Part shown: one piece after another, positions 1 to 64,000 of the stretch
How positions within the stretch are numbered: the stretch's first letter is position 1
Layout: every line of letters begins with the position of its first letter
Virus record (IMG/VR): IMGVR_UViG_3300012665_000509
Span: 12,337 to 76,336 of that record
Source of the DNA: a virus
Taxonomy: Duplodnaviria; Caudoviricetes
DNA length: 64,000 nt
Reading direction: 5' to 3' (one strand)
Translations under genes and position numbers: made by a program
Notes under the pieces: generated by a model
Told to the model about the DNA's origin: nothing
Databases searched by the model: none
Seen by the model: the letters and a program-made list of their open reading frames with translations, nothing else

Positions 1-1
1 T

Positions 2-481
2 AACGATTTTGGTCGCAAGTTGTTCGAAGCTTTTGCTTCTGAATACCAAACTAGCTACCTTTCTGAGAAATCAGAAACTGCAAAATTACTCAAAGTCATA
101 GACATTAAAGAGCTAGCTATTGCTGAAGCACAAGTTGCCGCAGAAGAAGCACAAGCCCTAGTAGAAAGTAAAGAAGCAGAAATTGCCGCTCTTAAAGAGT
201 CGCAAGAAAGAAAAGCAATCATGAATGAATTACTAGCTCCGCTAAACACAGAGCAAAAAGACATCATGGGTGAATTAATGGAGAGTGTGAAAACATCAAG
301 ACTTGTAGAAAGTTTTGACAAGTATCTACCAGCTGTAATCGCCGGTAAAGCTCCGCAGAAGAAACAGGCACTTGTAGAGGCTAAAGAAATTACAGGAAAC
401 AAAGTTTCCAACAGCAATCGTAGCAGCGAGGATGATGGTAATATCATCGATATCCGTCGCCTTGCTGGACTAAAAATTTAA
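2..481 (+). CDS. Prohead scaffold/core protein (gp22-like), C-terminal part; gene begins upstream of the window
   Basis: Frame is open from the window edge (NDFGRKLFEAF...). Glu/Lys/Ala-rich and coiled-coil-like, directly upstream of the major capsid gene, ends ...IRRLAGLKI. Confidence 0.7.
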   Translation, partial: NDFGRKLFEAFASEYQTSYLSEKSETAKLLKVIDIKELAIAEAQVAAEEAQALVESKEAEIAALKESQERKAIMNELLAPLNTEQKDIMGELMESVKTSRLVESFDKYLPAVIAGKAPQKKQALVEAKEITGNKVSNSNRSSEDDGNIIDIRRLAGLKI

Positions 482-493
482 GGAGAAATTTAA

Positions 494-1666
494 ATGTCAG
501 AACTACTAAATGGCCGTTGGGCAGAAACTAAAGAAGCTCTTTTAGAAGGCCTTCAAGGCACTAAAAAATCAGTTATGGGCGTTACACTAGAGAACACACG
601 TAAGTATCTAGTTGAATCACCTACAGCTGGTGCCACTTCTGCCGGCAACGTCGCAACATTAAATCGCGTGATTCTACCAGTAATCCGTCGTGTTATGCCA
701 ACAGTTATCGCTAACGAGTTGGTTGGTGTACAACCAATGACTGGCCCAGTTGGACAAATCCACACTCTACGTGTTCGCTACAGCGATACATCAAGCGGTG
801 CTGGCGTTGTTGCTGGTGAAGAGGCATTGAGCCCATTCAAGATCGCTGAAGCTTACTCAGGTAATGAGGCAAGCCCAGCTAAGGCAGCGTCTACAGCTAC
901 ACTAGAAGGTGCAGCAGGTAAGCGTATGTCAATTCAAATCTTGAAACAAACTGTAGAAGCTAAAACTCGTAAGTTATCAGCTCGCTGGACTTTCGAAGCT
1001 GCACAAGATGCACAAGCCCAACAAGGTATTGACATCGAAGCAGAAGTTATGGCTGCTTTAGCTCAAGAAATCACTGCTGAAATCGACCAAGAAATTCTAC
1101 AATCTTTAGATAGCTTGGCTGGTACAGCTTCAGAAACTTATAACCAAGCCGCTGTTAGCGGTACTGCAACTTTCGTTGGTGACGAACACGCTGCATTAGC
1201 TGTTCAGATCAATCGCGTAAGCAACTTGATCGCTCAACGTACACGTCGTGGTGCTGGTAACTGGGCCGTAGTAAGTCCATTTGCTTTAACAATTTTACAA
1301 TCTGCTACTACTAGCGCATTTGCTCGTACAACAGAAGGTACATTTGAAGCACCTACAAACACTAAGTTTGTTGGTACATTGAACTCAGCAATGAAAGTGT
1401 ATGTTAACACATACGCCGCTGACAATTCAGCTGTTTTAATCGGTTACAAAGGTTCAAGCGAATCAGATGCGGCAGCATTCTATTGCCCATACATTCCATT
1501 GATGTCTTCTGGTGTTGTGCTAGATCCATCAACATTCGAACCAGTAGTAAGCTTCATGACACGTTATGGATATGTTGAGTTGTCAAACACAGCATCTTCA
1601 TTAGGTAATGCAGCTGACTACCTAGGTAAGGTTGCTATCACTCACGGTAACGTGAAGTTTAGCTAA
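494..1666 (+). CDS. gp23: Major capsid protein, T4 gp23 family
   Basis: Motifs LPVIRRVMPTVIANELVGVQPMTGPVGQIHTLR, AKTRKLSARWTFEAAQD, EITAEIDQEIL, FYCPYIPL and FMTRYG; AGGAG RBS upstream. Confidence 0.95.
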   Translation: MSELLNGRWAETKEALLEGLQGTKKSVMGVTLENTRKYLVESPTAGATSAGNVATLNRVILPVIRRVMPTVIANELVGVQPMTGPVGQIHTLRVRYSDTSSGAGVVAGEEALSPFKIAEAYSGNEASPAKAASTATLEGAAGKRMSIQILKQTVEAKTRKLSARWTFEAAQDAQAQQGIDIEAEVMAALAQEITAEIDQEILQSLDSLAGTASETYNQAAVSGTATFVGDEHAALAVQINRVSNLIAQRTRRGAGNWAVVSPFALTILQSATTSAFARTTEGTFEAPTNTKFVGTLNSAMKVYVNTYAADNSAVLIGYKGSSESDAAAFYCPYIPLMSSGVVLDPSTFEPVVSFMTRYGYVELSNTASSLGNAADYLGKVAITHGNVKFS

Positions 1667-1691
1667 TCAAACCTCGAGTTTGTTACTAAGC

Positions 1692-1713
1692 AAGGGCACT
1701 TCGGTGCCCTTTC
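1692..1713 (+). terminator. Rho-independent terminator after the capsid gene
   Basis: AAGGGCAC-TTCG-GTGCCCTT stem with a UUCG tetraloop, followed by T residues. Confidence 0.85.
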
Positions 1714-1724
1714 TCTTGGGCAGA

Positions 1725-1730
1725 TAAATA
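1725..1730 (+). promoter_or_regulatory. Late promoter core TAAATA (T4 gp55-type TATAAATA variant)
   Basis: The same hexamer lies just upstream of gene starts at 3017, 8509, 13896, 19846, 28299, 36422, 36854, 49067, 50933, 55061, 57378, 58573, 60180, 62808 and 63852 (+), and at 2956, 49053 and 50871 (-). Confidence 0.8.
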
Positions 1731-1738
1731 CTTGGTAT

Positions 1739-1796
1739 GACTTACATGGTGTAAGTTTTATGCGGAAATCCAACCGCGTATGGCCTAGAACGCCAT
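1739..1796 (+). ncRNA. Putative structured 5' leader (three adjacent hairpins)
   Basis: Stems 1739-1746/1750-1757, 1759-1765/1774-1780 and 1781-1784/1792-1795 lie between TAAATA and the AAGGAG RBS. Confidence 0.5.
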
Positions 1797-1817
1797 CTTT
1801 CTTAAGGAGAAAACAAA

Positions 1818-2213
1818 ATGGGACGTCCTTTAACTAAAACAAAACTTGACGGTATTGAGTGCGAAGCACAAATTGGTTCTGGTGGTTCAGAACTTTTAAC
1901 AGGTTCTATTGTTAAACAAGTTAGCACACGCCGTTACAAAGTAACAACTACTGACGGTACAGCAGTATGTACACTAGTACAAACAGCTGACCTCGGTGCT
2001 AACGAAATGAGTATTATTGCTACAGACAGCACAAATGCTACATACTTTGTTAGCAAACTAACAGGTAAGAGAGCAACACTTACTCGTCTAACAGAATCAG
2101 ACGGTGGCGGTTCAAGCCCTCCTGCTACTGGTTGGATCTATGTTACAGATTCTTCAGCTCCTTGGACAACAGGTGCCGCAACAGGTAACGTTGTATCTAT
2201 CGCTCAGAAGTAA
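1818..2213 (+). CDS. Hypothetical virion protein (possible head decoration)
   Basis: 131 aa, Thr/Ser/Gly-rich and beta-type, with its own late promoter and AAGGAG RBS, immediately after the capsid gene. Confidence 0.6.
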   Translation: MGRPLTKTKLDGIECEAQIGSGGSELLTGSIVKQVSTRRYKVTTTDGTAVCTLVQTADLGANEMSIIATDSTNATYFVSKLTGKRATLTRLTESDGGGSSPPATGWIYVTDSSAPWTTGAATGNVVSIAQK

Positions 2214-2231
2214 TTGATTTATCAATCAAAC

Positions 2232-2256
2232 AAAAAGGACCTTTGGGTCCTTTTTT
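2232..2256. terminator. Bidirectional terminator between convergent genes
   Basis: AAAAAGGACC-TTTG-GGTCCTTTTT. Confidence 0.85.
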
Positions 2257-2261
2257 GTTGA

Positions 2262-2930
2262 CTACACCATGTCACCATGCGGACTATCTGCCCGCAGTAC
2301 CCTAACTTTTTCATGTCCTACTTGTATCAAAGGATCAGCCCACACATCGATACCTAGCTTTTTTACTCTATTAACGAAACTACCGTCTTCTGCCTCAAAC
2401 CATAAGACATCTCCATCGTCGTGTGCTGTGGGGAAGAACCACGGGTACTCTAACTGTTCAAAGACTCCACGTTGTACAGCCATAAATCCCATACCGCATT
2501 CTTGAACTTTAAAGCGTTCGCCACTAAAATCAACATCTTCTCGAGTAAGCCATTTACAGTTATCACGAGTTTTTTCTGTGTATACACTTACATTGTAATG
2601 TTTGTTGTCATTCATTAATACCATGCCGGTAACAATTTTGTGGTCAGCATTAGTTAGTAGCTGTGCTATATCTTCAGGATCCCATACTTGATCACTATCT
2701 ATCCAAATTATCCAATCGTAGTGAACATTCCCGCCAAAAGGTTTAAGCGTCTTAGGGCTAGTTCTACTTCCGCCCATTAATTGATTACGGCAGTGATATA
2801 TGATTGGTATGTAGGTCATACTAACATCGTAATCAATATCCATGTCGTGACACCATTGTAAGGTGCGTGTCCAACTAGTCAAAAACGACTTACTAAACAT
2901 ATTTCCTGGTATGCAAAATATTAGTTTCAT
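2262..2930 (-). CDS. Glycosyltransferase, GT-A fold (GT2-like)
   Basis: IYHCRN, YDWIIWIDSD (DxD), CGMGFMAVQRGVF, ED and VGHEK motifs; TAAATA at 2956-2961 on the minus strand. Confidence 0.75.
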   Translation of the reverse strand: MKLIFCIPGNMFSKSFLTSWTRTLQWCHDMDIDYDVSMTYIPIIYHCRNQLMGGSRTSPKTLKPFGGNVHYDWIIWIDSDQVWDPEDIAQLLTNADHKIVTGMVLMNDNKHYNVSVYTEKTRDNCKWLTREDVDFSGERFKVQECGMGFMAVQRGVFEQLEYPWFFPTAHDDGDVLWFEAEDGSFVNRVKKLGIDVWADPLIQVGHEKVRVLRADSPHGDMV

Positions 2931-3072
2931 GTTATTCCTAAATTAATTATGTGAGTATTTAACTGTAACGCTGTTAGCTAGAAAAATTTCTCTATATTAG
3001 CTTTTTCGTTATCTGCTAAATACTGTACAGTAGCTTATTAGGGACAGCAGTCTCTAACAGTAAGGATAATAC

Positions 3073-4122
3073 ATGTCTAAGATATTAAAAGTTAGCGAAA
3101 GCAATTATAGAGTACAAGTACAAGAAGGCGGTACTATTACTCTTGATACTGGTACAGATAACGGTATCGTAATTGTCACGGGTGATTTAAGAGTAATGGG
3201 TAACACTACTACTATTGACACCGCTAATATGACTATTGAAGACAACATTATACTTTTAAACAAAGGCGAAACGGGCGCCGGTGTTACAGAAGGTACCTCA
3301 GGATTAGAAATTTCGAGAGGTACGCTTGATAATGCTCAATTGTTATTTGACGAATCATTGACTCACTGGGATCAAACCCTAGCAGGCGGTCGTGGATCTG
3401 GCTTAGGCGGTGCTGATGCTAATGGTACATTTGTTTTACAAACAGATGCTGGTACTTTATCAAGTTTAAAAGTAGCAGGTATTGTTGCTCCTGAAGATTT
3501 AGACTTAACATTTGACTTAAGAAACAAACCGTACGCTTTACGTATTGCTAATGCTGATGCTACTGCGTATTCAAGTCGTGTGTTTGTGGGATTAAACGTT
3601 ACAGAAGTTAACGATAATTTAATTCCAAACAGAAAGTTTATTACACAATACGTTTCAGCATCTGGATTAACCAGCGGTATGGCTGACGTAGATAAAATTT
3701 ATAAAACTAACGGACTAGCACCAGTTGCTGGCGGTGTTATTCAAACTGAAGTTTTATCATCATTAACAAAAATTGAATTTTTAGTACGCTCAGGATCACC
3801 TAGCGCATTAAACACTCGCGCAGAAATTAACTCTGCTGGATTGTTTGTTGACAACGTTAACACGTTCTTAAATACAGTACAAACAAAACCAGGCAGTGCG
3901 GCTACGTTATTACTCAGAGGCGATAGTCAAAACGTTGAAGTTGATTCATACTTTAACTTAACCAATCAAATTACTACACCGTTAGCACAAAGCGGTCGCA
4001 ATAAAATATTCTCAAGAGCTGTAACAGGCCCAGGTAAAACGGGATTATTTTTTACAAACACTACTACAGCCGATGAGCTGGTTGCTAAAAATAGAGCACT
4101 ATTGTTTAGCATGTTATTTTAA
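3073..4122 (+). CDS. Virion structural protein (fibre/baseplate-type)
   Basis: GDLRVMGNTTTIDTANMTIEDNIILLNKG beta-shaft motif; hydrophobic C-terminal helix ALLFSMLF. Confidence 0.65.
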   Translation: MSKILKVSESNYRVQVQEGGTITLDTGTDNGIVIVTGDLRVMGNTTTIDTANMTIEDNIILLNKGETGAGVTEGTSGLEISRGTLDNAQLLFDESLTHWDQTLAGGRGSGLGGADANGTFVLQTDAGTLSSLKVAGIVAPEDLDLTFDLRNKPYALRIANADATAYSSRVFVGLNVTEVNDNLIPNRKFITQYVSASGLTSGMADVDKIYKTNGLAPVAGGVIQTEVLSSLTKIEFLVRSGSPSALNTRAEINSAGLFVDNVNTFLNTVQTKPGSAATLLLRGDSQNVEVDSYFNLTNQITTPLAQSGRNKIFSRAVTGPGKTGLFFTNTTTADELVAKNRALLFSMLF

Positions 4123-4131
4123 GGATAGAAC

Positions 4132-4491
4132 ATGGCAATTACCAACGCAAAAATTACAACATCTTCGGCAGCAATATACACTAGCCCATCTAATACGTCT
4201 AATGCGATTACTACCGTTATCATTTGTAACAGAAAAGTATTTGATCCATTAAATCCTACAGACAATACTGCTAAGTTATCATTATATGCTGTTCCAAGTG
4301 GCGGATCAGCAACTTCTCCAGCAATAGAAACTATCATTGTAAACGAATTAGTTATTCCAGCAGGCGAAACTGTAACATTTGACCAAGAAAAGATGGTATT
4401 AGCAGACGGCGATATGTTAGTTGCTAAAGCAGATGTAGGTTCAACTGGTGACCCTACACTAGTAGCAACAGTAAGCACATTGGTGGTATAA
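4132..4491 (+). CDS. Small beta-rich structural/adaptor protein (paralog of 13194 and 27981)
   Basis: IYTSPS...VIICNR...LADGDML pattern shared with 13194..13523 and 27981..28301. Confidence 0.6.
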   Translation: MAITNAKITTSSAAIYTSPSNTSNAITTVIICNRKVFDPLNPTDNTAKLSLYAVPSGGSATSPAIETIIVNELVIPAGETVTFDQEKMVLADGDMLVAKADVGSTGDPTLVATVSTLVV

Positions 4492-4492
4492 G

Positions 4493-5122
4493 ATGAGATT
4501 TTTAAAAAGACAAGTTATCAATCGCCGAGCACCAGCAGACGGCAGACTTGTTGTTGATGTTAACAACGGTGTTGTTATGGATACAACAAATAGTTTACGG
4601 TTGCCAAGAGGTACTGGTGATCGTTTATACGCAATTGGCGAGCCTGAAAATCAAAGACCAATCGAACCAGAAGTTGGCATGATCCGTTATAATACTTCAT
4701 ACGATCAAGTAGAAGTATACCAAGGAACTGGCGCTCAAGCTAAATGGAGAGCTTTACGTTTTCAAGAATCTGGCAACATTGTACAACAAGACTTAGGTGT
4801 TGGTGACTTTGTTGAAGTATTGTTTGGGCCGTTAAACCCTCCTCCAGGATTTGTATATGGTTATACAACTGGCGGCGGCGGAAGCGGACCTGGTGATGCT
4901 CCTCCAATACAGAATAATGGCACATGGTCCGGCTCTAACATTCTAGTTTTTGTTGAAAACGTATTTCAAATTTACAATACTAACTATACAATCACAGTAA
5001 ATCCGCCAGGATTTAAACCAGGCGGCGGAAGTATTCCGTACGATCCAGGTTCATACATTACTTTTGATTCTGCTGTACCTACTGGAAAGTCTGTTACTGT
5101 ATTACACGGCTTCGATAGCTAA
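4493..5122 (+). CDS. Virion structural protein
   Basis: LRLPRG...GMIRYNTSYDQVEVYQG fibre-knob motif; C-terminal YITFDSAVPTGKSVTVLHGFD. Confidence 0.6.
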   Translation: MRFLKRQVINRRAPADGRLVVDVNNGVVMDTTNSLRLPRGTGDRLYAIGEPENQRPIEPEVGMIRYNTSYDQVEVYQGTGAQAKWRALRFQESGNIVQQDLGVGDFVEVLFGPLNPPPGFVYGYTTGGGGSGPGDAPPIQNNGTWSGSNILVFVENVFQIYNTNYTITVNPPGFKPGGGSIPYDPGSYITFDSAVPTGKSVTVLHGFDS

Positions 5123-5132
5123 GGATTAAAAC

Positions 5133-8100
5133 ATGGGCGCAGAATTAGGCAGAATAAGCGGCCCGCTACTGTCAGCAAACTTGCTACGACAAGGTGTTGA
5201 CCTTGCGTTTGAAACTGATCTTTTATATTTAAAAGTATCTCCAGCAATATCACGAGACCCTAATGAGGATGGCGATGGCAATCCACAGGCAGGTCCTCAT
5301 GCTATTGGTATTCACAATGACGGTCCTGCCTACGATTTAGATATCCTTGGCACAACTAATTTTAATAATCTAATTGCGTTAACTAGCGCAAACTTAGCAA
5401 ACTTTACAATTAGTGTCGCAACTATTGCCAACGCCGTTGGCAATATTACAATCAGTCCTAATCAATTATTAGATCCAACAGTAGCTACTAATCAATTACA
5501 AGTTGGCAATCTTAATTTCTTTGATAGAACTGTATTAAACACAACTGTTGACGCTAATCTTGTATTAGATCCTGCTGGAGCAGGACAAGTTGTCTTTAAT
5601 ACAACTAGAGTTAATGTAAACGGTAACTTACACGCCACTGGAGACATTACCTGGGACGGAAATATTACCTTTGGTAATAATAATCTTGATAGTGTTGACT
5701 TTAATTCAGACTTTACAAGTGATATTATTCCAGACGCACCTAATCAATATGACTTAGGTTCGTTTAATAAACAATGGCAAACTTTAAGAACTAATACTCT
5801 TGTTACAGATCTGGTTACTACTGACGGTTTAACTATCAACGGTATTGATTTACTAACTACTCAGGGTAAAATTATATATGTTGCTCAGAACGGCAGTGAT
5901 ACAAACACCGGAGTACATCAACATTCGCCATTCAGAACAATTAAACATGCGTTAAGTGTTGCCCAAGCTGGAGATGAAGTTAATTTATTTCCTGGAATAT
6001 ATCAAGAAATATTTCCTTTAACTGTCCCAGTTGGTGTACATGTTAACGGAGTTAGTTTGCGCAGTACTACAGTTATGCCAACAGCGGCAACCAATCGTAA
6101 TGATGCGTTTTTACTCAACGGAGAAACTACTGTTAGTAATTTAACTGTTAGAAATTTTTATTACGATAGTGTAAATGATACAGGATACGGTTTTAGACTA
6201 GCACCTAATTGTAAGGTTACTACTCGTAGTCCGTATGTACAAAACGTATCTGTACTAAATCGCGGTACCCTAACAGATAATCGAGCAATACTAGACGGCG
6301 GCAACGCTGTTACTATTTTATTTGATGCTATCCTAGAAGGCGGAACAGCATTTTCAACTTACGTTGATGAATTAAACGGCGGCCCAGCTAGTCTTAGCGC
6401 AGGTCTTGGGTTTGTTTCTGGCGATGCTGGCCGCGGAGCACTAGTTGACGGCGCAGTTGTACATCCTAACAGCAAAGAAGCAACAATATTATTCCACAGC
6501 GTGACATTTATTGTTCCAAATGCTGACGGTATTACTGCTAAGAATGGTGCTAGAGTTGAATGGTTAAACTCATTTACCTACTTTGCTAATAAAGGCATAT
6601 ACCTAACAGAAGGAACTGCCGGCTTTGCTGGCTTAGGTCTACGATTTGGTGCTGAAATGCGAAGCATTAACTCTGCTAACGTCTACGGAAATTACGGAGC
6701 AGTAGCAGACGGCCCAAGTACATTGGGATATCTAATTGGACATAACTTTGGATATATTGGTACAGGTGCCGATAGTCAAAACGATCCGCGATTAGTAATA
6801 CAAGCAAACGAAGTAGTGGCAACTAATAGCGCCGAGTTGTATTACGATAGTATGGACCACAAAGGCGACTATCGTGTAGGTGACATTTTTTATGTTAGCC
6901 AAGAAACTGGCCGCATTTCATTTAACGCACAGCGTATTGATTTTTCATCTCAAGGAAGCATTGTATTAGAAGGAGCCGGCGGCATAACAATAGTTGATGC
7001 TACTGGTATTCAGAATAGTAATATTAGAATATACGATAACAACATTGATTCTTTATCAGGCCCTGTTAACTTTTCAGCAATTAGCGGCAATACATATCTA
7101 AACACTGACGTATTTGTTACTGGCGCAATGAACATTTCTAATAATGTATTTGTAGACGGCAACGTATTTTTAGGAAATGATCCGTTAGATTTGATCACAG
7201 TTGCTCCTAACTTAACAGAAACAATTGAACCTAGACTTAATAACACATACTCTTTAGGATCTGATAATGGGGTTGCTCCCAAACGTTGGGACGTTGCGTA
7301 CCTTAGCCGTTTAAATATTGACGCAATTACACAAATTGATAGTAATACTATCAGTACGTTAACTAATGATTACGATTTAAGATTTGTAGCTGCCGGTACT
7401 GGCAAAGTTATTGTAAGCTCAACTGATGTACAAGTTGATAACGATTTAACAGTTGATGGAACGTTTACAGTTAACGGTACTAGCACGACCCAAGACACCG
7501 ATATTACGGGCGATGTAATACAAACAGGTAATATTGTACAAACTGGTGATACTATCATTGACGGCGATCTCCAAACAAACAACTTAACAGTTACAAATAC
7601 TGCTTATTTGCTTGTGCCTGACATTAAATTTATAGGTAACGCAGTCCAAGCAACTACAACTGATGATGACATTGTGTTTAATGGAACAGGCACGGCAGGC
7701 GTAGTATTAGACCAACGATTAAAAGTTAAAGACAATGACATTAGCAACGTGTGGGCAAGTGCTACTACAGATTTTCAAAAGAGTGTTCAACTAACGCCAA
7801 ACGGCACCGGAAATCTTGTAATAAACTCTAATCGTTCAGTTACAATTCCCTACGGTAATAACACAAATAGAGCAATGTATAGCGTAGGTGAAATTAGACA
7901 AAATAGCACATCTAATTGGTATCAAGGATACTTACCAACGGGCAATGTTAGCTTTAATAACTTGTTTGATAGCGATCTAAACACCTATATTATTCCAGAA
8001 CTAACCCCGGGCGCAAACGATAACACATTAAGATTTGGTATTAATGGTGTTGAAAGAGCAACAATTACATCGACTAAATTAACTACTCCTAAACTTGTAG

Positions 8101-8495
8101 TTGATTCTATTGACATGTCTGGCAACACGATACATAACAATACTAGTGACCTTGACTTGTTTATTACTCCTAACGGGACAGGCTCTGTTAATGTTAATAA
8201 TATTTTAATTAACGGAAATTCAGTTACTAATCAAGTTGCTGGAGCAATAACTCTAGTAAGTACTGGAACTGGCTACATTAAATTTGGCGGCACTGGAGCA
8301 GTAAGATTGCCCATAGGCGACGATAGCGGAAGAAGAGCCGCACCGGAGCGCGGTGAAATACGTTATAACGAAGCTCGCACTTATATGGAAGTATTCAACG
8401 GCACAATCTGGATACCAGCAGTTGGTACTCTAGGAGCTGCATCTCTCAACGACGTGATGGAAATCTTTGATTTCTGGAGCCTCACGCTCGGTTAA
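5133..8495 (+). CDS. Large fibre/baseplate protein with a beta-helix domain (paralog of 8616)
   Basis: 1120 aa. IYVAQNGSDTNTG..SPFRTIKHA..GDEVNLFPGIYQE beta-helix start; repeated L.L.PNGTG.V shaft units; GEIRYN motif. Confidence 0.7.
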   Translation: MGAELGRISGPLLSANLLRQGVDLAFETDLLYLKVSPAISRDPNEDGDGNPQAGPHAIGIHNDGPAYDLDILGTTNFNNLIALTSANLANFTISVATIANAVGNITISPNQLLDPTVATNQLQVGNLNFFDRTVLNTTVDANLVLDPAGAGQVVFNTTRVNVNGNLHATGDITWDGNITFGNNNLDSVDFNSDFTSDIIPDAPNQYDLGSFNKQWQTLRTNTLVTDLVTTDGLTINGIDLLTTQGKIIYVAQNGSDTNTGVHQHSPFRTIKHALSVAQAGDEVNLFPGIYQEIFPLTVPVGVHVNGVSLRSTTVMPTAATNRNDAFLLNGETTVSNLTVRNFYYDSVNDTGYGFRLAPNCKVTTRSPYVQNVSVLNRGTLTDNRAILDGGNAVTILFDAILEGGTAFSTYVDELNGGPASLSAGLGFVSGDAGRGALVDGAVVHPNSKEATILFHSVTFIVPNADGITAKNGARVEWLNSFTYFANKGIYLTEGTAGFAGLGLRFGAEMRSINSANVYGNYGAVADGPSTLGYLIGHNFGYIGTGADSQNDPRLVIQANEVVATNSAELYYDSMDHKGDYRVGDIFYVSQETGRISFNAQRIDFSSQGSIVLEGAGGITIVDATGIQNSNIRIYDNNIDSLSGPVNFSAISGNTYLNTDVFVTGAMNISNNVFVDGNVFLGNDPLDLITVAPNLTETIEPRLNNTYSLGSDNGVAPKRWDVAYLSRLNIDAITQIDSNTISTLTNDYDLRFVAAGTGKVIVSSTDVQVDNDLTVDGTFTVNGTSTTQDTDITGDVIQTGNIVQTGDTIIDGDLQTNNLTVTNTAYLLVPDIKFIGNAVQATTTDDDIVFNGTGTAGVVLDQRLKVKDNDISNVWASATTDFQKSVQLTPNGTGNLVINSNRSVTIPYGNNTNRAMYSVGEIRQNSTSNWYQGYLPTGNVSFNNLFDSDLNTYIIPELTPGANDNTLRFGINGVERATITSTKLTTPKLVVDSIDMSGNTIHNNTSDLDLFITPNGTGSVNVNNILINGNSVTNQVAGAITLVSTGTGYIKFGGTGAVRLPIGDDSGRRAAPERGEIRYNEARTYMEVFNGTIWIPAVGTLGAASLNDVMEIFDFWSLTLG

Positions 8496-8521
8496 AAACC
8501 CAAACAGCTAAATACTATTAC

Positions 8522-8598
8522 TGTAAAAGTTGACCAAACTTTTACGATACTCAACTGTGGTAAACCCGCAATGTAAGGTGGTTAACCGTGAAACACGG
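8522..8598 (+). ncRNA. Putative structured 5' leader (three hairpins plus a possible pseudoknot)
   Basis: Stems 8523-8531/8537-8545, 8556-8560/8566-8570 and 8586-8590/8594-8598; loop GACCA is complementary to TGGTT at 8579-8583. Confidence 0.5.
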
Positions 8599-8615
8599 GG
8601 TAATTAGGAGAGCTC

Positions 8616-11600
8616 ATGGCTGTTGGTCGAATTTCCGGTCCGCTCTTAAAGGCTAATCTCTTACGAGATGGAGTTCCGCTTGCCTTTGAGACCGACCTAC
8701 TATATCTTGATGTCGTTAATGGCCGAGTTGGTATTAAAACGGCTTCTCCTGATTACGATTTAGATGTCAACGGTACAGCTCGTACTACAAACTTAATAGT
8801 TCCAACTAACGCTGATATTGCCACGTTTACATTTAACGGCAATACTATTTCTAGCACTGCCGGACAAATTAATATCAACCCAAGTACAGGCAATGCTGTA
8901 CTGTATCAAGCAAAGTTACGTGTAAACAATAACTTAGAAATTTCTAGCAACTCTATTAAAACTACAGTTGCTGATGACGATTTAGAATTAAGCACTCTCG
9001 GCACAGGCCAAGTACAGATCAACAGCAACGTGCTAGTTGATGGCGACTTACACGCAACAGGTAGCATTACTGCTGACGGTAGTATTACCATTGGTGATTC
9101 AAATACTGACAGCATTATCTTTAATGCTGATATTGCTAGTAACATTGTACCTGACGCAAACAACACTTATGATCTAGGTGAAGTAGGTAAAGAATGGCGC
9201 ACATCATATATTCAAGATGTACAGACTACAACGCTTAGTGCCGCAAATATACAAGTTAACGGTATTGATCTAGCATTACCGCAAGGCAATATTATCTATG
9301 TTGCTAAAAACGGTAACGATACAAATGCTGGCCTACACGAAAACAATCCAGTTGCTACAATTGAACATGCGTTTACATTAGCAACCGCTGGCGACACAGT
9401 TTATGTATTTCCAGGAGTATACGAAGAACGTTTTCCACTAGAAGTGCCTCCGGGAGTTACAGTACACGGTACTAGTTTACGCTCAGTAACAATCAAGCCA
9501 ACAGCGGCAACTATGTATTATGACGCTTTTCACGTAAACGGCGAAGCTACTGTAGAAGATTTTACCATCATGGGATTCCACCATGACGCAACAGGAACAC
9601 TTCCAGAGTTTACTGATAACAGTCAAGGAACTGGTCACGCATTCCGTTTTAGTTCAAATACAACAACTAAAACTCGTAGTCCTTACATTCGTAATATTAC
9701 AGTAATAACGTTTGGTACTGCTAGTGTGTTAGCTATTGACGGACAAGTAACCGAAACGATAGACGGACTAACTAGAATTAAAAGCATCATAGATGAGATT
9801 GTAACCAACGGAACTGTTGTAAAGACTCCGGGCAACTCACAAGATCCGGTCACTGGCGTAGCTAGTGATGCTGGTACTGGTACTTTGCTACAAGGGTTAA
9901 TTGATGATGTTATTCATATTATCAATAACGGCACGCTAAAGGCTAATCTTCCAACTATTACAGCTAACGGTACAGCAGTAACATCGGGTATGTTATATAA
10001 TGCCGCAGTACTATTAGAAGCAAACAGAGCATTTATCAAAGAAGAAATTACTGCGTATGTAACAGCTACATATCCAAGTCCTGGATTTACATATGATATA
10101 GCAACATGCCAACGTGACATGGGTTATATTTTAGACGCAATGATTTATGATATTGTTCGCGGCGGCAACGAACATACTGTATACGCAGGTCTAGCACATT
10201 GGGTACAACCAGAAAACGATCCTCGAGGTTATGGAAGAGGCGATGCTGGCCACGGCGCTCTAATTGACGGATCTGCTGTGACAGCAAACAGTACTTCAGC
10301 CTCAATGTTATTCCACTCAGTGACATTCATTACTCCTGCCGCTGATACATTGATTGCTACCAACGGCGCCCGTGTTGAGTGGCTAAACTCATTTACATAC
10401 TTTGCTGGCAAAGGTCTATACATATATTCAAGTGAAGCAGGTTTTGCTAATGCTGGTAAAACACGTTTGCGTATTAATACTCGCGTTGGTACATGGGCAG
10501 TTGGCAATACTGTAAGTTATTATGACACTGACGGCACTACGCTATTGGCATCGGGTGTTATTGAAGCTGTTGATGGTAACTACGTTGATCTAACTGGCCG
10601 TTGCTTGGGCTTTGAAACTGTTACCGATAGAACACCAACTACAATTTATGTACAAGGTAATGCTAAACTATCAACAACACAAAAGAAATTTGGAGTATCA
10701 AGTTTAGTATTAGACGGTAACGGCGATTATATTTCAGCCTTACCACAACCAGATTTTAACTTTGGTACAGGCGACTTCACTTTAGAATGTTGGGTTTATC
10801 CAACAGCAGTTCCTACCGCAGGGCAATACTCGTTTGTCATGGGACAAAGTGCCGCCGGCGCTGGCAACAGTAGTTGCGGACTATATCTAGGAAGTAGTGC
10901 TGGCACTATATACTTGTACTCATTTGGCACATTTGGAACAATTAACGGCGCCGCAGTTGCTGCCAATGCCTGGAGCCACATTGCTCTTACAAGAGAAGGC
11001 AACAGCTTTAAGTTATGGATTAACGGTACACAAGCTGGGTCAACATTAACGTATGCTGGCGCAATGACCAGTGCTACAACAACAAACTTTACAATTGGCG
11101 GGAACGCAGGATTTAATTTATATTTCACAGGATATATTGATGATGCTCGAGTATCTAAAGGTATTTCAAGATACTCAACAACATTTACAGCACCTACAGT
11201 TCCGCTAACTGGTGACTTGTCAACAGTATTGTTATTACACTTTAATGGTGCTAATAACTCAACAACAATGTTAGATGACGGTATTACCTTCCAAGATTTG
11301 AGAACTAGCGCAGGCGGAACAGCAAGCATCATTAACTTTGCCGACTACTCACAGTTTGGTGCTGAAGTTCGTGCTATTGGTTCTGCTAACGTATACGGTA
11401 ATTATGGCGCATACGGTGACGGCCCTGGTGTCATTGCTTATCTAGTATCGCAAAACTTTGCCTATGTTGGCGCTGGAAGTTTAACTACAAACGATCCTAA
11501 TGATCGTATAGATGCTAACGAAGTTGTTGAACTTAACGGTGCTAAAATATATCGCACATCAGTTGACAACGAAGGTAATTTTAGAGTTGGTGATAATTTT

Positions 11601-13187
11601 TACGTTAATCAGAAGACTGGTGAAGTATTATTTGATAACCAAGCAGTTAGTGTAACATCTGTAGAAGGTGTTGTGTTTACAGACGGTGTTAACACAACCA
11701 CACTAACCCCAACAGATATTACTACTGGTAACATTCGTATTAGCGGTAATACAATTAGTAGCTTGTCCGGCGACATCAATGTGTCGTCTGCTAGTGGCGC
11801 AATTAATTTACAAAATACAACATACGTTACTGGTGACTTAGACATTACCGGCGACCTAACCATCGGCGGCAATATTCAAATTGGCGACCAAACAACTGAT
11901 ACAATTAGCTTTGTTGGCGGAATCAACAGCGATTTAATTCCAGCAACTAATACAACTTATGATTTAGGTACATCTAGCTTACGTTGGAACAATGCGTACT
12001 TGAGTCGTATTGAAGTTGATGGAGTTGTTATTGACAGTAATACAATCAGCACAACTGTGGGCAATGATGATTTAAGTCTAGTTGCCAACGGTACTGGTCG
12101 TGTTTACATTCCAAGCAACGATGTACAAATTAATCAAAACTTAACTGTAACTCAAAACTTTACAGTTAGTACAGGAACAAGTTATTTAAAAAATATTGGT
12201 GTAACTGGAACTATTACACAAACCGGCGACTTTAATCAAACTGGTAATTTTACTACTAGCGGCACAGTACAATCAGATAACTTAACAGTCACCGGTACTA
12301 TAACATTACCAGAATTACAAATTAGTGCTAACACTATTTCAACAAAAGTTGCTGGCACAGATTTAAATCTTACTGCTAACGGCACTGGTAATGTTGTATT
12401 TGAAGGTATCAGAGTAACTAATAATGATATTCAAAGTACTGTTACTAATTCTAATATTACTTTAACTCCACAAGGTACCGGTACTGTAATTGTTAACAGC
12501 AATCAAAGTATTCAAATACCTGTAGGTACAACACTACAACGTCCAGGCGTGGGTGTAGCAACTAACGGTATGATCCGTTATAACACTGACCTTGGCGAAT
12601 ATGAAGGTTACAATAATGGTTACTGGTTAAAACTTGGTGGCGTTGCTGACGCAAGTCGTAATACACGCATCCTTCCAGAGCTAACACCTGGATCAAACAA
12701 CAATACGTTATACTTTTATGCTAACGATAACTTAACTGCGTTTATAGACAGTACTAAGTTGTTTGCTGAAAAGTTTCAGACTAGTAATTTAGATGTTAAC
12801 AATAATGTTATCAGTAGCATCAACACTGATACTGATATTAACATTACAACTAGTGGCACCGGCGGTGTTAGAGTAGGTAACTTAAAGATTTTTAACAATA
12901 CTATCACTAATACTGTAGCAGGCGCTGTAACAGAATTTGTACAAGGTGTAAACGGATTTGTAAGAATTCCCGGAACCAACGGGGTAGTAATTCCGTCAGG
13001 TGATACGCTAACACAACGACCATCTGGTTCAAACGCTGAACGCGGTATGATGCGATTCAACACTGACGGACAGTTAGTAGAAGTATATAACGGTACTAGT
13101 TGGTCAAGCGTTGCTGGTGCGTCCGGCGGTGTAACAACAGCAGAAGCTACTGAATTAGGTATTGCTTCAGCATTAATTTTTGGATAA
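8616..13187 (+). CDS. Large fibre/baseplate protein: beta-helix, one phycobiliprotein-like helical insert, LamG/ConA-like domain
   Basis: 1523 aa; N-terminus nearly identical to 5133. FGTGDFTLECWVYP...WSHIALTR...GYIDDARVSKG is a LamG pattern. CQRDMGYILDA insert. Confidence 0.75.
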   Translation: MAVGRISGPLLKANLLRDGVPLAFETDLLYLDVVNGRVGIKTASPDYDLDVNGTARTTNLIVPTNADIATFTFNGNTISSTAGQININPSTGNAVLYQAKLRVNNNLEISSNSIKTTVADDDLELSTLGTGQVQINSNVLVDGDLHATGSITADGSITIGDSNTDSIIFNADIASNIVPDANNTYDLGEVGKEWRTSYIQDVQTTTLSAANIQVNGIDLALPQGNIIYVAKNGNDTNAGLHENNPVATIEHAFTLATAGDTVYVFPGVYEERFPLEVPPGVTVHGTSLRSVTIKPTAATMYYDAFHVNGEATVEDFTIMGFHHDATGTLPEFTDNSQGTGHAFRFSSNTTTKTRSPYIRNITVITFGTASVLAIDGQVTETIDGLTRIKSIIDEIVTNGTVVKTPGNSQDPVTGVASDAGTGTLLQGLIDDVIHIINNGTLKANLPTITANGTAVTSGMLYNAAVLLEANRAFIKEEITAYVTATYPSPGFTYDIATCQRDMGYILDAMIYDIVRGGNEHTVYAGLAHWVQPENDPRGYGRGDAGHGALIDGSAVTANSTSASMLFHSVTFITPAADTLIATNGARVEWLNSFTYFAGKGLYIYSSEAGFANAGKTRLRINTRVGTWAVGNTVSYYDTDGTTLLASGVIEAVDGNYVDLTGRCLGFETVTDRTPTTIYVQGNAKLSTTQKKFGVSSLVLDGNGDYISALPQPDFNFGTGDFTLECWVYPTAVPTAGQYSFVMGQSAAGAGNSSCGLYLGSSAGTIYLYSFGTFGTINGAAVAANAWSHIALTREGNSFKLWINGTQAGSTLTYAGAMTSATTTNFTIGGNAGFNLYFTGYIDDARVSKGISRYSTTFTAPTVPLTGDLSTVLLLHFNGANNSTTMLDDGITFQDLRTSAGGTASIINFADYSQFGAEVRAIGSANVYGNYGAYGDGPGVIAYLVSQNFAYVGAGSLTTNDPNDRIDANEVVELNGAKIYRTSVDNEGNFRVGDNFYVNQKTGEVLFDNQAVSVTSVEGVVFTDGVNTTTLTPTDITTGNIRISGNTISSLSGDINVSSASGAINLQNTTYVTGDLDITGDLTIGGNIQIGDQTTDTISFVGGINSDLIPATNTTYDLGTSSLRWNNAYLSRIEVDGVVIDSNTISTTVGNDDLSLVANGTGRVYIPSNDVQINQNLTVTQNFTVSTGTSYLKNIGVTGTITQTGDFNQTGNFTTSGTVQSDNLTVTGTITLPELQISANTISTKVAGTDLNLTANGTGNVVFEGIRVTNNDIQSTVTNSNITLTPQGTGTVIVNSNQSIQIPVGTTLQRPGVGVATNGMIRYNTDLGEYEGYNNGYWLKLGGVADASRNTRILPELTPGSNNNTLYFYANDNLTAFIDSTKLFAEKFQTSNLDVNNNVISSINTDTDINITTSGTGGVRVGNLKIFNNTITNTVAGAVTEFVQGVNGFVRIPGTNGVVIPSGDTLTQRPSGSNAERGMMRFNTDGQLVEVYNGTSWSSVAGASGGVTTAEATELGIASALIFG

Positions 13188-13193
13188 TAGAAT

Positions 13194-13523
13194 ATGGCAA
13201 CCTTTTTTAGAACAGCAGTTGTACCCAACATTGGAACAACACCAGTTGATGTGCTAACAGTAGCACCTGGTAATAGATTTACACTAGTTGGATGTAACTT
13301 GGCAAACACCACTGACTACACAGTCGTTATCGACATAAAAATTGAAGACGCAGGAGCAGTTCAAGCATACTACATCAAACAGTTAGTAATCGATCCATAC
13401 ACTAGTGCTAAGGTCGTAACCAACGGTGAAAAGATTATTTTAGCAGAAAGCTGTAAAATGATTATAACTAGCGACACTGCTAACAGCGTTGATGCTGTGA
13501 TCAGTTACGCTGAAATTGTTTAA
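13194..13523 (+). CDS. Small beta-rich structural/adaptor protein
   Basis: Paralog pattern (VLTV...CNLANTT...GEKIIL); follows a gene ending in the helix ASALIFG. Confidence 0.6.
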   Translation: MATFFRTAVVPNIGTTPVDVLTVAPGNRFTLVGCNLANTTDYTVVIDIKIEDAGAVQAYYIKQLVIDPYTSAKVVTNGEKIILAESCKMIITSDTANSVDAVISYAEIV

Positions 13524-13535
13524 TAGGAGAATAAA

Positions 13536-13895
13536 ATGAGTTATATTTTTGGCAGAGGCCAGCAAGATTTAATTGGAGATTCTCCTAAGTATCTATACGG
13601 ACTAAGAAGAACTGACGAAGGCGAATTGTTTTTCTGTCGCGTTAATCAACTTAGTAGAGACGACAGTTTCCAAGTTAATAAAATTGGTGATGAATTAGAC
13701 AACTTTACAGAATTTGAAGTTGGCGTGGACTTTTTTGAAGGCCGCGATGTTGAACATGAAATTGTATTTGGTAACTTGATTTACGAACAGTATCGCTGGG
13801 ACGATAAAGATTTGTACTATTATGTAGATACAGACGGTCAATTAGTATTAGTAGTAAATCAGAAGGTAGTTTATCCTGCTGGAATCAGCAGTTAA
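13536..13895 (+). CDS. Hypothetical virion-associated protein
   Basis: 119 aa ORF with AGGAG RBS in the structural operon. Confidence 0.55.
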   Translation: MSYIFGRGQQDLIGDSPKYLYGLRRTDEGELFFCRVNQLSRDDSFQVNKIGDELDNFTEFEVGVDFFEGRDVEHEIVFGNLIYEQYRWDDKDLYYYVDTDGQLVLVVNQKVVYPAGISS

Positions 13896-13930
13896 TAAAT
13901 ATACAAACTAGAAAATATTTGGGGTAAAAA

Positions 13931-16900
13931 ATGGCAGAATTTAAATTAGGTAGAATTAGATTTACATGGCAAGGCGACTGGTCGGCAACAACAGCCTATA
14001 CTAAAGACGATATTGTTCGTTACGGTAGCAGTTCGTACGTGTGCTTAGTAGGTCATACTGCTTCTACAGACTTTTATGACGACCTGTATTATGTTAATAC
14101 AGCAACTCAGCCAGATACCGCTGCCCCAAAGTGGACACTATGGTTTGAAGGTTACGAGTGGACAGGCGACTGGGACACTGGAACTTTTTATAAAGTTGGT
14201 GATATTGCCAGATACGGTAGTATTGTATACCTATGTAATGAAAGCCACACATCAACAACTGATTCTAAAACCCTAACAGTTATCAACGCATTTGGTACTG
14301 GCACAAACGTTATTCCTACAACAGCAATGGCTGGAACTGGAACACTAGTAACATTAACATATGACGAGCAAGATGATATTCCGTTCTATGTTGGCCAAAG
14401 TATTAGTATTGCTGGCGCAGATCCAGTTGAGTATAACGGCACTTGGATTGTTACTTTTGCTAGTAAAACTCAAATAAAGTTTGCTAGTACTGCTACCGGC
14501 GCACAAGTTGTTGCTGGCACTATTACATCTACTGACGGATTAATTACATTAGAGTTTGCTCCTGAGACAGTTGCTCCATTTTTAGCAGGCGATAGTATTA
14601 CAGTTGCTGGAGTACGCTCAACTGTTTATAATGGTACATACACTATTAGAGATTGTACTACTTCATCTGTAAGCTATCTAGGAACTAATCGAGCACCATT
14701 TATTCCACCGTTCCCAACAATCGTTGATGGCGCAACAGAAATTAGAATTACTAACGTAGTTGGCAACGGCGATCAAGTAACCATTACATTTGCTGAACAG
14801 AAAGTTGGCGAAATTCCAACAGCACCGTTTACTATTGGACAGACTATTACATTAGTCGGTGTAAATCCTCCAGTATATAATGGAGTGAGAGTGGTATCAG
14901 CATGTACTCCAACTACTGTAGTGTATACTGCTTCGACACAGGACATATTTGTTCCGCCAGCAGCCAACGCGGCTTTTGGAACACTTGTTGGTCCACAATT
15001 AGCTGTACTAGAACAAGATCAAAGTAAGTGGACTGCTTACGCAAAAACAGACAACTGGCAAAAAGATTGGACTGTTGATACTCGATATCGTTTGAATGAT
15101 ATTGTAAAGTATAACGGTATCCTATATCGTTGTATTGGAAATCATACTAGTGCTGAAACAAATGCGCTGGGATTAGAAAACGATATTAGTAACTGGCAGT
15201 TGATCTCATTCTCTGAAGAATGGAGAACTGACTGGACTATATCAACACGCTATAGAAGAAATGACATTATCAGATACGGCGGTATTGTTTATCGCTGTAA
15301 CAGTGGACACACATCCGCTGCAACTGTTGCCCTAGGGTTAGAAGTAGACCTTTCAAACTGGCAAATAGTTCATAGCGGTATTGAGTATAAAGGTGTGTGG
15401 GCTGTTGATTTTAGATATAAGTTAAACGACGTTGTAAAATACGGAGCAAATCAATGGATATGTAATCTTGGCCACGTAAGTGACAGCGCAGAGTTTGAAC
15501 CTGCCAAGTGGAATTTGTATCTACCAGGATTAGAGTATCAAGAAGAATGGAGCGCACTAGAAAATTATATTCCTGGCGATGTAGTAAAATACGGCGGATA
15601 TAGTTATTTTAGTAAGACACACAACTTTAATTTTAAACCTTCAGTATACCCATTAGAATGGGAATTACTAACTACAGGATTTAAGATTGTTGGCGAATAT
15701 AGTACAGCGACTCAGTATCGAACAGGTGATGTAGTTCGACGATTCGGTAAATTATTCCTAGCTATTACCGATAGCCAAGGCAGTGAAACAACTAATGCTA
15801 CAAATTGGGAACTAGTAGTTGATGGTATACAGTGGAAAGATAAATGGGAAGAAAATACCGAATATCTGCCAGGTGACGTTATTAACTATATCGCAACTAC
15901 TTACAAATGTGTTACTAAGCATTTGTCGGCACTTGGTAATAACCCCTTAAACGATATTATTGGTGACTATTGGATTACCTACGCACAAGGTGAAAAGACC
16001 AACAGACTATTAAAACAAGGTGACACGTTAACATATAACAACGGTTCAACTGTTCGTTATGCTCTAGACACTGTACAAGGTAACATCCTACAGACTAATT
16101 CAGAAATGCCTAGTTGGGAAGCCTGGGGTGAAATTGACAAAGTATATTACGTTTCAACTAACGGTGTTGATGACGTTAACCACGGTAGTTCATTGAACTC
16201 TCCTTGGAAAACTGTAGCATACGCCTGCTCACAAGTAACAGGTCCTGCTACTATTTTTATTAAGACTGGTATTTACTACGAAGCGTTACCTATCAGTGTG
16301 CCTGCCGGTGTTGCGTTATGCGGTGATGAATTGCGTAGTACCGTGATTCGACCAATACCTGCCGATGTGACAGCAGACATGTTCTATGTACGTAACGGTA
16401 CAGGTATTCGTAATATGACATTACAAGGCTTAACTGGCACACTTGGAGAACCAAACCAGTATGGTACTCGCCGCCCAACGGCAGGTGCGTATGTGAGTTT
16501 AGATCCTGGATCAGGCCCAACTGACAGTTCTGTTTGGATTACTAACAAATCTTGCTACGTACAAAACGTAACAACATTCGGTACCGGATGTATTGGTTTA
16601 AAAATTGACGGAGCACTACACAACGGAGGCAACAAATCTATTGTTGCCAACGACTTTACACAGATTCTTAGCGATGGTATTGCTTGTTGGTGTACAAACT
16701 TAGGATTAACTGAATTAGTATCGGTGTTCTCATACTACGGACACATTGGTTACCTAGCTGAGAACGGTGGTAAGATTCGTGCTACCAATGGTAACAGCTC
16801 ATACGGTACATACGGTTGTGTATCCGAAGGCGTGTCTGCTTTAGAAGTTCCTATTACAGGCAGCATCAACAATAGATCAACAGAAGCACAAATTTCTAAC

Positions 16901-19804
16901 GTGTTTATTGGTGAAGCAAGCGATCAAATTCTTAAATTAGAATTTAGCAATGCTGGAAACGCATATACTAATGTTAACTATACATTTACAGGATCTGGAA
17001 CCCAGGGCAATGCTCGCGGCGATGAATTCCGTGATAACGCAGTATTTGAAGTTAGAATTTTACAACAGAGCATTAACAGTGGATACGGTGGAACTGGATA
17101 TGAGATTGTATCAAACAACGTTCAAGCTGGTAACACACTATCATTGACTATTGCTAGTAACGATAAAAACCCAGAAGTTGATTTACTAGGTAAACGAATA
17201 CTAGTAGTATCGGGTACTGGAGTTGGACAGTACGGCTATGTTGCTGGATTAGACTTTGTATCAAAAATTGTAGCAGTGGCCAAAGAGTCAGTTGAACAAT
17301 TAACAGCAGTATCAACCGTTGCTAGCAACGATGTGATAAACGTTAACAACACAACATATTTCCCAGCTGGTACTCCAGTATACTTTAGTTATAAGACTTA
17401 TGTTATTACTATTACAAATGCTTACGGCCCTTCAGACATTATAGGTCCAGGAGTGTTACGTCCTAATCAATTAATATGTAATTCAACATCGGGGCTTGTA
17501 ATTGGAATGCCAATTACATTTAGTTCAGCTTATGGTGTAATTTCACAATCAACAGTTTACTATGTTTCTGAAATTGTTGACAGCACTAGCATTAGAATCA
17601 GCGCAACTAACAATGGTCCAACATTAACATTATCAACTCAAACAGGTGTTGTATTAGGAACTATTGGTGGAACCCTAGGCGGATTATTAACTAACACATT
17701 GTATTATGTACTAGCTACTAACAGAACTGCTACACAATTTAGTGTAAGCCTTACACCCGGCGGCACAGTTGAACCAGTGACTGATAGGGTTGGTCAAATG
17801 TTTGTCAACGCGGCAGGTTGGGACCATATTAATCAAGGAACACCGGCTGTTGAACTACTTGATACTACATCAGTATACAGTATTGAGCCTCGAGTGACAT
17901 TTTCAGCTCCCCCATACGCTACTATTGCTGGAGTATTGCCAGCAAGCACAGTATGGTCTAGTATTGCTTACGGTAACGGTAAGTTTGTAGCTGTGTCAAG
18001 TAGCAGTGCTGATGTCGCAGTTAGTATTGATTCAGGCGGGTCTTGGACATTAGGTGCGTTACCAGCAAGCGATGTATGGACAAGTGTTACTTACGGAGAC
18101 CCGGGCTGGGTAGCTGCCGGTGCTACTACTATGGCAGCATCGACTAACGGAACTGACTGGACTACAATTCCAGGAACTCCAGTATACGCATGGACAGATG
18201 TACACTACGGTAATGGCAGATATATTGCTGTTGGCACAGACGTTATCGCAACATCAAACAATTCAGTTACATGGAGCGCATCAACAGTTACCGGAGCATG
18301 GTCAAGTGTTGCCTATGGTAAAGATATATGGGTAGCAGTTGCAGCAGGTACAGCCGCAGTATATTCAACAGACGGCGGCGCAGTATGGAATCCAGTAGTA
18401 GTTGCTGATGCTACTTGGTCAAGCGTCACATACGGTAATGGCCGTTTTGTGGCAGTTGCCAGCGGTGGAACAGCAACAATGTACTCATTTGATGGAGCAG
18501 TTTGGTATAATTCAGCACTACCTTCATCGAGAACGTGGACTAGCATTACTTACGGCCAAGGTTTGTTTATGGCAGTAGCATCATCAGGTAACAGTGCAGC
18601 ATCTAGCCAGGATGGACTAACCTGGGTAGCTAGATCGTTGTCAGCAAGTGCTAACTGGAAGAGTATTGCCTTTGGTAATCCAACAGTTAGCGGAACAATA
18701 ACTCCAAAATTTGTAGCAGTAGCATCTTCTGGGACTAGTGCTCGTATAATCAGCGCAGGCGCAACAGCTATTGGAAGACCGGTAATTGAATCAAATGCTG
18801 TACAACAAATAAAAATTTGGGAACCAGGCAGCGGATATACTGTAACTCCAACCGTTACAGTGTACGATGCTGTTAATACAACCGATGTGTTAACCTTGGC
18901 AAGAATAGGTAACGGTGTATTAGGAAATCCGTCGTTTATCAATCGAGGAACAGGATATAGAAGCTCAAGTACAGTGTGTACGGTAGTTGGCGACGGTTAT
19001 GCTGATTCGTACCACGTAGGAAAATTTGTAATTGTTTCGGGACTAAGTAGAGTCCCTGGGCCAGGTGCTAACTTGTCGATTGACGGAATTCCTGACATAA
19101 TTTATAAAATTGTTAAGATTTTTGATCTTGGATCAGGCAACGCAAAATTCCAAATTGCTCCGTACTTAAAAGTATTCAACAGTCCGGTACATAACACTGG
19201 ATTTATTATCCGTGAAAAATACTCACAAGTTCGTCTAACAGGACACGACTTCTTATTAATTGGTACTGGAAATTTCCAACAGGCTAATTATCCTGACACA
19301 GATGTTAGACAGCTGGCGCAAGAAAGTGAAATTAAAGAGTCAGGAGGCGGCCGTTGCTTCTACACAAGTACTGACCAAGACGGTAACTTCCGAGTCGGCG
19401 AACTGTTTAAAGTTGAACAAGCGACAGGTACTGTTACTATTAGTGCTGACTTCTTCCAGCTACGCGGTCTTGAAGAACTAAGTTTAGGTGGAGTAAGTAT
19501 TGGTGGTTCAGCTGTTGTTGTACGTGAATTTAGTACAGACCAGTTCTTTACAGCTGATAGTAATAACGTTGTTCCAACGCAGAAAGCAATTAAGGCCTAC
19601 ATTGGCAAACGTATTTCTGGTGGTGGATCTGACGCACAAACAGGTGTTTTAGTAGCAGGTATTGTTCGTGTTGGCCCACAACAAATTTCAACAACTACTA
19701 ACACACAGGTGTTTATGAAAAATAAAGTAAAAATAACGAAAGGTATTGATGGTAGTATGTTAGCTATGACGTTCTTTGCAGACAGCTTTACTAACGACGA
19801 TTAA
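13931..19804 (+). CDS. Giant tail fibre/baseplate protein (paralog of 19879)
   Basis: 1957 aa. Eight W...Y..(G/N)D.V.Y.G..Y.C...H repeats (CBM5/12-like), a beta-helix, and W.S..YG.G.FVAV / S.DG..W propeller repeats. Confidence 0.75.
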   Translation: MAEFKLGRIRFTWQGDWSATTAYTKDDIVRYGSSSYVCLVGHTASTDFYDDLYYVNTATQPDTAAPKWTLWFEGYEWTGDWDTGTFYKVGDIARYGSIVYLCNESHTSTTDSKTLTVINAFGTGTNVIPTTAMAGTGTLVTLTYDEQDDIPFYVGQSISIAGADPVEYNGTWIVTFASKTQIKFASTATGAQVVAGTITSTDGLITLEFAPETVAPFLAGDSITVAGVRSTVYNGTYTIRDCTTSSVSYLGTNRAPFIPPFPTIVDGATEIRITNVVGNGDQVTITFAEQKVGEIPTAPFTIGQTITLVGVNPPVYNGVRVVSACTPTTVVYTASTQDIFVPPAANAAFGTLVGPQLAVLEQDQSKWTAYAKTDNWQKDWTVDTRYRLNDIVKYNGILYRCIGNHTSAETNALGLENDISNWQLISFSEEWRTDWTISTRYRRNDIIRYGGIVYRCNSGHTSAATVALGLEVDLSNWQIVHSGIEYKGVWAVDFRYKLNDVVKYGANQWICNLGHVSDSAEFEPAKWNLYLPGLEYQEEWSALENYIPGDVVKYGGYSYFSKTHNFNFKPSVYPLEWELLTTGFKIVGEYSTATQYRTGDVVRRFGKLFLAITDSQGSETTNATNWELVVDGIQWKDKWEENTEYLPGDVINYIATTYKCVTKHLSALGNNPLNDIIGDYWITYAQGEKTNRLLKQGDTLTYNNGSTVRYALDTVQGNILQTNSEMPSWEAWGEIDKVYYVSTNGVDDVNHGSSLNSPWKTVAYACSQVTGPATIFIKTGIYYEALPISVPAGVALCGDELRSTVIRPIPADVTADMFYVRNGTGIRNMTLQGLTGTLGEPNQYGTRRPTAGAYVSLDPGSGPTDSSVWITNKSCYVQNVTTFGTGCIGLKIDGALHNGGNKSIVANDFTQILSDGIACWCTNLGLTELVSVFSYYGHIGYLAENGGKIRATNGNSSYGTYGCVSEGVSALEVPITGSINNRSTEAQISNVFIGEASDQILKLEFSNAGNAYTNVNYTFTGSGTQGNARGDEFRDNAVFEVRILQQSINSGYGGTGYEIVSNNVQAGNTLSLTIASNDKNPEVDLLGKRILVVSGTGVGQYGYVAGLDFVSKIVAVAKESVEQLTAVSTVASNDVINVNNTTYFPAGTPVYFSYKTYVITITNAYGPSDIIGPGVLRPNQLICNSTSGLVIGMPITFSSAYGVISQSTVYYVSEIVDSTSIRISATNNGPTLTLSTQTGVVLGTIGGTLGGLLTNTLYYVLATNRTATQFSVSLTPGGTVEPVTDRVGQMFVNAAGWDHINQGTPAVELLDTTSVYSIEPRVTFSAPPYATIAGVLPASTVWSSIAYGNGKFVAVSSSSADVAVSIDSGGSWTLGALPASDVWTSVTYGDPGWVAAGATTMAASTNGTDWTTIPGTPVYAWTDVHYGNGRYIAVGTDVIATSNNSVTWSASTVTGAWSSVAYGKDIWVAVAAGTAAVYSTDGGAVWNPVVVADATWSSVTYGNGRFVAVASGGTATMYSFDGAVWYNSALPSSRTWTSITYGQGLFMAVASSGNSAASSQDGLTWVARSLSASANWKSIAFGNPTVSGTITPKFVAVASSGTSARIISAGATAIGRPVIESNAVQQIKIWEPGSGYTVTPTVTVYDAVNTTDVLTLARIGNGVLGNPSFINRGTGYRSSSTVCTVVGDGYADSYHVGKFVIVSGLSRVPGPGANLSIDGIPDIIYKIVKIFDLGSGNAKFQIAPYLKVFNSPVHNTGFIIREKYSQVRLTGHDFLLIGTGNFQQANYPDTDVRQLAQESEIKESGGGRCFYTSTDQDGNFRVGELFKVEQATGTVTISADFFQLRGLEELSLGGVSIGGSAVVVREFSTDQFFTADSNNVVPTQKAIKAYIGKRISGGGSDAQTGVLVAGIVRVGPQQISTTTNTQVFMKNKVKITKGIDGSMLAMTFFADSFTNDD

Positions 19805-19878
19805 GTCGTTGAATCGCTTAGAAAAATGTAAATTTAACAAACACATAAATACAATAACTTGATAATCCGGAGCATTGA

Positions 19879-22800
19879 ATGGCTGAATTTAAACTAGGTA
19901 GAATACGTTTTATATGGAAAGACGTATGGACTCCAAACACAACATACATCAAAGATGATATCATTAGAAATGGTGGTAAAACTTACGTCTGCGTTATCGG
20001 ACACGTAAGTGACGCTAATTTCTATACAGACTTTGATAATATACCTACACGTTGGAATCAAGTAGCTGACGGGTCTGAGTGGAAAGGTGATTGGGCTACT
20101 GGTACATTTTACAAGTTAAATGACTTGGTAAAAGATGGCGGCCGTTTATATATTTGTAACGAAAGCCATACAAGTGCTGGCTCTATTTCAAGTGTAACTG
20201 TTACTGGTAACTTAGTTGCCGGTGCTACAACTGTTACAGGATTATCAGATACTTCACAACTATTAGCAGGCATGTCACTAGCCATCCAAGGTGGTGGCGG
20301 AACTGTAACAGTAGCAACTGATACAATTATTTTAAGTGTTGACAGCCCTACTCAAGTTACTATTGATAAAGCATTAACCGGATCATCAACTGCTTCCGGA
20401 GCAACATTAGTATGGACTACTTCAACAGCTGGTCAACCAGCTGGCGGATCATCTGCCTTAGATGATGATCGTAGCAAGTGGGATTTATACATAACAGCAT
20501 TAGATTGGAAAGGTGATTGGGCTGTTTATACACGTTACCGTATTAACGACATTGTTCGTTACGGCGGACAATCGTATGTGTGTAACGAAGAACACGTTTC
20601 AGCAACTACACTAGCAGATGGTTTAGAAGACGACCTAGCCAAGTGGGACATTTATTCAGAAAGCTTTGAATGGAACCAAGACTGGACTCCTGCCACACGT
20701 TACAAACGCAATGATGTAATTTTATACGGTGGTCAAAGTTACGTTTGTAATTTAGGACACACATCGGCAGCTACTTATACACTAGGTTTAGAAGCAGATC
20801 AGAGCAAGTGGGATTACTTACACAAGGGTATCGAATACAAAACTGGTTGGGATCGTGGCGCAACTATTACTGCTAAAATTGATGACGGCTCTGGCGGAGC
20901 AGGTGATACACTAACAGTTACCGCTATTGCGTTTGGTTCATTACAACCAGGACAGTTATTATTTGGATCAGGTGTTATTGCCGGCACATACATTGTATCT
21001 CAATTAACAGGCACAACTGGTAGTACTGGTACATACCTTGTAAGTCAAGACCACACAATTACTTCTACAACTGTAACTGCTAAACGCAGATACAAGATTA
21101 ACGACATCGTTAAGTGGGGAGCAGATTTATGGATTTGTACAGACAACCATAGTTCAGACCCGGCTAACACATTTGAATCAGATGAAGATTTAGGTCGTTG
21201 GGAACGATTTGTTGAAGGTCTACAGTTTGAAAACAGCTGGGATAGCTCAACAATTTATCAACCAGGCGACGTAGTAACTTACGGTGGTTTTGCTTATATA
21301 TGTGATACTAACCACTCTAACAAAGTACCTACACAAAACCCAGTTGACTGGCAGTTGTTTACTACAGGATTTAAATTCCAAAACGACTACGACATTTCAA
21401 CAGCATATAAAGTTGGCGATGTAGTTCGTCTAAGCGGTTATACATACGTTGCTATTTTAGACAACGTTCAAGTAACCATTAACGCAATAAACACAACACC
21501 AACAGTTACAATTGGTATCGTTGATTATACAAACGTTATTACATTAAGTGCCCCGTCAACTAATCTAGTTGCTGGATTACCTATTACATTCACGGGAACT
21601 ACATTTGGTGGAATCCTTGACGTTGATCCAATTAGTGGTTTACCAAAACAATATTTTGTCAAGCAAGTAATCAGCGCAACACAATTTAATGTAAGTTTAG
21701 AACTAGCTGGCCCAGAAGTAGTTGTAACTACAGCCAACGGTACAATGGCACTTACAACAAATCCAGAACCACCATGCGAAGGATTCTGGAGCAGATTAAA
21801 CAGTGGTGTTAAGTGGATTGACCAAGCAGTTACTAACTCAGCAGTTACAGGTACAAACCTTATTGGTACAGGTACCGGCGCTAAGTTTGATGTAGTTCGT
21901 GAAGGTACATACTACTCAGTAACGTTAGCTGCAGGTTATCTTGGCACTGGATATGCTGCCAATGACACTATTAAGATTTTAGGTACATCATTAGGCGGTG
22001 TAACACCAACTAACGATTTAACAATTACAGTAGCAAGCATTAACGCTGGCGCTATTGATACTATTACATGGTCTGGTACCGCAGTAACTTGGAAGATTGG
22101 TACAGAATATAAACAAGGTGACACTGTCAAGTGGGGTGTAAGTACATTCCTTTGCGTATTACGTCACGTAGCTGAATACGATGTAGGACCTCCTGTGACA
22201 GGTAACCGCCCTGACATCGACTTAGATGGTACATATTGGAACATGTTAGCGGCAGGTGCTGAAGCAGCCGTACTAACAACCAAAGGTGATACACTATACT
22301 TTGGCGGCGCTGGTCCTACAAGATTGCCAATTGGTCAACCTGGACAAGTACTTAAAGTTCTAGGCGACACACCAGGTTGGGAATACTTTGGTGTTGTTGA
22401 TCACGTATACTATGTTGCTCCAAGCGGAATTGATTCGCCAGCTCCATTGTACGGAATTACAGTTGACAAGCCATGGAAAACTGTACGCTACGCAACTGAA
22501 CAAATTGCCAAAGGTCCTAAGAATTATAATTCTAAATACCTAATCGAAAATAATAGACAGTTCATACAAAAAGAAGTAACTGGATGGATTGCTAGTACAT
22601 ATACTGTAAACATTGGCAGTACTATTGCGTCTACAGACGGATTAAGACCAAATCAAATTGTGTTATCTAGCGGCACTACTGTTAATTTATCAGTTAATAT
22701 GCCTATTAAGGTTAGCGCAGACTTTGGTAATATGCTTGCCGCATCGACATATTATGTTAAGACTATTGTTTCTAATACACACTTTACTGTTAGCGCAACT

Positions 22801-25800
22801 GCTGGCGGTGTAGTATTTGCCCAAACAACTGCTAGTGGATCTATTACTGCGTCATTATCATATGATGCCGCTAAATGCGAAAGAGACGTTGGCTATGTAG
22901 TTGATGCGTTAGTATACGACTTGAGCCACGGTGGTAACTCACGTTCACGCAAAGCGGCTCTCAAATATGTTAATGAAGCACCACTAGTATATTCAAAACA
23001 ACAAAAAGTACAAACTGCAGCTGCCTTAAATTATGCGCTAACAGTTATTACTAATATTCTTAATAATACTCCTCCAGTAACTAGTTACCAAAATACTGTA
23101 GATCAAATTATTATTCCGGAGTTAGTACAAGACGCAGTTGCGTTGCCAACATTAACTACATTGACTGGTGTCATTACTAGTGCTATACTTGCTGGAACCG
23201 CAACTAATATTCCAGCTGAACAGTTAACCAACTACACTATCAACATTAAGACTGGTGTGTTCTATGAAGTGTTGCCAATTACAGTACCAGCTAACGTTGC
23301 GTTAGTTGGTGACGAATTGCGTTCAACAAATATTCGCCCAGCAACATCGTTAGTAAGTATTAGCGATGCTCCGTACTCACTAGACGGTTATACTAGATTA
23401 AAAGCAGTTATTGGAGATATTGTACAAGGTAATGCTATTACACCTTCAGCAGGTAATACATTAACACAATTTACTGATGGCCCTGTAGCAACTAGCACAG
23501 AAGCAACTACTGCTTCTTCATTAGTTAGCCAGCTAAGATATACAATTGATTCAAAATTAAATCTATTGAATGACGTAACATTAACTGCGCCAACAGATTA
23601 TAATACTGCTTACTTGGCAGGTTATGGCGATGCTCGTAATTTAATTGTAGCTAATACAGCATTTATACAAGCTGAATTAATTCAACGTATTACTAATAAC
23701 TATCCTTCATTAACATACGATCGTGTAAAATGTGCTAGAGATATTAAATTTATCATTGACGCACTACGTTATGACTTAACCTATGGTGGTAATGTAGCTA
23801 GTTTAGTAGCAGGTAACGCTTACTATGCTGGCGTTGGTGGTGCTTTACAAATTGGTTCTAGCGAATTAGCTGCAACTATTGACGCATACACTTACTTACA
23901 AAGTTTAGTACAAGACATAGCAGTTAACACAAGTGTAGTTCCGTTACAAACAGAAGTTACACAAGTTCCTGGTCCAGCAGGTAGTGCTCTAGCGGCTCTT
24001 GTTGCCATCGACTTAGTAAATAATATTATTACTACTATAAACTCTGGAACTGCTCCAGCAACAGTATTACCAGCTACAACTTGGGTTGCTAGTCCGTTAA
24101 CTACTGCTCAGGCAACATTAGATGCTGCCAAGGCAACAATCCGATCAAATACTATTTCTTGGATTAATTCAAACTACCCAACATTAGTATATGACACAGT
24201 AAAATGTTCACGTGATGTAGGTTATGTAATTGACGCATTGGGTTACGACTTTATGTTCAATGCTAACTTCCAAACATACAAAGCCGCACTAGCTTATGGT
24301 AGATTAAATGCTGCCGTAGCAGTGACTTCACAAAAAGCAGCCACAGTAGCGGCGTGGAATTATGTAAAGACTCAAGCACTTGCTAACGTTGGTGGTGACA
24401 CAACTGCCCAAGCTAGAATTACTGCTAACATGGACATGTTAATTAGCATTGTTGAGGCTAGCACATTTAACGGATCAAACGAGCCAACTAGCACTCAAGC
24501 TGCATATGATGCGGCAAGAATGTTAGAACTTAATAAAGACTTTTTAGCATTAGAAGTTACTCGTTATATTGCGGCTACATATCCAAGCTACACATACGAT
24601 GTAGAAAAATGTAAGCGTGATGTTAGAACTGTAGTTGACGCAATCAAAGAAGATTTAGTTTACGTTGGCAACTATAAAACAAGAACAGCGGCAATTTATT
24701 ATGTAAATGCTGTAACTGGATCTGAAAAATCAGACATGTTCTATGTACGTAATGGTACAGGTATTCGTAACATGACCTTACAAGGATTGTCAGGTTATCT
24801 AAGTTCTCCAAACGCTTATGGCACAAAACGTCCAACAGCCGGTTCATTCACTAGCTTAGATCCAGGATGGGGCCCAGATGATACATCAGCTTGGGTAACT
24901 AACAAATCTTGCTACGTACAAAACGTAACAACATTTGGTACAGGTTGCGTGGGCTGTAAGATTGACGGAACATTACACAATGGTGGTAACCGTTCTATCG
25001 TGTCTAACGACTTTACACAGATCTTAAGTGACGGTATTGGTGTATGGTGTACAGGAACAGAAGCACTAACTGAATTAGTGTCAGTGTTCTCATACTATGG
25101 ACACATGGGATACTTGGCAGAAGACGGTGGTAAGATTCGTGCTACTAACGGTAACAGCTCATATGGTACATATGGTTGCGTATCAGAAGGTGTTGACATT
25201 ACCGAAGTGCCTATTACTGCGGTAGTAGATAATCGTTACAACGAAGCTTCAATTACAAACGTAATTACTAATAACAGTCAAGTATGGGCAGTTGAATATC
25301 TTAACGCTGGATCATACTATGATCAGGCAACATATACAATTAACGGCGCTGGCGCAAACGCAACCGCAGTTGCTAATGAATTCCGTGACGATGCGGTGTT
25401 TGAAGTACGTATTACAGACCCAACTGACAGTAACGATATTGGCGGTTTAGGTTACATTACTTCAAGTAACATTGCCCAAGGTGGTAACACTACACAAATC
25501 ACACTAGCAGCCACTGACGGAAACCTAAGCAGTGCGTATGTTGGTATGCGTATTCAAATTACTAGTGGTACAGGTGTTGGCCAGTATGGTTATGTAAACA
25601 CATACAATAACGGTAGTAAGATTGCTACAATTCTTAAAGAGTCAACTGGTACAGCAGGTTGGGATCATGTAATTCCAGGCACACCGATTGCTTCTACACT
25701 CGACTTAACAACAGCATACATTGTTGAACCAAGAATTAGTTTTGGTGCTCCAGGATATGCTGCCACAGAAACAACACAAGTATCAGGAACATGGGTTGAT

Positions 25801-27966
25801 GCTACTTATGTTAGTATGAACGCTACATATACAGCAGTTGCAGCAACTGGCGGTAGTGGAACACTTGGCTTATTTGATGTTGTAAAAACTGGTAATACAT
25901 ATACAGTAACACTAAGCAGTGGCGGTAGCAACTATGTTGCCGGCGAAACATTATATATCGCAGGATCAGCACTTGGCGGCTTGGCAGGTGGATCACCTGG
26001 ATTTGCTAATGATATAACAATTAAGATTGTTACAGTAACTAGTGTTTCAAAAGCAATTACTAACTTTACATGGACTGGATATGCTAGTGGCGGACGTTAT
26101 GTTGCTATATCTGGCAACAGTACAGCAACGCAATATTCAACAAACGGACTTGTATGGGCTTCAGGCGGCGCATTGCCAGCAGGCACATATAGATCAGTTG
26201 TTTCTGGATTAGTTAGTAGCGTAAGCACACTTGTTGCTACCTCAAGCGCAACTAGTAACGTAACAGCAAAATCAGTAGATGGCGGTACTACTTGGACAGC
26301 AGGCGGTACATTACCGCAAAGCCGTAACTGGGAATCAGTTGCTTACGGTAACGGAGTATTTGTCACAGTCGCAAAAGGCACTGGAACAAATCCATCAACA
26401 GATTCTGCGTATTCAGTAAACGGCGGAACAGCATGGGTATCGGCCGCGTTACCAAACGCAGCCTGGACCGGTGTAGCGTTTGGTGCTGGAAAATTTGTAG
26501 CAATCGCAACTGGTACACAAACTAGTGCTTATTCAACAAGCAACGGACAAATTTGGTTAACTGCTCCGGTAGGATTACCGTCAACAGCAACTTGGTCAAG
26601 TATTACATATGGTAATAACAGATTCGTAGCTATTGGTGGATACGGTGCTAACTCAACTGCGTCAGCATACTCGTTAGACGGTATTACATGGTACGCAGGC
26701 GGAACTTTACCAGCTAACCAGCAGTGGTCTAGTGTGCATTACGGCCAAGGTGTGTTTATGGCATCAGCAGACACTGGAGTTATTGCTACCAGTGAAGATG
26801 GTGTATTGTGGACAACACAGGCTCTAACAACAAGCGGAATATGGACTGGCGCTGTTGCGTTTGGTAATCCAAATTGGAATCCAGCCTGGGTTCAATTATC
26901 TTCAACTACTACTGCTAACAGAATTGTTACTGGTGCTAAGGCCAAAGGCCGCGCAAGAGTAACTGACAATAAGATTGTAGAGATTAGAATTACCGATCCA
27001 GGTAGCGGTTACACATCAACACCGCTTATGGCGATTGGCGATCCTAATAGAACACAAGTATTAACATGGCAAGTTCGTACAGGCAAAGGCGCATTAGCTA
27101 ACCCAACCTTTACTAACAGAGGAACATTATATAGTACTGCTACCGCAACATTAACTGGTAACGGTTACTCGGACTTGTATCAATACGGTACATACGTTAA
27201 CGTTAAGAGTTTAACAGCTAACCCAACAGCGGGTTCTAACGTAGTATTTGATGGAGTAGCTGGAATTTACAAACTAGTTAACGTGAGAAACTTTGTTGCG
27301 GACAACGGCACTTATGTTGCTAGATTCCAAGTAAGTCCTCCAATGTCAGTGTTTGCTAGCCCAGAACACGAAGCTAGCACAGTTATGCGTATTAGATACT
27401 CACAAGTACGTCTAACTGGACATGACTTATTAAGTATTGGTACTGGTAATTTCCAGACTACTAACTATCCAGGATTACCACTTCAAGCCGCTGATCCGGC
27501 AAAAGAATTGGTAGAACGTGGAGGCGGTCGTGTGTTCTACACAAGTACTGACCAAGATGGTAACTTTAGAGTAGGTACATTGTTCAGTATTGAACAGGCA
27601 ACGGGTGTTGCGACTCTAAACGCAGATGCGTTTAACTTAGCAGGATTGAACGAACTAACACTAGGTTCAGTGGCCTTAGGCGGCGCTGGTGCTACAATTA
27701 GTGAGTTCTCAACAGATCCGTTCTTTACTGCTAATAGTGACGCAATCATACCAACACAACGAGCAATCAAGGCGTATATTAACAGTCAAATTGGTGGCGG
27801 TGGCTCCCAATTGAACGTAAATACATTAACGGCGGGCGTAATCTTTATCGCGAATAACTCGATATCGACAACATCTGGAGTTCAAATTAACGTACCAAGT
27901 AAGATGAACTTCACAGGCGGCATTGACGGAAGTCCAGTCGCAATGAACTTCTTTTTACTAGGATAA
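19879..27966 (+). CDS. Giant tail fibre/baseplate protein with four phycobiliprotein-like helical inserts
   Basis: 2695 aa with the same MAEFKLGRIRF start and domain skeleton as 13931; KCxRD motifs with Cys codons at 22876, 23731, 24205 and 24610. Confidence 0.75.
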   Translation: MAEFKLGRIRFIWKDVWTPNTTYIKDDIIRNGGKTYVCVIGHVSDANFYTDFDNIPTRWNQVADGSEWKGDWATGTFYKLNDLVKDGGRLYICNESHTSAGSISSVTVTGNLVAGATTVTGLSDTSQLLAGMSLAIQGGGGTVTVATDTIILSVDSPTQVTIDKALTGSSTASGATLVWTTSTAGQPAGGSSALDDDRSKWDLYITALDWKGDWAVYTRYRINDIVRYGGQSYVCNEEHVSATTLADGLEDDLAKWDIYSESFEWNQDWTPATRYKRNDVILYGGQSYVCNLGHTSAATYTLGLEADQSKWDYLHKGIEYKTGWDRGATITAKIDDGSGGAGDTLTVTAIAFGSLQPGQLLFGSGVIAGTYIVSQLTGTTGSTGTYLVSQDHTITSTTVTAKRRYKINDIVKWGADLWICTDNHSSDPANTFESDEDLGRWERFVEGLQFENSWDSSTIYQPGDVVTYGGFAYICDTNHSNKVPTQNPVDWQLFTTGFKFQNDYDISTAYKVGDVVRLSGYTYVAILDNVQVTINAINTTPTVTIGIVDYTNVITLSAPSTNLVAGLPITFTGTTFGGILDVDPISGLPKQYFVKQVISATQFNVSLELAGPEVVVTTANGTMALTTNPEPPCEGFWSRLNSGVKWIDQAVTNSAVTGTNLIGTGTGAKFDVVREGTYYSVTLAAGYLGTGYAANDTIKILGTSLGGVTPTNDLTITVASINAGAIDTITWSGTAVTWKIGTEYKQGDTVKWGVSTFLCVLRHVAEYDVGPPVTGNRPDIDLDGTYWNMLAAGAEAAVLTTKGDTLYFGGAGPTRLPIGQPGQVLKVLGDTPGWEYFGVVDHVYYVAPSGIDSPAPLYGITVDKPWKTVRYATEQIAKGPKNYNSKYLIENNRQFIQKEVTGWIASTYTVNIGSTIASTDGLRPNQIVLSSGTTVNLSVNMPIKVSADFGNMLAASTYYVKTIVSNTHFTVSATAGGVVFAQTTASGSITASLSYDAAKCERDVGYVVDALVYDLSHGGNSRSRKAALKYVNEAPLVYSKQQKVQTAAALNYALTVITNILNNTPPVTSYQNTVDQIIIPELVQDAVALPTLTTLTGVITSAILAGTATNIPAEQLTNYTINIKTGVFYEVLPITVPANVALVGDELRSTNIRPATSLVSISDAPYSLDGYTRLKAVIGDIVQGNAITPSAGNTLTQFTDGPVATSTEATTASSLVSQLRYTIDSKLNLLNDVTLTAPTDYNTAYLAGYGDARNLIVANTAFIQAELIQRITNNYPSLTYDRVKCARDIKFIIDALRYDLTYGGNVASLVAGNAYYAGVGGALQIGSSELAATIDAYTYLQSLVQDIAVNTSVVPLQTEVTQVPGPAGSALAALVAIDLVNNIITTINSGTAPATVLPATTWVASPLTTAQATLDAAKATIRSNTISWINSNYPTLVYDTVKCSRDVGYVIDALGYDFMFNANFQTYKAALAYGRLNAAVAVTSQKAATVAAWNYVKTQALANVGGDTTAQARITANMDMLISIVEASTFNGSNEPTSTQAAYDAARMLELNKDFLALEVTRYIAATYPSYTYDVEKCKRDVRTVVDAIKEDLVYVGNYKTRTAAIYYVNAVTGSEKSDMFYVRNGTGIRNMTLQGLSGYLSSPNAYGTKRPTAGSFTSLDPGWGPDDTSAWVTNKSCYVQNVTTFGTGCVGCKIDGTLHNGGNRSIVSNDFTQILSDGIGVWCTGTEALTELVSVFSYYGHMGYLAEDGGKIRATNGNSSYGTYGCVSEGVDITEVPITAVVDNRYNEASITNVITNNSQVWAVEYLNAGSYYDQATYTINGAGANATAVANEFRDDAVFEVRITDPTDSNDIGGLGYITSSNIAQGGNTTQITLAATDGNLSSAYVGMRIQITSGTGVGQYGYVNTYNNGSKIATILKESTGTAGWDHVIPGTPIASTLDLTTAYIVEPRISFGAPGYAATETTQVSGTWVDATYVSMNATYTAVAATGGSGTLGLFDVVKTGNTYTVTLSSGGSNYVAGETLYIAGSALGGLAGGSPGFANDITIKIVTVTSVSKAITNFTWTGYASGGRYVAISGNSTATQYSTNGLVWASGGALPAGTYRSVVSGLVSSVSTLVATSSATSNVTAKSVDGGTTWTAGGTLPQSRNWESVAYGNGVFVTVAKGTGTNPSTDSAYSVNGGTAWVSAALPNAAWTGVAFGAGKFVAIATGTQTSAYSTSNGQIWLTAPVGLPSTATWSSITYGNNRFVAIGGYGANSTASAYSLDGITWYAGGTLPANQQWSSVHYGQGVFMASADTGVIATSEDGVLWTTQALTTSGIWTGAVAFGNPNWNPAWVQLSSTTTANRIVTGAKAKGRARVTDNKIVEIRITDPGSGYTSTPLMAIGDPNRTQVLTWQVRTGKGALANPTFTNRGTLYSTATATLTGNGYSDLYQYGTYVNVKSLTANPTAGSNVVFDGVAGIYKLVNVRNFVADNGTYVARFQVSPPMSVFASPEHEASTVMRIRYSQVRLTGHDLLSIGTGNFQTTNYPGLPLQAADPAKELVERGGGRVFYTSTDQDGNFRVGTLFSIEQATGVATLNADAFNLAGLNELTLGSVALGGAGATISEFSTDPFFTANSDAIIPTQRAIKAYINSQIGGGGSQLNVNTLTAGVIFIANNSISTTSGVQINVPSKMNFTGGIDGSPVAMNFFLLG

Positions 27967-27980
27967 TGGAGAAATAAATT

Positions 27981-28301
27981 ATGGCAACAGGTAGATTAGG
28001 TACCGCGGATTTAGCGGCAGCAACTAATACAAGTGTATATACTGTACCAAGTACAACTTTTACAGTAGCTACAGTATCAATTTGTAATCGGAGTAATTCT
28101 CCAATTACGATTAGATTGGCGGTTTCGGCATCAGGAACTCCAACAGCAGATGAATGGTTAGAATATGACGTTGAAGTCATGGCTAAAGGTGTACTAGAAC
28201 GTACAGGTTTAGTATGTGATGCAGCGAAGCAAATCGTAGTACGTAGCAGTAGTGCTAACGTTAGTGCGGTTGTATTCGGCATTGAAACATCTACAGTATA
28301 A
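27981..28301 (+). CDS. Small beta-rich structural/adaptor protein
   Basis: SVYTVPS...VSICNRS...GVLERTGLV pattern; follows a gene ending AMNFFLLG. Confidence 0.6.
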   Translation: MATGRLGTADLAAATNTSVYTVPSTTFTVATVSICNRSNSPITIRLAVSASGTPTADEWLEYDVEVMAKGVLERTGLVCDAAKQIVVRSSSANVSAVVFGIETSTV

Positions 28302-28324
28302 ATATAACGATAGAGGAATTCCAA

Positions 28325-28648
28325 ATGGGACGATATATAACAACAACCGGAACGGCAGCTAACGTAGTTAGAACAATCAGTTCATCATATAATGCTTTAG
28401 TAAACGATCGCATTATTTGTACAGCTGGTGGGTTTACAATTACTTTGCCAGTTTCATCATCTTTAATCGATAATGATACAATTCAAATCATTGACGGTAC
28501 AGGTGTGTCAGCTAGCAGTAACATTACTGTTGCTCGTAACGGTGCTAAGATACAAAATTTAAGCGAAGATCTAGTTATCAACGTGGCAAATGCTTGCGTT
28601 ACACTAGTTTATTCGACTGCAATCGGTACGTGGTTAATTACAAGATAA
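28325..28648 (+). CDS. Short fibre-joint/baseplate-anchor-like protein
   Basis: GGFTITLP...DTIQIIDG...NITVARNGAKIQNLSEDLVINV..VTLVY...W, resembling T4 long-fibre/baseplate joint modules; TATAAATA upstream at 28297-28304. Confidence 0.55.
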   Translation: MGRYITTTGTAANVVRTISSSYNALVNDRIICTAGGFTITLPVSSSLIDNDTIQIIDGTGVSASSNITVARNGAKIQNLSEDLVINVANACVTLVYSTAIGTWLITR

Positions 28649-28658
28649 GGATACAAAC

Positions 28659-29414
28659 ATGTCTAACTTAAGAGACCTGTTGCCGATCACACCAATTACT
28701 GCCAATTATAAACAGATTCAAATCGCTGTTTTTAATGGTAATATTGAAAGCGCGAATAACGGCGGCAGATGTTGTTGCTGGGTTGTTCCGCAAGGTGCGT
28801 CGTGGGCAACATTTGAATTATGGAGCGCAGGCGGTGACGGCGCAGGAGCCTGTTGCTGTATGGGTCCATACTGGGGTCCAGGGGCCGGACAGTATGTAAA
28901 ACGAGAATTACAAGTAACTGGCGGATGCTTCTTTACTGTATGTGCAGCTGGTTCAGGATGTTGTGCTCAACAATGTTGCGGAGTATGCGGAAACCCTAGT
29001 TGGGTTACTTGCGGTACCGGTGGCGGCATGTCAGCGTGTGCTGGCGGTGGACACATGGGGTGCGTATTGTGCTTTAGAACATACATGGGCTGTACTGGTA
29101 TTTGTATACCTGCTTGTAGTTATGGATGTTATAACGTGGGCAATATGGCTATGCCATCAGTTGCTAGCGTAAACAAAACGTCAAACTACTGCTGGAGTAA
29201 CATGTGGCAGGGTGCTCAAGGAACACCAAAACTTGGAAATAATTTCCGCCAAGGGTTAGAATACTGTACTACACAATTAACACGTGATGGTTACTTTGGT
29301 ATTGAAGGACCAAAATGGCCAGGTGGTCCAGGAAATAGTGCTACTGCTTGCGGTGGCGGATGTTGCTGGGGCGGTTATGGCGCCGGCGGACTAGTTTTAA
29401 TTACATACGGTTAA
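28659..29414 (+). CDS. Cys/Gly-rich fibre-tip adhesin-like protein 1
   Basis: 26 Cys counted in 251 aa; W.VP.GA.WA.FELW.AGG.GAG and terminal GAGGLVLITY (glycine-rich, gp38-adhesin-like layout). Confidence 0.6.
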   Translation: MSNLRDLLPITPITANYKQIQIAVFNGNIESANNGGRCCCWVVPQGASWATFELWSAGGDGAGACCCMGPYWGPGAGQYVKRELQVTGGCFFTVCAAGSGCCAQQCCGVCGNPSWVTCGTGGGMSACAGGGHMGCVLCFRTYMGCTGICIPACSYGCYNVGNMAMPSVASVNKTSNYCWSNMWQGAQGTPKLGNNFRQGLEYCTTQLTRDGYFGIEGPKWPGGPGNSATACGGGCCWGGYGAGGLVLITYG

Positions 29415-29430
29415 TCAGGGGTTAAAGAAA

Positions 29431-30078
29431 ATGCCAGAAATTACAAGAATTGAAAAAACGTTTACGTATGATATCGCTGATGCGTATCTACATCAAACAA
29501 ATGCGTTAAACAGAACAGCAGAATGGACATATACTGGCCCAGACAAGTTGTATATGTTTATTGACGCTACAACACTACGTCCAACTAGTAGATATCATCT
29601 TACTGATCGTGACAATGGTGCTGAAGTGCCTACGCCAGAAGGTATGATTAAAGTAATGGTGAATGCCAATACACATCCTGAAATTGCTAGCTTACTTCAC
29701 GAAGAAAAAATATACGGAGAGCTTCCTCATACAGTTGAAAATCTTCCGGACAATACAACATACGGCCATCCAGATCCTATTCCACCAGATCATACATATG
29801 AACTAACAGAATTAGAATACGATCTTGAAGCACAAGAATTTAAAAAGCCATATCCTTGGAAAAAGCCACACATGACGTGGGAAGAATTAATATTAGTTCG
29901 TAATGCCGATTTAAAATCTAGTGATACTAAATTGTTAATGGCACAAGAAGAAGACAAGGCAGCTTGGGAAACTTACAGACAAAAACTACGAGATCTACCT
30001 ACTACATTTGCGGGTGTAGATCCTTGGAAAGTAACATTCCCACAATCTCCTGAAGTAGTACCAACTCCGGGAGTATAA
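29431..30078 (+). CDS. Tail fibre assembly chaperone-like protein 1
   Basis: RNADLKSSD...WETYRQKLRDLP..FP is the Tfa/Phage_tail_APC-type motif. Confidence 0.7.
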   Translation: MPEITRIEKTFTYDIADAYLHQTNALNRTAEWTYTGPDKLYMFIDATTLRPTSRYHLTDRDNGAEVPTPEGMIKVMVNANTHPEIASLLHEEKIYGELPHTVENLPDNTTYGHPDPIPPDHTYELTELEYDLEAQEFKKPYPWKKPHMTWEELILVRNADLKSSDTKLLMAQEEDKAAWETYRQKLRDLPTTFAGVDPWKVTFPQSPEVVPTPGV

Positions 30079-30080
30079 AA

Positions 30081-30833
30081 ATGGCTAACCTAAGAGATCT
30101 TTTTCCAGATAGTTCGCTGTTTCAAGCACAGCTACCTACCAACGTATTTGGCACGTTATATGTTTATAATACCAACGTTGGTAACGTAAATAATGGCGGC
30201 CAGTGCTGTCTATGGACAGTGCCCACTGGAGCTAAATGGGCAAGATTCGAAGTGTGGGGCGGCGGTGGCGACGGTGGTGGCGCATGTTGCTGTCAACAAC
30301 CTTCAAAAGGTGGCGGTTCAGGATCGTATGCTCGTAGAACTATTCGAGTAGTACCTGGACAAACTTATACATTATGCGCAGCCGGTTCAGGTTGCTGTTC
30401 ACAAAATAACTGCGGCACCAACGGATTTAGTTCCTATGCTTGTAACGCCAGCGCAACATATCCACTATGTTTATGTGCTTCAGGCGGCGAAGGCGGCTCA
30501 TCATGCTGTTGGGCGGCTATTGGCGGTAACTATCACTGTGCTAGTAATGTATGTGGATCAACATGTAACGCAGACTTTGCTATTTGCGGTATCCAAGGAT
30601 CAGCACACCAAAGTTGGTGCGGATTTGACTCATGGCACTACGTAGCTCAAGGTCCGTATATCGGTGGCGGCATGAGACCAACGAGAACACATTGCGGTGA
30701 ATACTGGATGGGTTGCGACTCGGTTGGCGGAAATATTTGGCCAGGTGGTGGCGGCGGAACTGCTATTAGCTACGGCGGATGTTGCTGGGGTGGCTGGGGT
30801 GCCGGCGGCTTAGTAGTTGTTACATACAAATAA
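30081..30833 (+). CDS. Cys/Gly-rich fibre-tip adhesin-like protein 2
   Basis: 23 Cys counted in 250 aa; collinear paralog of 28659. Confidence 0.6.
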   Translation: MANLRDLFPDSSLFQAQLPTNVFGTLYVYNTNVGNVNNGGQCCLWTVPTGAKWARFEVWGGGGDGGGACCCQQPSKGGGSGSYARRTIRVVPGQTYTLCAAGSGCCSQNNCGTNGFSSYACNASATYPLCLCASGGEGGSSCCWAAIGGNYHCASNVCGSTCNADFAICGIQGSAHQSWCGFDSWHYVAQGPYIGGGMRPTRTHCGEYWMGCDSVGGNIWPGGGGGTAISYGGCCWGGWGAGGLVVVTYK

Positions 30834-30842
30834 GGATATAGA

Positions 30843-31598
30843 ATGGCAAATTTAAGATCATTAGTTTATACATTAGCACCGCCCGATTCTGTTAACTTTC
30901 CTACTGAGTTTTTAGTTTATAACACCAACGTTAACTCACAAAATAACGGTGGCAGATGCTGTCAATGGACTGTACCAGCTGGTACAACTTGGGTTAGTTT
31001 TGAGATGTGGGGTAGTGGTGGTGGTGGCGCAGGTTCGTGCTGTTGCCAACAAGGCTGGCCAGGTGGTAGTGGATCATATACTAGAAAAACAGTATGTTCT
31101 ACAAACATGGGCGGATGTCAATATACAATATGCGCAGGCGGAACAACTCCAATGAGTCCAGTATGCTTTGGATGCGCAGGAAATACTAGTTATGTTAACG
31201 GTTACGGTTTAAGTAACTTCTGTGCTAACGGCGGATCATACGGCGAAGTTCACTGCTTCCAATATCAAGGTTGCTACACATGTTCAGTGCCATATCCAAA
31301 CTGTTGCTGTGCTTACGGTGGCGATATTAACGTTCACGGAACACGTTCAACATACACATCATCAACATGGTGTACACAATACGGTCAACAACAAGCTATG
31401 GTTGCTCCTAATACAGTATCTGGACCACAGTTAGGCCCAGGCGGTTGTATTAACGGATCTGCTAACGGTAGCTGTACAGGTTGGTTCCCTTGCTCGTTCT
31501 TCCCAGGTGGTGGAGGGCACAGCGCACAAACACACGGCGGTAACTGCTGGTGCGGTACTTGGGGCGGCGGCGGCTTAGTATCAATTACGTACGGTTAA
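30843..31598 (+). CDS. Cys/Gly-rich fibre-tip adhesin-like protein 3
   Basis: 23 Cys counted in 251 aa; collinear paralog of 28659 and 30081. Confidence 0.6.
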   Translation: MANLRSLVYTLAPPDSVNFPTEFLVYNTNVNSQNNGGRCCQWTVPAGTTWVSFEMWGSGGGGAGSCCCQQGWPGGSGSYTRKTVCSTNMGGCQYTICAGGTTPMSPVCFGCAGNTSYVNGYGLSNFCANGGSYGEVHCFQYQGCYTCSVPYPNCCCAYGGDINVHGTRSTYTSSTWCTQYGQQQAMVAPNTVSGPQLGPGGCINGSANGSCTGWFPCSFFPGGGGHSAQTHGGNCWCGTWGGGGLVSITYG

Positions 31599-31611
31599 TC
31601 AGGAATAGAAA

Positions 31612-32565
31612 ATGGAAGAAAAATCAAACAATATTATAGACGTGCCATTTATCTACGATGCGCCTGATGATTATTTGTCTCAAACAAATGAATTAGGCAA
31701 GACAGGTAATTGGGTATATAACGGCCCAGATAAAATTTGGGTATTTGTAAACAAAGAAGCACTAGTATACGAAGGTCGATTCTTAACAGAAAAAGAAGAT
31801 GGGGCACATGTTCCAACTCCTTTACATCAGTACAAAGTTGAAATTGACTGCGCAAGCAATCCATTACTATGTACAATTTTTGGCGCTGATCAAATTAGAG
31901 ATTATAATCTTTTAGATCAGTACGAAGAAGTTATGCCCGACGGTACAACATATAGTAGACCGTTAACTCCTCCACCAGATCATACATATGACCTAGCGGA
32001 AATTAAGTATAATCCAAGAACTGGCGAGTTTACACAACCTTATCCGTGGAAGAAACCACACATGGATTGGGAACTTATGCGTTTATGGCGTAATAATCAA
32101 TTAACAGCAACCGACGACCAGGGTAGAGTCCCTGACATGCCAGATAGTTTAAAAGCTACATGGGATGAATATCGCCAAGCGTTACGTGATATGCCACAAA
32201 TACATGGTGCTACCAACGTTAAAACTACTATTGACTTGACAGCAAGTTCACCAATCAATACAACAGGCCAGTCAGTTATTAAAGTTGCCTCAGTAACAGG
32301 TATCAACGTTGGTGACGATGTGGGCATGACAGGGCATCCGGTAACAGATATATTTGGGCCAACTACAACTGTAGTAAGTATCAATTCAGGAAGCAAAGAA
32401 ATTACACTAGACAAACCACTAGTTTCTACTCCTGTTGATTCTAACAAGGCTATTACATTTAGTCCGCCACCGGCATTTGATGCTTGGAAAGTTAGTCCTC
32501 CTGCGCATCCTTTTGAAAGTGACCCAGGTCCTGCTATTCCAGCAGAACTGCGTAACAGAGTATAA
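31612..32565 (+). CDS. Tail fibre assembly chaperone-like protein 2, with an inserted beta domain
   Basis: Collinear with 29431 (PPPDHTY.L.E..Y, PYPWKKPHM.WE, W..YRQ.LRD.P); about 90 extra residues before the final AWKV motif. Confidence 0.7.
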   Translation: MEEKSNNIIDVPFIYDAPDDYLSQTNELGKTGNWVYNGPDKIWVFVNKEALVYEGRFLTEKEDGAHVPTPLHQYKVEIDCASNPLLCTIFGADQIRDYNLLDQYEEVMPDGTTYSRPLTPPPDHTYDLAEIKYNPRTGEFTQPYPWKKPHMDWELMRLWRNNQLTATDDQGRVPDMPDSLKATWDEYRQALRDMPQIHGATNVKTTIDLTASSPINTTGQSVIKVASVTGINVGDDVGMTGHPVTDIFGPTTTVVSINSGSKEITLDKPLVSTPVDSNKAITFSPPPAFDAWKVSPPAHPFESDPGPAIPAELRNRV

Positions 32566-32590
32566 AAAAAGCACCCTAGGGTGCTTTTTT
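32565..32590. terminator. Bidirectional terminator
   Basis: Perfect palindrome AAAAAAGCACCCTAGGGTGCTTTTTT between convergent genes. Confidence 0.85.
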
Positions 32591-32591
32591 A

Positions 32592-34412
32592 TTAGTTGGA
32601 TATTTTAATTAACTTACCGTATTCTGGCAAGTATAAGTATTCAATATCGCTTTGTTGTAAGGTCCATAACGCATCAGATAATGTTTCTACTAATGGTTCA
32701 CCGCCTAGATTAAAGCTAGTATTAAACAGTATAGGAACTCCTGTTTTCTTATAGAACGCATTGATCAAATTATAATAGTTTTTATTTTGTTCTTGAGTAA
32801 CTGTTTGAATACGACATGTACCGTCTACGTGAATAATACTAGGGATCTTTTCTTCAATACCTGGCTGACAGTTGACAGCGTACATCATGTAAGGACTGTC
32901 TTTCATGCCACGCAAGTCAAACCAATCATGTACATGCTCTTGTAGTATAGTACCAGCAAACGGACGGAAGTATTCGCGATGTTTAACTTCATTAACAAAG
33001 TCCTTACCGTCTTCATATGTAGGATTAAACAAGATACTACGATTACCTAATGCTCTTGGCCCGTTCTCACTACGACCTTGGAAGAATGTAACAATATTTT
33101 TGTTTAATAATAACTCTACTACATCGTCATCAGTAGCATCAATAATTTCACCACCGTGGCTTGCTACACAATCGTTAATGTCTGAGTCACTATAATTATA
33201 TTCAAAACCTAAATATAGTCCATCTTTAGTATAGTCGTTAGTGCTGTCTGGCATCATATCTTTGTAGAACATCAACGCCGCACCAATAGCAGTCCCAGCA
33301 TCATTACTAATAGGTTCTACATATATTTCAATCCCGTCTTCTTTAAGACCGTCTAGGTAAAAATAGTTAGCAACACAGTTTAATCCATATCCGCCACTAA
33401 TAACTACCTTCTTATGTCCAGTCATTTCACTAGCTTTACGAATCAAACGCAACACTTGTTCTTGTGTTTCAGTTTGACAAGCATAAGCTAGATCTCGTCT
33501 GTTTTCTAAATGAGTAAGATCGTCAGCATCACCGTTGTTCAAGTAAGGAAACAAGCCAGCATTAACTTGCGCACCATTTGGATATGTTGGCACAATGATA
33601 TTTCTATTAGCTAGTGGAACTGTACTGCTATGGTCAAACAGTGGCGGAATTGCGTCACTAGCCTTACCATACGGAAATAATCCCATAGTCTTGCCTGCTT
33701 CGATTCCAGACCAGCCACAGTATTGAGTAACTGCTTCGTAAATTTTTGTAATGCCAGCTCTATCAGTTATCAATGCTTCGTGAAATTGTCCAACTTCGTC
33801 GTACAGTCCGCTGTCAAACTCAGCAATATGAACACCTTGATTTGGTCCACGCAGACCGATGTGCTTGTACATTGTTTTAAAATTAGCAGGGTATGAACAG
33901 TTATAAATGCTTTCAGTTTCCCAGCCTATTGTATTTTCTCCATTAATGACTAATGGTATAAATGTACCAGCACCGTCAACAATTAACGCAACAGCTTCAT
34001 CAAATCCTGAACGATAAAACGCACAAGCGGCGTGTAATTTGTGATGAACGTGACTTAGATCAACTACCTGTGGATGATCGTAACCGCTAGCTTTTCTGTC
34101 AATTAGACCTAATTTTCTTGCTAGTCCAGTGTAGACATCATCACCACTAAAGTCAACACGACCTGCAGTTTCTTTTAAATTTTGTGTATGAGCAATTACT
34201 AGGTAATCTAGTCTGTCAGTATATTCAAGAATTTTTAACATAGCGGCATACGGCCCGCCGTCATACTTGTGGCGACTTAATCGTTCTTCTTCAATTGAAA
34301 AAACAATCTCACCGTTTTTTAACAAACAGACACTACTGTTATGCCCACGGGCAAGTCCGGCAATCCATATATCTTTTTTTGATTCGTTCATATTTGAAAT
34401 TCTCTGTCTCAT
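32592..34412 (-). CDS. O-carbamoyltransferase, NodU/CmcH/TobZ family
   Basis: HNSS, EEERLSRHK, HHKLHA, DGAG, GKTMGL, SGGYGLNCVAN, NDAGTAIGAA, GPRALGNRSIL, KHREYFRPFA, HVDGTCRIQTV and NTSFN motifs. An alternative start at 34391 is possible. Confidence 0.92.
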   Translation of the reverse strand: MRQRISNMNESKKDIWIAGLARGHNSSVCLLKNGEIVFSIEEERLSRHKYDGGPYAAMLKILEYTDRLDYLVIAHTQNLKETAGRVDFSGDDVYTGLARKLGLIDRKASGYDHPQVVDLSHVHHKLHAACAFYRSGFDEAVALIVDGAGTFIPLVINGENTIGWETESIYNCSYPANFKTMYKHIGLRGPNQGVHIAEFDSGLYDEVGQFHEALITDRAGITKIYEAVTQYCGWSGIEAGKTMGLFPYGKASDAIPPLFDHSSTVPLANRNIIVPTYPNGAQVNAGLFPYLNNGDADDLTHLENRRDLAYACQTETQEQVLRLIRKASEMTGHKKVVISGGYGLNCVANYFYLDGLKEDGIEIYVEPISNDAGTAIGAALMFYKDMMPDSTNDYTKDGLYLGFEYNYSDSDINDCVASHGGEIIDATDDDVVELLLNKNIVTFFQGRSENGPRALGNRSILFNPTYEDGKDFVNEVKHREYFRPFAGTILQEHVHDWFDLRGMKDSPYMMYAVNCQPGIEEKIPSIIHVDGTCRIQTVTQEQNKNYYNLINAFYKKTGVPILFNTSFNLGGEPLVETLSDALWTLQQSDIEYLYLPEYGKLIKISN

Positions 34413-34414
34413 GT

Positions 34415-35335
34415 TTAAAACCCTTCGTATCTAGTTGGCCATTTAACGTTAACTGCTGAATTAGGGAACATTGCCCGTTTAGCTAACATCAATTCAAATG
34501 TTGCTTTGTTAAATTTAAATTTTTGATGTAATTCGTTAACTGCTAATGCCAAGTCCATCATGGCATTCATTGTTTCATTACTTAATTGTAACTTTTCTTT
34601 TAGTTCTTTGTCAATCCAAATGGCGTGCTGCATTGAAGTTGGATGTGTATCTAAAAATGTCTTATGTTTACGAACTGTATCAGTGAACTCAAAAGTTAAC
34701 TGTGGTGTTTCCTTAGCCATAGTTTCCATGGGGGTTAACCAGTGGTCTGCGTACTTCTCCCATATTTGGCGTTCGTATATTTTTAGTTCAGGAATCTTAT
34801 GCCATGCCGCTTTTTCTTCTGTAAGCAGTACATCTTCTAAAAAGTCAGTATGTTCACCAATACCGTCGTTATCACGCAAATCAGTGCCCATATTTCTAAT
34901 ATCACCAATACTGGTCATGTACCAAGTACACCCTGTTGACTCTAATAGTCCTTGAGTTAGACTAATATGATTTAAGGTGTGCATAAAATATGCTGGCTCA
35001 AAGAAGAATGTATTAATCCACTTTTTATCGTACAGCTTGGCATTAATATAGTTAAAAATACTTCCAGCAGTTTTCCAGTTAGCAAGCCTTTCTGGCAAAC
35101 TGTGCATGTGCCAAAAATCATTACGTAGATGACTTGACCATTGTACAATTACAACGTCGTCTTTAGTAAATTGGTGCTTGGCATTTGCCTCTGCTATGCG
35201 TTCAGCAATAGCACGATTACCGATACCGGACAACCCCCAGTTTTCCATGTAGTCAAACTCTAGCCCTAACATGTCAGCCCAAGTGGGCCAACTGTAACTA
35301 GTATAACTACAACCAAAAGCAAATAGTCTTCTCAT
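34415..35335 (-). CDS. SGNH/GDSL-hydrolase-like protein (possible sugar O-acyl transferase or esterase)
   Basis: FAFGCSYT (block I-like), WGLSGIGN (block II), VIVQWS (block III) and DTHP (block V-like). Confidence 0.55.
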   Translation of the reverse strand: MRRLFAFGCSYTSYSWPTWADMLGLEFDYMENWGLSGIGNRAIAERIAEANAKHQFTKDDVVIVQWSSHLRNDFWHMHSLPERLANWKTAGSIFNYINAKLYDKKWINTFFFEPAYFMHTLNHISLTQGLLESTGCTWYMTSIGDIRNMGTDLRDNDGIGEHTDFLEDVLLTEEKAAWHKIPELKIYERQIWEKYADHWLTPMETMAKETPQLTFEFTDTVRKHKTFLDTHPTSMQHAIWIDKELKEKLQLSNETMNAMMDLALAVNELHQKFKFNKATFELMLAKRAMFPNSAVNVKWPTRYEGF

Positions 35336-36352
35336 TTACTTCTGTTCTGGAGGGCAACAAGCCGCTGGTGCTTGAGTAGTAATGGCAATGGCAGCGCCTG
35401 GGTTGTCATGTCGCTTGTATTTTGCTTCGCCTTTGACTACTGAATCAATAATAGCATCTTCAATTTTTTCATTCATAATCATAATACCGTCATTGCCGCG
35501 ATCAGCAACTTCGTCCATAGTGATTCTAATTGGGCTATAACGTCTTACATCACCGCCCATGTCTAATACATCAAACTTTTTATAGTTAGGATATGTTACA
35601 TTAATACCAAATGTAGAACCAGTAACAACTGTAGCAGGGATATCTAAAGAATACGCAATGTGTTGTCCCACACTATCACAACCTAAGAAATAATTACAAC
35701 CGGCAATAACTGCCGACCATTGGCGTAAACTAATTCCCTGGGGATGAGCAACAGGATCTTTACAGCCGTACTGGGCAAAATCAATACCAATTTCACTCAT
35801 TAGTACAACAGCATATTTCTTTTGTAGTTTCTTAACAATATTAATAACGTGTTGACCTTCAAAGCTACGTGCTGATGGATCAAAAATAACACCATTTTGA
35901 CTTTGAACACCACGACCAAACGGTTGGAATACAACTACTTTATCTTTTTTAGTTTTTTCTTTTACTTCTTTAATCACGTTAAAGCCAGTAAACAGCTCTT
36001 CATTTGATAATTTAAGGCTTGGCTTTTGTAACTCTCTAACACCTTTGTTATTAATGGCAATGTCATAAGCCTGCGCAATTGAACATTGCTGGTTATAATA
36101 TTCCCAAACTCTGTAAGGTTCTGGACTTACAATGTCCATATTGATCAACTTGTCTTCAAACAAGTTTTTGTGCCAATGATCGTAGGCACGTTCGTGTAGT
36201 AATGGGTGTCCTTTGTAAAAGTCCGTTCCGCCTTCACACACAATAATAAAATCTTTACCGTTTTCTTCTGCGTACTTTTCCAATGCTGGAATTGAGCATA
36301 ATACGCGACCTGCGCCGCCGTTAATAAAGAATGCTTTTGCTCTTTGGGTCAT
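35336..36352 (-). CDS. GT-B fold glycosyltransferase, GT9 (heptosyltransferase)-like
   Basis: GGAGRVLCSIPAL N-terminal motif and FLGCDSVGQHIAYSLDIPATVVTGST C-terminal motif. Start moved to the ATG at 36352 (MTQRAK), because the longer track ORF overlaps the divergent promoter and gene. Confidence 0.65.
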   Translation of the reverse strand: MTQRAKAFFINGGAGRVLCSIPALEKYAEENGKDFIIVCEGGTDFYKGHPLLHERAYDHWHKNLFEDKLINMDIVSPEPYRVWEYYNQQCSIAQAYDIAINNKGVRELQKPSLKLSNEELFTGFNVIKEVKEKTKKDKVVVFQPFGRGVQSQNGVIFDPSARSFEGQHVINIVKKLQKKYAVVLMSEIGIDFAQYGCKDPVAHPQGISLRQWSAVIAGCNYFLGCDSVGQHIAYSLDIPATVVTGSTFGINVTYPNYKKFDVLDMGGDVRRYSPIRITMDEVADRGNDGIMIMNEKIEDAIIDSVVKGEAKYKRHDNPGAAIAITTQAPAACCPPEQK

Positions 36353-36444
36353 ATGATATCCTAATCTGATAGTAATGCAATTTAGCATATTTTTAAGTTG
36401 CGAGCAAGAGTTTTGAATAGCTAAATATGTAAAAGGGCGAGAAA

Positions 36445-36843
36445 ATGAACTTTGCAAAATACTTTACCCGTGGCTTAAAAAACACCCTAAGATTGATAAA
36501 TGGGGTAAATTTCTCACACCAAGGCCCATGGGTTTCAGTTGGTACTAACGGCATAACCGTTGATAATTTCCATGTAGGAGATTTTATGGCTGTAGATTAC
36601 ACTATTGCTGTAGACCATAGTACCGGAAAAAAAGAACTTATTAAATGTTTGGTAGTTGCTGGCCCACAAGAAGCTAGTTTAACTATCTATGGCCGAACAA
36701 ATCTTGGGGAAAATCTAGTAGAATTAACAGCTACAGTTGACAGTTCTCGTGTATTTTTAAACGCAACGCAAGCTAACAGTTTAGGCGGCAAGCTGATTTT
36801 TAGTGCCAACTATTACAAAACGTTAAATGAATTGCACGTATAA
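36445..36843 (+). CDS. Hypothetical structural protein
   Basis: 132 aa, beta-rich, with TAAATA at 36422. Confidence 0.55.
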   Translation: MNFAKYFTRGLKNTLRLINGVNFSHQGPWVSVGTNGITVDNFHVGDFMAVDYTIAVDHSTGKKELIKCLVVAGPQEASLTIYGRTNLGENLVELTATVDSSRVFLNATQANSLGGKLIFSANYYKTLNELHV

Positions 36844-36876
36844 TACACCTAGATAAATATAAGATCGGAGCAATCA

Positions 36877-37593
36877 ATGACAATTAATTTAACGCCGTTA
36901 GAGTCCAAATTTGGTTTTAAAGCACCGGGATTCTCTGTCGATACTGCGGGTAACTTAATTGCTACCTCTGTACAAGCAAGTAGTTTTACATCCGATGGTG
37001 CCGCAATTACGCTAGGTAATATTGTACTTCAAGATAACTTCATTGCTAACGAGTTTATTAATTCGTCAATCGGCACTGTTGATGAAACTGATCTACATAT
37101 TAGTACAAATCTTGTTTTAGAACAAGGCACTATACAATACGACATTACTGCCAAAGATATATATGTTCAAAAAATATTGGCCAGTCAAGGTAGCCTGACT
37201 ATAGAAACAACAGATGCTCCGCTTTTCTTAAAAACAAATTTTAGAGTTACAGTACAAAGCAGTCCGTTAAGACTGGCAGAGTTTGAAGAAGCAGACCGTG
37301 ATGATATTATTCCAGCTACAGGCGATCTTGTTTTTAACTCGGATACTAACGCAATAAATTTCTATAACGGTAGTGCCTGGAAAAATATTAATAGTATGGG
37401 TAACATATCAGTTACTAATACTACTATGTCTGCGGGACTTGCCGAAGACATCTCAATCATTCCGCAAACAGGCGGCAGTGTAATTGTTAACAATCTTGTA
37501 ATTAACGATTTACCAGTAGAAAATGAACAAGCAACACGAAAAGATTACGTGGATAGAAGAATCGCCGCATTTGCAATTGCGTTTGGGGCATAA
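36877..37593 (+). CDS. Virion structural protein
   Basis: GDLVFNSDTNAINFYNGSAW knob motif; ATRKDYVD; terminal helix AAFAIAFGA; TAAATA at 36854. Confidence 0.6.
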   Translation: MTINLTPLESKFGFKAPGFSVDTAGNLIATSVQASSFTSDGAAITLGNIVLQDNFIANEFINSSIGTVDETDLHISTNLVLEQGTIQYDITAKDIYVQKILASQGSLTIETTDAPLFLKTNFRVTVQSSPLRLAEFEEADRDDIIPATGDLVFNSDTNAINFYNGSAWKNINSMGNISVTNTTMSAGLAEDISIIPQTGGSVIVNNLVINDLPVENEQATRKDYVDRRIAAFAIAFGA

Positions 37594-37603
37594 AGGATAA
37601 TAA

Positions 37604-40600
37604 ATGGCTAAGCAAAGACTTCAAAATTATGTGTTTTTACCAGGAGTGGCTAGTAGCAGTAATGCCTACCCCGACGCTTATTGGTTAATAGAAGCTAACA
37701 AAACTTTTATTAAGAAAGAAGCAATCGCATATTTAGGTGCGACAATTGCTAGCGATACCGCAGTAAACTATAATCCGTATGCTGTTACTCTATTAACACT
37801 TAACAAAGCATTTTTATTAGATGAAATGGTAGCTTGGATTAATTACCAAGTAGCTAACAGTATTTCTCCGTTTGTAGGTTATACCTACGATGCTAGCAAG
37901 TGTCGTAGAGATCTAGGTTATATGATTGACGCTATCATATATGACGTTCGATACGGCGGTAATGAAAAAACTATTGAGACATTAAAACAATACTGGCTAA
38001 GCGGTGTTGCTCAAGTACGCCAGTTTGCCGAAGTAGCATTTTACGGACAATTAAGAACAATTTTAAACAACAGCATTTTATCAAACTCGCTGTATATTAG
38101 CCAACAAAGTCCCGTAGTTTCAACACAACAAGTAACATTAAACAATGCTGAAGATTCAGCAGTTACTAATGTGTACACTCTATTAACACTTACGAGTAAC
38201 GTAATACAAAACGGATTGTCAGTATTACCTGCGCCAGCAAGCATTGTATACCCTGACGCGGTTAATGCTATTAGTATTAACAAACAATTCTTAAAAGATG
38301 AAATTGCCGCATGGATTGCTGAACAAGTAGAGGCTGAAAGTGAGTATAATTTAAAGCCTAATGCCTATTCATCATTAATACTTAATAAAACATTTATTGG
38401 TGAAGAAGCAGTTGCTTGGATCAATATACAAATAGCCGGCAACATTGCGCCATTTGTTAGCCCAAACATTGTTACATACGATCCAAGCGGAACTAAGTGT
38501 AAACGTGACATTGGCTATATTGTAGATGCTATTGCTAAAGACTTACGATTTGGCGGCAATGAAAATTTAAGAAAAGTATTGTCAATGTATTGGATTAACG
38601 GCGTTGCGCAAATTGACGGCCCACGTACTCCAGAAGTTGCTACTTACGAATTTGTTAAGACATTAATTAACAATTATATTTTACCGCAAGTCACATATAC
38701 TAGCGCACAAACAAACGTATCTCAAAACTTATCCGGTAGTGCTCCTGAGACAGGTGTAATTACTACAGTTGCTAGTTTCCTTGACTCAGCTAAGAGTACT
38801 ATTGAACTTGGCCTTGCTAGTTTGCCAACAGCAGTAGCTCCAACATATCCGTGGGGTGCCTACACTTATAATAAAGAAAAATGTAAACGCGATGTTGGTT
38901 ATATTGTTGATGCGTACATCTATGACCTAAGCTACGGCGGAAATGAAAAGACTAGAGAAACTGTTAGCTTATATTGGTCAGGTACTACTCCGCAGATTGA
39001 CGGCAGTAGAATACAGGAAGAATTAGCACACACCCAATTACGCGACATTATTAAAAATTATATTATTCCAGGTGTGACGTACGAAACATCGCAGGCTACA
39101 CCAGTAGACAGTAGTCAAGTGTTAGTAGCCGCAGGTGAAGTAGCCGCCGTTACAAAAATTAACACACTAGCAGGCATCGTTACAGATGTGATAGTTAACG
39201 GATTAACAGCACTACCAGATTTAGAAACAGGTGCTAACTTAAACTTCTCAACTAGAAATTTTGCCGGCTACACTTATGATTCAGCTAAGTGCGAACGAGA
39301 CATGAACTATGTGTTAGACGCATACTTAAATGACTTACGTTACGGCGGAAATTATAGAACTAGATTTATTGTATCTCGTTACTGGGAAGGAACACAAGCA
39401 CAAGTTGACGGTGATAGAAAACCAGAAATTGCTGTACATAATTTTATTCGTGACTTAATCAACAATCGAATTATACCACAGTCAGTTAGTGATGCCCCAT
39501 ATCAAAGTACTTACGATCAAGTTACTAATTTAGGTAAGACTGGTGAAGTAGCCGCAAAATCTAGTATCAGTGCTTTAGCATTTATTGTTACTAACGTAAT
39601 AACCAACGGGTTATCAGCAATACCAGCATTAGTTAACGGTGTTACTACTATTAAGGTTCAAGGCAAACACGAGTTAGGTGAAATATTATTAATTACAAAT
39701 ACATCTAACAATGAAATATTATACAACTTTAGTGATCCAACAATTAAAGGTATCATTACATTTGATTCAACATATAACAGTAACGGTATTGCTAGAGAAG
39801 AAGACTTTCCTAAATTCTTACAAACAGCAGACTACGTTACAACTATTACCTTAGACGTTGATACAAGCAACCGCTTCCGTGACGATCAAATTCAAATATT
39901 TGTTGAACAAAAAGAAATGCGTGTTCGACCATACGACTTTGGCACAGATGCTATCGAACGTATGCGTGTTGCGCAACCACAGTCTATGCTTGACGCTGAC
40001 TTTGAGTATGGATTACAACCAACTAAGTGGCAAGCAATTGGTATTAGCCGAGGCTACCCGTCAGTGTACGAAATCCCAGGTACTGATACACAAGTATTAT
40101 CAGTAGTAACTGATGCGTCTACTGGAACAGGCGGCATCGGCCAATCATTAATTACAGTTACAACAGCCGGCTCACATGGTTTTACTGTTGGTACTCCAAT
40201 AACTATCCGAGCACTGGCTAATACAATTAGCGGCTTTAGTCGAGCAGAAGGCACTTTCTTAATACAAGGTGTACCGTCGCTAACAACATTTACATATTAT
40301 GCCGTATCTAAAGTAGGTACTAGTAATGGCCAAATTCTTGCTACTACATATACACAGTTACGCAAAGGTGCGTTCTATACAGGCGCGGCACTAGGCCAGC
40401 CAACATTTAACGTTGCTTCAAACGGAACATTAGCTACTCTTACAACAGTATTCAACACACCGGCAGGCGGAGACCAGTTAGCATGGTCTGGATCAAATGT
40501 CCCAGACATTGGTTCACCGTTATCTGGAACAGGAATAGGTAGTGGCGCACAGATTACTGCTGTTGTTGGTACAGGCGGATTATCAGTAACTTCAGACATT

Positions 40601-43600
40601 GAGTTTGACGTGCCAATTAATGCTACTTCAATGGTACTAACAGACGCAACCGGCGTATTAGAAGGTATGGCCATAGACAACGGCTCTGGTACTGCTATAT
40701 TTGTATCGGGCATTGCTAGTAACACTATTAGTTTTACTGGCCCTATTACAACATTCCGACGCGGTAATACAGCAACCTATATAAATGTATCTGGTACAAA
40801 CATAAATTCTAACGGCACTGGAGCAACGTTCAGTGTTGATCGTGTGCTAGGAGTATATCAAGTATCAATTATTACACCAGGTAGTGATTATATTGTTGGA
40901 AATCGAATTAAAATATTAGGTACTGACCTTGGTGGTGCTGACGGTGTTAACGATTTAATTATAACTGCTGCCACTGTAACAGAACCTAACGGTGTACTTA
41001 CTTTTGACAACGCAACATTAGTTGGTGGTACTGGCTATAGCAATACAACTTATCCTACAACAGGTGGCGACGGTACCGGATTAACTGTTGATGTAGTAGT
41101 TGACGGTAGCAATATTATTACAAGCGTAACAATTAATAATCCAGGCACAGGATATGCCGCAGCCGACGTTATTACTATAGACGGCGGCGACGATAATGCT
41201 ACAATAACTGTACTAACTGTAGGCGGCGGCCTAATTACTGGAATTACAACACAAGGTACGTCAGTGACTGGCGGTGCGTCATATCCGTTGTTAACACAAA
41301 ATTCTGTAACAAGCGGAGGTTCATATACTGAAGTTCCGCAACAAAGCACAAGTGGTGGCGGAAGTGGATCTAAGTTTAATGTCATCCGTCAATTTGGTGC
41401 TTATGGTGTTACACTTGCTACCGGATTTGAAGGTACTGGGTACGCTGTAAATGATACTATTACTTTATTAGGAACCTTAGTTGGCGGTTCAACTCCGGCA
41501 AACGACATCACAATAACCGTAACTGGTATTACCGATGAAGGTGCCGGTACTGGCCCAATTACAACATTTACTAGCGCAGGTACTGGTACTAGCACAAGTT
41601 CAGGTGCTGATGTATTGTTCACAATCAATCGAGCGTTAAGTGTGTACACTATTGGAGAAATTACACAAGCCGGTACTGGATATCTAGAAGGTGATAACAT
41701 TGTAATTTTAGGAACAGATCTTGGCGGCTTAACACCAGACAATGATTTAATTATTACCGTAACCGGAGTAGACCTTGACGGCGGCGTGGCAGCAACATCG
41801 GTTGCTGGTGTGGCTATTACTGGTAACGCAACGTTTGGAACATTACCTGGCACTAATATTGTACCAACAGGCGCAGATGCTTCGTTTAATGTTACCCGTT
41901 CAGGTGGCGGCTACACTAACGTTGTAGTCAATAATCCAGGTACTAATTATTTCCAAGGCGATCAGATTACATTGTTAGGTACAAGTCTAGGTGGATTAAG
42001 CCCGGCAAACGATGTAGTTATTCGTGTAACTGGCGTAACATCTAACAGTATTAATACAGCTTCAATTATATCTGGTACTGCTATTACAGGAACAACAGTT
42101 GGTTATTATTCAGGAATAGCATTTAGTGAATTAACAACAGCCGCAATTCCCGCAGGTTCTACAATTAACGCATCGGCAATCGCATTAATTGAAGTTATTT
42201 TCCAATCACCGCACGGATTAATTCCAGGCGCAAACTTATTAGTTGATATTACTAGTAACGGTACAAACCATGCGTTAGCAAAAGGTCCGTTCTATGCTGA
42301 ACAAGTACCTACAGTAAACACTGTACGATATACCGTAAGAGCGACCGGTACTGTTGATACCGGTACGGCGTTGGCCGGTATTGTGTACGCTAGACCAGAC
42401 AGCTACTTTGTCCACAGACCATATGACGGCGGTGTTCAATTAGGTACCGGCGGTCCACAACACGGTGCTCAAGCAATTCGTATGAGTAAGAAATATATTC
42501 GTTACCAATCAGGTAAGGGTATTATGTACACCACCGGTGCGCTATTTGCTCCGAGCTATAGTTTACAAAACTTAACAGCTACTGGTCTTACTGCTGGATC
42601 ATATATCACTATTACTACAGACGATGTTGACCACGGCTGTCAAGTTGGCGGTGTTATTAAGATCAATGGTGTAGATACTGGCGGATATAACGGCATCTAT
42701 ACAGTAGTTGATGTGATTAATGAACGTCAACTAAGAGTTCAAGCACAGGGCGGCTTAGCCAATGTATACGCAACTATTACAACTAACGCACAAATGTCCA
42801 TACAAAACTGGCACGGTGCTACTGTACGAGCAGGTGTGTATGATGACCAGAACGGTATGTATTGGCAATATGACGGTAGAAATCTAGCAGTTGGTCGTAG
42901 AAGCTCAACATTCCAGTTATCGGGTGTAGTAAACATTGCTAGAGACACTAACGTGATCACTGGTATTAATACACGATTCCGTGATCAAATTAAAGCAGGT
43001 GACAGAATTGTTATCAAAGGTATGACTCATGTGGTATCAAACGTAACAAGTCAGACCAGCATGTCAGTGACTCCAGACTATCGTGGAGCAGTTGATTGCG
43101 TACAATCTAAAGTGTGTTTAGTACAAGATTTAATTATTAATCAAAATGACTTTAACTTAGATCGATTAGACGGCACAGGGCCAAGCGGCTATAATCTTGA
43201 CACATCATTTATGCAGATGATTGGTATTCAGTATAGCTGGTATGGTGCTGGATTTATTGATTACATGCTACGTGGTAGTGACGGTAATTATGTATTCGCG
43301 CACAGAATTCGTAACAGTAACGTAAACACTGAAGCGTATATGCGTACTGGTAACTTACCAGTTCGATACGAAGTTATTAATGAAAGTGCTTTTGGTAAAC
43401 TAGCGCAATCTATTACTAGAACACAAACAACAATACCTTTATTAGATGCGTCTGCTTTCCCAGATGAGTCTGGCATTGTTTATATTGACAACGAATTAAT
43501 TGCGTTCAGCGGCAAAGTAGACAATTCATTAGTTGGATGTACACGTGGCGCACCAATGACAAACTTTGTGGGAGGCGCACAACGCACATTCCGAGCAGGT

Positions 43601-45562
43601 TTTGCCGCAACACACGAATACAATACTGGGGTAATTTTAGTAAGTAACACCATTAGTCCAATTATTAGTCACTGGGGTAGTGCGTTCTTAACAGACGGTT
43701 TATTTGACGAAGATCGCGGTTACATTTTTAACTACGCATCTACAGGTATTTCAATTAGTACTACAAAAACCACAGCGTTCTTAATACGATTAGCACCAAG
43801 TGTGTCAAACGCTATTGTTGGTGACTTAGGCGAACGAGAATTAATTAACAGAGCGCAATTACTATTAAAAGAAATTGCTATTACTTCTGATACAGGTACT
43901 GGTGGTATCGTTGTTGAAGGGGTATTGAATCCACAAAACTATCCATTAAACCCTAGCGCAATTAGTTGGGGCGGATTAGCTGGACTATCACAAGGTGGTC
44001 AGCCTAGCTTTGCGCAGATTGCTCCAGGCGGTTCTGTAAACTGGAATAGCGGATCATCACAACAAACGTCTACAGGTACAACACTAGGCACAATATCAGG
44101 AAACTTAACAGTTCCAACTGGCACTGCTTTTAACAGACCAAGCGGCACTACATTTGCCTATGTTACAAAAACAAGTTGGGATAATTTAGGAGCGTCAACT
44201 GGATTTGCAATAAGTGACGGTAAAATCCCAGCAGGCGCAACAATAACAACTGTTACAGCTAGCCCACTTCCTATAGCAACTGTACTTGACACTGTGTCGA
44301 CTACAATGGCAACATTTGGCCCAACATTGTCAACTGCCGGCGGAAGTATTTCTGGCACAACTGCTACAGTATTTTTACCTAACCAGTCGTTTGTACCGTA
44401 CCCAACTGGTAGCACTATTGCTGTTGCAGGAGTATCGCCGGCAAACTTTAATGGAACGTTTACTGTTATTAATGCTGGCACTAACTTTGTACAATATACC
44501 ACTAGTGGCGCCGCTGGTAATATGACTGTTAACGGTAACGTATCTACTAGATACCCAGCAGGCAGTAACGTGTTGAGAATCACTAAAGCAAGTTGGGAAG
44601 CTATGACTAACCCAGTGAACGCAACTGGATTTAGAGCAAGTACTAGTTACTTCCCGGTTGACACATTTGTAACTGCGGTAAGTGTTATTCAAGGCACTAC
44701 ACCTAATCAGTGGTACAACGTTACTTTTAGTAAAGTAACTAGCACAGTGATTGCTAACAACGTTAACATACCAATGTCTATTGGTGGAACATACGGTTCA
44801 CAAACTACTGCGTACTATACCTCAGCAAGCTGGAACGCTTTACCAGTTGATGTGCCTATTGTTGGTGCCACAACTTCTGATGCTAAATGGATTAGCGGCG
44901 CTACTATTACTAGTATTACCGCACTAAGAACGTTTGCCGGCACTGGTTATTATGCTGTGGTTCATAATAATCCTGCGGCGCTAAGTGGTAATCAAACAGT
45001 AACATATAATTCTACACAATACTATACAGTATTCTTTAGTACAGCATCTTCAAGCGCAATAAGTTCTACAAATACTATTGGATTACAACTAGCACCAAGT
45101 ACTATTACTACCAACACGTTGTATTTTACACAAGCAAGTTGGGAAGCCTTAGTTGCTAGTTATGGTATTTCAACTGGTACTGAATTGGGAGATACTAAGT
45201 ATCCAGCTGGTACTCGTGTACAAACAGTTAGCGCATTAAGAACGTTCTCGGGCACTACTTACTATACGGTAACATTTACGCAGACGTCTAATGCTGTTAT
45301 TCCAGGCGCAAGTACAATTACATTCAAGTTTGGACAACCGCCTTACGCACTACCAGGTGAAACAGTATTTTCGTTCATTGCGCAACCAGGTGGTAACTCA
45401 GCACTTGACTTGTCAGAATTGAAAGAATTGACTAATACTACATTAGGTGGTAGAGGAACATATCCAAACGGTCCTGACGTATTAGCGATTAACGTCTATA
45501 AGGTGTCAGGCACACCAGTTACATCTAACATTGTTGTACGTTGGGGTGAAGCGCAGGCTTAA
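37604..45562 (+). CDS. Giant virion structural protein (baseplate/fibre) with four N-terminal phycobiliprotein-like domains
   Basis: 2652 aa. KCxRD motifs with Cys codons at 37901, 38498, 38882 and 39290; several G(T/A)GA.F.V.R...Y...I..PG..Y..GD.I.ILGT.LGG..P.ND repeats around 40800-42050. Confidence 0.75.
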   Translation: MAKQRLQNYVFLPGVASSSNAYPDAYWLIEANKTFIKKEAIAYLGATIASDTAVNYNPYAVTLLTLNKAFLLDEMVAWINYQVANSISPFVGYTYDASKCRRDLGYMIDAIIYDVRYGGNEKTIETLKQYWLSGVAQVRQFAEVAFYGQLRTILNNSILSNSLYISQQSPVVSTQQVTLNNAEDSAVTNVYTLLTLTSNVIQNGLSVLPAPASIVYPDAVNAISINKQFLKDEIAAWIAEQVEAESEYNLKPNAYSSLILNKTFIGEEAVAWINIQIAGNIAPFVSPNIVTYDPSGTKCKRDIGYIVDAIAKDLRFGGNENLRKVLSMYWINGVAQIDGPRTPEVATYEFVKTLINNYILPQVTYTSAQTNVSQNLSGSAPETGVITTVASFLDSAKSTIELGLASLPTAVAPTYPWGAYTYNKEKCKRDVGYIVDAYIYDLSYGGNEKTRETVSLYWSGTTPQIDGSRIQEELAHTQLRDIIKNYIIPGVTYETSQATPVDSSQVLVAAGEVAAVTKINTLAGIVTDVIVNGLTALPDLETGANLNFSTRNFAGYTYDSAKCERDMNYVLDAYLNDLRYGGNYRTRFIVSRYWEGTQAQVDGDRKPEIAVHNFIRDLINNRIIPQSVSDAPYQSTYDQVTNLGKTGEVAAKSSISALAFIVTNVITNGLSAIPALVNGVTTIKVQGKHELGEILLITNTSNNEILYNFSDPTIKGIITFDSTYNSNGIAREEDFPKFLQTADYVTTITLDVDTSNRFRDDQIQIFVEQKEMRVRPYDFGTDAIERMRVAQPQSMLDADFEYGLQPTKWQAIGISRGYPSVYEIPGTDTQVLSVVTDASTGTGGIGQSLITVTTAGSHGFTVGTPITIRALANTISGFSRAEGTFLIQGVPSLTTFTYYAVSKVGTSNGQILATTYTQLRKGAFYTGAALGQPTFNVASNGTLATLTTVFNTPAGGDQLAWSGSNVPDIGSPLSGTGIGSGAQITAVVGTGGLSVTSDIEFDVPINATSMVLTDATGVLEGMAIDNGSGTAIFVSGIASNTISFTGPITTFRRGNTATYINVSGTNINSNGTGATFSVDRVLGVYQVSIITPGSDYIVGNRIKILGTDLGGADGVNDLIITAATVTEPNGVLTFDNATLVGGTGYSNTTYPTTGGDGTGLTVDVVVDGSNIITSVTINNPGTGYAAADVITIDGGDDNATITVLTVGGGLITGITTQGTSVTGGASYPLLTQNSVTSGGSYTEVPQQSTSGGGSGSKFNVIRQFGAYGVTLATGFEGTGYAVNDTITLLGTLVGGSTPANDITITVTGITDEGAGTGPITTFTSAGTGTSTSSGADVLFTINRALSVYTIGEITQAGTGYLEGDNIVILGTDLGGLTPDNDLIITVTGVDLDGGVAATSVAGVAITGNATFGTLPGTNIVPTGADASFNVTRSGGGYTNVVVNNPGTNYFQGDQITLLGTSLGGLSPANDVVIRVTGVTSNSINTASIISGTAITGTTVGYYSGIAFSELTTAAIPAGSTINASAIALIEVIFQSPHGLIPGANLLVDITSNGTNHALAKGPFYAEQVPTVNTVRYTVRATGTVDTGTALAGIVYARPDSYFVHRPYDGGVQLGTGGPQHGAQAIRMSKKYIRYQSGKGIMYTTGALFAPSYSLQNLTATGLTAGSYITITTDDVDHGCQVGGVIKINGVDTGGYNGIYTVVDVINERQLRVQAQGGLANVYATITTNAQMSIQNWHGATVRAGVYDDQNGMYWQYDGRNLAVGRRSSTFQLSGVVNIARDTNVITGINTRFRDQIKAGDRIVIKGMTHVVSNVTSQTSMSVTPDYRGAVDCVQSKVCLVQDLIINQNDFNLDRLDGTGPSGYNLDTSFMQMIGIQYSWYGAGFIDYMLRGSDGNYVFAHRIRNSNVNTEAYMRTGNLPVRYEVINESAFGKLAQSITRTQTTIPLLDASAFPDESGIVYIDNELIAFSGKVDNSLVGCTRGAPMTNFVGGAQRTFRAGFAATHEYNTGVILVSNTISPIISHWGSAFLTDGLFDEDRGYIFNYASTGISISTTKTTAFLIRLAPSVSNAIVGDLGERELINRAQLLLKEIAITSDTGTGGIVVEGVLNPQNYPLNPSAISWGGLAGLSQGGQPSFAQIAPGGSVNWNSGSSQQTSTGTTLGTISGNLTVPTGTAFNRPSGTTFAYVTKTSWDNLGASTGFAISDGKIPAGATITTVTASPLPIATVLDTVSTTMATFGPTLSTAGGSISGTTATVFLPNQSFVPYPTGSTIAVAGVSPANFNGTFTVINAGTNFVQYTTSGAAGNMTVNGNVSTRYPAGSNVLRITKASWEAMTNPVNATGFRASTSYFPVDTFVTAVSVIQGTTPNQWYNVTFSKVTSTVIANNVNIPMSIGGTYGSQTTAYYTSASWNALPVDVPIVGATTSDAKWISGATITSITALRTFAGTGYYAVVHNNPAALSGNQTVTYNSTQYYTVFFSTASSSAISSTNTIGLQLAPSTITTNTLYFTQASWEALVASYGISTGTELGDTKYPAGTRVQTVSALRTFSGTTYYTVTFTQTSNAVIPGASTITFKFGQPPYALPGETVFSFIAQPGGNSALDLSELKELTNTTLGGRGTYPNGPDVLAINVYKVSGTPVTSNIVVRWGEAQA

Positions 45563-46008
45563 ACGATATCGATGATATCAATAATGGTTTGAATCTTAGC
45601 TTGTATAATTTTATTACGCAAGCTAAGAGCAAGACCGTTGTGTAACGGCTTAGGCAATGACTCTAAACTAAACCAGCCCCAAGCAGTATGCTCTTCACTT
45701 AGTGTTGGAATAAATTCGTCATCAATAATACAGAAATAAGTGTGGAAATTAAACACTGAGTCGTTTGACACAAATGTTTCTAATGGCATTGTTTTGATGA
45801 AAGCAGGAACGTGTCCAATTTCTTCTTGAACTTCGCGCTGTAGCCCACTCCATGGATTTTCGTACTCGTGATTAGTACCACCAATAAGACCCCATGTACC
45901 TGCGTGTTTGCCGTGTGCTTTTTGAACTAATAAAAACCTGCGAACAGACCTAGCGTAGATTAATGCTCCGCTACAAACTATCTTATCTGTTAAAGTTCTA
46001 TTCTCCAT
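45559..46008 (-). CDS. NUDIX hydrolase
   Basis: Exact Nudix box G-x5-E-x7-REVQEEIG (GTNHEYENPWSGLQREVQEEIG). Confidence 0.85.
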   Translation of the reverse strand: MENRTLTDKIVCSGALIYARSVRRFLLVQKAHGKHAGTWGLIGGTNHEYENPWSGLQREVQEEIGHVPAFIKTMPLETFVSNDSVFNFHTYFCIIDDEFIPTLSEEHTAWGWFSLESLPKPLHNGLALSLRNKIIQAKIQTIIDIIDIV

Positions 46009-47489
46009 AACCCAGCTTTATATTGACCTTCGAATGATTTAGCCCATTGTACACCGTTCCATACGTATTGTACTTTGTTCCCATTGTATATATTGCTTTG
46101 ATAGATGTGAGTATCAGTTTCTTGAGCGGCTTCAAATATAACTTGCCAGTGATCGCCTTGCCACTCGATAATATCATTAATTTTAGCAACAAAATCAGTA
46201 CCGTTAGAGTTCTTCCAACCATCAGGGCCGTTGTTAGTAGCAGTACCTGTGTTGCCAGTATAGTCGTTATTTTTAAAGTTTACATCTGAACCGATGTCTT
46301 CAATAATTAAAAATCTATCGCCAGCAACTACATTCTGCATTCCATGGCCAGGATAGACTGTATGAGGATCAATAATAGCATCAAAGCTGCCGTTACTTCT
46401 ACCGCCACTTGACGAACGGTCACCTGTAGTAACTATGTCATCATCTTGAGGATATGTATCGGAATCCCAAATAACTGTCAATGATGTAAAGTCTGTAGGT
46501 GTAACAACAAATGTGCCAACGACTTCATTACCGTTTGGTTGTACTAAGTATATCATGCTTGAACCTGGGGTAAATTTACCAGGATATAGACTAAAGACCA
46601 TGTTCCAATCTAGTGGTTGTCCTTGTCTAACAGCAACTTCAAAATTTGGTTCTCTTGGAATACTGCTTTCAGTAGGCCCGAGCAATTCTACTTTATTGTT
46701 ATATACTTGAATATTATAATCAGTGATGGTTACAATATCTTTTGATAATACTGTTGATAGTGTTGTATCACCGGACACCAACGGAATACCAAGTCCGTCA
46801 ATGTATTCGTTACTATCACTACCTGAATTTTGATACAGGCTTGTAATAATACTAGTAATAACACCAAGGTGTTTGACCTTAACTGGCGGGCTAATCCATA
46901 TAGGAGTATCTAAGGTTAATGTAGCAATGTCAATAGGCGCATCTTGCGTGCCAATTGGAATAGACTTGCTTGACCAGCTCATGTTGGCTAAGTTCAATAC
47001 TGATAAACTTGTCCAGTCAATGTAGTTGTCAGTTGTTTGTAATTCTAAACTTGGATTAAACAATACTAGTATCTGTTCAAGTATTTGTAATTTTTGGTCA
47101 GTGTTAGCAGACCAAATATCAACCTTCATCGTTAATTTAAACGGAGTTGGCATTAGTCGTTCTACTGTATAGTTACGACCTTGACCTTGTGTGTATGCTC
47201 CGCCTTCAATGTCTCGTTCTCTAATATGAACTTTTCCAACATACGTAGAATCACCTAAGCGTTCTTTATCAAGTTGTAGATCACTAATGTACACGCTGAT
47301 GCGCGGCACTGAGTTAATTTTATTTTCACTGTTCTGACGGATAATTGATGCGACTTGTTTGTCCGCATCACCGTACAATACAGGAATACGTACTAACGAT
47401 CCGTCAGCGTATTTTACAGTAAAATGACTCAATATACGAATAGTCTGCGTAATATAGCGTCTTATCTGGCCATCATAAAAATGTAACAT
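45990..47489 (-). CDS. gp15: Tail completion/sheath stabilizer, T4 gp15-like
   Basis: FYDGQIRRY, RIPVLYGD, PRISVYI, QKLQILEQILVLFNP motifs; adjacent to the neck genes. Confidence 0.7.
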   Translation of the reverse strand: MLHFYDGQIRRYITQTIRILSHFTVKYADGSLVRIPVLYGDADKQVASIIRQNSENKINSVPRISVYISDLQLDKERLGDSTYVGKVHIRERDIEGGAYTQGQGRNYTVERLMPTPFKLTMKVDIWSANTDQKLQILEQILVLFNPSLELQTTDNYIDWTSLSVLNLANMSWSSKSIPIGTQDAPIDIATLTLDTPIWISPPVKVKHLGVITSIITSLYQNSGSDSNEYIDGLGIPLVSGDTTLSTVLSKDIVTITDYNIQVYNNKVELLGPTESSIPREPNFEVAVRQGQPLDWNMVFSLYPGKFTPGSSMIYLVQPNGNEVVGTFVVTPTDFTSLTVIWDSDTYPQDDDIVTTGDRSSSGGRSNGSFDAIIDPHTVYPGHGMQNVVAGDRFLIIEDIGSDVNFKNNDYTGNTGTATNNGPDGWKNSNGTDFVAKINDIIEWQGDHWQVIFEAAQETDTHIYQSNIYNGNKVQYVWNGVQWAKSFEGQYKAGLWRIEL

Positions 47490-49048
47490 TATAAATCTGC
47501 CCTAGGTTTAAGTGCCTTTGATAGCGATTGGCGAATTGGTTCTCTATGGTTACATAAGCTAATAGTCCATGTACCAGTATACGGAATTTTTTGTTGTACG
47601 CTGTCAATGATAGGTAATGTAATAGTAAGTTTTCCAGCAGTATTTGTAAAAATACCAGAATGGTCAGCTACTGTGTATGCTATTTCAACGGTGTCTAATT
47701 TTAATACAAGATACAATGCTGTTTGATATGTGATATTAGTTGTAATAGTAAACGTATCTTTTTCTATCAGTACTGGGTCAGTAGCAACTGAATCATTATA
47801 AATGTAATCAGTATTATTAATAAATCCAGTCTTGAGAGTTTTTCTACTATTGTTGTTTGTCATTGACATGCGTACCGCATCTTCAATTTTAACCCAACGA
47901 GTTCCGTCAAATCTAAATAATCTGTTAGGCATAAAGTCAGTGCGCAAAAAGAAATCATTTGCCTCAGGTGCTTCTGGAAAGTGTATTCCAAAACCGAACA
48001 TACTCAATTCGCCGGCGGATGGTTCATATCCGTTAGATGGTTTGCCGTCTCCTACAAGATACCCAGTGTATCCTGTTCTAACAGGCACTGCTCTAGCTAA
48101 GTCAGCAGTATCACCTGTGTTACTAGCATCAAGCGTTGTAAGATCACTTGTTCTTTCTAAAATAGGTTTGCCGGTAGATGGATCAACTGCTAGTGTGTAA
48201 AATTGTCTAGTTTCATAGCCGCTCATAGGAGCGTCTTCTTCTGCTTGCTCTAAGACCTTATCATTAATTTCTAATTCTTTAGCACGAGTACTTAATAAGT
48301 TTTCAATACTGTTAGTGTAGACAGTAAAGTATGAAGTGTTAGGCGGCGCATTGCCGGTAGTGTTGGCTGTAACTGTAAACAGTTCTCCGTCTTTACGAAC
48401 AATTTGTCCAGTCACATAAGCAGTAGCTGGATTATAATCTCCAACAAATTTATCTAAATCAGCACCTGCTGGCGTTCTAAGTATGTCAGCAAATTGTTGG
48501 CTGTCAGTAATCTTTCTCATCTTTAATCTATAAAGATGCGGGAACCAAGTTGAGCTAAATCCTTCGCTAGCACGACCTACGTCTTCAATAACATAGTAAC
48601 GTGGTAGACTAATATCACCATCACCTAAGGCAAATTGATCAGTTAAGTGTGGTAGTTCAAGTACATCACCGCTAAGTGGCTTACGGCCAATAAATTTAAT
48701 AAAGTCATTAATGTGTACTGTCATGAACAACGTGTCGTTATCAATAAACAGACCAAACTGGCTTAGGTTAAAATCAATATTTTGTACGTTATACAAGCCA
48801 CGAATTTTATAAATTTCAGTATCGTATTTTCTGTCGCGATTTTCTAAAAATAACAAATCTTGAATGTTGGTAACATTGTACGAGTCAATAGTGGGCTGAT
48901 CATGCGTTCCGTTAGCGTTTAGCTTTGGGCCCATATATTTGTGGATATAAACGTCAGTTCCACCGGCCTGAAACATTTCAGAAATCTGTCGATCTATGAA
49001 TTTATAGTCTTGCCCACGTTCGGGTTTATATAGAGATAGTCTTGGCAT
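47489..49048 (-). CDS. gp14: Neck protein, T4 gp14-like, with C-terminal extensions
   Basis: DLLFLENRDRKYD, LSQFGLF, GDVLELPHL and WFPHLYR motifs. Start moved to the ATG at 49048 (MPRLSL), just downstream of a minus-strand TAAATA. Confidence 0.7.
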   Translation of the reverse strand: MPRLSLYKPERGQDYKFIDRQISEMFQAGGTDVYIHKYMGPKLNANGTHDQPTIDSYNVTNIQDLLFLENRDRKYDTEIYKIRGLYNVQNIDFNLSQFGLFIDNDTLFMTVHINDFIKFIGRKPLSGDVLELPHLTDQFALGDGDISLPRYYVIEDVGRASEGFSSTWFPHLYRLKMRKITDSQQFADILRTPAGADLDKFVGDYNPATAYVTGQIVRKDGELFTVTANTTGNAPPNTSYFTVYTNSIENLLSTRAKELEINDKVLEQAEEDAPMSGYETRQFYTLAVDPSTGKPILERTSDLTTLDASNTGDTADLARAVPVRTGYTGYLVGDGKPSNGYEPSAGELSMFGFGIHFPEAPEANDFFLRTDFMPNRLFRFDGTRWVKIEDAVRMSMTNNNSRKTLKTGFINNTDYIYNDSVATDPVLIEKDTFTITTNITYQTALYLVLKLDTVEIAYTVADHSGIFTNTAGKLTITLPIIDSVQQKIPYTGTWTISLCNHREPIRQSLSKALKPRADL

Positions 49049-49051
49049 ATG

Positions 49052-49073
49052 ATATTTATCGTAAGATAAATAT
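49052..49073. promoter_or_regulatory. Back-to-back divergent late promoters forming a 9-bp inverted repeat
   Basis: ATATTTATC-GTAA-GATAAATAT. Confidence 0.75.
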
Positions 49074-49089
49074 GAGTGGAGAGTAAAAC

Positions 49090-49857
49090 ATGGCAGATCC
49101 AACATCACTATTAGAACGCAATAAGGTATTTGACTACGTAAGAACTATGCTGGGTGACGGCATGGTTGAAGTAGAATTAGACCCTAAGCACTACGAAACA
49201 GCACTAGATCGTGCGATTACACGCTTTAGACAGCGTAGTAGTAATGCGGTAGAAGAAAGCTATATGTTTCTCGAATTAATTCAAGATACTAACGAGTATA
49301 GATTACCAGACGAAGTTGTTGAAGTACAAAGCATTTATCGTAGAGCAATCGGTAGTCGTAGCGGCAACGGCGCAGGCGGAACACTATTTGAGCCGTTTAA
49401 CTTGGCCTATACTAATACCTACTTGTTAAGCGGAACCATGATGGGCGGCCTAGCTACTTACGAATTGTTTGCTGGATATCAAAAATTGGTAGGTCGTATG
49501 TTTGGTAGTTTTATGGAATTTAAGTGGAAACCTACAAGCCACATATTAACTATACTACAACGCCCGTTTGCCCAAGGCGAACAAGTAATGCTTCGTTGCC
49601 ATAACTACCGCCCAGATTACGTATTGTTAACTGATATCTACGCAAAGCAATGGCTGTACGACTACACACTAGCAGTTTGTAAACTAATGCTAGGCGAAGC
49701 TCGTAGTAAGTTTGGTAGTATTGCTGGCCCAGGATCACCAATTACATTAAACGGTACAGCACTTCAAACCCAGGGTAAAGAAGAGATTGCCGCGCTAGAT
49801 AAAGAAATTGAAAACTTGGTTTCTGGCGGAAGCCCAATGACATTCGTTATTGGCTAA
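49090..49857 (+). CDS. gp13: Neck protein / head-tail adaptor, T4 gp13-like
   Basis: MLGDGMVEVELD, WLYDYTLAVCKLMLGEARSKF and ITLNGTAL motifs. Confidence 0.8.
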   Translation: MADPTSLLERNKVFDYVRTMLGDGMVEVELDPKHYETALDRAITRFRQRSSNAVEESYMFLELIQDTNEYRLPDEVVEVQSIYRRAIGSRSGNGAGGTLFEPFNLAYTNTYLLSGTMMGGLATYELFAGYQKLVGRMFGSFMEFKWKPTSHILTILQRPFAQGEQVMLRCHNYRPDYVLLTDIYAKQWLYDYTLAVCKLMLGEARSKFGSIAGPGSPITLNGTALQTQGKEEIAALDKEIENLVSGGSPMTFVIG

Positions 49858-49865
49858 CAAATTAT

Positions 49866-49894
49866 TTGACCTTGTAATAAAACTGTTATATACT
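49866..49894 (+). promoter_or_regulatory. Sigma70-type promoter for the dNMP kinase gene
   Basis: TTGACC (49866-49871), 17-nt spacer, TATACT (49889-49894), then an AGGAG RBS. Confidence 0.8.
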
Positions 49895-49916
49895 AGTAGT
49901 TCATTAGGAGACTACT

Positions 49917-50567
49917 ATGATTATTGGTGTATGCGGTTTTATTGGTTCTGGCAAAGATACTATTGCTGATTACCTAACTAACTTCCACGAATTTCGACGA
50001 GAAAGTTTCGCCAATACTCTTAAAGATGCTGTAGCCAATGTGTTTGGTTGGGACAGAACTATGCTAGAAGGCCGCACAAAACAAGCCCGCGAATGGCGTG
50101 AACAAGTAGATCCATGGTGGGCAGAACGCTTAAACATGCCTAACCTAACACCACGTTGGGTGCTACAATATTGGGGCACTGAAGTTTGTCGTCGAGGCTT
50201 TCACGATGATATTTGGATTGCGTCATTAGAAAACAAACTACGCAACAGCAAAGACGATGTAGTCATTTCAGACTGTCGTTTCCCCAACGAAATTAAATCA
50301 ATTAAAGCCGCAGGCGGCATTGTCGTACGTGTTGTCCGTGGTCCAGAACCTGAATGGTACGAAGATGCTATTAATGCTAACCGCGGAGAAGTTGGTAATT
50401 TTTCATGGTCCACTAGCCGTAGCAAACTTGAAAAAGCTGGTATTCATGCTAGCGAAACTGCTTGGGTTGGAACTAAGTTTGATGCGGTATTAGATAATAA
50501 TGGCAGTATAGACGACTTGTTTGCCCAAGTTAAAGGTCTGGTACAAGATCACCCTGCCGCCATTTAA
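49917..50567 (+). CDS. gp1: Deoxynucleoside monophosphate kinase, T4 gp1-like
   Basis: IIGVCGFIGSGKDT P-loop, SFANTLKD, PRWVLQYWGTEVCR and ISDCRFPNE. Confidence 0.9.
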   Translation: MIIGVCGFIGSGKDTIADYLTNFHEFRRESFANTLKDAVANVFGWDRTMLEGRTKQAREWREQVDPWWAERLNMPNLTPRWVLQYWGTEVCRRGFHDDIWIASLENKLRNSKDDVVISDCRFPNEIKSIKAAGGIVVRVVRGPEPEWYEDAINANRGEVGNFSWSTSRSKLEKAGIHASETAWVGTKFDAVLDNNGSIDDLFAQVKGLVQDHPAAI

Positions 50568-50865
50568 TACCTTCTTTGTGTAGCACACGCTGACAGTTAG
50601 CACAAACTGTTTTAAGATTACCGTGCTTACAATTATTTAAATCCCCGTCTATATGAAACACAGCATATACTTCGGGGTGTATGCTTTTAAATCCACACTT
50701 ATCACATTGCGGTTTTACTTTATAGCCTGCTCTTGACCATCGTGGTATTCCATAGTATAAACCGTGGGTTAAACACACTTCGCATAGCCTGCGATAGTAG
50801 GTTCTGCCGTTCTTTTTATAATTAACGGCAGCAGGACGTTGTCCGCAAGTACATAAAGGTCTCAT
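50530..50865 (-). CDS. Zn-finger / HNH-like protein
   Basis: CxC, CxxC and CxxC motifs, then FHIDGDLNN...NLKTVCANCQ...H. Start moved to the ATG at 50865, next to the minus-strand TAAATA at 50871-50876. Confidence 0.65.
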   Translation of the reverse strand: MRPLCTCGQRPAAVNYKKNGRTYYRRLCEVCLTHGLYYGIPRWSRAGYKVKPQCDKCGFKSIHPEVYAVFHIDGDLNNCKHGNLKTVCANCQRVLHKEGIKWRQGDLVPDL

Positions 50866-50970
50866 GTACGTATTTACACCTTTGCTACCCCTTTTCGTGG
50901 CGGTATTACAAGTATAAAAAGCCAAAAACCTATAAATACATGTAGAATTCGTATTCATGGAGATTACAAT

Positions 50971-53900
50971 ATGGCTCAATTAAGTTCACCAGGCGTAAGC
51001 GTAACGGTTATAGACGAATCGTTCTATACCCCAGCTGCACCCGGAACAGTCCCTTTAATTATCGTTGCTTCTGAAGAAAGCAAACAGAACGGTGCTGGTA
51101 CAGGTACTGCCGCTGGTACATTAAAAGCAAACGCAGGTCAAGTTTATTTACTAACAAGTCAGAAAGATTTGTCAGACACCTTTGGTACACCAGTATTTAA
51201 AACTGATGCTAACAACAACCCAATACACGCTGGAGAGCAAAACGAATACGGTTTACAAGCCGCATACAGCTTTCTAGGCGTAAGTAATCGTGCGTATGTT
51301 GTACGTGCTGATATTGATACTGCTCAATTAAATGCTTCAGCTACTGCTCCGGCAGGAAACCCGGAAGATGGTACATTTTGGTTTGACACAGCAAATACTA
51401 AGTTTGGTGTATTTGAATGGAACTCAGCTGATGCTGACGTAACCGGTGGTCAAACATTTATAAACAAAGTTCCTACAATCATTACAGATCCAACTAAGTT
51501 AGATGGTTATTCAAATGACGGTTCATACACTGGCATTAAAAATAACGTTGGCGCAGTTGGTAGCTATGCGATTGTAGCAGTTTCAACATTAAACAAATTA
51601 TGGTATAAAAAGCCAGCAACAAACACAGCGGCTCACGTATGGGTTGAAGTTGGTTCTGAAGCTTGGAAAGCAAGCTGGCCAACAGCACAAGGTACTAAAG
51701 CAGTTACTACATTAGATCCATCATTATCAATTACTATTAACGGTAGCATTGCGCTATCAGCTAGTTCATTAGGTGATGCTACAGGCGGTCTAGTTAAGGC
51801 AATTAACGATGCGGCAATTACTGGCGTTAAGGCTGCGAACATTGACGGACGTTTAAACTTATATTCAAACGGCACTGGCGCAAACAGCGGCAATATTGTA
51901 CTAACAGGTACATTGTTAACTGTATTAGGTTTTGCTCTTCCAGTATCTCCAGCAACGTCTGTAACATATAAATTACCAGCGTTGGCTATTTCAGCGCACA
52001 CAGCAGTTCCAGAATACAAGCGTTCAGATGCTCCTACTACAGTTAACGGTAGCGCAACAGGTTCTATCTGGATTAAAACAACTACTCCTAACTTAGGAGC
52101 AGATTGGATTGTTAAGAAATACAATGCGGCTTCAGCAGGTTGGTCTACTCAATTAGCACCAATTTATGCTAACAACGCTGCCGCTCTTAAGGGCATTGAC
52201 TCAGCAGGCGGCGGTATTAGCCTAGCAGTTGGCCAGTTGTATGTAAAATACAATGACGACGAAGGTGCTACACCAGAAGCAAACTTTAAGATCTATGCTC
52301 GTTCAGCAGTAGGCGCAACTGTTATTACTTCTAAAGTATTAGAAAATTCTACCTTTACAGGTACTGGTTTAGCACCAACTACTTATGAGTTTACTATTAG
52401 TGAAACTACAGCAGGTAGCGATGCGTTTAGTACACCAGTGAGCGTAGTGTTTACAGGCACTTCAAGTGCAGCTGACCGTGCTGGTTTGTTAACAGCAATC
52501 CAAGCGGCGCTACCGTCAAGCACTAACATCCGTGCTGAACTTAACAGCAGTAACAAGTTAGTATTAACGCACACACAAGGTGGCGACATTAGATTAGTTG
52601 ATGTACAAGCTGACCCGATTGCGTTAATATTCCCTGTATCAACCACAGCAAACTTAGTAGCAAACCCAACAGGTGTAGCTAAGAACTATGTTGCTACACT
52701 ATGGACTGCTACTGTAGCAGGTTCAGCAGTAGCAGTACCAAGCGCAAGTGCTCCAACAACAATAACAGCTAACGGCCGTTTATGGTATAACAGCATTGTT
52801 GACGAAGTGGACATTATGATCCACAACGGTACACACTGGGTTGGATATCAACACTTTACACAAAATCAAGTTGGCGGTGACGCAACTGATCCAAACGGTC
52901 CAATCGTTAGTGCTACTAAGCCAACAGTACAAAGTGATGGCACAGCATTAGCTAACGGTGACCTATGGATTGACTCAGGTGACACTGAAAATTATCCACA
53001 GATTTACAAGTACAACTACTTGACTAAGAAATGGATTTTAGTTGATTCTAGCGATCAAACAACTGAAAACGGTATTTTATTTGCTGATGCTCGTTGGGCA
53101 ACAAGCGGTACAACTGCTACTCCAAGTTTAATCGTAGATTTATTATCAAGCGATTTCTTAGACTTTGACGCTCCAGATCCAGCACTATATCCAAAAGGTA
53201 TGTTGCTATGGAACTTACGTAGAAGCGGTTTCAACGTTAAGAAATTTGTACGTGACTACGTTGACACACTTGCTAAAAACAAGCGTTATAACGGCGTTGA
53301 CGGTGTTGCTGGCGCAGTAGGCGACGGTAGCAGTATGTCTGGTTACTATCCACATCGTTGGGTTAGCGAAGCCGCTAATCAATCAAACGGTGCTGGAACA
53401 TTTGGTCGTCAAGCACAACGTAAAGTTGTTGTACAAGCGTTACAAGCTCTTGTTAACAGCAACCAACAAATCCGCGATGAAGAATCACGTATTTTCAACT
53501 TAATGGCTTGCCCAGGTTATCCAGAGTTAATTGGTGAACTAGTATCACTAAACTACGATCGCGGACTAACAGCGTTTGTAGTAGGCGACACACCAGCACG
53601 TTTAACACCAGATGCTACAAGTTTAAGCAACTGGGGTAACAACGTAAATGGCGCTTTAGAAGATAACGATAAAGGTTTAGTCAGCTTTGACGAATACTTA
53701 GGTTGTTTCTATCCATGGGGTTACACTAGTGACAACATTGGTAACAACGTAGTTGTTCCTCCAAGCCACATGATGCTACGCACTATTGCGTTAAGCGACA
53801 ATGTTTCTTACCCATGGTTTGCTCCAGCAGGTACACGCCGTGGCGGCATTACTAATGCTAGCGCAGTTGGATATGTTGATGCTGAAGGTGAATTCCGTTC

Positions 53901-54348
53901 AGTAGCACTAAACAACGGACAACGTGATACATTAGCTGGCATTAAAGTTAATCCATTAACATTCATTACAGGTACAGGACTAGTAAACTACGGACAATAC
54001 ACTCGTGCTAAGAACGCAAGTTCATTAGACAGAATTAACGTAGCACGTCTAGTAATTTACTTACGTCGTCAACTAACACAGTTATCTAAACCATATGTGT
54101 TTGAACCAAACGACAAGATTACACGTGATGAGATTAAGGGTGCAGCAGAAAGCCTAATGTTAGAATTAGTAGGCCAACGTGCTTTGTATGACTACATTGT
54201 AGTTTGTGATACAAGCAACAACACACCTGCGAGAATTGATCGTAGTGAACTATACTTAGACATCGCAATTGAACCAGTGAAAGCAGTGGAGTTTATTTAC
54301 ATTCCATTACGCTTGAAGAACACTGGCGAGATCAAAGGTCTAGCATAA
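50971..54348 (+). CDS. gp18: Contractile tail sheath protein, T4 gp18 family
   Basis: SPGVSVTVIDES start; PPSHMMLR, PWFAPAG.RRG, INVARLVIYLR, VFEPND and YLDIAIEPVKAVEFIYIP motifs; TATAAATA at 50931-50938. Confidence 0.95.
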   Translation: MAQLSSPGVSVTVIDESFYTPAAPGTVPLIIVASEESKQNGAGTGTAAGTLKANAGQVYLLTSQKDLSDTFGTPVFKTDANNNPIHAGEQNEYGLQAAYSFLGVSNRAYVVRADIDTAQLNASATAPAGNPEDGTFWFDTANTKFGVFEWNSADADVTGGQTFINKVPTIITDPTKLDGYSNDGSYTGIKNNVGAVGSYAIVAVSTLNKLWYKKPATNTAAHVWVEVGSEAWKASWPTAQGTKAVTTLDPSLSITINGSIALSASSLGDATGGLVKAINDAAITGVKAANIDGRLNLYSNGTGANSGNIVLTGTLLTVLGFALPVSPATSVTYKLPALAISAHTAVPEYKRSDAPTTVNGSATGSIWIKTTTPNLGADWIVKKYNAASAGWSTQLAPIYANNAAALKGIDSAGGGISLAVGQLYVKYNDDEGATPEANFKIYARSAVGATVITSKVLENSTFTGTGLAPTTYEFTISETTAGSDAFSTPVSVVFTGTSSAADRAGLLTAIQAALPSSTNIRAELNSSNKLVLTHTQGGDIRLVDVQADPIALIFPVSTTANLVANPTGVAKNYVATLWTATVAGSAVAVPSASAPTTITANGRLWYNSIVDEVDIMIHNGTHWVGYQHFTQNQVGGDATDPNGPIVSATKPTVQSDGTALANGDLWIDSGDTENYPQIYKYNYLTKKWILVDSSDQTTENGILFADARWATSGTTATPSLIVDLLSSDFLDFDAPDPALYPKGMLLWNLRRSGFNVKKFVRDYVDTLAKNKRYNGVDGVAGAVGDGSSMSGYYPHRWVSEAANQSNGAGTFGRQAQRKVVVQALQALVNSNQQIRDEESRIFNLMACPGYPELIGELVSLNYDRGLTAFVVGDTPARLTPDATSLSNWGNNVNGALEDNDKGLVSFDEYLGCFYPWGYTSDNIGNNVVVPPSHMMLRTIALSDNVSYPWFAPAGTRRGGITNASAVGYVDAEGEFRSVALNNGQRDTLAGIKVNPLTFITGTGLVNYGQYTRAKNASSLDRINVARLVIYLRRQLTQLSKPYVFEPNDKITRDEIKGAAESLMLELVGQRALYDYIVVCDTSNNTPARIDRSELYLDIAIEPVKAVEFIYIPLRLKNTGEIKGLA

Positions 54349-54367
54349 TATAAACGGAGCATAACAA

Positions 54368-54994
54368 ATGGCAATCGCATCATTATCAAAATTTACAGTA
54401 CCTTTAGCTAGCGATCAATCAGCTAGCTCACAAGGTATGTTGATGCCAAAATTAAAATATCGCTTTAGAGTGATGTTTGAAAACTTTGGCGTATCAACTC
54501 CTACAACTGAATTGACTAAGCAAGTAAGCGAAGCGGCTCGTCCTAACGTTCAATTTGACGATCAAACAATTCAAGTTTACAACTCAACGATTCACTACGC
54601 TGGACGTCCTAAGTGGAACACATTTACTGTGAAACTACGTGATGACGTTACAGGTGCTGTGTCTAAATTAGTTGGTGAACAGCTACAGAAACAATACGAC
54701 TTCTTTGAACAAAGTAGCGCGGCTTCCGGCGGTGACTACAAGTTCTTAATGCGTGTTGAAATGTTAGACGGTGGTAACGGTGCTAACACACCAAACGTTC
54801 TTGAAACATGGGAATGTTATGGTTGCTACATTACACAATCTAACTACAACACATTAGGTTACGGCGGTCAGGAAATGTTAACAATTGACTTAACAATTCA
54901 ACCAGACAACTGTATTCAAACTAGTGGTGGTGCTGCAGCTCCAACAGGTAGAGCAACAGGTACAGCGGCTACTGGCGCAGGTAACAGAGTTTAA
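54368..54994 (+). CDS. gp19: Tail tube protein, T4 gp19 family
   Basis: LMPKLKYRFRV, YAGRPKW and LETWECYGC motifs; directly after the sheath gene. Confidence 0.85.
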   Translation: MAIASLSKFTVPLASDQSASSQGMLMPKLKYRFRVMFENFGVSTPTTELTKQVSEAARPNVQFDDQTIQVYNSTIHYAGRPKWNTFTVKLRDDVTGAVSKLVGEQLQKQYDFFEQSSAASGGDYKFLMRVEMLDGGNGANTPNVLETWECYGCYITQSNYNTLGYGGQEMLTIDLTIQPDNCIQTSGGAAAPTGRATGTAATGAGNRV

Positions 54995-55001
54995 TAAAAT
55001 T

Positions 55002-55024
55002 GCCCGTGTAATGCGGGCTTTTTT
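55002..55024 (+). terminator. Rho-independent terminator after the tube gene
   Basis: GCCCG-TGTAATG-CGGGC followed by TTTTTT. Confidence 0.75.
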
Positions 55025-55071
55025 ATAGCTGTTCATTATATACGTAGTTTATTTTTTAACTAAATATTTGT

Positions 55072-56082
55072 ATGGCATTCACACCTACCAATCAGTTATC
55101 TAATACTTCTAGCATCTTACAGCGTGATTATCAACACGCGGCAAGACTGTTCACCGACGACCAGTTTAGATTAGCCCCTAAACACAAATTTCTTTTTGCG
55201 GTACAATTTACATTGAACAAAGCCGCACTAAAAAACGTAGAACTAGTTGATCGTCACGGATACGAAATAGGCATGTTAGTTAAATCTGTTGACTTGCCAA
55301 ACTTTACTATTCAAACAGAAACGTTGAATCAGTATAATAGAAAGAAAAATGTTCAAATAACACACAAGTATAACCCATCAAACTTTACATTCCATGATGA
55401 TAACATGGGTCTTATAAACATGATGTGGCAAAACTATTACAACTATTACTATGCTGATCCAAGTAGTGCGGCTGACACAGTTGGTGGTTACAATCGCATT
55501 GCTATGAAAAATTCAGACTATATTAAAAATACCTACGGTTTAGATAATAATAGTTCTGTTCCTTTCTTTACTAACATTAAGATTTTTCAAATGGCACGTC
55601 ACGAGTTTGTTAGTTACACACTAGTCAATCCTATCATTGCTAGTTGGAACCATAATAAACTTGACTACTCTCAAGCTGGTACACACGATAATCAAATGAG
55701 TGTTGCTTATGAAGCCGTTGTTTACAATAGCGGACAAGTTGGCGGAGCAGGTGAAGGAGAGTCGTTCTTAACTACTTCACACTACGATCAAACACCAAGC
55801 CCACTTCAAGGCAAGGATACAGGCATATCACAAAGTCCTAGTTTTGCTAACAAGTCTACTAACTCAGTAGGTGAAAGTATTAGTAATAGAGTTGCGGCCG
55901 TGAACGCATATCAAAATTCTAAAGAACTAGCAACTTCTGCTCCTGGCAAAGGACTGTCTAGTATTATTAGTACTGCCGCACAAGGCTTTTCTGGAATTCA
56001 AGGTGTTAAGTTTCCGCAGTCTAATGCGCTTACTAAATCTAAAACTGTTGTAGCAACTGCTATTAATTTATTTAGGAAATAA
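55072..56082 (+). CDS. Tube-fold baseplate/tail-tube initiator protein (gp48/gp54-like)
   Basis: VKSVDLPNFTIQTETLNQYNRK...YNP..FTFHDD tube-like pattern. Confidence 0.65.
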   Translation: MAFTPTNQLSNTSSILQRDYQHAARLFTDDQFRLAPKHKFLFAVQFTLNKAALKNVELVDRHGYEIGMLVKSVDLPNFTIQTETLNQYNRKKNVQITHKYNPSNFTFHDDNMGLINMMWQNYYNYYYADPSSAADTVGGYNRIAMKNSDYIKNTYGLDNNSSVPFFTNIKIFQMARHEFVSYTLVNPIIASWNHNKLDYSQAGTHDNQMSVAYEAVVYNSGQVGGAGEGESFLTTSHYDQTPSPLQGKDTGISQSPSFANKSTNSVGESISNRVAAVNAYQNSKELATSAPGKGLSSIISTAAQGFSGIQGVKFPQSNALTKSKTVVATAINLFRK

Positions 56083-56084
56083 AA

Positions 56085-56450
56085 ATGTCAAACCTACCAT
56101 CAGAATCTAACCAAATTGGCAACGTAGAAGTTAAAAACTTCTTTGATAAATTCTTTGCTCACGAAGTTAGTTTTCCATCAAACCAAATTGACGCAGTTGT
56201 TGGTTTCTTTTTAAAACATGGCTTTGATCCTGAAAGCGCAAGAAGTACAGGCATTGTACTGTTAAATCAAGCTCGTGCTGACGAAGTTAACGTGTTTACG
56301 TTAATCGATACATTAAAGTCACTTACTGATGTACAACTTAGCCAAGTTGTTGCTCAGGTATTAAATGCTTACCGTGAGAAGGTTAGTTTACTAGGTTATA
56401 GAATCGCACCTTTAGTGGATACTTACGAATCTAGAAACATCCTAATATAA
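56085..56450 (+). CDS. Hypothetical protein
   Basis: 121 aa ORF in the operon. Confidence 0.55.
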   Translation: MSNLPSESNQIGNVEVKNFFDKFFAHEVSFPSNQIDAVVGFFLKHGFDPESARSTGIVLLNQARADEVNVFTLIDTLKSLTDVQLSQVVAQVLNAYREKVSLLGYRIAPLVDTYESRNILI

Positions 56451-56451
56451 C

Positions 56452-56886
56452 ATGGCTTCAAAATTTGCTCGTGGCAAATTCACCATGACAAACCCAGCAA
56501 AGTATGTGGGTACAAAAATTCCAGTATATCGTAGCAGTTGGGAATGGAGCTTTATGCGATTTTGTGACACTAATAAAAGTGTACAAAAATGGGCCAGTGA
56601 AGCTATTAGTATCCCCTATCGTGATCCATTAACTGGTAGACATACAATATATGTTCCTGATTTTTTTATTCAGTATTTGGATAAAAACAATCGTATGAAT
56701 GTAGAACTAATTGAAATAAAACCAGCAAGCCAGCAGATACTCGAGCGTGTAGGTAAGAACAAATATAATCAAGCACAATTTGTTAAGAATCAAGCCAAAT
56801 GGGGCGCCGCTAATTTATGGTGTAAGCAACAGGGCATTAAGTTTCGTATTCTTAATGAAAATGATTTATTCCACACCGGCAACTAG
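56452..56886 (+). CDS. gp4: Head completion nuclease, T4 gp4-like (PD-(D/E)xK fold)
   Basis: YRSSWE, WASE, IPYRDP, YVPDF and IEIKP motifs. Confidence 0.85.
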   Translation: MASKFARGKFTMTNPAKYVGTKIPVYRSSWEWSFMRFCDTNKSVQKWASEAISIPYRDPLTGRHTIYVPDFFIQYLDKNNRMNVELIEIKPASQQILERVGKNKYNQAQFVKNQAKWGAANLWCKQQGIKFRILNENDLFHTGN

Positions 56887-56900
56887 GCATAAGTAATATT

Positions 56901-57380
56901 ATGAAGAAACTTGAAGAAATCCTAAACTTGCCTGCTAGTAAAGACCTTATTAAAGCAGAAGAAAAGAAAAAGCAAAAAGCTGCCAAGCCAGAAGCCTTCT
57001 TACGAAGTATGGATGAATTTGATAAAATTTCAGCCGCTTTACCACAAGTTAAAGGACTAGGCGATATAGCTGATGAAGAGCTAGATTCTCTAGCACAGCG
57101 AGCAACTGATGCTTATGATGATTTAATGGACCTGGGCATGAATGTAGAAGCACGTTACTCAAGCAGAATCTTTGAAGTAGCGGGTGGCATGCTTAAAAAC
57201 GCCATTGATGCTAAAACAGCTAAGTTAGATAAAAAGTTAAAAATGATTGAGTTACAGCTTAAAAAAGCTAAACTTGACCAAGACGCAAACCAATCCGATG
57301 ACGGTATTAACATTAACGGCGACGGCTTTATTGTTACAGATCGCAATAGTTTGCTCGAGAAATTAAAGAATTTAAAATAA
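56901..57380 (+). CDS. Possible terminase small subunit
   Basis: 159 aa, helical and coiled-coil-like, near the terminase large subunit; assignment rests mainly on position. Confidence 0.4.
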   Translation: MKKLEEILNLPASKDLIKAEEKKKQKAAKPEAFLRSMDEFDKISAALPQVKGLGDIADEELDSLAQRATDAYDDLMDLGMNVEARYSSRIFEVAGGMLKNAIDAKTAKLDKKLKMIELQLKKAKLDQDANQSDDGININGDGFIVTDRNSLLEKLKNLK

Positions 57381-57401
57381 ATATAGTACTGGGATTAGAA
57401 C

Positions 57402-57995
57402 ATGAAATCATTTAAAGAATACTTATTAGAGAGCAAACAAACATACGATTTTAAAATTAAAATCGCCGGTGATTGCCCTGACGATTGCGTTGCTAAAATT
57501 AAAGAAGCTTTATCTTCATGCAAGGTAGAATCTTGCTCACAAGGTAAACGTACTCCTATTACGGAAAAACAAATTGATTTTCCACAATTAGAAAATGTTG
57601 GAGTTACAGTTTTTGAAGTAACACTAGGATACCCAACTACTTCTGTTCAAGTTAGAGAAGCAGTTTCTAATAAATTAAACATTGTTCCAGCAAACATTCG
57701 TGTACGCAACGATCAGGAAGAAGAAGAACTTGCTCTGAATCACGAGCATGACGAAGCAACTGGCGAAGCATTACTAGAAAAAGACCTTGAAGAAGTTGAC
57801 GGACAAAAGTTAGTGGGTCAAAAGCACACTATGAGTTTGTTAAAAGAACTAGGCAAGAACAAAACAACCGGTACACAATATAAAGGTACTAACGATAAAT
57901 TACTAGCTAAGAAAGCGCCAAGTGAAAAGCCAGCTAAAGCTGAAAAACACACTCCGTCTGCTAGTCCAATTAGCGGAAGAGCAAAAGGAAAATAA
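57402..57995 (+). CDS. Probable internal head protein
   Basis: N-terminus MKSFKEYLLES resembles T4 capsid-targeting sequences; TAAATA at 57378. Confidence 0.5.
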   Translation: MKSFKEYLLESKQTYDFKIKIAGDCPDDCVAKIKEALSSCKVESCSQGKRTPITEKQIDFPQLENVGVTVFEVTLGYPTTSVQVREAVSNKLNIVPANIRVRNDQEEEELALNHEHDEATGEALLEKDLEEVDGQKLVGQKHTMSLLKELGKNKTTGTQYKGTNDKLLAKKAPSEKPAKAEKHTPSASPISGRAKGK

Positions 57996-57996
57996 T

Positions 57997-58524
57997 ATGA
58001 ACTTTCAAGATTTATTCAATAAAATTAAAGCAATTGACGAAGGTACTATGGTAGCTCCGGCTCCTGCCTTAGCAGTAGCATCAGGTGATGAAGTACTTAC
58101 TGGCGAATGCGGCGGCGACATGCCTGGCGATATTATGCGTCCACCAACTCCTAAGCAAAGCGATTCTGTAACTATGAACGTTAGCTTAAATGGTAGCGGT
58201 GCTGGCGGCATCCGTGATTTAATGGATGTACTTAAAAATATCCAAGACGGATCAGATCATGATCATGGCTCAATGGGAGGCGAACCTGAAATTGCTCTAG
58301 CGTTTGGCGAAGAGCAAGCTGATGGCGGGTTCCAAAATGCTACTACTCAACCCGACGAGCAGATTTCAGGAGTAGACGCAGTAACAGCTACTGGTAATGA
58401 TTTATCAAGCCATGGTGGCAATGAAGTAGAGAAAGTTAACGGTGGCGGTAACCCGTATAATACTGTACAAGAATCGCTAGTTTCAAGATTACAAGCACAT
58501 TACGCAAGTATTAAAGGCGAGTAA
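57997..58524 (+). CDS. Probable internal head protein (acidic, low complexity)
   Basis: Start moved to the ATG at 57997 after the previous stop; MNFQDLFNKIKAIDEG... and VQES motifs. Confidence 0.5.
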   Translation: MNFQDLFNKIKAIDEGTMVAPAPALAVASGDEVLTGECGGDMPGDIMRPPTPKQSDSVTMNVSLNGSGAGGIRDLMDVLKNIQDGSDHDHGSMGGEPEIALAFGEEQADGGFQNATTQPDEQISGVDAVTATGNDLSSHGGNEVEKVNGGGNPYNTVQESLVSRLQAHYASIKGE

Positions 58525-58542
58525 AGTTTCGTCAGCAGTATC

Positions 58543-58569
58543 AAAAGCACCCTAAGGGGTGCTTTTTTT
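58543..58569 (+). terminator. Rho-independent terminator
   Basis: AAAAGCACCC-TAAG-GGGTGCTTTTTTT. Confidence 0.85.
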
Positions 58570-58583
58570 ATGTAAATAAAGTT

Positions 58584-60179
58584 ATGGCAAAATCACTAGA
58601 AGGCGTCTTAGTAAAAAAGGCGCATACAAAAGAAAAGTACAGTGAAGATCAAATAACGGATCTTTTAAAGTGCTCTGACCCCAAAGAAGGGTACATGTAC
58701 TTTGTACAGAATTTCTTTCACATTCAGCATCCTACTAGGGGTAAGGTTAAGTTTGAACCTTACGAATACCAAAACAGATTACTACACAGTTATCACGATT
58801 ATCGTTTTAACATTAACATGATGCCACGTCAAAGTGGTAAAACTACTTGCGCCGCTGGTTACCTACTATGGTACGCAATGTTTCACCCTGATCAAACCAT
58901 TTTAGTTGCAGCCCACAAATACACTGGTGCCCAAGAAATTATGCAACGTATCCGTTATGGATACGAATTATGTCCTGACTACATCCGAGCAGGCGTTGTT
59001 AACTACAACAAAGGATCAATGGAGTTTGAAAATGGATCAAGAATTGTATCAGCTACTACTACCGGCAACACTGGTCGCGGTATGTCAATATCCCTACTAT
59101 ACTGTGACGAGTTTGCTTTCGTTCAACCAAACATTGCGGAAGAGTTTTGGACTTCTATATCACCAACACTAGCAACTGGTGGTAAGGCAATTATTACTTC
59201 AACGCCTAACAGCGATGAAGATACGTTTGCTACTATCTGGAAAGAGTCAAAGGATAACTTTGACGAGTTTGGCAACGAACGTGCCGACGGACTAGGTCGC
59301 AACGGCTTCCACGGATTTATGGCAGAATGGTTTGAACATCCGGACCGTGACGAACAGTGGAAGAAAAATGAACTAGGGCGTATTGGCGAAGAACGATTCC
59401 GTCGTGAGTACGGATGCGAGTTCTTAGTATTTGACGAAACACTAGTAACCAGTCTTAAATTATCAGAAATGTTAGGCCGGGAGCCTATACTAAAAACAGG
59501 TCAAGTTCGCTGGTTTAAAAAGCCATCAGCAGGCAACTTGTATATTGTAGCATTGGATCCTAGTTTAGGTACAGGCGGAGACTATGCGGGTATTCAAGTG
59601 TTTGAATTACCTAGCTTCGAACAAGTAGCAGAATGGCAACACAACATTACACCTGTACAAGGGCAAGTTAAGATATTCCGTGATGTATTAAAATATATAC
59701 AAGATGAGTGTGGCGCAGACTACAATAATAACTTGTATTGGTCTGTAGAAAATAATACTGTAGGTGAAGCCGCCCTGGTAGTAATTGCTGACCTAGGTGA
59801 AGAAACATTCCCAGGATTATTTGTAAGCGAGCCCGTGAGAAAAGGACATGTACGTAAATTCCGTAAAGGATTTAACACTACATTTAGCAGTAAAATTTCA
59901 GCTTGTAGTAGATTAAAGTTTTTAATTGAAGAAGACAAGATGAAGATTAACAGCAAGATCCTTATCAGCGAGCTTAAAACTTTTATTGCTAGCGGTGTAA
60001 CTTTTAAAGCTAAAACTGGACAACACGACGACTTAGTTTCCGCCTTACTGTTAGTAGTACGCATGAGCGTTATTCTAGCAGATTGGGATCCTAAAGTATT
60101 TGAAAGTTTAAGCGTGAATACACACTTTGAAGAAGATTGGGAAGCTCCGTTACCCATATTTGTTTCCTCTAACATCTGA
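58584..60179 (+). CDS. gp17: Terminase large subunit, T4 gp17 family
   Basis: Walker A PRQSGKTT, Walker B LLYCDEFAF, FRREYGCEF, nuclease ALDPS..GGD and HDDLV. Confidence 0.95.
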   Translation: MAKSLEGVLVKKAHTKEKYSEDQITDLLKCSDPKEGYMYFVQNFFHIQHPTRGKVKFEPYEYQNRLLHSYHDYRFNINMMPRQSGKTTCAAGYLLWYAMFHPDQTILVAAHKYTGAQEIMQRIRYGYELCPDYIRAGVVNYNKGSMEFENGSRIVSATTTGNTGRGMSISLLYCDEFAFVQPNIAEEFWTSISPTLATGGKAIITSTPNSDEDTFATIWKESKDNFDEFGNERADGLGRNGFHGFMAEWFEHPDRDEQWKKNELGRIGEERFRREYGCEFLVFDETLVTSLKLSEMLGREPILKTGQVRWFKKPSAGNLYIVALDPSLGTGGDYAGIQVFELPSFEQVAEWQHNITPVQGQVKIFRDVLKYIQDECGADYNNNLYWSVENNTVGEAALVVIADLGEETFPGLFVSEPVRKGHVRKFRKGFNTTFSSKISACSRLKFLIEEDKMKINSKILISELKTFIASGVTFKAKTGQHDDLVSALLLVVRMSVILADWDPKVFESLSVNTHFEEDWEAPLPIFVSSNI

Positions 60180-60189
60180 TAAATATAAC

Positions 60190-62814
60190 ATGAATGCTAA
60201 TTTAGATAAAATTGCTAAAGATCTGTACGGTAAGATACAGACTCGCTTTGCTGACATTAAAATCGGCGATGAAAACGCCGCTGTATTAAGTAAAAAAGAA
60301 GATATTCCTAAAGCTCGATTTTTTGAATTTGAATATGAAGAAAACGGTGAGCCATTAGGCACTATTGCTATTACACTAGATACAGATGACGGAATTGTTG
60401 TACAAGTCAGCGGTGACTTAGTAAACGATGATAATGATACAACACATCATCAAGCATTTAAATTTATTCGTAGCTTTAGACAGTTTGCTAAAGACCGACT
60501 ATTAAACTTTGATGTACAGAACATTGGCAAAAGCAACTTAGACAAACGAGACTATCAGTTTCAATCGAAACGCAAGGAAGAACCAGTTATGGCCCAAGCT
60601 CCAATTATGGAAAACAAGATGTACGGTAATGCCCGTATGAGTTATCAGGATTTAGGCGAGAACGCTCGTCTAGTTGTTAAACACAGCCAACCTGTTAACT
60701 TAGACATTGCTGCCGGACGTACAATGCACATCGAAAGCATCTACATTGAAAATGCTCAAGGCGAAAGATTTAAATATCCTTTCAAACATCTAAATGGTGC
60801 TCGTGCGTTAGCTGAACATATTAAACACGGTGGCACACCATATGATGCTATCGGCAAGCACATTAGCAGTCTAAGTGAAGAATTATCTAGCTTACGTAAG
60901 TTTAAAGGTTTTGTAGGCCGTCAAGAACAAGTAAGTGAAGCAATGGGCGATGTAACAAATAAAGTTATTGACCGCATTGAACAAATTAAAGAAACTATCC
61001 ACAAGTTACAACGTTCGGCATACTATGAATCATTTGTTGAAAGTTTCCAAGAACAAGAAGAACAAGTTATTCCAGAAGCAGTGGCAAACGACCTAATTAA
61101 TCGTTTAACAGTCCGCACATTTAACGAAGAATTAAAAGCGGTATTCCCGTACATTTATAAGTTTGTTGATGAATCACAACTAGATGTATTAGAAGTAGGT
61201 GTTGATGATTTATTAGCAGAAGGTCCGGATGACGGCGCAATACTTGATCAAGTAAACACATTAAAACAAACAAATCCGCAGTTTGCCGCTGAAGTACAAG
61301 CAAAAGGCTTGTCAATGATTCGCGGCATGGGGCCAGAAGCGGCAAAAAGAAATGCTGAAGTTATTCAACAATTAAAAGTATTAGTACAAAAATATTCAGG
61401 TGCTACACAAGAATCATTTGATCCAGAGTTAGCATTTGAGAACTTTATGAATAACATTATTAGTGAAGACAAAGATGAAATCTTCAGTCCTAATAAAGAC
61501 GCACAACATTCTGCTATTGAAAAATTAAACGACATTCTAGCAAAAGAATTAAAAGGTGGCCCAGAAGGTGTTAATGCGATTAACAGTTTAAAAGGTCTAA
61601 TTGACGATCCTGAGTTTTTAACTTCGTTACGCGATATTGATCCAGACTTAGATGTACGTCCATTAATTCAACAATACATTTTAGCAACTGATCCTAATGT
61701 AGCAACACAAATACATTTTGGTGGTGAAGACGGCGGAGCAAAGGAACAAGAAGCACCACCAGCGGCTCCTGTTGCGGCAGCTCCTGCTCCGGCGCCAGAG
61801 CCTGCTCCAATGCCAGGTCAAGAAGTACAAGCTGCAGCTCCAGAAGCAGGCGCAGTACCTCCAGGACCTGAAGCACCAGCACAACCTGCTCCAGTAGCTG
61901 AAGCTAAAAAAGATAATAACGATAATGATCCACCGTGGCATGTTGATCCTAACGAGAAAAAATCTAAACCAACTACTCCAGGCAAGCACGGACAAGGTTA
62001 CAGCCAAGCACGTCACTTAGCACGTCAAGGATTAGAGTCTGCTCTTAAGAAAGCAAAAGAATCTGGCGCTACGTTAGAAACACAAATGGACTTTGGTAAC
62101 AAAGTTATGTCCATTGCCGAAGTATTAGAGTCGTGTGGAATGGCTCCACAAGATGTTGGATTTGAACCGCAAATTAACGGATTAGAGTCAATGCTAAAGT
62201 ATGTTAGTGGATTTTACAATCGCGATGAAGGTAACTTCCCACTAGGCGGTATGCGTGTTAAGATTAAGGTTAAGAAAGCGTTTGAAGATGGCGAGTTTGG
62301 CCCAGCTCAACCAGATGAACTAATGAAAGTATTAAAGTTCATTGATATGAAAGACCCTAGCGGTGATGAACAGCATAGCGTATTGAGATTAGCAGGTGTT
62401 AACCGTCCAGAACACGAAGTTGACGAAACTGGTGAAATGCCTGTTCCGGACTTTGGTCCAATGATGCAAGGCATTATGGATAAGTTTAAAGGAATGCAAG
62501 GTGCTAATGCTACACATACATCTAGCGGTACAATTAACGGCAAAGATGCTAGTTACGATGATGCTATGTCACAAATAGGCCAGATGAAGTTTAAAATGCC
62601 TAAATTTGGCGATGACGACACTGATGACGGCGAGGTTGATTTTAGCAAGCCCGATGATATGTTTAAACGTCTACAATCAAAAATTGGTACTGGTTTAAAT
62701 GGCGCAATGAATAAATCCCAAGTACCTAATCAAAATATTCAGGTTCCAGGCGGACAATTAAATCCTCAGGAACTAATGCGTAGTATTATGCAGAAAATGA
62801 ATTTTAATAAATAA
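60190..62814 (+). CDS. Large acidic virion (probably internal) protein
   Basis: Start moved to the ATG at 60190, just after TAAATA at 60180; Pro/Ala linker; IMEN, LAEG, ISED, VAEA and LES motifs. Confidence 0.55.
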   Translation: MNANLDKIAKDLYGKIQTRFADIKIGDENAAVLSKKEDIPKARFFEFEYEENGEPLGTIAITLDTDDGIVVQVSGDLVNDDNDTTHHQAFKFIRSFRQFAKDRLLNFDVQNIGKSNLDKRDYQFQSKRKEEPVMAQAPIMENKMYGNARMSYQDLGENARLVVKHSQPVNLDIAAGRTMHIESIYIENAQGERFKYPFKHLNGARALAEHIKHGGTPYDAIGKHISSLSEELSSLRKFKGFVGRQEQVSEAMGDVTNKVIDRIEQIKETIHKLQRSAYYESFVESFQEQEEQVIPEAVANDLINRLTVRTFNEELKAVFPYIYKFVDESQLDVLEVGVDDLLAEGPDDGAILDQVNTLKQTNPQFAAEVQAKGLSMIRGMGPEAAKRNAEVIQQLKVLVQKYSGATQESFDPELAFENFMNNIISEDKDEIFSPNKDAQHSAIEKLNDILAKELKGGPEGVNAINSLKGLIDDPEFLTSLRDIDPDLDVRPLIQQYILATDPNVATQIHFGGEDGGAKEQEAPPAAPVAAAPAPAPEPAPMPGQEVQAAAPEAGAVPPGPEAPAQPAPVAEAKKDNNDNDPPWHVDPNEKKSKPTTPGKHGQGYSQARHLARQGLESALKKAKESGATLETQMDFGNKVMSIAEVLESCGMAPQDVGFEPQINGLESMLKYVSGFYNRDEGNFPLGGMRVKIKVKKAFEDGEFGPAQPDELMKVLKFIDMKDPSGDEQHSVLRLAGVNRPEHEVDETGEMPVPDFGPMMQGIMDKFKGMQGANATHTSSGTINGKDASYDDAMSQIGQMKFKMPKFGDDDTDDGEVDFSKPDDMFKRLQSKIGTGLNGAMNKSQVPNQNIQVPGGQLNPQELMRSIMQKMNFNK

Positions 62815-62831
62815 ATCAAAAGGATCATATT

Positions 62832-63806
62832 ATGACGAACGAATTTAAAGGGCTAAGACACTATATTGATATAGTTGAAGCTAAAGAACAATCAGTTGAC
62901 GAAGCAGGTATTATGAATGCTTTAGGCCAGCTTGGTGGCGCAGTTGGCGGCACTGTAGCAAATGGTGTTAACGCAGTTGGTAACGCAGTTGGCGGAGCAT
63001 ACGATGCCGCTAAACAAGGTGTTACTGGTGCTGTTGATGCGGCAGGTAAAGCTATAGCTGGCGCAGTAGATCCGTTAGTTCAAGGCGCAAAACAAGGTTA
63101 CGCTAATGCTACCGGCACACCAGCTCCAACACAAACAGCGGCAAAACCACAAGCTGGGCAATCAGCTAGTCCGAAGCCTGCGGCTAAGCCAGCGGCTAAA
63201 TCAGATCCAGCTGTATTAAAATTACAACAAGATCTTATTGCCAAGGGTGCTAAGATCAAAGCTGACGGTATTATGGGTCCTGCTACACAAGCGGCCCAAA
63301 AACAATTTGGCGGACAAGCGGCAAGTCCTGCTCCTGCGGCAGCTCCAGTAGCAACTGGCCCAGGTAACGCACCTGCGCCGGCAGCAACAAATGCAGCGTC
63401 ATTGAAAGCGGCACAAGACCAAGCAGCCGGCAATGCTCCAGCGGCTACTAACGCAACTGCTGATACGACTCAAGGCCCTGCTAACTTAGGCACTGCTGGT
63501 ACACAAGCAACTGCTGGTGGATATGCTCCAGCGGCAACTACCCCAGACAATTCGAACGTAGCGTCGGATGACATCCCATTTGATCCTACTTGGGGCGGAA
63601 CTGTAGCACCAAAAGATACTCGATCTACAGCTGAAAAAATATTGCCAAACTTTTTAGGCGGCAAAGCGGCTCCAACCGCAGCCAATAAAAACGCAACTTG
63701 GAATAATGCCCAACAAGCGGCAGTTAGTAACAAACCAGCGGCAGTAGGTGAATCAGCAGGCTACGATGAATTACAACGTATTGTGAGTTTGGTACATCAC
63801 AGATAA
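62832..63806 (+). CDS. Ala/Gly/Pro-rich protein with a peptidoglycan-binding (PG_binding_1-like) domain
   Basis: DPAVLKLQQDLIAKGAKIKADGIMGPATQAAQKQF. Confidence 0.7.
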   Translation: MTNEFKGLRHYIDIVEAKEQSVDEAGIMNALGQLGGAVGGTVANGVNAVGNAVGGAYDAAKQGVTGAVDAAGKAIAGAVDPLVQGAKQGYANATGTPAPTQTAAKPQAGQSASPKPAAKPAAKSDPAVLKLQQDLIAKGAKIKADGIMGPATQAAQKQFGGQAASPAPAAAPVATGPGNAPAPAATNAASLKAAQDQAAGNAPAATNATADTTQGPANLGTAGTQATAGGYAPAATTPDNSNVASDDIPFDPTWGGTVAPKDTRSTAEKILPNFLGGKAAPTAANKNATWNNAQQAAVSNKPAAVGESAGYDELQRIVSLVHHR

Positions 63807-63959
63807 TTGAGTAAACTAGTCACATTTAGAGCAAGATTCTTCTTGCTTTACTAAATAAAAGCGTATACAATAACATGTATGCGCTTTTTGTTTATGTAGA
63901 TCATAAACAGATATTAGGCAATTAAAGCACATAAAAGGCATATTAAAAGGAGAACTATT

Positions 63960-64000
63960 ATGGCAACTTTGGCAGAAATTAGAGCAAAACTTAAGGCATC
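63960..64000 (+). CDS. 5' end of a probable gp32-like single-stranded DNA-binding protein
   Basis: MATLAEIRAKLKA after an AAGGAG RBS. This N-terminus is recalled from gp32-like proteins of related jumbo phages; only 13 codons are visible. Confidence 0.5.
   Translation, partial: MATLAEIRAKLKA

Follow-up and report, generated by a model that had tools for sequence, protein, structure and literature searches.

The N-terminal module (aa 21-683) of a 2652-aa phage virion structural protein very probably consists of four domains of the phycobiliprotein fold that are arranged in a recursive insertion topology. The protein is encoded in the 64,000-nucleotide stretch of viral DNA analysed here, referred to below as the window. 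Each of the four domains would be a globin-like core of helices A, B, E, F, G and H without the X-Y hairpin, and each can be divided into an N half and a C half, numbered here by their order along the chain. Domain 1, the outermost, would be formed by the first N half (N1) and the last C half of the module, and its B-E loop would house both the contiguous domain 2 and domain 3. Domain 3 would be made up of the third N half (N3) and the third C half and would house the contiguous domain 4 in its own B-E loop. The whole cluster would itself be an insert, with a 20-residue leader ahead of it and the protein body after it, so that the outcome would be a compact, branched cluster and not beads on a string. 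This pairing of the halves is supported by comparative and covariation evidence.

The open reading frame of the protein (37604..45562, + strand, as are all features described below) sits within a T4-like cluster of baseplate, fibre and sheath genes. The window as a whole represents a block of structural genes from a T4-like myovirus, with genes for the major head protein, baseplate wedge proteins, tail fibres, sheath, sheath stabiliser and terminase, and the source record is a 76-kb IMG/VR fragment that is 21% complete. Assignment with PHROGs placed the 2652-aa product in virion structural and tail fibre families, and the product is a giant tail or baseplate protein of a cyanomyovirus. It begins with a conserved N-terminal leader (37604..37663; aa 1-20, MAK..NY.F.PG), which in orthologs that do not carry the module is joined almost directly to an LLLITN segment. 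We infer that the nested module functions as a variable, branched N-terminal part of this virion protein, and that this part of the baseplate or fibre protein is probably accessory and exposed.

Eight pieces could be delimited in the module. An exact search for the motifs along the 2652-aa product located the N-half motif at aa 25, 60, 219 and 254 and the C-half motif (Y.Y...KC.RD..Y) with starts at aa 93, 292, 420 and 556, and no other occurrence of either motif was found in the whole protein. The KC.RD core of the C half lies at aa 99, 298, 426 and 562 and is followed in each case by [YF]GGN (aa 117, 316, 444 and 580). The same eight pieces were recovered with independent HMMs, which had been trained on giant homologs (>2900 aa) alone, none of them from the ortholog group of the 2652-aa protein. 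The HMMs placed the N pieces at aa 28-44 (E 2.5e-8), 60-80 (2.8e-5), 219-238 (3.7e-4) and 254-274 (5e-6), and the C pieces at aa 90-210 (1e-26), 297-410 (9e-24), 417-540 (2.5e-30) and 553-676 (1.4e-29). When residues 1-690 were shuffled (n=200), the best E values were 8.7e-4 for the N and 5.7e-5 for the C pieces; N3 is the weakest piece (3.7e-4), yet it scored better than all 200 shuffles. The order of the eight pieces is thus N N C N N C C C, with four N halves (helices A-B) and four C halves (helices E-H). This is the number and the order that the initial annotation had read from the sequence, and its coordinates for the pieces agree with the present ones to about 10 nt. An identical order was found in four homologs that show 83-94% identity and come from independent datasets, which excludes an assembly artefact. 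In the within-protein identity matrix, the last two C halves were the most alike (47%), and the N halves were uninformative.

The domain is a true relative of the phycobiliproteins, as the label given to it in the initial annotation had implied. Residues 1-690 were modelled as a monomer with AlphaFold2 from a 19-row alignment (pLDDT 73.4), and the model was compared with the PDB. Foldseek returned phycoerythrin beta chains with a probability of 1.00. VIA aligned domains 2 and 4 on phycobiliprotein chains with Z values of 13-14.4 and an rmsd of 2.2-3.0 Å over 120-136 residues. For domain 2 (37769..38245; aa 56-214; Z up to 14.4), residues 55-202 of the model aligned on chain residues 34-172/177, and for domain 4 (38351..38845; aa 250-414), residues 250-401 aligned as a complete unit with a Z of 13.0-13.2. 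There were 203 chains with a Z of at least 8, and the best 50 of these 203 VIA matches were phycobiliproteins, save one titled 'Bacterial fluorescent protein'. From these alignments, the N half was assigned to helices A and B and the C half to helices E-H. They did not show the X-Y hairpin, the N-terminal pair of helices through which alpha and beta subunits associate: the good alignments begin at about chain residue 34, and their extension into X-Y leads to an rmsd of ~6 Å. Ahead of N2 and N4 there are no extra helices besides N1 and N3, which are themselves bearers of the A-B motif.

The relationship was also detected in the sequence. A profile built from five copies of the domain in the window matched 16 phycocyanin alpha sequences of the PDB and nothing else, with a best E value of 0.0086, and it aligned KCxRDxGY on KC(A/V)RD(I/V)GYY, the Cys84 bilin-attachment site of phycocyanin alpha. 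The NCBIfam model of phycocyanin alpha, TIGR01338, matched aa 94-140 with an E value of 1.8e-6 (28 bits, against a cut-off of 269), and the giant homologs exceed the gathering cut-off of PF00502 (35-50 bits, against 22.2). With the 2652-aa protein itself, Pfam gave no match at E values up to 1, and a phmmer search of residues 1-690 against the PDB sequences gave none. By motif and profile alignment, the equivalent of Cys84 is Cys100 in domain 2 (codon 37901..37903), and the corresponding codons of the other copies are 38498-38500 (Cys299), 38882-38884 (Cys427) and 39290-39292 (Cys563). This site, together with the equivalents of Arg86 and Asp87, is kept in all four copies of the 2652-aa protein, and conservation across 1853 copies of the C half reached 99% for the Cys, 99% for the Arg and 100% for the Asp.

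The initial annotation had read the order of the halves as a set of nested brackets, and had proposed that in an AlphaFold model N1 would pack with the last C half and N3 with the C half that precedes it. For N3, the 690-residue model speaks for this packing. VIA aligned a globin chain (1ith_B) on 114 residues of the model with an rmsd of 3.5 Å and a Z of 6.5, and the first and last aligned residues gave a model range of 215..533, which starts with N3 and closes where helix H of the third C half ends. An rmsd as low as this over such a range suggests that the two halves form one compact unit and that domain 4 is skipped. N3, the A-B hairpin of domain 3 (38246..38341; aa 215-246), was defined by motif and HMM and has a pLDDT of 84-89; the third C half (38852..39232; aa 417-543) was assigned to domain 3 by its clade in the tree (see below) as well as by the VIA alignment. 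Among the matches listed for the 690-residue model, the VIA alignments correspond to domains 2, 4 and 3 only, and none of them joins N1 with the last C half. A second AlphaFold model was obtained for aa 1-358 of L001, an ortholog with the order NNCC, which is the minimal nested module. It was based on alignment A3; a larger alignment that included full-length proteins (A4) was dropped because the last C half no longer showed its invariant columns there. The model of L001 reached a pLDDT of 84.1 and a pTM of 0.69, with a pLDDT of 90-91 for N1, and among the best 50 VIA matches every one was taken by the inner domain.

Further evidence for nesting came from the parsing of orthologs with the HMMs. 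The string of halves was balanced, in the manner of brackets, in 45 of the 45 parsed orthologs shorter than 2900 aa (1879-2800 aa), where five orders were found: NNCC (8 orthologs), NNCNCC (8), NNCNCNCC (15), NNCNNCCC (5, the window protein included) and NNNCCCNC (9). The nesting depth in the ortholog group is up to three. A forty-sixth protein, P0012, was the lone apparent exception, and its string also balances when a fifth N half, divergent but visible by eye, is counted. In the giant homologs (3000-4400 aa), plain NCNC... tandem arrays prevail, and hence nesting is a property of the ortholog group and not of the parser. Relatives in IMG/VR form a graded series. At its lower end are relatives with zero domains, in which the 20-residue leader nearly abuts the LLLITN segment, and relatives with a single contiguous N1-C domain; in some others, a beta domain of ~115 aa interrupts the N1-C domain at the same junction, and in others again the beta domain is placed in the G-H loop. 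The upper steps of the series are the orders NNCC and NNCNCNCC.

These relatives make it possible to follow individual halves from one protein to another. N1, the A-B helical hairpin of the outermost domain (37664..37759; aa 21-52, with helices at 23-31 and 33-50), which was identified by motif and HMM, has its ortholog in the N1 of the single-domain relatives, where N1 and its C half are contiguous. The tree of C halves contains an exclusive clade of all 21 C halves that are partnered with N1, 17 of them split and four contiguous, with an SH-like support of 0.86, and the four contiguous members come from the single-domain orthologs. Comparison with homologs that have fewer repeats had been proposed along with the first reading; the C half of the single-domain N1-C relatives falls in the clade of the last C half. 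MAFFT, unaided, placed the single-domain orthologs on N1 and on the last C half and left a single long gap where the inserts lie. The last C half (39260..39640; aa 553-679) was assigned to domain 1 by this clade, by its KCERD signature and by a collinear downstream flank; it opens invariably with (N/P)FA.Y.YD..KCERD.

The inner halves can be traced in the same way. In the C-half tree, the third C half of the window protein groups exclusively with the contiguous 5C of the NNCNCC orthologs (support 0.87), and in the N-half tree N3 groups with the contiguous 4N of the same NNCNCC domain (support 0.885), the N halves being too short for a firm tree. The supports of 0.86-0.87 are moderate. The inner C half of domain 4 groups with the innermost C half of the NNNCCCNC orthologs with a support of 0.995, and the junction PTYP(W/F)G.YTY is common to the window protein and the triple-nested orthologs. 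Nearest-neighbour lists agree with the groupings of halves in the trees.

Covariation between the halves was analysed by mean-field DCA on 1144 unique contiguous domains, taken from giant proteins only (Meff 649). Inter-half couplings stand among the strongest pairs overall. One of them, N9-C20, joins the NK Lys to the DA Asp, and the pair alternates with Ile-Ser (K/R-D versus I-S). When all possible matchings of the halves of the 2652-aa protein were scored by the top inter-half couplings, the nested matching ranked 1 of 24 at K = 10, 20 and 50. Across 65 unique orthologs, which are related and hence non-independent, the nested matching was the best in 44 at K = 10, against 14.2 by chance; in the NNNCCCNC orthologs it seldom ranked first. 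The choice of a single best partner by DCA is weak, with 58% of contiguous controls and 38-44% of split pairs correct against a chance level of about one third, and DCA is informative as a whole-matching score alone. Balanced orders, half-to-half orthology, covariation and the AlphaFold model range 215..533 together uphold the nested-bracket parse of the module.

Other readings of the same eight pieces have to be weighed against this one. It is improbable that N1 and N3 are accessory hairpins that take the X-Y role for the domain that follows each of them, and that the last two C halves are truncated domains without A-B. VIA alignments that are stretched to model residues 33-38 or 228 do place the second helix of N1 or N3 on chain residues 13-33, the X-Y region, but the rmsd then worsens from about 2.5 Å to ~6 Å. 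The A-B motif itself (NK.F...E..A.WI) is also present in N1 and N3, and in the single-domain orthologs N1 is directly contiguous with a C half that belongs to the last-C clade. Moreover, the number of N halves equals that of C halves in every ortholog, and all C halves keep the C20 Asp, which covaries with the NK Lys of an N half.

Crossed or swapped halves (N1 paired with the first C half, say, and N2 with the last), or an exchange between the chains of a multimeric fibre, are a very unlikely alternative. Fibre proteins are usually trimers in which intertwining is common, and some DCA entries off the brackets are stronger than those on them, as for the N half at 219, which couples more strongly with the C half at 90 than with that at 417. 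On the other hand, N2 and N4 are each joined to the C half that follows by the short linker that is canonical for contiguous domains, the nested arrangement ranks first of the 24 as a whole matching, and VIA aligns 55-202 and 250-401 as complete units with an rmsd of 2.2-3.0 Å. The models are monomeric and, for the outer halves, speak to pairings within one chain only. The chance that the pattern stems from an assembly or frameshift artefact, or from the fortuitous recurrence of short motifs, is negligible: the frame is open through 2652 aa, the four homologs with the same order come from other datasets, and the E values of the HMMs go down to 1e-30, far from those of the shuffle controls.

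Recursive insertion, the preferred reading, may have been eased by the nearness of the ends of helix A and helix H, and the B-E loop would act as a permissive surface loop. Other inserts occur at the same A-B/E-H junction in a neighbouring 2695-aa protein, in P0025 and in several orthologs. The piece of the 2695-aa protein used for comparison (22519..24762) carries four tandem copies of the same domain; copy 1 has an insertion of ~80 aa at this junction, and copy 4 ends after the F helix. Through the gain or loss of domains, the size of the module could be tuned.

What is new here is a variant of domain insertion and of the phycobiliprotein fold, both of which were already known. With the phycobiliprotein subunits (PF00502; CpcA/B, CpeA/B and ApcA/B), the phage domain shares the globin-like core of helices A, B, E, F, G and H and a detectable sequence homology that is centred on helix E, where KCxRDxGY...GG falls on Cys84-Arg86-Asp87. 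It differs from them in that it has no X-Y hairpin and about 12% identity, and in that it is found within a virion protein of >2600 aa, whereas a phycobiliprotein is a free subunit of ~165 aa. The phage copies amount to up to four per module here and to >20 in the giant homologs, and the phage domains, unlike the phycobiliproteins, are split by other domains. An interrupted domain of this type is known from ApcE, in which the PB-loop, 50-70 extra residues, interrupts a phycobiliprotein-type (alpha-type) domain (PMC11789067). VIA aligned about 115-125 residues of the phage domain over a range of ~190 residues of ApcE chains, a spread that fits an insert in the same region. The position of the PB-loop is presumably exactly between helices B and E. 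Unlike the inserts of the phage protein, that of ApcE is a loop, neither a folded copy of its own domain nor recursive.

A precedent for nesting among copies of the same fold is provided by Si3, the insertion in the beta' subunit of cyanobacterial RNA polymerase, which comprises eight SBHM domains, four of the eight assembled from segments that lie far apart along the chain (PMC10895346). As in the phage module, copies of one fold are not in simple tandem there. Si3, however, consists of beta-sandwiches in a cellular enzyme and has no relation to the phage module in sequence or function, whereas the phage fold is all-helical and host-derived, and close orthologs differ in its copy number, which ranges from 0 to 5.

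The domain family extends to isolated cyanophages. With tblastn, it was found in 211 records, all of them from Synechococcus or Prochlorococcus phages, at 24-30% identity, and Foldseek against BFVD matched proteins of isolated cyanophages with E values down to 1e-11. Tail, structural and tail-fibre proteins of the T4-like cyanophages S-CAM1, S-PM2, S-WAM2, S-H9-1 and S-ShM2 share the family; these isolate proteins are distant from the window protein, which has no close relative among isolates. The isolate records name their products tail, short tail fibre or structural proteins and do not mention a phycobiliprotein domain, and a search of the open-access literature turned up no account of such domains in virion proteins of phages.

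In phycobiliproteins, the B-E loop borders the chromophore site. The presence of the Cys-x-Arg-Asp bilin-site motif in every copy makes the binding of a bilin or a similar ligand a serious possibility. The near-universal conservation of Cys-x-Arg-Asp suggests a conserved ligand site, which may be one for bilin. A search for CpeT in the phage record, the 76-kb fragment that is 21% complete, found none. A bolder reading, which we regard as rather doubtful, is that the nested cluster is a working chromophore holder with a bilin bound at the conserved Cys-x-Arg-Asp site of each of its four domains, so that pigments would sit in a fixed arrangement on a baseplate or fibre protein of the virion.

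The finding shows that a host light-harvesting fold has been adopted as a building block of the cyanophage virion. It also offers a natural series of protein growth by insertion of a domain into its own copy, with 0-5 domains and six bracket orders among close orthologs. Because the Cys, Arg and Asp of the bilin site are conserved to such an extent among the copies of the domain, carriage of pigment by the virion is directly testable, and this touches on the old puzzle of why cyanophages have genes for bilin synthesis and lyases. If the chromophore holder were real, it would be a target of the phage's own for the bilin-synthesis and lyase genes of T4-like cyanophages, and light sensing or a light-dependent adsorption of the particle would be conceivable.

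Within the phycobiliprotein-like domain family, mean-field DCA showed that profile position 9 of the N half (N9), the Lys/Arg of the NK motif, covaries strongly with position 20 of the C half (C20), which is the Asp in the motif (I/V)DA. The alternative pair at these positions, found in approximately 100 copies of the family, is Ile-Ser. N9 and C20 probably form a salt bridge between helices, for which this neutral pair can substitute.

The same domain occurs four times, in tandem, in the neighbouring 2695-aa protein (ORF 19879-27966), where the copies span window positions 22519-24762 (aa 881-1628). Copy 1 carries an insertion of ~80 aa at the junction between helices A-B and E-H. Copy 4 ends past the F helix, directly ahead of what resembles a beta-helix, and for this reason it may be another split domain. 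In the related protein P0025 (aa 243-355), the N and C halves of one domain are parted by an insert of ~110 aa. P0012 (aa 257-367), a homolog of the 2652-aa protein, has an additional domain that is short and divergent, and the N half of its domain 5 was not detected by the HMM.

Among the orthologs of the 2652-aa protein, the phycobiliprotein-like domain can contain a beta-rich domain of ~115 aa (…TPTDATY.PATG…GITF.C…LHPYPR…). This insert is present in L025 and L036 (aa ~55-165) and also in L013, L020, L022, L024, L030, L045 and L015. Depending on the ortholog, it occupies the B-E junction or the G-H loop, and L015 carries it at both sites, which points to a second permissive insertion site in the domain. 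In L035, an ortholog in which one domain is nested inside another (NNCC order of half-domains), ~650 aa of repeated beta domains (aa ~180-830) separate the inner C half from the last one, so that the outer domain holds a very large cargo. Other orthologs (L027, L029, L031, L033, L039 and L044) lack the phycobiliprotein-like domain, and in them LLLITN starts within ~15 residues of the leader MAK..Y.FTPG. The whole phycobiliprotein-like module is therefore optional.
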